Assembly: GCA_037441385.1 (NCBI GenBank)
Contig: JBBISH010000114.1
Coordinates: 1-20,732 of the forward strand
DNA: 20,732 nt
Direction of reading: 5' to 3'
DNA from: Myxococcales bacterium
Lineage (GTDB): Bacteria; Myxococcota_A; UBA9042
Shown here: positions 1 through 20,732 of the stretch, one piece after another
How positions within the stretch are numbered: position 1 is the first letter of the stretch
Layout of the letters: every line of letters starts with the position of its first letter
The notes under the pieces: model-generated
Seen by the model: only the letters and a program-made list of their open reading frames with translations
What the model was told of the DNA's origin: nothing
Database searches by the model: none
Program-made: the position numbers and the translations under genes

Positions 1-46
1 AAGACACCGTCAGGCGCACGAATACATTTGGTCTTTGCTTGCTATC

Positions 47-61
47 CAGTTTTCAAAGAGC
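47..61 (-). promoter_or_regulatory. rrn-type antitermination boxA / rRNA leader element
   Basis: Minus strand reads GCTCTTTGAAAACTG, the typical boxA plus leader motif upstream of rRNA genes. It lies downstream of two strong promoters and several leader hairpins. The rRNA itself would be left of position 1. Confidence 0.75.
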
Positions 62-239
62 GAACGACCTGTCCGGCTGGCTTGCGAGGATTCGCAAGGT
101 CGCCTGCGGTACTGCGAGTTCGCAGTCGTCTGCACCGATTCCCGCTAGGAATCGGCGGCCGATTCCCGAGAGGGTCCGGCACCGACGTTCTACTTTTCGC
201 TTCGCTTCGGGATGCCGCTCAGGCTTCCCGGGGGCCGAA

Positions 240-268
240 ATCGTACAGCCCTCGTTTCGGTTCGTCAA
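240..268 (-). promoter_or_regulatory. sigma70 promoter (putative rrn P2)
   Basis: TTGACG (268-263), 17-nt spacer, TACGAT (245-240), followed by a GC-rich discriminator TTCGGCCCCC; A-rich tract upstream. Confidence 0.75.
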
Positions 269-544
269 GACCCGCTGGAGTCTTTTTTGCCCGGAGCGAA
301 GATTTTTCGAAGTTGTCGCTTTTGGCCGGAGGGCCGGGCGACCGCCTGAAGTCTGCTCTGGGTGACGAAGGGCTGCGATTTGCGCGACCGCGATTCTTAG
401 ACTTTCCCGCGGGGCCCCGCGTTCGGCCGGCAGCGCTGCGCGCAGGGTCGAAGTGGGACTTCGCGTTGAAAGTTGTTTGGGTTTCGCTGTCTTCCCGCCG
501 ACGACCAACCGGGCGAACCGGCCGTCGTTGCCGGCGGGAGGCGA

Positions 545-573
545 ATAGTGACGGCATCGGCGGCCGCTGTCAA
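545..573 (-). promoter_or_regulatory. sigma70 promoter (putative rrn P1)
   Basis: TTGACA (573-568), 17-nt spacer, CACTAT (550-545), GC-rich discriminator, A-tract UP-like element at about 587-605. Confidence 0.6.
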
Positions 574-785
574 GCGCGGACCTGCAGATTTTGCGATTTT
601 GTTGCACGTAGCCTGGCCATTTGGCGGTACCTTGGGGCGGGGGCAACGCGCTCGTGCTGCTGCAATTACACGAAACACCAGGGGAAATGCGGGCGACGCC
701 GACCTGGGTCGGTCCGCGCTTGACGGCGCCGCCTAGCCTACCTTCTTTCCGATCAGCGGCGCGATTGCCGCTGGGTCGTGCTGCG

Positions 786-1688
786 ATGCCTGCCCGCCAG
801 TCGTCGCTCCGGGCGAAGTTGCTGCGGATAGCCGTAGCGGCCGCTTCGCTGGTCGCGCTGCCAGCGCAGGCCGGTCCCCAGGACGCCGAAGCGGTCGATC
901 CAGACTACCGGCCATTCCGGGTTGTCAGCTACAACGTGGCGATGGGACTGGCATATCGTGTTCACATGCAACTGGGGACGCTGAAGGGGCCGGGCATCGC
1001 CTGGAGTGTGCGCGACAACAAGCGGCTGCAGCAGCCGGATGTCCTGGGCCTGCAAGAGGTGTGTCTGACGGCCGGGGCGCAGGTGGACTACCTGGTGGCG
1101 GCCATGCAGGCGGCGCACCCGGGCCGGCGCATCTTCCACGCCGAGGCGACCGATGGCGGCCAACTCGACGCGACCTGTTCCAATGCGCAAGTGACGCTGA
1201 CCGTGCATCCGATTCGGGCGTCGGGGCGGTTCGAGTTTCCCATGCTGTCGTGGCGAAATGCCGCGCTGTGGGTCGACTTGGATGTTCGGACCGTCCGGGC
1301 TTTCTGGAACAGCAGCGGCAGGTTGCGCATCTACAACCTGCACCTGATCAACCGCGTGGGGCGCAGCGTAGCGGTGCCCGAGGCCAGGTGGACGCAGGCG
1401 CAAGCGCTGCTGGCGCACTATCAGGCCTTTCGCGAGGCCGAGCCGGACACACCGGTGATCTGGCTGGGCGACTTCAACGCACTGGGTGATGTGCTTCATC
1501 CGTGGCGGCAGGAGCGAACGATTGTAGAGCTTTCGAAGATCTTTACGCCTTCGCTCGAGGGCTTTCACCCTACGCATTTCCTGTTGCAGCAGACCGACTG
1601 GATCTTTGCAGATCGGATGGTGCCCCTGCGATCACGGGTGGTGCTCTTGCCGTACTCGGACCACTTTCCGGTCGTGGCGGACTACTAG
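786..1688 (+). CDS. secreted endonuclease/exonuclease/phosphatase (EEP) family protein
   Basis: Motifs SYNV, DVLGLQEV, GDFN, TDWIF, SDHFPV; N-terminal signal peptide (RAKLLRIAVAAASLVALPAQA). Start set at ATG 786. Confidence 0.85.
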   Translation: MPARQSSLRAKLLRIAVAAASLVALPAQAGPQDAEAVDPDYRPFRVVSYNVAMGLAYRVHMQLGTLKGPGIAWSVRDNKRLQQPDVLGLQEVCLTAGAQVDYLVAAMQAAHPGRRIFHAEATDGGQLDATCSNAQVTLTVHPIRASGRFEFPMLSWRNAALWVDLDVRTVRAFWNSSGRLRIYNLHLINRVGRSVAVPEARWTQAQALLAHYQAFREAEPDTPVIWLGDFNALGDVLHPWRQERTIVELSKIFTPSLEGFHPTHFLLQQTDWIFADRMVPLRSRVVLLPYSDHFPVVADY

Positions 1689-1891
1689 CTGCACTGCTTT
1701 TGCGTGGATGATCAAGGCATTATGAATCCATCTTGGCGAATTGCCCGCACGGGCAGTGGCGGTAGATCGCGCCGCGGCGAGCGGGCTTAGTGACAGTATC
1801 ATGATGCAGTTAGCCTGCAATTGGGCGTTCGGAACCGGCCCGAAAGGGTCAATTTGGGGGACCTATTGGGGTGTTCTGGCCTTGATTCGCC

Positions 1892-1954
1892 GATTACCAT
1901 ATTGTTACGGCATGTTAAGTCGTATTGACCGTGCCGTCAGTGCAGACGTAGCCT
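1892..1954 (+). promoter_or_regulatory. candidate sigma70 promoter with upstream direct repeats for the cytochrome operon
   Basis: TTGACC (1925-1930), 18 nt, TAGCCT (1949-1954); GATTAC/TGTTAC/TGTTAA repeats at 1892/1903/1913. Confidence 0.45.
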
Positions 1955-2013
1955 GCCTTTGCTCTCGCCGTCCAATGCCAAGTTGGGCCGGCAGCCGCAA
2001 GGGGGGGAGCGCC

Positions 2014-2466
2014 GTGAAAGAGCCGTCCGCTTCGCCAAATTCAGCCGCAAGATTGAAGGATTCCACTCGCGGTTGGGCACGTGCCGCTTGGCGCTGGGCG
2101 TGGGCGATCGCGGCTGCGGCGCTGGTTGTGTGCGGCACGGTGGGGCCGACCGGTAGCGCGCGGGCAGAGAGTCCGGCCGCCAAGCCGCGGCCTTGGCTGG
2201 CACCCGTTCCGGCCGAGCGCGCCAATTCGTCGCACGCGCCGTACGACCTGGGCGACTGCCGCGCCTGCCATTTGCGATCGGACCCCAAGGATCCAGGGCC
2301 GCCGCGCGAAGCCATTCCGGCGAGCTGCGTAGCGTGCCACGAAGAAGTGGGCACGTTGACCAAGGCGCCGCGCGCCAAGGGCAAGAAACGTCATCCCGGG
2401 CCGCGGGCGGGATGCGCGCTGTGCCATAACCCACACAACTCCGCAAAGTTACACTTGTTGCTTTGA
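2014..2466 (+). CDS. small exported triheme cytochrome c (doubled-CXXCH / cytochrome c3-like family)
   Basis: CRACH, CVACH and CALCHNPH; hydrophobic signal segment; GTG start preceded by GGGGAG. Confidence 0.8.
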   Translation: MKEPSASPNSAARLKDSTRGWARAAWRWAWAIAAAALVVCGTVGPTGSARAESPAAKPRPWLAPVPAERANSSHAPYDLGDCRACHLRSDPKDPGPPREAIPASCVACHEEVGTLTKAPRAKGKKRHPGPRAGCALCHNPHNSAKLHLLL

Positions 2467-2553
2467 TCGATTGGAGCCGACCTGCGGCTGCCATTTGGGC
2501 GCGCAGGTGGGGTCGCCAAGCGGAACACTTCGGAACCGCTGCAAGAGGAGATC

Positions 2554-3621
2554 ATGAAGTACCTACCCGCTGTGATCACGTTCGTGTTGTCGGCAAGCCT
2601 GGTGGCTGCGATCGGCGCGGGCGCCGAGCCGCCGGCCAAAGACAAGAAGCCTGCCCCCGCGGCGCCGCACAAGTCCGTCTCGGTGGCGCCCGTCAAGGGA
2701 ACCGCGGTGTCGAGCCACGGGCCGTACGAGGCCGGCGACTGCAGCCTGTGCCACCAGGGCAAAGACCTCAAGAACCCAGGCCCCGTTGCGGGGCCCATCA
2801 ACAAGGTGTGCTTCTCGTGCCACGAGGACATGCAAGACTTGATGGGCAAAGCGAAAGTCAGGCACCGCATCGCCGAAGAAGCCTGTACCAACTGCCACAA
2901 CCCGCACAACTCGATGAGCCGCAAACTGCTGCACGCCGATGTGCCGACCATGTGCCTGGACTGCCACGCCAACGTGAAGACGGCGATCGGCGCGAGCGTC
3001 AAGCACGAGGCCATGACCACGGGGCGCGGCTGCATGAATTGCCACAACCCGCACGCGTCGAACGTGGAGCACATGCTGACACGCCTGCCGTTTGACCAGT
3101 GCGTGGGCTGTCACGACAAGGACGACGTGGTCGATTCTGCGGGCAAGCCCCTGACCAACTACAAGAAATTGCTCGCCGAGAACCCGGTGCACCACGCCCC
3201 CGTGGCGGGCAAGGACTGCTCGAGCTGCCACCAGCCCCACGGCAGCGAGAATTTTAGACTGCTAGTGGCGCCCTACCCGGCGCAGTTCTATTCGCCTTTC
3301 GATCCAGCCAAGTACGCGCTCTGCTTTACCTGCCATGACGACAAGATGGTGACCGCGGCCGAGACGACCACCGCGACGCGCTTCCGCGACGGGTCGCGAA
3401 ACCTGCACTTCGTCCACGTCAACAACCCCAGCCGCGGTCGGACCTGCCGAGCGTGCCACGAAGTCCACGCTTCCAAGCAGCCTTTCCAGGTGCGCGACGG
3501 CGTGCCGTTTGGCCCCAAAGGCTGGATCTTGAAAGTGAACTTCAAGGCCAACCCCGACGGCGGCACCTGCGACAAGACCTGTCACACGGCCAAGAGCTAC
3601 GTCAACACCGTCAAGAAATAG
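2554..3621 (+). CDS. periplasmic multiheme cytochrome c, 9 CxxCH + 1 CxxxCH (about 10 hemes)
   Basis: Signal peptide, RBS GAGGAG; CSLCH, CFSCH, CTNCH, CLDCH, CMNCH, CVGCH, CSSCH, CFTCH, CRACH, terminal CDKTCH; repeated CHxPH motifs and FRDGxRNLH. Confidence 0.92.
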   Translation: MKYLPAVITFVLSASLVAAIGAGAEPPAKDKKPAPAAPHKSVSVAPVKGTAVSSHGPYEAGDCSLCHQGKDLKNPGPVAGPINKVCFSCHEDMQDLMGKAKVRHRIAEEACTNCHNPHNSMSRKLLHADVPTMCLDCHANVKTAIGASVKHEAMTTGRGCMNCHNPHASNVEHMLTRLPFDQCVGCHDKDDVVDSAGKPLTNYKKLLAENPVHHAPVAGKDCSSCHQPHGSENFRLLVAPYPAQFYSPFDPAKYALCFTCHDDKMVTAAETTTATRFRDGSRNLHFVHVNNPSRGRTCRACHEVHASKQPFQVRDGVPFGPKGWILKVNFKANPDGGTCDKTCHTAKSYVNTVKK

Positions 3622-3635
3622 CCAGGAGGCAAAAG

Positions 3636-4460
3636 ATGCTGCGCAATTTGAAGTTTCTGTTGCTGGCGGCGGCGGTGGCGGCCTGGCATGTCCCGGTCGA
3701 CGCTTCGAGCCGGACGCCGATCGGGCAAGTGATCGAGAACCCAGACCTGCCCAAGGTGGGCGGCGGCAAAATCAAGGCTTGGGGCGACGCGACCGCCAAT
3801 GTGATGGTGTTTTTTCGGCCCGGCCAAGAACACTCGCAGGTCGTGCTGAAGGAGTTGGCCAGCTTGGAGCGCGACTTGAACGGCAAGTCGATCCGCTGGG
3901 CAGGGATCGTCTCCGATCGCTACAAGGCTGATGAAATTCTTGCAGATCTCAAGACCGCGGATGCCAAGTTCAACGTAGGGCTCGACGCGGACGACGCCTA
4001 CTACTCGAGCCTGGGCCTGACCCTGATGCCCGAGGTTGCGCTGGTGGCCAAGAACGGCAAGCTCTTGAAAGTCATTCCGTTTGCCAAGGTGAACTACCGC
4101 GAGATGATCAAGGCAGAACTGCGGTTTGTCTTGGGCGAGATCAGCGAGGCTGAACTGCAGGCCGCGCTCAACCCGGATGCTCCGGTGGCCAAAGCGGAGC
4201 ACTCGACGGCTCGCCGCCACATCAAGATGGCCGAGCTGATGCTGAACTCCGGCAACGTCGACAAGGCGTTGGAGTCGGCCAAGACCGCCGTCCAGCAAGC
4301 GCCGGATCTTGCGGCAGCGCATAGCGTTTTGGGCGCGTGTCTGGCCGCCAAGGGCGACTGCAAGGCGGCGATCGCGGCGTTTGACGAGGCGCTGAAACTG
4401 GACAAAGCCGACTCGCGCGCGCTGGAAGGCAAGAAGACCTGCGCAGACAAGGCCAAGTAG
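3636..4460 (+). CDS. exported protein with redoxin/thioredoxin-like fold (no CxxC) and C-terminal TPR repeats
   Basis: RBS AGGAGG, signal peptide, AhpC/TSA-like pattern (VMVFFRPGQEHS...LGLTLMPEVALVAKNGKL), TPR helices (ALESAKTAVQQAPDLAAAHSVLG...AIAAFDEALKLD). Confidence 0.75.
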   Translation: MLRNLKFLLLAAAVAAWHVPVDASSRTPIGQVIENPDLPKVGGGKIKAWGDATANVMVFFRPGQEHSQVVLKELASLERDLNGKSIRWAGIVSDRYKADEILADLKTADAKFNVGLDADDAYYSSLGLTLMPEVALVAKNGKLLKVIPFAKVNYREMIKAELRFVLGEISEAELQAALNPDAPVAKAEHSTARRHIKMAELMLNSGNVDKALESAKTAVQQAPDLAAAHSVLGACLAAKGDCKAAIAAFDEALKLDKADSRALEGKKTCADKAK

Positions 4461-4530
4461 CCGCGTCCCAAGGCGGAGTCGCTCATTTTGGGCGATTGGG
4501 GCAGGATTGGGCCGAGATGGGGAGGCTGGG

Positions 4531-6510
4531 ATGCGTGTGTGCTGCGGTTCGTGCAAAACCTGGTATCGCGCCACCACGGGCCAGGCCCTGGCACCGGGCG
4601 AGCGCATCGTGGCCCAGTGTCCACGCTGCGGGAGCGACATGCTCTTGACGGGCGGCCTTGGCGACGACGTATCCAGTGCTGGCTTGGCCAGTGCCGACTT
4701 GGCCAGTGCCGACTTGGCCAGTGCCGACTTGGCCAACGAAGCGGCAACTGCGGCGGCAAGCCCCCATGTTTTGGCGCAGCCTGTGGTTCTGGAAGAAGAC
4801 GAACAGGGCGGCCTGGAGCCCCTCGATCAAGACGACGAGTTGGAAGAAGGCCGGGCCATCACCGAACGCGTCTCGGAGGCGGCGTTTGCTGCCGTGGCCG
4901 CCGCGGACGCCGCGTTGACTGCGGCGGCTGAAGAAGTCCCCACAGAATCAATCGATGCGGGTCATCGCGATACCGTGCCAGCCCCAGCGCCGGAACTTGC
5001 TGAAGGTCCGACTCCGGTTCAAGGCAAAGCCCAGGGCCATGGCGGGCGCGGTGGCAAGAAGCGCAAGGACAAGGGGCGCAAGCAGACTGCCGTCGCCGTC
5101 GCACACGACACGGCCCCGATCCCGGCAGAGACCGCCCTGGTCAGCGCGCCGCCGGTTGCAACGGATGGCGAGCAAGCTCTGGCCACTCCGACAGAACGCG
5201 TGGATTTGCCTGCGGTCCCGGAAGAGGACATGCCCGCCGTTGCGGTCGAGCCGGTCGAGCCAGATCCGGCAGTGGCCGAGGCGCACGAAGTGCCGATCGC
5301 CGTGGTCGCCGTCCCCCCAGCCACCGAGGACGAAGCCTGGCCCGAAGACGAGACCGGCGCGATCCTGTCCACTGGCTCGATTACAGCAAGGACGCCCAGT
5401 CCGTTTGCCTCCACAGCGTCGGCCGACGTAGCGCCCCCGCCCGCGGCAGCCGAAGCGAAGGCGCCTGCAGCCGAATCGCCGGCGGCAACGGTCTCGCCCG
5501 TGGTGGCTGCAGCCGCTGCGAGCTCGGCCCTACCGGTGGCCACGCCCAAGGTGTTTACCCACCCGCGCATCCTGCCTGTGCCCGTTGGCCCAAAGCCGCG
5601 CGGGGCTCCGGCCGGGCGAACTGGCGACGGGCGAACGGGGTCGCGCTCGGGGCCGATCGCCAAGAATTCCAGCGGAAATGCCAAGTTATGGAGCGGCCTG
5701 GGGCTGGTGGCCGCGTTGGCGCTTGGGGCCGTGGTGGCGCTGTCGAACTCGAAGCCCAGCACGCCGGCCGCGGCACCGGCCGAAACCCCGGCTGCGCAAG
5801 GTGAGCCTGCTGCCCCGGAATCCAGAGCCGCTGTCGCTGCGCCCGCACCTGCCGCACCCGCGACCGTCGCACCTGCGCCAGCGAGCCCCGCAGAGCCCAA
5901 GCCCAGTGCCGAACCCGCGGCCCCCGCCGTGCCGGCAGCTGCGGCAGAGGCCCAGGCACCGGCTGCCAAGCCTGCAGAAACAAAGCCTGGTGCCGAGGCT
6001 CAGGCCGGTGCGGAACCCAAGCCCAGTGCCGAGCCCAAGGTCGCGGCCGAGCTCAAGGCTGGCGACGACAGCAAGTCCGGGGCAGACGCCAAACCGCACG
6101 AGTCCAAGGGAGCCAAGGCCGAAAGTGGCGGCAAGAAGGCCACCGCGGCCGGCGAGACCGCCCCGCCCGACACGCCGGCAAAGGCCGCCGGGCCCGCCCC
6201 AGAGCCCGCGCCCGCGGGGCCGGCGGGACTGGACAGCGACGCGATCGAAGAAGGCCTGGTCCGCATCAAGCCCGGCGTGCGGATGTGCGCGCGCGCCGAG
6301 GAGCGCCGCAACCCAGAAGCCGCGCTCACTTCGGTGACGCTGAGCATCACGGTGGCGCCGTCGGGCGATGTGACCGCGGTGACCATGACCGGCGTCGTCG
6401 CGACCAGCGAGCTTGGCAAGTGCATTCGGGCCGCAGTCGATCGCGTCACCTTCCCGCACTTTGACGGCAAACCGCAAAGCATCAAGAAGACGTTTGATTT
6501 GGCAAAATAG
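4531..6510 (+). CDS. zinc-ribbon / single-TM / AgmX-PglI (TonB-C-like) C-terminal domain protein, GltJ/AgmX-like architecture
   Basis: N-terminal CGSC...CPRC zinc ribbon, acidic and Pro/Ala linker, TM segment LWSGLGLVAALALGAVVAL, Pro/Ala/Lys spacer, C-terminal domain ending LGKCIRAAVDRVTFPHFDG. RBS GGAGG at 4521. Confidence 0.75.
   Translation: MRVCCGSCKTWYRATTGQALAPGERIVAQCPRCGSDMLLTGGLGDDVSSAGLASADLASADLASADLANEAATAAASPHVLAQPVVLEEDEQGGLEPLDQDDELEEGRAITERVSEAAFAAVAAADAALTAAAEEVPTESIDAGHRDTVPAPAPELAEGPTPVQGKAQGHGGRGGKKRKDKGRKQTAVAVAHDTAPIPAETALVSAPPVATDGEQALATPTERVDLPAVPEEDMPAVAVEPVEPDPAVAEAHEVPIAVVAVPPATEDEAWPEDETGAILSTGSITARTPSPFASTASADVAPPPAAAEAKAPAAESPAATVSPVVAAAAASSALPVATPKVFTHPRILPVPVGPKPRGAPAGRTGDGRTGSRSGPIAKNSSGNAKLWSGLGLVAALALGAVVALSNSKPSTPAAAPAETPAAQGEPAAPESRAAVAAPAPAAPATVAPAPASPAEPKPSAEPAAPAVPAAAAEAQAPAAKPAETKPGAEAQAGAEPKPSAEPKVAAELKAGDDSKSGADAKPHESKGAKAESGGKKATAAGETAPPDTPAKAAGPAPEPAPAGPAGLDSDAIEEGLVRIKPGVRMCARAEERRNPEAALTSVTLSITVAPSGDVTAVTMTGVVATSELGKCIRAAVDRVTFPHFDGKPQSIKKTFDLAK
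4683..4735 (+). repeat. perfect 15-bp tandem repeat, 3.5 copies, in frame (LASAD)
   Basis: CTTGGCCAGTGCCGA x3 plus CTTGGCCA. Confidence 0.95.
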
Positions 6511-6629
6511 CGTGCTGTTGGCCCGCGCAGTTGTCGTGGGCAAGAGTGCCTTTGACATGGACACCCCGGCCACCGGATGCTGACGGCGGGACGGCGCGCG
6601 GACTTGGCCGTTGCTGGCGCGGGGGGAAC

Positions 6630-7685
6630 TTGGCAAACGGCGAGTTGCACCTGCTGGGCCCCCCGGATGCGGCCCGCCCGGCCGGGGGCGCGGTCTTGTG
6701 GTTGGCGGTCGCGGTCGCGGCCGTCGCGCTGGCCAGCGGGAGTTTCGCCCTGCTGTCGCGGCTGGCGCGCGAAGCGGCCCCAGAAGTGGGCTCGTCGGCG
6801 CTGGACCCGCGAACGGCGCGGCCAATCGCCAATCAGGATGCGTGGTTGCGCGTCGGTGGTTCGGGCAGCTGCATTGCCCTGGTGCGACGGGCGGTGGCGG
6901 CGTGTCGCGCCGCTGGTCAACCGCTTGCGGTTGTCGTGCACGAGGGCATTGGCTCGGGCGGCGGTCTGGCGGCGCTGGCCGATGGGGCGCTGGACGTAGC
7001 GCTGGTGTCGCGACCACTGAAACAAGCCGAAATTAAAAATGATCTGTTGATCGTGCCTTACGCCCGCTCGCCAGTGGCCCTGGCGATCCAGCCCGAGCTG
7101 GAGGTGGAGGACCTGAGCCTGCCGCAGGTGGAGGCGCTGCTGGCGGGCACGGCGCTGCAATGGCCGGTGGGTCGCGGCGCGGGACCGGCGACGCGCGACG
7201 GCCAGACGGCGCAGTGGCTGCTGCGCGAGCACGGCGACTCCAGCCACGAAGTGCTGCGCGCGCGTTGGCGCCCGTTTGCGGCCTACGAGGCGGCGGCGCG
7301 GCAGAGCCCGCAAGCCCAAGTGCTGTTTCACGATCGCACCATGCACGCCACGCTGCAGGCCACGCCTGGCGCCTTTGGCTGGGTAGACGCGGCGGCGGTG
7401 CGGGCCGAAGGAGTGCCGCTAGCGCTGCCCAAGATCGACGGCGTGGCGCCGGACAGCGAAGCCCTGGCCCAAAGCCGCTGGCCGTGGTGGAAGGATCAGG
7501 CGGCGGTGACCAACGGGCGCAGCCGGGCCAAGTCCATGCCGCTGCTGCAGTGTCTGAGCTCGGACGTGGCGGGCAAGGCCATGTTCGCAGCAGGAGCGCT
7601 TCCCATCGGGGCCGCGATCGACGCACAACCTGGGCAGGGGCCGACGCAAGGCCACCCTGCCCCTTTGCCTGTGCGAGCGCCCTAG
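6630..7685 (+). CDS. PstS-like periplasmic substrate-binding protein, membrane anchored
   Basis: LRVGGSGS...GIGSGGGLAALADGALDVALVSRPLK and LLREHGDSS match the PstS/PBP_like_2 pattern; N-terminal hydrophobic anchor. Start uncertain (TTG 6630 after GGGGGGA). Confidence 0.75.
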   Translation: MANGELHLLGPPDAARPAGGAVLWLAVAVAAVALASGSFALLSRLAREAAPEVGSSALDPRTARPIANQDAWLRVGGSGSCIALVRRAVAACRAAGQPLAVVVHEGIGSGGGLAALADGALDVALVSRPLKQAEIKNDLLIVPYARSPVALAIQPELEVEDLSLPQVEALLAGTALQWPVGRGAGPATRDGQTAQWLLREHGDSSHEVLRARWRPFAAYEAAARQSPQAQVLFHDRTMHATLQATPGAFGWVDAAAVRAEGVPLALPKIDGVAPDSEALAQSRWPWWKDQAAVTNGRSRAKSMPLLQCLSSDVAGKAMFAAGALPIGAAIDAQPGQGPTQGHPAPLPVRAP

Positions 7686-7687
7686 CC

Positions 7688-8992
7688 GTGCCGACGCGCC
7701 CCGATCTACAGCCCTCGGCGGTGCTTGGGCGACACCTGCTGCCCTTGGCCGTGCTGGTGTGGGCGCTGGTCGCGGGCGTGGCCCCGCTGGGCCAAGGGCT
7801 GCTGCAACTGGCCGAACTGGAAGATCGCGGCGATCGGCTGGCCGCCCGCGTAGCCGCGCTGGTGGACCGCGAGACGACCTGGCAGGCGCAACTGTGGCGC
7901 TACGACACGCAGAAACTCCGTGAACAGATTGAGCTTTTGCGCGCGACCGAGGGGCTGGCGGCGGTCCTGGTCGAGCACGCAGGATCGGTGGCGGTGGCGG
8001 TGCCAAGTCCCGACGCGGCGGCGCTGCAGGCCCCGCAGGTGATCTGGCGGCTGGGCGCGACCCGTGGCGCGGTGCCAGCGCGCGTGCACGTCGCCGTGGC
8101 GCTGGCGCCCCTGTGGCAGCGGATGGCGTGGTTGGCGGCCCTATTCGGCGCCCTGGCCAGCAGTCTGGCGGCGCTGCTGTATTGGCTGCCCCTGCGCACG
8201 GTGCGATCGGCCGAGCGGCGTATCCGCGAGTTGGTTGTAGAACTACAGAACTCTAAAGGTGAACTACAAGGTCTTGCCGACACACTCGAGCAGCGTGTGG
8301 CCGAGCGTTCGGCCCAACTGGCGCGCGCCGCAGAACAGTTGCGCGAGCTGACGGCGCGCAGCGCTCGGCTGCAAGAAGACGAACGGCGCAGCATCGCCCG
8401 CGATCTGCACGACGGCATTGGCCAGACGCTGACGGCCCTGCGCCTGCAACTTCAAGCTCGCACAGCGAAATATCCGGTCGACGACCGCGACTTGCCGCTG
8501 CTCTTGGGCCTGGTGGACCAAGCCCTGGACGAGACCCGCCGCGCGGTGCGCCGCCTGGCCCCGCCTCTTTTGGCCGAGTTGGGCCTGGTGGCGGCCGTTC
8601 GCCAAATGGCCGATGCGCTGATGGCACGCGGTCAACTGACCATTGAACTGGCCGTCGAGCCAGCGGATCTGGCCAACAACCACGGCCTGGGTGCAGCCTT
8701 GGATCTGGCCTGCTTCCGCATCGTGCAAGAGGCGCTGACCAACGCCGCCCGCCACAGCCGCGCCAGCGAGGTCGAAGTGACCCTGCGCGCCGACGCACAG
8801 CACCTACACTGCGAAATTCACGACAATGGTTGCGGCTTCGACCCCGCGCAAGTCCTGGACGGTCACGGCCTGGCGGGGATGCGCGAGCGCGCCGCTCTGC
8901 TGGGCGGGGAACTGCAAGTCGCCACCTCCCCAGGTCAGGGTTGCCGGGTGACTGCTCGCTTGCCGCTTTCGCCGGGGACGGCGCCGCGCTAG
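7688..8992 (+). CDS. membrane sensor histidine kinase, HisKA_3 (NarX/UhpB) type
   Basis: Two TM segments, coiled coil, H-box ERRSIARDLHDGIGQ, N-box QEALTNAARHS, DNGCGF, GHGLAGMRER. GTG start 2 nt after the upstream stop. Confidence 0.92.
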   Translation: MPTRPDLQPSAVLGRHLLPLAVLVWALVAGVAPLGQGLLQLAELEDRGDRLAARVAALVDRETTWQAQLWRYDTQKLREQIELLRATEGLAAVLVEHAGSVAVAVPSPDAAALQAPQVIWRLGATRGAVPARVHVAVALAPLWQRMAWLAALFGALASSLAALLYWLPLRTVRSAERRIRELVVELQNSKGELQGLADTLEQRVAERSAQLARAAEQLRELTARSARLQEDERRSIARDLHDGIGQTLTALRLQLQARTAKYPVDDRDLPLLLGLVDQALDETRRAVRRLAPPLLAELGLVAAVRQMADALMARGQLTIELAVEPADLANNHGLGAALDLACFRIVQEALTNAARHSRASEVEVTLRADAQHLHCEIHDNGCGFDPAQVLDGHGLAGMRERAALLGGELQVATSPGQGCRVTARLPLSPGTAPR

Positions 8993-9001
8993 GCTTGCCC
9001 C

Positions 9002-9646
9002 ATGCGCATCCTTCTCGTTGACGATCACACCATCGTTCGCCAGGGGTTGCTGGCCTTGCTGGGCACGGCGCCAGGGCTGGCGGTCGTGGGCGAAGCTGGG
9101 AGCGCCGCCGAGGCGATCACGCTGGCTGGGGAACTCCATCCGGACGTGGCGGTGATGGACCTGAGCCTGCCCGATCGGCCCGGTCCAGAGGCCATCGCGG
9201 GACTGCGCGCCGCCAGCCCCTCTACAGAAGTCCTGGTTCTGTCGATGCACGATGGCGAGGACTACGTGCGGCCCGCATTGCGAGCCGGCGCGCGGGGTTA
9301 TCTGGTCAAAGGTTCTGGGCTGCAGGATCTGATTGCAGCGATCCGCGCGGTCGCCTTGGGGCACGCGTTCTTCAGCCCAACCGTGGCCGCGCTCCTGTTG
9401 CACGATGCGGGCGCCGATCCCACTAGTCCGCAGGCCCAGTTGCGCCACCTCTCAGCCCGAGAACAGGAGGTGCTGCGTTGGGTGGTGCTGGGCAAGACCA
9501 GTGGCGACATCGGCGAGCTGCTAGGTATTTCTACCAAGACCGTAGAGGCCCATCGCGCCAACCTGGGTGCCAAGCTGGACTTGCACGACGTCCCGGCCCT
9601 GGTCCGGTTTGCCATTCGCGCCGGGCTGATCTCGGCCGACATCTAG
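9002..9646 (+). CDS. NarL/FixJ-family response regulator (REC + LuxR HTH)
   Basis: LLVDDH, VMDLSLP, GYLVKG, LSAREQEVL...LGISTKTVEAHRANL. Confidence 0.95.
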   Translation: MRILLVDDHTIVRQGLLALLGTAPGLAVVGEAGSAAEAITLAGELHPDVAVMDLSLPDRPGPEAIAGLRAASPSTEVLVLSMHDGEDYVRPALRAGARGYLVKGSGLQDLIAAIRAVALGHAFFSPTVAALLLHDAGADPTSPQAQLRHLSAREQEVLRWVVLGKTSGDIGELLGISTKTVEAHRANLGAKLDLHDVPALVRFAIRAGLISADI

Positions 9647-9659
9647 GTAGATCTACCTA
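9644..9659. promoter_or_regulatory. perfect 16-bp palindrome, candidate response-regulator operator
   Basis: TAGGTAGATCTACCTA, AT-rich for this DNA, 75 bp upstream of the beta-barrel gene start; overlaps the regulator stop codon. Confidence 0.6.
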
Positions 9660-9734
9660 ACCCGTGTGAGCACCTTGCCGAATTGCCAAGTTGGCCGCGA
9701 CCCGCGATCCTCTTGGCATCTGCTTGGAGGCATC

Positions 9735-10679
9735 ATGCGTTTCCATCCTTCCATTCTGGCGGCCGTCACTGGTCTTGCCGCGTTGTGCGCGCCGGCGCAT
9801 GCCGACTCGGGCGCCCTGCCCGCTCCTGCCCACCAAGCCGAAGCCGATGCGCGCGACTCGACGCCGACCGGCGACGAGAGTTCGGCCCAACCCTGGCGCA
9901 TGCCCCGCATCCAGATCAAAGGCAAGCCGGCGCCCGAACTGCGCGAAGAGGACCCGATCGGCGACTACCAACAGCCGCGCTGGACGGCCAACCGCCGCTT
10001 CCCGGGCACGCGCATCTATGTGGTGCCCAAGGGCAAGGCCACAGTGGAGTATTGGCAGCGCGTCAACGCGCCGCTGGGCAACTTGGTGGATGCGCGCAAC
10101 ATTCAATCGTACTACGAGCTGGAGCTGGGCCTGGGCCACCGCCTGCAGCTGGACGTGTACCTGACCACCGAGCAGAAGGGCTGGAAGGGCGACTTCGGCT
10201 TGAAGAAAGAGAAGTTGGAGCTGCGGTACGCCCTGGCGGACTGGGGCCAACTTTGGGGCAATCCCACGCTCTACCTAGAGTGGAGCCGCGTGCACGGCGA
10301 TACGGACTTCTGCGAGGGCAAGCTGTTGCTGGGCGATCAACTGGCGCCTTCGTGGCACTGGGGCCTGAACCTGGCCTTTGAGACCAGCTTGGGCGGCGAT
10401 TGGACGCACGAATTCGTTCTGAGCGGCGGCATCTCCAAGACCGTGAGCGACCAGGGCCTTTCGGTGGGTCTGGAGGGCAAGACCGGCGTGCTGAACAAGC
10501 GCGGCAGTCGTTTCAAGGACTTTGTGGAACAGGCTCACTTGGTCGGCCCCAGCGTGGCGTTCTACCCGGTGCCCGCCATGCACGTCTTGGCGACCGTGCT
10601 GGTGGGCGTGCAAGGCGAGGCCGGTCACGGCTACGAGGGCGCGCTGGAGTCGTGGCTGATTGGCGGCTGGACGTTCTGA
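9735..10679 (+). CDS. putative outer-membrane beta-barrel protein of unknown function
   Basis: RBS GGAGG, signal peptide ending AHA, alternating amphipathic strands (YYELELGLG, LQLDVYL, LELRYAL, WHWGLNL), C-terminal WLIGGWTF consistent with a BAM beta-signal. Confidence 0.75.
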   Translation: MRFHPSILAAVTGLAALCAPAHADSGALPAPAHQAEADARDSTPTGDESSAQPWRMPRIQIKGKPAPELREEDPIGDYQQPRWTANRRFPGTRIYVVPKGKATVEYWQRVNAPLGNLVDARNIQSYYELELGLGHRLQLDVYLTTEQKGWKGDFGLKKEKLELRYALADWGQLWGNPTLYLEWSRVHGDTDFCEGKLLLGDQLAPSWHWGLNLAFETSLGGDWTHEFVLSGGISKTVSDQGLSVGLEGKTGVLNKRGSRFKDFVEQAHLVGPSVAFYPVPAMHVLATVLVGVQGEAGHGYEGALESWLIGGWTF

Positions 10680-10694
10680 CGGCGGCCCAAGCCG

Positions 10695-12104
10695 CTACTG
10701 CACGCGCTCGATGCGGAAATTGCGGCCCTTGATCCGCAGGCTTTGCAGCCGGGCCAGCAGTTGCCCCAGCACGGGTTGGGCGATCGCGACGTAGGTGAGG
10801 CGCTCGCCGATCTCGATCCGGCCGATGCCGCCGGCCTGGAGCCCCGCTTCGCCGGTCAGAGCGCCCAGGATGTCGCTGGCGCGCAGCTTGTCTTTGCGGC
10901 CACCGCTGATGAAAAGGGTGTCGACTGCGGCGCTGCTCGCCGGACCGGGCGCGTGATGCGGGTTGTGAGTCGGCACCGGTTGGCGCTCGATCTTCCCCAC
11001 GCCGGCGGCCTCGCAGGCGGCCAATTTGTCGGCGTCGCCCGGCCCGACCAGAGCAATCGCCAGCCCTGGCACGCCAGCTCGGCCCGTACGGCCAATGCGG
11101 TGCACATAAACCTCTGGCGAGCCTGCAAATTCGAACTGCACCACCGCCGCCAGTCCAGCCACGTCTAGCCCGCGCGCCGCCACGTCGGTCGCCACCAGCA
11201 CGCGCACCGTGCCGTTGCGGAATTTGGCCATGACCTTGTCGCGCTCGCGCTGGTCCAGGTCGCCGTGGAGCGCGTCGGCCGCAAAACCGGCCTTGGCCAA
11301 AAGCAGGGCGACGCTGCGGGCCGACTCTTTGAAATTACAGAATACCAGCGCCGAGGCTGGCTTGTGCGCGCGCAGCACCGCACCCAGCGCGGCCTGGCGG
11401 TCCTGGGGCGCGACTGGGTGGACAATCTGCCGGATCAAGGGCCGATGTTCGGCGGACTCGGCGACGCGAACGTGGACCGCGTGCCGCTGCCAGGTGCGGC
11501 TCATGGCGGCGATCGTCGCGGGCAGCGTGGCCGAAAACAGCAGTGTCTGCCTGGGCGTGGGCAGGGCCCGCAAGATGGTCTGCACCGCGTCGGCAAAGCC
11601 CATGTCCAGCATGCGATCGGCTTCGTCCAGCACCACCGTCCGCAGCGTGGCCAGATCCAGGCCGCGGCCCAGGTGGTCCACCACGCGCCCCGGCGTCCCC
11701 ACGACCAAATGAGCCCCTTCTTCCAACGACTTGCGTTGCGGAGCCGCGGGCGTTCCCCCACACAGCAGTATCACGCGTAGACCCGGTCGATGCCGGCCAA
11801 AAGTACGAATCGACGCCGCAACTTGCGTGGCCAACTCGCGCGTGGGGCACAGCACCAGGGCTTGGATCGTCCGTTGCGCCAGATCCATCCCCTCTAGGAT
11901 CGGCAGCGCGAAGGCCAGGGTCTTGCCACTGCCCGTTGGGGCTTCGCCCAGCAGGTCGCGACCGGCCAGCAGCGGCGGCAAGGCCAGGGTCTGGATCGGC
12001 GTGGGCTGATCAAAGCGCAGCTCGCGCACCACCCGCAACGAAGGCTCGCTCAGACCAAGGTCTTGGAAACTAGGGGTGTTTGGGGTCTCGGCTGGGGTCG
12101 TCAT
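10695..12104 (-). CDS. dbpA: ATP-dependent DEAD-box RNA helicase DbpA
   Basis: Q motif PTPIQ, APTGSGKT, PTRELA, TPGR, DEAD, SAT, ARGLD, HRIGRTGR, plus C-terminal DbpA RNA-binding domain GGRKDKLRASDILGALTG. Confidence 0.92.
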   Translation of the reverse strand: MTTPAETPNTPSFQDLGLSEPSLRVVRELRFDQPTPIQTLALPPLLAGRDLLGEAPTGSGKTLAFALPILEGMDLAQRTIQALVLCPTRELATQVAASIRTFGRHRPGLRVILLCGGTPAAPQRKSLEEGAHLVVGTPGRVVDHLGRGLDLATLRTVVLDEADRMLDMGFADAVQTILRALPTPRQTLLFSATLPATIAAMSRTWQRHAVHVRVAESAEHRPLIRQIVHPVAPQDRQAALGAVLRAHKPASALVFCNFKESARSVALLLAKAGFAADALHGDLDQRERDKVMAKFRNGTVRVLVATDVAARGLDVAGLAAVVQFEFAGSPEVYVHRIGRTGRAGVPGLAIALVGPGDADKLAACEAAGVGKIERQPVPTHNPHHAPGPASSAAVDTLFISGGRKDKLRASDILGALTGEAGLQAGGIGRIEIGERLTYVAIAQPVLGQLLARLQSLRIKGRNFRIERVQ

Positions 12105-12203
12105 GGCGCGGGCTCGCGCACCGCAGGGCAATCGAGGCTGCAGCGCGGCCGCGGAGTCTACGCGCCCTTGCCGGCAGCCGAAACCGAATTTTGCCAGAGC
12201 CCG

Positions 12204-12590
12204 CTATTCTTCGCCGCGAACCCGCCCGCGCTGGGCCTTGATGGCCGCACGGCGCACTTTGTCGGCCAGCCGCCTGCGCTTTTGCGCTTTGGGCACGGCC
12301 GTGTCCACACGCTGGCTAGGCTCCACGGCGGCCGCCACCAGCAGGGCCATCAGGCGGGCCAACGCGTCGCGCCGGTTTTGCAGCTGGCTGCGGTGGCTCT
12401 GCGCCACTACCCGCACCGAGTCGCCCAGTTGCTCGCGCACCCGCGGCGGCAAGTCGGGAATCTGTGTGAGGTCCAGGACATACTCAACGCGCGAGTCGGT
12501 GCGATTGACGTGCTGGCCGCCCGCGCCACTGGACCGCGACGTCCGGATGGTCAGTGCGCTTTCGGGCCAAGTGGGCTGCCAGTCGATCAT
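12204..12590 (-). CDS. arfB: alternative ribosome rescue peptidyl-tRNA hydrolase ArfB (YaeJ)
   Basis: RSSGAGGQHVN, RSQLQNR, basic tail KRRRLADKVRRAAIKAQR; 128 aa. Confidence 0.92.
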   Translation of the reverse strand: MIDWQPTWPESALTIRTSRSSGAGGQHVNRTDSRVEYVLDLTQIPDLPPRVREQLGDSVRVVAQSHRSQLQNRRDALARLMALLVAAAVEPSQRVDTAVPKAQKRRRLADKVRRAAIKAQRGRVRGEE

Positions 12591-12869
12591 CGCGTCCGCG
12601 CCTGGGCCGGCAGGTGGCCGGTGCCCCAGGATATCGGCCGCACACCCCCGGCGTCGAGGCACGCAATCGTCCCCGATCCGCCGCTTTGGGCGCAACTCGG
12701 CGTTGCTGCGTCGTCCCAGCTACGGGTTGCCCCACTGGGGCGACCCGTTCACCCTTCGGGCGACCGCTGGGGCCCTTCTCCCTGCGGCGACCGCTAGGTC
12801 GCCTCAGTCGATCCGCTCCTTGCGCCTTGATTTGCATCCAGGGGTCCCCGTGGTGGCCGCAGGCCAGAA

Positions 12870-12890
12870 AAGCAGTCCAGTGGACTGCTT
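12870..12890. promoter_or_regulatory. 10-1-10 inverted repeat, candidate operator
   Basis: AAGCAGTCCA-G-TGGACTGCTT in the divergent arfB/amidohydrolase intergenic region. Confidence 0.45.
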
Positions 12891-12940
12891 CTCAGCGGGG
12901 ATCGGCGGCCGGGGCGAATTTCGGTGGTGGACCCTGGTCG

Positions 12941-12969
12941 TTGACGGGTGCCGCGCCGGGCCCTAGTCT
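12941..12969 (+). promoter_or_regulatory. sigma70 promoter, probably giving a leaderless mRNA
   Basis: TTGACG-17-TAGTCT with only 6 nt before ATG 12976 and no Shine-Dalgarno. Confidence 0.6.
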
Positions 12970-12975
12970 GCAAGC

Positions 12976-14664
12976 ATGGTTGCACGGTTCCCCCCACCAG
13001 CCTCGCCTACCTCTTCTTCTCCTTGTGCGGCTACCTCGGCGTGGGCTGGCGGCACTCCCCGGCGGCGCTGGCCGCAGCTGGGCCTGATCGCGGCGGTTCT
13101 GGCGGCGTGCGCGCCCGCGGAAGACCCCGCCGACAGTGGCGATCGTGCCGGCGACGCGGACAATGGTGGCGTGATCCTGGATGTGTCGAGCAAGGTCGAC
13201 GCGATGCCCCAGCCGGATCTGGTCGCGGATACGCAGATTTTGGACCAAGTCGGGCCAATGCCGCCCAGCTACTTGATCGTGGGTACCGTGGTGACGCCGG
13301 CCGAGGTGTTTGCCGGCCAGGTCCTGGCCGTTGGCGCGACGATCACCTGCGCCGAGCCGGGGACCACCTGCGAGCAGCGCCCCGACGCCGCCGGCGCCCA
13401 CCGCATCGAGACCAAGGGCCTGATCCTCCCCGGCCTCATCGACATGCACAACCACATCTTGTTCGACATCTTTGACGACGACGATTGGTTGCCGCTCAAG
13501 TCGTACGCCGACCACAACGAGTGGCCCAAAGAGGCGCGCTACGCGGCGATGCTGGACGTCAAGCAGTGCCTAGAGAACGCGTCGCAAGGCAAGCCTTCCT
13601 GGTGCATGGCACCGTACAACAGCAAGGAAGGCAACCTGAAGTGCGAAATGGACAAGTGGGGCGAGCTCAAGGGCCTGGTCGCCGGCACCACCAGCATCGT
13701 AGGTTTGGCCGGCACGACCTCGCCCTGCTTTGCCTCGGTGGCGCGGAGCATCGACGCTGCGCAAAACGGCGTGGGCAACGACAAAGTGCAGACGAGCGCC
13801 CTGTTTCCACCTTCGACCGCTGCCGCCGACGGGGTGTGCAAAAACTTCGCCAAAGGCGAGACCGTGGCCTACCTCATCCACTGCGGCGAGGGCGTCAACG
13901 ACAAGGCCAAGGCCGAGTTCACCACCCTTGGCACCGTCTCGGCCGAAGCCGGCTGCCTGCTAGTTCCCGGGACCGTGATCACCCACGGCACCGCGTTTGA
14001 CCCGCCGATCTTCGAGAAGATGGCCAGTGCGGGCGTGAAATTGACCTGGTCGCCCGCGTCCAACGTGGCGCTGTACGGCAGCACGACCGATATCCCAGCC
14101 GCGATCGCTGCGGGCGTGCTCGTGTCGCTGGGGCCAGATTGGTCGATGGGCGGCAGCCAGAACATGCTGGACGAAATGCGTTTTGCCGACGCGTGGGACA
14201 ATAGCCACTGGAACGACAAGTTGAGCCCCAAGGACCTATTGCAGATGGCGACGGTCCACGCAGCGCAGTCGCTGGGTCTGGGCGATCGCCTGGGACAGCT
14301 CAAGGCGGGCATGCTGGCGGATTTGTTCATCATCGACGGCGATTCGGCCGCGCCGTACGACGCGCTGCTCAAGGCGACGCCGGCGCAAGTCCAACTGGTG
14401 ATGGTGGGTGGCGAACCGCTGTACGGCGATGCAGCGCGCCTGCCCCCCGGCTATGGCGGCGACCGCTGCGAACTGCAGGCCGTGTGCGGACGCGACAAGT
14501 TTTTCTGCATCGCCATGGCCGACACCGACGCCAAACTTGGGCAGAAAGTGGCCGACATCAAAGCGGCTCTTGAACAGGCGATGCTCGACGTGGACGCAGC
14601 CACCACCAGCGACGGCTGGAACTTTGCGCCGCTGGCGCCCCTGGTCAAATGCGCGAAACCGTGA
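12976..14664 (+). CDS. metal-dependent amidohydrolase-superfamily lipoprotein (deaminase-like)
   Basis: PGLIDMHNH, GTTS, HCGEG, THG, PDW, GQLKAGMLADL; lipobox VLAAC; many cysteines. Start uncertain. Confidence 0.85.
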   Translation: MVARFPPPASPTSSSPCAATSAWAGGTPRRRWPQLGLIAAVLAACAPAEDPADSGDRAGDADNGGVILDVSSKVDAMPQPDLVADTQILDQVGPMPPSYLIVGTVVTPAEVFAGQVLAVGATITCAEPGTTCEQRPDAAGAHRIETKGLILPGLIDMHNHILFDIFDDDDWLPLKSYADHNEWPKEARYAAMLDVKQCLENASQGKPSWCMAPYNSKEGNLKCEMDKWGELKGLVAGTTSIVGLAGTTSPCFASVARSIDAAQNGVGNDKVQTSALFPPSTAAADGVCKNFAKGETVAYLIHCGEGVNDKAKAEFTTLGTVSAEAGCLLVPGTVITHGTAFDPPIFEKMASAGVKLTWSPASNVALYGSTTDIPAAIAAGVLVSLGPDWSMGGSQNMLDEMRFADAWDNSHWNDKLSPKDLLQMATVHAAQSLGLGDRLGQLKAGMLADLFIIDGDSAAPYDALLKATPAQVQLVMVGGEPLYGDAARLPPGYGGDRCELQAVCGRDKFFCIAMADTDAKLGQKVADIKAALEQAMLDVDAATTSDGWNFAPLAPLVKCAKP

Positions 14665-14670
14665 TTCCGT

Positions 14671-15139
14671 CTACGGTTGCGGCTTGATGAACGCCACGAA
14701 CGCCTGGTAGAGCCGATCTGCGTCGTCCGCGCGGCCAACCTGACGCAGCAGCTCGATCGCGCACTCGGCCGTACACAGGCCGCCGTCGATCTGGTGGTGA
14801 CGCAGGTTGTAGATCGAAGGGGCCGTTGGCTGCAGGGCCACCCGCGGCAGACCATGCAAGTACGGGCTACGCTGATGGATCTTGCGTGCGGTGAGCCAGG
14901 TGCCGTCGAGGATCACGTAGTGGTCGACGTGGGGCAGCTCGGCCGGCGCTCGCGCGACCACTGCCCGGCCACACCAGCGCGACCTGGCCGCGACCGATCG
15001 CGTCGAGCAGCGGCACAAACGGCCGCGTGCGCTCCCAGGCGACTTGCTCGGCCTGCTCGCCCAGCAACTCCACCACCAGTTGGCCGGTGTTCGAGCGCTT
15101 GCCGAACTCTTTGCGATGGGTGAGCAGCGTAATCTTCAT
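14671..15139 (-). pseudogene. DTW-domain protein (tRNA acp3U aminocarboxypropyltransferase family), split by a frameshift
   Basis: N-part MKITLLTHRKEFGKRSNTG...VALVWP in one frame; C-part YVILDGTW...SIYNLR...GLCTAEC in another. Total span 469 nt = 3n+1; the frame change lies at about 14935-14965. Confidence 0.8.
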
Positions 15140-15256
15140 GCGTGCGGCGGGTACCACGATAGTGGACGGACAGCAAGCCAAGGCCGTTGCCGGCAAAGAA
15201 GGCACGCGGCAGACTGGCGGGCGACCCGGGCAGCGGGTCCCAAGGACACGGACACC

Positions 15257-15811
15257 ATGCGCATCGGAATCGTCGGGGCCGCGGGCACCGGAAAGAGCAA
15301 TCTGGCCAAGGCCTTGGCCGCCCACTTGGGGGTACCGGTGATTCCAGACACCGTGCTGGCGGTGCTGCGCGAGCGCGGGCGCGACTCGTGGCGGGGGGTC
15401 GAGGCGGGCGACCGGCGCAAGATCCGCGAAGAGGCCCTGCGCCGCAAGGTATCGGCCGAGGCCGATGCTCCGGCATTCGTGTCGGACAAGACCAGCGTCG
15501 ACTACCTGGCCTACTGGTTGCAGAACCAGAGCGAGACCGAAGAACGCCATATCAATCAGGCATTTGTCGATCAGTGCAAAGCGAACGCGGCCACGTTCGA
15601 CGTGTTCGTCTACTTGCCCTACCGCGACCAGGTGGACTACGCCGTGGGCCGCAACCAGGACCCAATTCACAACTTGAAGGTGGCCGCGCACAAGCGGGGC
15701 CTGCTGGCGGTGCTGGGCCTGCCGCATGTCGAAGCGCCCTACTACTTTGGCGAGGACATGGCGGCCTGGACGCAGAAGTGGTTGCAACCATTTAGGACTT
15801 CAGGCGATTAG
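15257..15811 (+). CDS. small P-loop NTPase/kinase, NadR-C / AAA_28-like
   Basis: MRIGIVGAAGTGKS Walker A, FVSDKTSVDYLAY, FDVFVYLP; 184 aa. Confidence 0.8.
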   Translation: MRIGIVGAAGTGKSNLAKALAAHLGVPVIPDTVLAVLRERGRDSWRGVEAGDRRKIREEALRRKVSAEADAPAFVSDKTSVDYLAYWLQNQSETEERHINQAFVDQCKANAATFDVFVYLPYRDQVDYAVGRNQDPIHNLKVAAHKRGLLAVLGLPHVEAPYYFGEDMAAWTQKWLQPFRTSGD

Positions 15812-15838
15812 CCTGAGCAGCCAATTCAGCTGGCGCGG

Positions 15839-15867
15839 TTGACCCGGCCGGGCGGCGCGCATAGCCT
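15839..15867 (+). promoter_or_regulatory. candidate sigma70 promoter
   Basis: TTGACC-17-TAGCCT about 40 nt before ATG 15909. Confidence 0.55.
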
Positions 15868-15908
15868 GCAGAGCGGCCAGTGCTGGCCGACGCGACGAGG
15901 CCAACCCC

Positions 15909-16697
15909 ATGAACCCAACCTTGATCCTTGGCTGCGCCGCTGTCTTGGCCCTCAGCGCGTGTGGCAGCTCCACCAGTAGCAACGCCACCACCCCCGATAG
16001 CACCAGTGGCGACAGCAGCTTGAGCGACGCCGCCGCCGACGCCAGCGGCCAAGACACCGGCAGCGCCGACGCCAAACAAGATGCCCTGCCCGACAGCGCC
16101 AGCGACGGCAGCTCTGCAGATACCACCCCAGCGGATACCGCCACCGGCGACACGGCAGTGGCCGACAGCACCCAAGCGGACACCAGCGACACGGCCGCCG
16201 TAGACACCAGCACCGACGTGGCCAGCGACAGTGCTGCGGACGCCACCGACGCCAGCCTGCCCGAGGGCGCATGCACGGACGAACAACCTTGCACTAAGCC
16301 CAGTTGGGCGTCGTGCGCCCCGGCCGGCAGCTTCATGGGCTGCGGCATCTGCCAAAAGGAAGTGCCGGGCTGCAGCAGCGACGCCGAGTGCGCGAGCACC
16401 GCCAACGGCATCTGCATTGCGTCGCCGAACGACTGCCTGTGCGAACCGCACCCAGTCTGCCACGCCGGCTGCGCCGCCAACAGCGAGTGCGGCGAAGGCC
16501 AGGTGTGTGCCAGCGACCACCACTGCGTCAGCAAGACCTGCGCCGCCAAGGCCGACTGCCCGTCGATGTTCGACTGTGGCAGCGACGGCAAATGCGCACG
16601 TCGACTCTGCAAGGCCAGCGGCGAGTGCGGCGGCGGCTTCTGCGTGACCGGCCTGTGCTGGGTCAAGCCGGGCGAGTGCCAGTTGCCGGTACCGTAG
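15909..16697 (+). CDS. cysteine-rich repeat lipoprotein with Asp/Ser/Thr/Ala linker
   Basis: Lipobox LSAC, about 100-aa acidic linker, then 24 Cys in C-x5-C-x4/5-C-x4/5-C style repeats; RBS GAGG. Confidence 0.85.
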   Translation: MNPTLILGCAAVLALSACGSSTSSNATTPDSTSGDSSLSDAAADASGQDTGSADAKQDALPDSASDGSSADTTPADTATGDTAVADSTQADTSDTAAVDTSTDVASDSAADATDASLPEGACTDEQPCTKPSWASCAPAGSFMGCGICQKEVPGCSSDAECASTANGICIASPNDCLCEPHPVCHAGCAANSECGEGQVCASDHHCVSKTCAAKADCPSMFDCGSDGKCARRLCKASGECGGGFCVTGLCWVKPGECQLPVP

Positions 16698-16781
16698 ACC
16701 GCTCGCTAAGCGAAGTGCCGGCCGCCGCGGCCCGCGGGTCGGCCGTGACAAGACCGTGGCAAATGGCAACCGCGGGCAGGC

Positions 16782-16809
16782 TTGCCCGGCGTCGTCGGCC
16801 GTCTAGCAT
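16782..16809 (+). promoter_or_regulatory. candidate promoter for the precursor/radical SAM pair
   Basis: TTGCCC-16-TAGCAT, 37 nt before ATG 16847. Confidence 0.4.
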
Positions 16810-16846
16810 GGGTCGACCGCGTGCTACTCACGCACGGAGACCTGCG

Positions 16847-17290
16847 ATGGCAGAGACTTCGACTCCTCGCCGCTCGGTGTTGCTGCGCGGCGCATCGGTG
16901 CTGGCCGGCAGTTGGCTGGCCGTCCGGACCGGCGCCGTCTTGGGCCTGGGCGCCCTGATCGATGCCTGTGGCGCTCCGGAGCGCGCCAACAAGTATGGCG
17001 GCCCGCCCATGGAGCCCGAGCCGGCCAAGTACGGTGGGCCGGTCCAGCCAGAGGGGCCGCAGGAATCCCCAGGCGGTGGCGAGAAATACGGTGGTCCTCC
17101 AGGGGGCCCGGCCGAAGCCGACGCGCCCAAGCCGGAAGAGATGGCCAAGAAGCGGCCGCCCAGGCCTGCCAAGTACGGCGGGCCGCCGCCCAAACCGGCC
17201 CCGCCCAGGCCAGATCCGCCCAAGCCCAAGTACGGTGGACCGCCGCAAGCCGACAAGTATGGTGGTCCGCCCAGCCGGGATGATTTGTAG
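16847..17290 (+). CDS. putative radical-SAM-modified precursor: Tat-type lipoprotein with six KYGGP repeats
   Basis: RBS GGAGA; 147 aa; PRRSVLL twin-arginine-like motif, hydrophobic stretch, LIDAC41G lipobox-like site; KYGGP at K49, K61, K80, K109, K128, K137; stop overlaps the next start (TAGTG). Confidence 0.85.
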   Translation: MAETSTPRRSVLLRGASVLAGSWLAVRTGAVLGLGALIDACGAPERANKYGGPPMEPEPAKYGGPVQPEGPQESPGGGEKYGGPPGGPAEADAPKPEEMAKKRPPRPAKYGGPPPKPAPPRPDPPKPKYGGPPQADKYGGPPSRDDL

Positions 17291-18426
17291 TGGCGGCGCT
17301 TGACGTTCTCCACCACGATCCGCGCCGGTTCCGCGTGCGCAACTTTGCGCAATTGTTGCGCGCCCGCAAGGACGCCCAGGTCCGCCGCGACACGGCCGCG
17401 CAGCCAGACATGACCTATCTGTTCTGGGAATGCACGCGCCGCTGCAACTTGCGCTGTGCCCATTGCGGCTCGTCGTGCGAGGGGCGCTCGCCGGGCCAAG
17501 AGCTGACCACCCAAGAGGTGTGCGACGCGCTGGACACCATTGCCCAGGACTTTGACGCGTCGCGTATTTTCGTGTCGATCACCGGCGGCGAGCCCTTGGT
17601 GCGCAAGGACTTGTACCAAGTGGTGCGGCACATGACCACCTTGGGCATGCGCACCTGCATCGTGAGCAACGGCACCCTGCTGGGCGCCGAGCAGGCCAAG
17701 GCGCTGTACGAAGCCGGCATGCGCACGGCCAGCATCAGCATCGACGGCGATCGCGGCAGCCACGAGGCGGTGCGCGGCGCCGACACCTGGCACAAGTCCG
17801 TGCAGGCCCTGCGCCATGCCCGCGAAGCTGGCTTTGACACGGTTGAAGCGATCACCTGCGTGCGACCCGCCAACCTAGAGGAATTGCCCAGCCTGGAGGC
17901 GGTGTTCCAAGAGGCCGGCGCGAATCTGTGGCGGCTCATCACCATCGACAAGATGGGCCGGGCCAAAGACGCTGACGCCGAGATTTGGCTGAATCCACCG
18001 CAGATTCGCCGGTTGTTGCAGTTCGTGGCCGATCGCCGGGCCCAGCGACGCCCCGGCGACCTGGGGATCAGCTTCTCGTGCGGCGGGTTCCTGGGCCTGG
18101 AGGTCGAGACGGCCGTGCGCCAGCGCCACAACCAATGCGGGGCCGGGTTGACCGCGGCCTCGATCTTGCACGACGGCAGGGTAAGCGCCTGCCCATCGCT
18201 GCCCGACAGCTGGGCCCAGGGCAGCATCCGCGAGCGCCGATTCTCGGAAATCTGGCGCGATCGCTTCGAGCAGCACCGCAGCTTTGAATGGCGCCGCGCG
18301 GGCGCCTGCGCGGACTGCGATTGGTTTGGAGCGTGCCTGGGCGGCGGCCTGCACGAGCGCCTGGTCCAGCCTGACGATCATTGCTGGCTCGAACGCATCG
18401 GCTGCGGCGTGAACGGCGGCGCATAG
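17290..18426 (+). CDS. radical SAM/SPASM peptide maturase, resembles the rSAM/lipoprotein-system (TIGR04133-like) splicease clade
   Basis: LFWECTRRCNLRCAHCGS (CxxxCxxC), ITGGEPL, SISIDG, MGRA, SCGGFLG, SPASM CGAG...DGRVSACP...CADCDWFGACLGG. Confidence 0.9.
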   Translation: MAALDVLHHDPRRFRVRNFAQLLRARKDAQVRRDTAAQPDMTYLFWECTRRCNLRCAHCGSSCEGRSPGQELTTQEVCDALDTIAQDFDASRIFVSITGGEPLVRKDLYQVVRHMTTLGMRTCIVSNGTLLGAEQAKALYEAGMRTASISIDGDRGSHEAVRGADTWHKSVQALRHAREAGFDTVEAITCVRPANLEELPSLEAVFQEAGANLWRLITIDKMGRAKDADAEIWLNPPQIRRLLQFVADRRAQRRPGDLGISFSCGGFLGLEVETAVRQRHNQCGAGLTAASILHDGRVSACPSLPDSWAQGSIRERRFSEIWRDRFEQHRSFEWRRAGACADCDWFGACLGGGLHERLVQPDDHCWLERIGCGVNGGA

Positions 18427-18481
18427 CGGCACGGCTGCCGCGACATTTGCTGAATATTCCCGAATTTACCTTGTGGCCGGT

Positions 18482-18510
18482 TTGACCCAGGCGCCGCCGA
18501 CTGGCAGCCT
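18482..18510 (+). promoter_or_regulatory. candidate sigma70 promoter
   Basis: TTGACC-17-CAGCCT with TG extension; AT-rich tract at 18444-18470. Confidence 0.45.
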
Positions 18511-18581
18511 TGGGGATCGCGTCCCACTGCCCGGCCCAGCGACCCCGAACTTGGCAGGCACGACCGAGAGTGAGGCAAGAG

Positions 18582-20144
18582 ATGGCGGCAACGGTAGGTC
18601 AACTTGGGCAAATCGCCCGCGCGCCGGCAACCTGGAGTAGGGAGCGGGCCGAGCGGGCTCTGCAGTTGCTGGCGTTGCAGCAGCGCCTTGGCGAGCAACC
18701 CGGCCTGGCGGCGATGCTGGCCCTGCTGGCTGGGGCCTTGGAAGCCCTGCTTCCCGTACGCGATCGCGCCTCGCTGGCGCTGACGGACCAAGACGGTCAG
18801 TCGCTGCGCGTGTATCGACTGCTGCCGGCGCTGGGCGAGTTGCCCGACGAACTGCCGCGGGTCCGCGGCGAAGGCACGGTGGTGGGCGCGGTGGCGCGCG
18901 ACGGCCGGGCGCGGGTCGTGGCCGACGTGCGCAGCGACGATCAGTTGCGATTCGGCCGGGCGTCGCACGACGGGGTCCGCTCGACGGTGTCGGTGCCCGT
19001 GCGCGTCGCCGGTCAGGTGGTGGGTGTGCTCAATGCGGGTTCCAAGACGATTGGCGCCTGCACAGAGGCGATGATCGACGAACTTGCCGAGATTGCTACG
19101 GTCATCGGCCCGGCCCTGTACGCCGCCGAGCGCGCGCTGCATGTGGGCGACGCGGTGGCGGTGCCAGGTCCCATGGCCCCGCTGGCGGCGGAGCTGGTGG
19201 CCGAAAGTCCGGCGATGCGGACGCTGCTGGCCCAGGCGCGGCGGGCCGCGGGCAGCGACGCCACCGTGCTGCTCACCGGCGAGACAGGGGTGGGCAAGTC
19301 GATGCTGGCCAAGGCGATTCACGGCTGGAGCCCGCGCGGAAGTGGGCCCTTTGCGGCGGTCCACGTGGCGGATCTGCCGGCGACGCTGGTGGAGTCGGAG
19401 CTGTTCGGCCACGAGCGCGGCGCCTTTACCGGGGCGACGCAGCGGCGGCTGGGCCGGTTCGAAGTCGCGCGCGGCGGCACGCTGTTCTTGGACGAGATTG
19501 GCGAGGCCCCGCTGCCGGTGCAGTCCAAGCTGCTGCGGGTCACCCAAGACGGTCACTTTGAGCGCGTGGGCGGCAGCGCGACCCTCCACACCGACGCGCG
19601 GTTGATTGCGGCCACGCATCGCGACCTGCACCAAGCGGCCGAGGCGGGTCTGTTCCGCCGCGACCTGCTGTATCGCCTGGAGATCGTGGCACTGCAGGTG
19701 CCGCCCCTGCGCGATCGGCCAGAGGATTTGCTGCCGTTGGCCAGGACGATTCTGCAGCGCTTGGGCCGCCAACATGGACGCAATCTGCGCCTGGCGCCGC
19801 AAGCCGAGGTGCGCCTGCGCGGTCACAGCTGGCCCGGCAACATCCGCGAGTTGGAAGCGGTGTTGACCCGCGCGGCCCTTCTGGAAGAAACCGCAGAATT
19901 GCAGATCAATTCCCTGAGGGGCCATGCCGCGGCACCCACGCAGGCGGCTCGCTACGACTGGCCGACGCGCGACGAGCACGAGCGACGCTACTTGCTGCAG
20001 GTGTTGGCTCACACCGAGGGCCGCATCGAAGGACCGCGCGGGGCCGCGAAATTGCTAGGGATGATGCCCTCGACACTGCGCAGTCGCTGCCAGCGCCTGG
20101 GCGTGTCGCTGCCAAGCGCGCGCCAGGCCAAGGGGACGCCATGA
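18582..20144 (+). CDS. sigma54-dependent enhancer-binding protein, GAF-AAA+-HTH (FhlA/NifA-like)
   Basis: GAF domain, [39 protein letters not shown], FhlA-type [13 protein letters not shown]. Confidence 0.93.
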
Positions 20145-20732
20145 ACCGCCCGCGATCGCCGCATTTTTCCGCCGGCAAGCTCCTCTTGGCGGTCGCGGTG
20201 GCGGCCTTGACGGCGGCTGCAGGCTGCGAAGCGGGTGCACCGACCCGAGATCACTCGACTGTGCCCGCAGAAGGGGTGTGGTCGGTCGCCCGAGCCGAGA
20301 GCCAGGGCGCCTTGGCCAGCGTTTGGGGCAGTGGCCCCAGCGACGTATGGGCCGCCGGTGGCCGCGTGGGCCGCGGGCTCATCCTGCACAGCGACGGCAA
20401 GACGTGGAGCGAAGTGCCGACGAACCTGCCGGGCTTTGTCTGGTGGATCTATGGGAGCGGCGCCCACGACGTGTTCGCGGTCGGCGAGGCGGGCCTGATC
20501 TGGCACTACGACGGCGCGACCTGGAGTTCCGTGCCCTCTGGCACCACCAAGACGCTGTACGGGCTGTGGGCGGCGGGGCCCAACGACGTTTGGGCGGTGG
20601 GCGGCGACCCCGAGGGCCTGCCCGGCGACGCGGTGCTGCTGCGCGGCAATGCCAAGGGCTTTCAACCCGTTGCCGTACCTAGCGCGTTGCTGCCGGCGGC
20701 GCTGTTCAAGATCTATGGCTCGCCAGCGGGCG
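20141..20732 (+). CDS. beta-propeller repeat lipoprotein (partial, runs off the window; absent from the ORF track)
   Basis: ATGA overlap with the upstream stop; lipobox AAGC; repeats VWGSGPSDVWAAG..ILHSDGKTW / IYGSGAHDVFAVG..IWHYDGATW / LWAAGPNDVWAVG. Confidence 0.85.
   Translation, partial: MNRPRSPHFSAGKLLLAVAVAALTAAAGCEAGAPTRDHSTVPAEGVWSVARAESQGALASVWGSGPSDVWAAGGRVGRGLILHSDGKTWSEVPTNLPGFVWWIYGSGAHDVFAVGEAGLIWHYDGATWSSVPSGTTKTLYGLWAAGPNDVWAVGGDPEGLPGDAVLLRGNAKGFQPVAVPSALLPAALFKIYGSPAG

Follow-up and report, generated by a model that had tools for sequence, protein, structure and literature searches.

A predicted radical SAM splicease paired with a KYGGP-repeat putative lipoprotein in a Myxococcales genome

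The two-gene locus and its precursor

The window analysed here is a 20,732-nucleotide stretch of DNA from a Myxococcales bacterium. Two adjoining genes on its forward strand concern us. The first (16847..17290) encodes a 147-residue precursor made up of a Tat-like signal, a cysteine at position 41 and a Pro/Gly-rich region with six KYGGP motifs. The second (17290..18426) encodes a 378-residue radical SAM/SPASM enzyme, which we predict to be a splicease based on family models, a phylogenetic tree and an AlphaFold2 model. The genes overlap by a single base, with the TAG stop codon of the precursor at 17288-17290 and the GTG start codon of the enzyme at 17290-17292. Translation reproduced what a first-pass annotation had described, namely a 147-residue reading frame whose only six tyrosines all fall inside the six KYGGP motifs, and whose stop codon overlaps the start of the radical SAM/SPASM gene.

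The same annotation had credited the pair with its own candidate promoter. A consensus scan of the locus for promoters and terminators returned no sites, but a hexamer pair at 16782..16809 on the forward strand, TTGCCC-N16-TAGCAT, agrees with a sigma70-type consensus at 8 of 12 positions and may be a weak promoter. It aligns with TTGCAG-N16-TAGCAT at L001, a 92%-identical locus classed as Myxococcota; in this comparison of just two sequences both hexamer cores stand as conserved islands in diverged surrounding DNA. L001 also keeps the ribosome-binding site predicted from sequence, GGAG (16836..16839, forward strand), 7 nt 5' of the ATG. The pair is flanked upstream by a gene for a Cys-rich lipoprotein and downstream by a gene for a GAF/sigma54 activator, neither of which looks like a part of the system. 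The downstream activator gene is present at L001 as well. A search of sequencing runs listed no RNA data set that contains the sequence.

The six KYGGP motifs, all on the forward strand, occupy residues 49-53 (16991..17005), 61-65 (17027..17041), 80-84 (17084..17098), 109-113 (17171..17185), 128-132 (17228..17242) and 137-141 (17255..17269) of a protein that contains 32 prolines and 24 glycines over its whole length. Since the DNA copies of the motif differ synonymously, the repeats appear to be maintained at the protein level. When residues 42-147 were shuffled 200,000 times, two or more KYGGP motifs never appeared, and a single one appeared in 1,171 shuffles. Among the 70,164 stop-to-stop frames of at least 50 amino acids in this genome, only the precursor itself holds two or more [KM]YGG motifs, and no second KYGG-repeat gene was found elsewhere in the genome. 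The precursor matches no Pfam or NCBIfam family, and a search of the ESM Atlas gave no useful match (best 0.84). We found 26 precursor relatives. The spacers between sites vary freely, being Pro/Lys-rich in the window and Asp-rich in L002, which suggests that selection acts on the signal and the motif.

Residues 1-40 (16847..16966, forward strand) are predicted to form a twin-arginine lipoprotein signal or leader helix, in which PRRSVLL is followed by a long, weakly hydrophobic stretch and then by I-D-A-C41. Of the 26 aligned relatives, 24 have an arginine pair among their first 25 residues, and TIGR01409 weakly matches 5 of the 26 precursors (best E 0.0054). Cys41 (16967..16969, forward strand), the predicted site of lipid attachment, is aligned in all 26 rows, and the organism's own genome encodes TatC and signal peptidase II. 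The arginine pair and the cysteine fit the export signal claimed earlier. Its lipobox, however, is atypical, with a non-canonical Asp at -2 (Glu in L001), and in 3 of the 26 relatives the aligned cysteine is preceded by an AxA-type signal and no lipobox. The N-terminal segment could thus be a mere leader or a cleavable signal, giving rise to a soluble exported protein or to short released ketoamide peptides that carry no lipid anchor. In addition to the acidic residue at -2, AxA-type signals in P0130, P0135, P0148 and L043, a partner at L016 without a cysteine, and a Trp that 21 of 26 precursors keep in their hydrophobic stretch (by eye), suggestive of a binding role, are consistent with such a product. 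We consider it unlikely, because the lipoboxes of most relatives are of the ordinary kind (LAAC, VAAC, LSAC or LGGC), the TIGR04134 partners are annotated as lipoproteins, and the spacers between sites contain no visible common cleavage motif. Export of the precursor as a lipoprotein is what we expect with good confidence.

Conservation of the pair and the wider clade

A search with the enzyme as query matched 1,353 proteins among 6,824 candidates, with identities of 54-92% among the matches listed (120 of 1,353). Motifs were counted from the enzyme side, since a count that starts from the precursors (146 of 152 tyrosines in YG, 141 with Lys) is circular. Beyond the window, the close clade comprises 16 loci with duplicates counted once. 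At 13 of these a YG precursor with 1-8 sites lies upstream of the enzyme gene. The 65 YG sites in this set consist of 60 KYG and 5 MYG, and 58 read KYGGP; L002, L006 and L007 are close kin, hence these counts are not independent. Among the loci without a precursor, L038 and L042 have just 51 and 1 nt upstream, and at L040 the 330 nt that were read, running from upstream into the enzyme gene, are devoid of YG. These counts establish the recurring pair of homologous genes with conserved YG repeats that the first reading of the window had led one to expect. No third gene conserved across distant close-clade loci was seen among the matches listed.

A survey of 401 genomes of the phylum gave an enzyme match at E<=1e-60 in 46 genomes and a precursor-profile match at E<=1e-5 in 10. 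The 8 genomes with an enzyme of at least 59% identity are the same 8 that have precursor matches at E<=2e-14. In G339, where the enzyme is 52% identical, the partner has a single MKYGIQ site and no cysteine. Three genomes contain a lone KYGG lipoprotein gene away from the pair; these proteins are likely substrates in trans.

Beyond the close clade, an automatic rule that looks for a signal plus YG fired at 76 of the 82 loci with at least 600 nt upstream, and at 81 of 94 loci overall. In null sets the same rule fired at 134 of 400 and 24 of 82 loci, a rate of about 30%, and it missed L014, where a two-site precursor is visible. The residue before YG varies across the wider clade (L, E, C, Y, M, V or K) and YG is constant, which is the pattern predicted by XYG splicing. 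In other Myxococcota lineages the encoded lipoproteins repeat LYGPP, MYGPV, YYGPQ or VYGIW several times (8 at most), and KYGPP occurs on other branches (L044 and L048). At 28 of 94 wider-clade loci the Tyr-Gly directly follows the lipobox cysteine (29 pattern matches, one of them judged to be due to chance). Furthermore, Myxococcota enzymes that are 49-55% identical to a TIGR04103 member adjoin lipoproteins with MYGGPP, AYGGPP and LYGGPP (L145 and L146), indicating that the same core motif is in use inside the PlpX-like clade. The wider-clade site IQPMYGAV (L022) resembles a site of PcpA, VQPMYGVV, which the available part of a supplement (PMC11414181) describes as spliced, in a Pro-rich context, with two splice sites in PcpA.

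Judged by these alignments, the lipoprotein format and YG repetition are family traits of the wider clade, and a predicted twin-arginine signal, a near-fixed Lys and GGP are the marks of the window subclade. This division alters what had been singled out as unusual in the window. The Tat-type signal combined with a near-fixed Lys keeps that standing; the lipoprotein format and the repetition are widespread in the wider clade. Repetition had in fact lost its claim beforehand, given the two splice sites of PcpA and the multi-site lipoprotein RiPPs already in print.

The enzyme and its relatives

The enzyme contains a Radical_SAM domain (82 bits) and a SPASM domain (38.5 bits), both above the Pfam cut-offs. 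The sequence also contains LFWECT..CN..C.HCGS, CGGFLG and DGRVSACPS, in agreement with the TIGR04133-like signatures that had been noted by eye (LFWECT..CN..C.HCGS, C.GFLG and DG..SACPS). The CxxxCxxC radical SAM motif, formed by C52, C56 and C59 and followed by a clade-typical G60 (17443..17466, forward strand), is invariant in 44 of 44 rows. G60 occurs in 41 of 41 rows of the YG clade versus none of the seven outgroup rows. The predicted auxiliary-cluster region (18079..18384, forward strand) comprises C264, C283, C301, C340, C343, C349 and C365, all of them invariant alignment columns. In the CX2CX5CX3C motif the final cysteine is replaced by G353, where the PlpX family has Cys; conversely, C264 has no counterpart in the PlpX family. 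TIGR04133 rows differ from the PlpX family in the same manner. An AlphaFold2 model predicts a radical SAM/SPASM fold with confidence (pLDDT 90.9). The nearest solved folds are those of BlsE, SkfB, anSME, SuiB and PqqE, with 17-24% identity. Neither a sequence search nor a fold search found a solved splicease structure, and the enzyme is without a close solved relative.

The best-scoring family model is TIGR04133, for this enzyme (280 bits) as for all 44 clade members searched. The kinship with TIGR04133 proposed earlier thus holds as far as the ranking of models goes, but the score falls short of the family cut-off of 425. TIGR04103, which we take to be the same family as IPR026482, gave 129 bits against a cut-off of 725, and TIGR03913 gave 120 against 592. 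With 132-142 bits, the models for AhbD, MftC and NirJ2 score as high as or higher than these last two. This ranking would fit an enzyme of cofactor biosynthesis (NirJ/AhbD, MftC, PqqE or anSME type) that happens to lie beside an unrelated repeat lipoprotein. Yet the cofactor scores are far below their own cut-offs (AhbD 142/500, MftC 133/265, PqqE 88/381) and amount to half of the TIGR04133 score. Pairwise identity is 30% to a TIGR04103 member, 31% to MftC and 31% to an Ahb-like row.

A careful tree was built from 48 rows chosen from 120, with reference loci taken from plasmids and their families confirmed; the characterised spliceases are represented in it by family members only (L118, for example, is a family member, not PlpX). 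The outgroup consists of seven rows, several of them long-branched: MftC, NirJ and pseudo-SAM rows, and three annotated just as radical SAM proteins, one of which is labelled Ahb-like by context. The window clade is supported at 100/98. Its sister group contains the TIGR04133 members together with other Myxococcota, Bacteroidota-like and Spirochaete-like lineages, and the two are jointly supported at 100/99. Against the seven outgroup rows, the window and TIGR04133 lineages join the TIGR04103 (PlpX-family) and GDL enzymes, again at 100/99; a quick tree of all 120 rows left this deeper link open. Five residues, G60, W214, A225, G269 and E273, are common to 4 of 4 PlpX-family or GDL rows and occur in at most one of the seven outgroup rows. 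Forcing the window clade to group with the seven outgroup rows was rejected (AU test, p=0.0045), so that the grouping with cofactor enzymes against which the first-pass annotation had set its proposal was not seen; for PqqE and anSME, the comparison is by HMM score. Since, in addition, the pair co-occurs patchily across genomes, we regard a role in cofactor biosynthesis as highly improbable. Phylogeny, conserved pairing and clade-specific residues support a splicease-like enzyme with a YG-repeat lipoprotein as its substrate.

The same pair and substrate could also accommodate a different radical reaction, in which tyrosines are oxidized or cross-linked (Lys-Tyr or Tyr-Tyr, -2.02 Da per link) and the repeats are stapled within or between chains. 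In favor of this chemistry, the enzyme is only 30% identical to a PlpX-family member and has an altered set of auxiliary cysteines, SuiB and PqqE, both of which form cross-links, are among the nearest solved folds, and the Lys before Tyr is near-fixed in the window subclade. In sister lineages, however, the residue before YG is free, contrary to what a Lys-Tyr link would demand. What does not vary is YG, which the literature gives as the splice motif, and the window clade is monophyletic with PlpX-family enzymes. Cross-linking therefore strikes us as improbable. Tyramine splicing at K-Y-G is the reaction that we infer, with fairly high confidence.

Known systems, proposed reaction and role

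The locus resembles several described systems. Like TIGR04133 genes, the window enzyme gene is paired with a putative lipoprotein gene. The two-gene layout, lipoprotein partners with YG after the cysteine (EYGSP at L121 and SCYGMP at L122), a matching auxiliary cysteine pattern and a single clade (100/99) are common to both. In contrast, the window enzyme is only 33-34% identical to TIGR04133 members and scores below their cut-off (280 versus 425). TIGR04134 matched none of the 26 precursors at E up to 1, and the partners in the window subclade differ from that family by a Tat-type signal, by 2-10 KYGGP repeats and by having no folded C-terminal domain. Scott et al. 2022 reportedly classed such Bacteroidota TIGR04133-like enzymes as type V spliceases; they are also said to have included TIGR04133-like, signal-bearing substrates and to have predicted all 20 beta units.

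Splicease systems with a SPASM enzyme adjoining an XYG precursor offer a second comparison. The available parts of the literature assign PlpX to IPR026482 (PMC11002830), and count 27 confirmed pairs and 939 predicted systems in 189 genera (PMC10849128, PMC9811515, PMC10533398, PMC11002830, PMC13756444). They also describe later-found pathways as two-component systems that do without a Y protein, with YG as the splice motif. The window system shares this arrangement with PlpX, PcpX and RhaX, as well as residues G60, W214, G269 and E273. It is similar to PcpA in its multiple sites and Pro-rich context, and to the Rha system in its two-component layout. It differs from these systems by an identity of about 30% to a PlpX-family member, its signal-peptide precursor, Lys as X and its other auxiliary cysteine set. 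The window precursor gave no match to the Nif11/NHLP leader family, and no PlpY-like gene adjoins the pair.

The GDL/DUF1843 enzymes (TIGR03913) belong to the same larger clade, and the Myxococcota relatives L145 and L146 have lipoprotein partners with repeated xYGGPP or xYGAP. The window enzyme is, however, just 30-33% identical to these relatives, whose partners start with a CxxCxRH...CPFC segment in place of a twin-arginine signal and have mostly hydrophobic residues at X; none of the 26 precursors matched DUF1843. A further comparison is provided by DAG-RiPPs, hybrids of RiPPs and lipoproteins that are modified in the cytoplasm before being exported and lipidated (PMC13056109). One of them, NedA, has three repeated modified motifs. 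DAG-RiPPs are modified at Cys motifs by MNIO iron enzymes, and the terms 'radical SAM', 'rSAM', 'splice' and 'Tat' do not appear in the main text of that paper (PMC13056109). In the window precursor the conserved cysteine lies in an atypical lipobox, I-D-A-C. Taken together, the window system most likely works like a splicease, and by cut-off it falls outside type I, the GDL family and TIGR04133/TIGR04134.

We propose that the locus is of the spliceotide type, in which tyramine excision precedes Tat export and lipidation of the repeat lipoprotein. As a whole this sequence-based scheme seems probable to us. The enzyme would bind the finished precursor in the cytoplasm, probably by the N-terminal signal helix, which would replace a PlpY-type partner. 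A complex prediction for the enzyme and precursor residues 1-62 gave weak support and no interface; it scored 0.33 versus 0.00 for the best control, a low range reached by 18 of 157 solved pairs and 2 of 215 mismatched pairs. Contact agreement between runs was at least 59%, and the partner pLDDT at least 42. Binding of the leader helix by the enzyme is accordingly a tentative element of the scheme. At some or all K-Y-G sites the enzyme would then cut out a tyramine equivalent (C8H9NO, -135.068 Da), so that alpha-keto-beta-amino acids bearing a lysine side chain remain in front of Gly-Gly-Pro. To our knowledge there is no report of a spliced Lys site. Tat exports finished chains, which would leave time for splicing before lipidation. 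After Tat export of the modified chain, lipidation of Cys41 and cleavage by signal peptidase II, the product would be a disordered, Pro-rich protein that is anchored in the membrane and bears up to six ketoamides. Not every YG need be spliced: the available text of one study reports that DYG of RcsA stayed unmodified (PMC11626197).

The Lys-Tyr bond is a trypsin-type cleavage site, and splicing would convert it to a ketoamide with Lys at P1. For this reason we surmise that the likeliest role of the protein is to inhibit, from its tether, serine or cysteine proteases specific for Lys, although even if splicing occurs this further step is one we suggest with reserve. The ketoamide could instead serve as a reactive handle. 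The Lys amine might close to a seven-membered cyclic imine (-153.08 Da in all), or form Schiff bases with neighboring chains or the envelope to build a cross-linked surface coat. On chemical grounds, this possibility is favored by residues that would each combine an amine with a ketone, and by the many such sites on a flexible tether; in addition, no conserved protease or transporter gene adjoins the pair among the matches listed. It is less easily reconciled with the wide variation of X in the wider clade, which includes residues without a nucleophile, and with tests of spliceotides which, in the available text (PMC11626197), inhibit proteases once spliced and not before. We hold a reactive handle to be a lesser possibility.

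The novelty at this locus most likely lies in a new substrate format, recognized from sequence, for known splicing chemistry, not in a new kind of system. Within the literature searched, whose coverage leaves out most subscription papers, we found no description of KYGGP or of a lipoprotein spliceotide; the window clade may already be among the 939 predicted systems. The boldest reading would make this the first splicease-made class of lipoprotein RiPPs with Tat export. Its twin-arginine signal would double as the activating helix, and its envelope array of lysine ketoamides would trap trypsin-like proteases. A TIGR04133-related radiation would place ketoamides with clade-tuned P1 residues on surface lipoproteins, at 28 of 94 loci apparently on the lipid-bearing cysteine itself, and none of this would yet be in print. 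In its entirety we rate this reading as rather doubtful. If the reaction proves true, the enzyme would be a Lys-specific, multi-site splicease that needs no Y protein and acts on a motif of five residues, and it could serve in protein labelling and in the design of ketoamide inhibitors. The system would also link tyramine splicing with lipoprotein RiPPs, both of them themes already in print; hybrids beyond MNIO enzymes are indeed expected by the DAG-RiPP authors (PMC13056109). In the available parts of the literature, the products that spliceotides natively form and the roles they play are described as elusive. A membrane-anchored repeat substrate would offer a tractable way into these roles.

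Genes around the window pair

Just upstream of the precursor gene, the window encodes a myxobacterial-type Cys-rich lipoprotein (15909-16697, + strand), which matches TIGR04201 weakly (19 bits, below the cut-off of 25). A GAF and sigma54-interaction activator is encoded directly downstream of the pair (18582-20144, + strand) and is retained in L001, the 92%-identical locus. The region 2554-4460 (+ strand) contains a gene for a multiheme cytochrome c with many CxxCH motifs, followed by one for a thioredoxin-like/TPR protein; upstream of the cytochrome gene, another short CxxCH protein is encoded.

Separate and fused reading frames

At L001, L002, L006, L015 and L039, a single stop codon separates in-phase precursor and enzyme frames. 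Unlike at these loci, the window precursor and enzyme lie in different frames with a one-base overlap, and a read-through fusion of the two proteins is therefore not a conserved feature. Locus L148 (1429-3243, genome G339) contains a single open frame of 604 residues in which a splicease-like enzyme is continuous with a signal-like stretch and EYGIP/DYGIP repeats. This frame is an apparent enzyme-substrate fusion, or else a stop codon has been lost.

Predicted anchoring of the YG motifs

At L141 (1411-1803), L142 (1183-1803) and L143 (1498-1890), Tat-lipoprotein genes encoding three KYGG repeats each stand alone, without an adjoining enzyme, and the full pair is found elsewhere in the same genomes. 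These lipoproteins are likely substrates in trans.

A second Myxococcota system consists of two to four tandem lipoprotein genes with xYGGPP/xYGAP repeats and an adjoining enzyme (L145:3905-7209 in G070; L146:209-2784 in G300; further instances, L144:4187-4813 and the precursor relative P0146). This enzyme shares 49-55% identity with enzymes of the PlpX family and the GDL system. The tandem lipoproteins start with CxxCxRH...CPFC, which is resembled by a C-terminal CxxC...CPHC segment in the GDL enzymes of L119 and L124.

In the ORFs downstream of the L044, L046 and L047 enzymes, PMYGVP and VKYGPP are preceded by a signal peptide and followed by a membrane helix at the C-terminus; this predicted topology is a third mode of motif anchoring.

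Finally, in the upstream ORFs at 28 of the 94 wider-clade loci, the lipobox Cys directly precedes YG, as in FQACYG, FTACYG and LTSCYG (L053, L057, L060, L062, L063, L065, L066, L078, L108, L122 and others). Because YG directly adjoins this residue, the predicted target of splicing at these loci would be the lipid-bearing cysteine itself.

What the first reader, a model, noticed from the sequence alone, without database searches (positions are those of the whole stretch)
16847..18426. Candidate RiPP-like system: hexa-KYGGP lipoprotein precursor coupled to a splicease-like radical SAM/SPASM enzyme
Seen: a 147-aa ORF with an export signal and six KYGGP motifs (its only six Tyr residues) whose stop overlaps the start of a radical SAM/SPASM gene; the pair has its own candidate promoter. 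Known: PlpX-type spliceases excise a tyramine equivalent (C8H9NO, about -135 Da) from X-Y-G motifs to leave alpha-keto-beta-amino acids. TIGR04133-type enzymes sit next to lipoprotein genes, and by eye this enzyme shares their LFWECT..CN..C.HCGS, C.GFLG and DG..SACPS signatures. Inference: up to six Lys-derived ketoamide residues displayed on a disordered Pro-rich membrane-tethered scaffold, for example a multivalent inhibitor or decoy of trypsin-like proteases, or a reactive handle for envelope cross-linking. YG splicing as such is known; the invariant Lys, six-fold repetition and Tat-lipoprotein format are what look unusual.
Basis: partly seen in the sequence, partly recalled or inferred. 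Interest (0 to 1): 0.92.

Follow-up and report, generated by a model that had tools for sequence, protein, structure and literature searches.

The report
YG-repeat lipoprotein with radical-SAM maturase
A small exported, proline-rich protein carrying six Lys-Tyr-Gly-Gly-Pro motifs sits directly in front of a radical SAM enzyme that probably rewrites each Tyr-Gly site, perhaps into protease-blocking ketoamide residues, but the chemistry is untested.

Summary
ORF 16847-17290 encodes 147 aa with a twin-arginine-like signal, one lipobox Cys and six KYGGP motifs that hold all six Tyr. Its stop overlaps the GTG of a 378-aa radical SAM/SPASM gene.

The enzyme's best family is TIGR04133, at 280 bits against a cut-off of 425. 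It belongs to a Myxococcota sister clade (support 100). All 9 clade members fetched have a neighbouring YG-repeat ORF.

Across the wider family, 45 of 71 loci have an upstream xYGxP. Tyr-Gly is constant and the preceding residue varies. That is the XYG rule of tyramine spliceases (PMC11414181).

In quick trees the family lies next to the splicease family TIGR04103, not next to NirJ, MftC or PqqE. Nothing else is conserved around the pair.

A separate group fuses KYGxP repeats to a chagasin-type protease-inhibitor domain.

The chemistry remains inferred. No promoter was found, and complex modelling was unavailable. Scott et al. 2022, which may already cover this family, could not be read.

The parts
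16836..16839 (+). GGAG ribosome-binding-like site, 7 nt before the ATG of the precursor
   Evidence: read from the sequence
16847..17290 (+). precursor gene: 147-aa exported, Pro-rich (29% Pro after the Cys) protein with six KYGGP motifs
   Evidence: Homologues. No Pfam or NCBIfam family.
16847..16969 (+). N-terminal 41 residues: twin-arginine-like motif (RRSVLL), hydrophobic stretch with a conserved AG.W, lipobox-like IDAC ending at Cys41. Signal peptide, and possibly also the enzyme's recognition region.
   Evidence: alignment of 12 precursors: S10, A20 and C41 invariant, R8 and W23 in at least 90%. One Cys in 12 of 12. Pfam TAT_signal not matched.
16991..17005 (+). KYGGP motif 1 (residues 49-53)
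17027..17041 (+). KYGGP motif 2 (residues 61-65)
17084..17098 (+). KYGGP motif 3 (residues 80-84)
17171..17185 (+). KYGGP motif 4 (residues 109-113)
   Evidence: K109, Y110, G111 and P113 are invariant in the alignment of 12 precursors
17228..17242 (+). KYGGP motif 5 (residues 128-132)
   Evidence: Y129, G130, G131 and P132 are invariant
17255..17269 (+). KYGGP motif 6 (residues 137-141)
17290..18426 (+). radical SAM/SPASM maturase gene, 378 aa. GTG start overlaps the precursor's stop by one base. Extended TIGR04133 family, Myxococcota clade.
17335..17400 (+). N-terminal extension predicted as a long helix (residues 16-37), conserved in the family and absent from the Nostoc TIGR04103 enzyme
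   Evidence: AlphaFold2 model, mean pLDDT 89; alignments
17443..17466 (+). CxxxCxxC radical SAM cluster motif (C52, C56, C59), followed by the conserved GS and C63
   Evidence: invariant columns in 26 sequences
18079..18384 (+). SPASM region with seven invariant Cys (C264, C283, C301, C340, C343, C349, C365)
   Evidence: Pfam SPASM at residues 283-344

Best explanation
This is a self-contained two-gene maturation cassette.

Gene 1 encodes a small, intrinsically disordered, Pro-rich protein. It has an N-terminal twin-arginine-like signal and a lipobox Cys. Gene 2 encodes a cytoplasmic radical SAM/SPASM enzyme, tightly coupled to gene 1 (the stop and start codons overlap).

Proposed mechanism:
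1. The enzyme acts on the protein before export, at each Tyr-Gly site.
2. The most likely reaction is the splicease reaction. A tyramine equivalent (C8H9NO, 135.07 Da) is excised from Tyr, and the backbone is rejoined.
3. Each Lys-Tyr-Gly then becomes a Lys-derived alpha-keto-beta-amino amide (ketoamide) followed by Gly-Gly-Pro.
4. After export and lipidation at Cys41, the cell would display up to six electrophilic ketoamides with a Lys side chain on a flexible tether. The most likely use is reversible covalent inhibition of trypsin-like serine or cysteine proteases.

Shown here: the genes, the motif, its conservation and co-occurrence with the enzyme clade, the family-wide constancy of Tyr-Gly, and the enzyme's family and nearest sampled relatives.

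Inferred: that the protein is the substrate (my estimate about 0.8), that the reaction is tyramine excision (about 0.45), export by Tat plus lipidation, and protease inhibition (about 0.3).
For: Pairing.
- All 9 clade members fetched have a neighbouring YG-repeat ORF. Eight lie immediately upstream on the same strand with 2-7 xYGxP each, and one (L008) is divergent with 2 LYGVP and 3 EYGVF[VI]P.
- Where the ORF bounds separate, precursor-to-enzyme gaps are 6-10 nt.
- Fourteen precursor hits share their 'longest contig' length with an enzyme hit, which is indirect evidence of shared contigs.
- No other window gene recurs in the 80 loci. Nineteen flanking ORFs of relatives belong to unrelated families.

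The motif is the conserved unit.
- In 54 precursor relatives, 270 of 297 Tyr are followed by Gly, 252 of those YG follow Lys, and 213 are KYGGP. Linkers vary freely in length and composition.
- Of 108 representative clusters among 1.84 billion proteins, 102 have at least 2 YG.

Family-wide rule.
- xYGxP occurs 0.94 times per locus in the 600 nt around the enzyme start on the enzyme's strand. Distant bins give 0.00-0.15 and the next upstream bin 0.26. GY.P, YA.P, FG.P and WG.P are flat.
- 45 of 71 distant loci have the motif. The residue before Tyr varies (M 23, E 11, C 9, K 5, I 4, V 3, L 2, S 1).
- The motif flavour tracks the enzyme clades.
- Constant YG with a free preceding residue is the XYG rule of spliceases (PMC11414181 and PMC9811515, passages read).

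Substrate likeness.
- PlpXY splice tags printed in PMC10533398 Table 1 contain LYGLPI and GYGVVFP.
- A Nostoc Nif11 precursor next to an annotated TIGR04103 enzyme ends in LYGLPP.

Enzyme.
- Radical SAM plus SPASM domains with all cluster Cys conserved.
- The family (98*) is sister to [TIGR04103 + two GDL-type maturases + Agathobacter], with support 94 using 8 outgroups and 92 using 12 outgroups.
- The HCGS and DG..x.CPS motifs are shared with that clade only.
- Binary spliceases without a Y protein are known. This enzyme has a conserved N-terminal helix where the Nostoc enzyme has none.

Function.
- Spliceotide ketoamides inhibit serine and cysteine proteases.
- 5 of 6 long KYGxP-repeat proteins found with the precursor profile carry an N-terminal chagasin-type inhibitor I42 domain at 40-50 bits against a cut-off of 27.2.
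Against: - No experiment exists, and no mass data are available.
- HMM similarity to the splicease family TIGR04103 (129 bits, cut-off 725) is no higher than to AhbD (142), TIGR04053 (133) or MftC (133).
- The trees are quick searches with SH-aLRT only. There is a single TIGR04103 sequence, and AhbD and anSME are missing. The joining branches (94, 92) fall below the 95 star, and the careful search did not finish.
- In the 12-outgroup tree a very long Paraclostridium branch attached to the family.
- The nearest solved folds are cross-linking or oxidising enzymes: SkfB, anSME, SuiB, CteB, PqqE.
- Within the Myxococcota clade Lys is almost fixed (252 of 270), which would also fit a Lys-Tyr cross-link.
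- 26 of 71 distant loci lack a strict xYGxP within 900 nt. By reading, at least 10 of those have a signal-peptide ORF with YG in another context. That output was cut in the middle.
- The substrate is an exported protein, not a leader-core peptide. No protease, transporter or RRE is present.
- Tat is unsupported by the Pfam model, and the lipobox has Asp at -2.
- The genomic context of the I42-KYGxP proteins is unknown, so their link to a radical SAM enzyme is not shown.
Confidence: 0.45

Rival explanations
1. The enzyme modifies the same Tyr-Gly sites by another radical reaction typical of SPASM maturases. Candidates are a C-C or C-O cross-link from Tyr to the neighbouring Lys or Pro (a small cyclophane, -2 Da per site), epimerisation, or C-beta oxidation. 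This would stiffen or protect the tether rather than make ketoamides.
For: - The nearest solved folds are cross-linkers or oxidants: SkfB, SuiB (Lys-Trp), CteB, PqqE (Glu-Tyr), anSME.
- Lys precedes 252 of 270 YG in the clade, and Pro follows at +3 in most.
- HMM scores do not single out the splicease family.
Against: - Family-wide the residue before Tyr is free (M, E, C, K, I, V, L, S). The residue after Gly is free too (V, M, T, P, G, and others). Pro at +3 is missing in several relatives, such as CYGIE and CYGPV. No fixed cross-link partner exists outside Tyr-Gly.
- Gly-Gly offers no C-beta for a three-residue cyclophane.
- The enzyme family lies next to TIGR04103 rather than next to MftC or PqqE in two trees.
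Confidence: 0.3
2. The protein is not the enzyme's substrate. The two genes are co-inherited for another reason. For example, the enzyme could act on a lipid, cofactor or other envelope component that the lipoprotein binds, with KYGGP as a structural or adhesive, extensin-like motif.
For: - No direct evidence of interaction exists, and complex modelling could not be run.
- Two relatives give weak Extensin_2 matches at E 0.17 and 0.52.
- In Bacteroidota relatives the YG often sits directly after the lipobox Cys (ACYGMP), which could point to the anchor rather than the chain.
Against: - Tight coupling with overlapping or 6-10 nt gaps.
- The pair moves as a unit through unrelated contexts.
- Motif flavour co-varies with enzyme clade.
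- Only YG is constant across phyla while the rest of the partner protein changes completely.
- The enzyme's fold and nearest families are peptide maturases.
Confidence: 0.12
3. The small ORF is a chance open frame in GC-rich DNA, and the radical SAM gene stands alone.
For: High-GC windows carry many spurious ORFs; for example 16304..17290 and several antisense frames cover the same region. No Pfam or NCBIfam family matches.
Against: 108 representative clusters of homologues share the same architecture. Synonymous variation occurs inside a fixed peptide motif. There is a GGAG before the ATG. A 72%-identical orthologue starts with the same residues.
Confidence: 0.01

Closest known systems
TIGR04133 / TIGR04134 'radical SAM - lipoprotein' pair (NCBIfam hypothetical equivalogs; function unknown)
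   Same: The gene order is the same: a small signal-peptide or lipoprotein gene immediately upstream of a radical SAM/SPASM gene. TIGR04133 is the best family hit. The partner carries an xYGxP site in 45 of 71 loci. P. distasonis and L042 are annotated or scored as true members.
   Different: - The enzyme scores 280 bits against a cut-off of 425, and the whole Myxococcota clade scores 274-293. It forms a separate long-stemmed clade (stem 1.65, support 100).
- The precursor does not match TIGR04134 at all.
- It lacks the folded beta-rich domain of the Bacteroidota lipoproteins. Instead it is a disordered Pro-rich chain with 2-10 KYGGP copies and an RRSF-type signal.
Tyramine spliceases and spliceotides (PlpX/PlpY type I = TIGR04103; binary types such as RhaX/RhaA, RcsX, RasX)
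   Same: - A radical SAM/SPASM enzyme next to a precursor whose constant feature is X-Tyr-Gly with a free X.
- Multiple sites per precursor occur.
- Printed splice tags and a Nostoc precursor also read YGxP.
- It is the nearest sampled enzyme clade in two trees, with shared HCGS and CPS motifs.
- Binary systems lack a Y protein.
   Different: - It is not a TIGR04103 member (129 bits against 725).
- There is no Nif11 or NHLP leader, no GG cleavage site, and no peptidase or exporter.
- The substrate is an exported (lipo)protein with up to ten sites.
- The enzyme has its own N-terminal helix.
- The reaction is unverified here.
- Whether Scott et al. 2022 (Chem 8:2659) already list this clade among their 939 predicted systems could not be checked, because the paper is not held. 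Only summaries were read.
Chagasin-family (I42) inhibitor proteins with C-terminal KYGxP repeats (P0207, P0229, P0231, P0247, P0250)
   Same: Many copies of K-Y-G-x-P (6-18 KYGxP and 9-22 YGxP per protein). They were found with the precursor profile.
   Different: No signal peptide. The repeats are Cys-framed modules (11-21 Cys). There is an N-terminal I42 domain. Genomic context and any radical SAM partner are unknown.

Membership tests
TIGR04133 (rSAM_w_lipo) | NCBIfam HMM score at or above the curated cut-off of 425 bits | tested here: not met
   280.1 bits, E 2.2e-83, still the best family by 138 bits. Of 13 relatives tested, 6 Bacteroidota loci pass (441.6-582.2), 2 Myxococcota KYGGP-clade loci score 274 and 293, and 5 others score 250-368.
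TIGR04133 (rSAM_w_lipo) | radical SAM CxxxCxxC core plus SPASM auxiliary-cluster domain | tested here: met
   PF04055 at 81.7 bits and PF13186 at 38.5 bits. C52, C56, C59 and seven C-terminal Cys are invariant in 26 sequences.
TIGR04133 (rSAM_w_lipo) | adjacent small lipoprotein gene of family TIGR04134 | tested here: not met
   A signal/lipobox protein is adjacent. However, it gives 0 NCBIfam families, as do the 2 clade relatives tested. L042 scores 118.4 bits against a cut-off of 39.8.
Tyramine spliceases (spliceotide maturases) | membership of the PlpX family model TIGR04103. The mapping of PlpX's IPR026482 to TIGR04103 is recalled, not from a call. | tested here: not met
   129.4 bits against a cut-off of 725.
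Tyramine spliceases (spliceotide maturases) | cognate precursor with conserved X-Tyr-Gly sites | tested here: met
   Six KYG sites in the window. 270 of 297 Tyr are in YG in 54 relatives. YG is constant and X varies across 80 loci.
Tyramine spliceases (spliceotide maturases) | phylogenetic placement with characterised spliceases | tested here: inconclusive
   The family is sister to a clade holding one annotated TIGR04103 enzyme, with SH-aLRT 94 and 92 in quick trees. No experimentally characterised splicease sequence was available, and AhbD and anSME were not sampled.
Tyramine spliceases (spliceotide maturases) | activating helix supplied by a Y protein (type I) or by the precursor leader (binary types) | tested here: inconclusive
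   No PqqD-like or small extra ORF lies in the cassette. The enzyme has a conserved N-terminal helix at residues 16-37.
Tyramine spliceases (spliceotide maturases) | loss of C8H9NO (135.07 Da) at the Tyr, leaving an alpha-keto-beta-amino amide | not testable with these tools
   Needs co-expression and LC-MS/MS.
Tat-exported lipoprotein | twin-arginine signal recognised by a curated model | tested here: not met
   An RR-like motif followed by hydrophobic residues occurs in 43 of 54 relatives and in 86 of 108 representatives. Pfam TAT_signal matched 0 of 31 at E<=1. One weak Atlas lead was found.
Tat-exported lipoprotein | lipobox [LVI][ASTVI][GAS]C after the hydrophobic region | tested here: inconclusive
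   The window has IDAC, with Asp at -2. A single Cys is present in 12 of 12 aligned precursors, and a lipobox-like pattern in 39 of 54. Some relatives have AxA-type sites instead. No lipoprotein predictor was available.
Classical RiPP cluster | leader-core precursor with leader peptidase and/or exporter and an RRE | tested here: not met
   Only the two genes are conserved. The flanks are housekeeping or unrelated genes.

The most novel reading that the evidence does not exclude
This would be a protein-scale, multivalent spliceotide. A stand-alone splicease with a built-in activating helix needs no leader or Y protein. It splices every five-residue KYGGP site of an exported lipoprotein.

Myxococcota would then coat their envelope with arrays of Lys-ketoamide warheads, as a tethered shield or decoy against trypsin-like proteases. 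These could be their own, those of prey, or those of competitors. The whole TIGR04133/TIGR04134 family of gut Bacteroidota would do the same with Met-, Glu- and Cys-derived ketoamides.

The I42-KYGxP fusions would be a cytoplasmic or secreted two-mode inhibitor of the same kind. KYGGP would also be the shortest natural splice tag known.
Probability: 0.35. Interest if true: 0.8.

Novelty: new variant of a known kind. Interest (0 to 1): 0.62.

Why it matters
The radical SAM - lipoprotein pair TIGR04133/TIGR04134 has been a named family of unknown function. It is common in gut and rumen Bacteroidota.

This work gives it a concrete, testable substrate rule: a constant Tyr-Gly with a free preceding residue. 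It also shows a large Myxococcota branch in which the partner is reduced to little more than repeated KYGGP sites on a disordered tether.

If the reaction is tyramine splicing, three things follow:
- It would be backbone beta-amino-acid chemistry on exported cell-surface proteins rather than on secreted peptides.
- It would point to a native function, protease control at the envelope. A 2022 review says native spliceotide products 'remain elusive' (PMC9811515).
- It would offer a leader-independent enzyme with a five-residue tag for protein engineering.

If the reaction is something else, it is a new Tyr-Gly-directed radical modification. Either result is obtainable from one co-expression experiment.

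Tried and rejected
Tools that did not run
- Complex modelling of enzyme plus precursor, with SAM and three 4Fe-4S clusters, never ran. The queue was full, and then the tool was declared unavailable. Nothing can be said on binding.
- The careful tree did not finish in two 300-s calls. The quick trees were used.

Literature
- TIGR04133 gave 0 papers.
- KYGGP, TIGR04134 and the family names gave 4 papers, 3 listed and none relevant.
- Tyramine plus radical SAM plus lipoprotein terms gave nothing relevant.
- In the chagasin search, the 15 papers listed (of 456 that held at least 2 of the 5 terms) all had 0 occurrences of 'chagasin'.
- Scott et al. 2022 (by DOI) and Haft and Basu 2011 (by a recalled PMC id and by DOI) are not held.

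Sequence and structure searches
- Promoter: the sigma-70/terminator scan and the sigma-54 consensus gave nothing above chance.
- Conserved neighbours: none. The sigma-54 activator downstream (18510-20144) is not conserved with the pair, so I rejected it as the cassette's regulator.
- Solved structures: none close. The best are BlsE, SkfB and PqqE by sequence, and SkfB, BlsE, anSME and SuiB by fold.
- ESM Atlas for the precursor: scores of 0.82-0.84, below the level that counts.
- Context of the I42-KYGxP proteins: no plasmid match and no I42 domain in the 95 held sequences.

Rejected readings
- Cofactor enzyme (NirJ, MftC or PqqE type).
- Chance ORF.
- Recent DNA tandem repeat.
Full report
**1. 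What is in the window**

ORF 16847..17290 (+) encodes 147 residues. The N-terminus reads like a twin-arginine signal: RRSVLL, then a Gly/Ala-rich hydrophobic stretch, then IDAC with the only Cys at residue 41. The rest is 29% Pro and contains six KYGGP motifs that hold all six Tyr. A GGAG lies 7 nt before the ATG.

The stop TAG (17288-17290) shares one base with the GTG that opens a 378-aa ORF ending at 18426. That ORF has Pfam Radical_SAM (81.7 bits) and SPASM (38.5 bits) domains.

The repeat is not chance. In 200,000 composition-preserving shuffles of the mature part, 1 reached six YG. It is not a fresh DNA duplication either. The six copies use different synonymous codons, are irregularly spaced, and DNA identity between copies falls to 67-90% just outside the motif.

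The sigma-70-like and terminator-like scans of 16500-18700 found 0 sites each, and a sigma-54 consensus is at chance level (111 matches against 110.9 expected).

**2. The enzyme's family**

Against NCBIfam the best model is TIGR04133 ('rSAM_w_lipo'): 280.1 bits, E 2e-83, covering profile positions 11-335 of 350. This is below the curated cut-off of 425. The next models are AhbD at 142 bits, TIGR04053 and MftC at 133, and TIGR04103 at 129.

A word-indexed search found 417 proteins at E<=1e-20. The 120 listed are 54-92% identical, and where named they come from Myxococcales, Polyangiaceae or 'Deltaproteobacteria' metagenome bins. In an alignment of 26, the CxxxCxxC Cys (52, 56, 59), C63 and seven C-terminal Cys are invariant. 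So is much of a 40-residue N-terminal extension.

AlphaFold2 gives a confident model (pLDDT 89, pTM 0.89) in which residues 16-37 form a long helix before the barrel. The nearest solved folds are peptide- or protein-modifying SPASM/twitch enzymes: SkfB, BlsE, anSME, SuiB, CteB, PqqE and ChlB, with TM 0.60-0.68. No solved structure is a close sequence relative.

**3. The pairing is conserved**

A genome scan gave 476 confirmed relatives, of which the best 80 loci were kept. Nine are 52-61% identical to the window enzyme, and all nine are Myxococcota.

Eight of the nine have an ORF immediately upstream on the same strand with 2-7 xYGxP words, almost all KYGGP. Where the ORF bounds separate, the gap to the enzyme ORF is 6-10 nt. 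The ninth (L008, a Haliangium-labelled bin) has a divergently oriented 153-aa signal-peptide ORF with two LYGVP and three EYGVF[VI]P motifs.

Nothing else travels with the pair. tblastn of seven other window proteins against the 80 loci found nothing. Nineteen flanking ORFs of the relatives belong to unrelated families: Dus, CysS, DnaJ, MlaE, a molybdopterin oxidoreductase, an adenylate cyclase, OmpA, LysM and others. The rest of the window is likewise unrelated: multihaem cytochromes, a histidine kinase with its regulator, DbpA, an amidohydrolase, a DTW protein and a sigma-54 activator.

**4. The precursor family**

A profile of 12 precursors found 54 proteins in the word-indexed collection. 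It found 108 representative clusters among 1.84 billion proteins.

In the 54 proteins, 270 of 297 Tyr are followed by Gly, 252 of those YG follow Lys, and 213 are KYGGP. Each protein has 2-10 sites. Forty-three have an RR-like motif in the first 25 residues and 39 a lipobox-like Cys. Of the 108 representatives, 102 have at least two YG and 89 at least one KYGGP.

The linkers between motifs are Pro-rich, acidic, Ser/Thr/Ala-rich or Lys-rich, and of any length. Only the N-terminal region (RRSF..., AG.W, the Cys) and the motifs align. None matches a Pfam or NCBIfam family, and Pfam TAT_signal matched 0 of 31 at E<=1. Fourteen precursor hits share their 'longest contig' length with an enzyme hit, which is indirect evidence of shared contigs.

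**5. The rule extends to the whole TIGR04133 family**

The other 71 loci are 31-39% identical and come mostly from Bacteroidota, with some Fibrobacterota, Spirochaetota, Planctomycetota, Bacillota and other Myxococcota.

Of 13 relatives' enzymes scored against TIGR04133, six Bacteroidota loci pass the cut-off (441.6-582.2 bits). The other seven do not: two KYGGP-clade loci score 274 and 293, and five others score 250-368. One upstream ORF is a full TIGR04134 'radical SAM-associated putative lipoprotein' (118 bits), and four more match below threshold. A Parabacteroides distasonis pair is annotated that way in RefSeq.

In an unbiased six-frame count, xYGxP occurs 0.94 times per locus in the 600 nt around the enzyme's start on its strand. 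Bins farther away and the opposite strand give 0.00-0.15, and the next upstream bin gives 0.26. Four control words are flat.

Forty-five of the 71 loci have at least one xYGxP within 900 nt upstream. One locus had only 102 nt available. The residue before Tyr is M 23, E 11, C 9, K 5, I 4, V 3, L 2 and S 1. The residue after Gly is V, M, T, P, G and others. Among the 26 loci without the strict word, at least 10 show a signal-peptide ORF with YG in another context, such as ACYGIE, ACYGPV or PVYGVG. I read these, whose output was cut in the middle.

On a tree of the 81 enzymes, the window and the nine Myxococcota loci form one clade (support 100, stem 1.65). Motif flavours follow enzyme clades: CYGMP, MYGVP in Rikenellaceae, EYGTP, and IYGPP in Planctomycetota and Bacillota. 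Three rows had an internal stop, which was written as X. Tyr-Gly is therefore the constant, and the enzyme and the site context co-vary.

**6. Which chemistry?**

A constant Tyr-Gly with a free preceding residue is the published target rule of tyramine spliceases. These excise C8H9NO from Tyr in XYG and leave an alpha-keto-beta-amino amide. Binary systems work without the Y protein. I read this in whole-text part 1 and passages of PMC11414181, passages of PMC11626197 and passages of PMC9811515.

Splice tags printed in PMC10533398 read ...LYGLPI and ...GYGVVFP. A Nostoc plasmid carries an annotated 'nif11-class peptide radical SAM maturase 3' (TIGR04103). Beside it lie a Nif11 precursor ending in LYGLPP after a GG site and a 71-aa ORF in the Y position. 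The xYGxP context is thus shared.

For the enzyme, I added annotated plasmid-borne SPASM enzymes as outgroups. With 8 outgroups, the TIGR04133 superfamily (98*) is sister to [Nostoc TIGR04103 + two GDL-type maturases + an Agathobacter enzyme] (96*). The joining branch has support 94. NirJ, MftC, TIGR04053, TIGR04347 and a PqqD-associated enzyme lie on the other side. With 12 outgroups, adding PqqE and three others, the same split appears with support 92. One very long Paraclostridium branch attaches to the family.

These are quick searches with a single TIGR04103 sequence. AhbD and anSME were not available, and the careful search did not finish.

An alignment shows HCGS directly after the cluster motif and DG..x.CPS[LI] in the SPASM region. 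Both are shared by the superfamily and the TIGR04103/GDL clade but not by MftC, PqqE, NirJ or TIGR04053.

Against splicing, HMM bit scores do not favour TIGR04103 over AhbD or MftC. The near-fixed Lys in this clade would also suit a Lys-Tyr cross-link.

**7. Function**

Published spliceotides inhibit serine and cysteine proteases only when spliced. Ketoamides are known warheads.

An unexpected result bears on this. Six long proteins (321-498 aa) matched the precursor profile through 9-22 YGxP repeats, mostly KYG[FTVAIY]P. Five of them start with a chagasin-family peptidase inhibitor I42 domain (40.1-49.5 bits, cut-off 27.2). This domain fusion ties KYGxP repeats to protease inhibition independently of any splicease argument. 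Their genomic context could not be obtained.

A Lys side chain next to a ketoamide would make a P1-Lys warhead for trypsin-like enzymes. That step is inference.

**8. Verdict**

The pair is a conserved, portable two-gene cassette. It is a divergent Myxococcota branch of the TIGR04133/TIGR04134 family, not a member by the curated cut-offs.

My estimates are as follows. That the small protein is the enzyme's substrate at its Tyr-Gly sites: about 0.8. That the reaction is tyramine splicing: about 0.45, with another Tyr-directed radical modification at about 0.3. That the product is an envelope-tethered protease inhibitor: about 0.3.

I found no open paper on TIGR04133, TIGR04134 or KYGGP proteins. 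However, Scott et al. 2022 mined all SPASM enzymes of UniProt reference proteomes for YG-rich neighbours and predicted 939 systems (summaries). That paper could not be read, and its supplements may already list part of this family.

Noticed in passing
proteins P0207, P0229, P0231, P0247, P0250 (and P0255); not in the window: Proteins of 321-498 aa made of an N-terminal chagasin-family peptidase inhibitor I42 domain (in 5 of 6) followed by 9-22 Cys-framed YGxP repeats, mostly KYG[FTVAIY]P. They have no signal peptide. This is an independent link between KYGxP repeats and protease inhibition.
   Followed up: partly
L008:3271-3732 (-), next to the enzyme at L008:3686-5098 (+): The one clade member without an upstream same-strand precursor has a divergently transcribed 153-aa signal-peptide protein with LYGVP x2 and EYGVF[VI]P x3 in a Lys/Pro-rich chain. 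It has no lipobox Cys.
   Followed up: yes
L051:3698-3970, L072:3409-3828, L073:3509-3817, L074:3328-3774; proteins P0170, P0171, P0177, P0178: Two other partner formats occur. In Planctomycetota and Bacillota, small proteins carry a single IYGPPP between two CxxC zinc-ribbon halves. In some Myxococcota, KYGGP proteins have an N-terminal CxxC...CPFC zinc ribbon before the hydrophobic segment.
   Followed up: no
L027:3305-3712 and L027:3719-3961: A Prevotellaceae locus has two tandem lipoprotein genes before the enzyme. Both carry sites: EYGMP and KYGGP in the first, KYGMP twice in the second.
   Followed up: no
L084:181-345, L090:758-1471: The DUF1843 peptides next to GDL-motif maturases (TIGR03913), the nearest outgroup together with TIGR04103, carry Tyr-Gly or Tyr-Ala words. 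In the Aureibacter peptides these lie near the N-terminus (PYGAG, MYAAS, LYAAG); the Azospirillum peptide has AAYGD in its C-terminal half. It is unclear whether these are modification sites.
   Followed up: no
window 15909-16697 (+): Directly upstream of the cassette lies a 262-aa lipoprotein with an acidic Ser/Thr/Asp-rich linker and a Cys-rich C-terminal half. It gives a weak match to the myxobacterial Cys-rich repeat TIGR04201 (19 bits, below the cut-off of 25). It is not conserved next to the pair in relatives.
   Followed up: partly
window 18510-20144 (+) and 20141-20731 (+): A GAF-domain sigma-54 activator lies downstream. Its stop overlaps the ATG of the next gene, a lipoprotein-like ORF running off the window. 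It is not conserved with the cassette, and no sigma-54 promoter was found before the precursor.
   Followed up: partly
window 1741-3621 (+): Two multihaem c-type cytochrome genes (paired CXXCH, MtrC/MtrF-like domains) lie at the left of the window, followed by a TPR protein.
   Followed up: no
protein P0088: One 517-aa homologue of the enzyme (59% identical) carries an extra domain, listed as PF18029 in the precomputed Pfam column.
   Followed up: no
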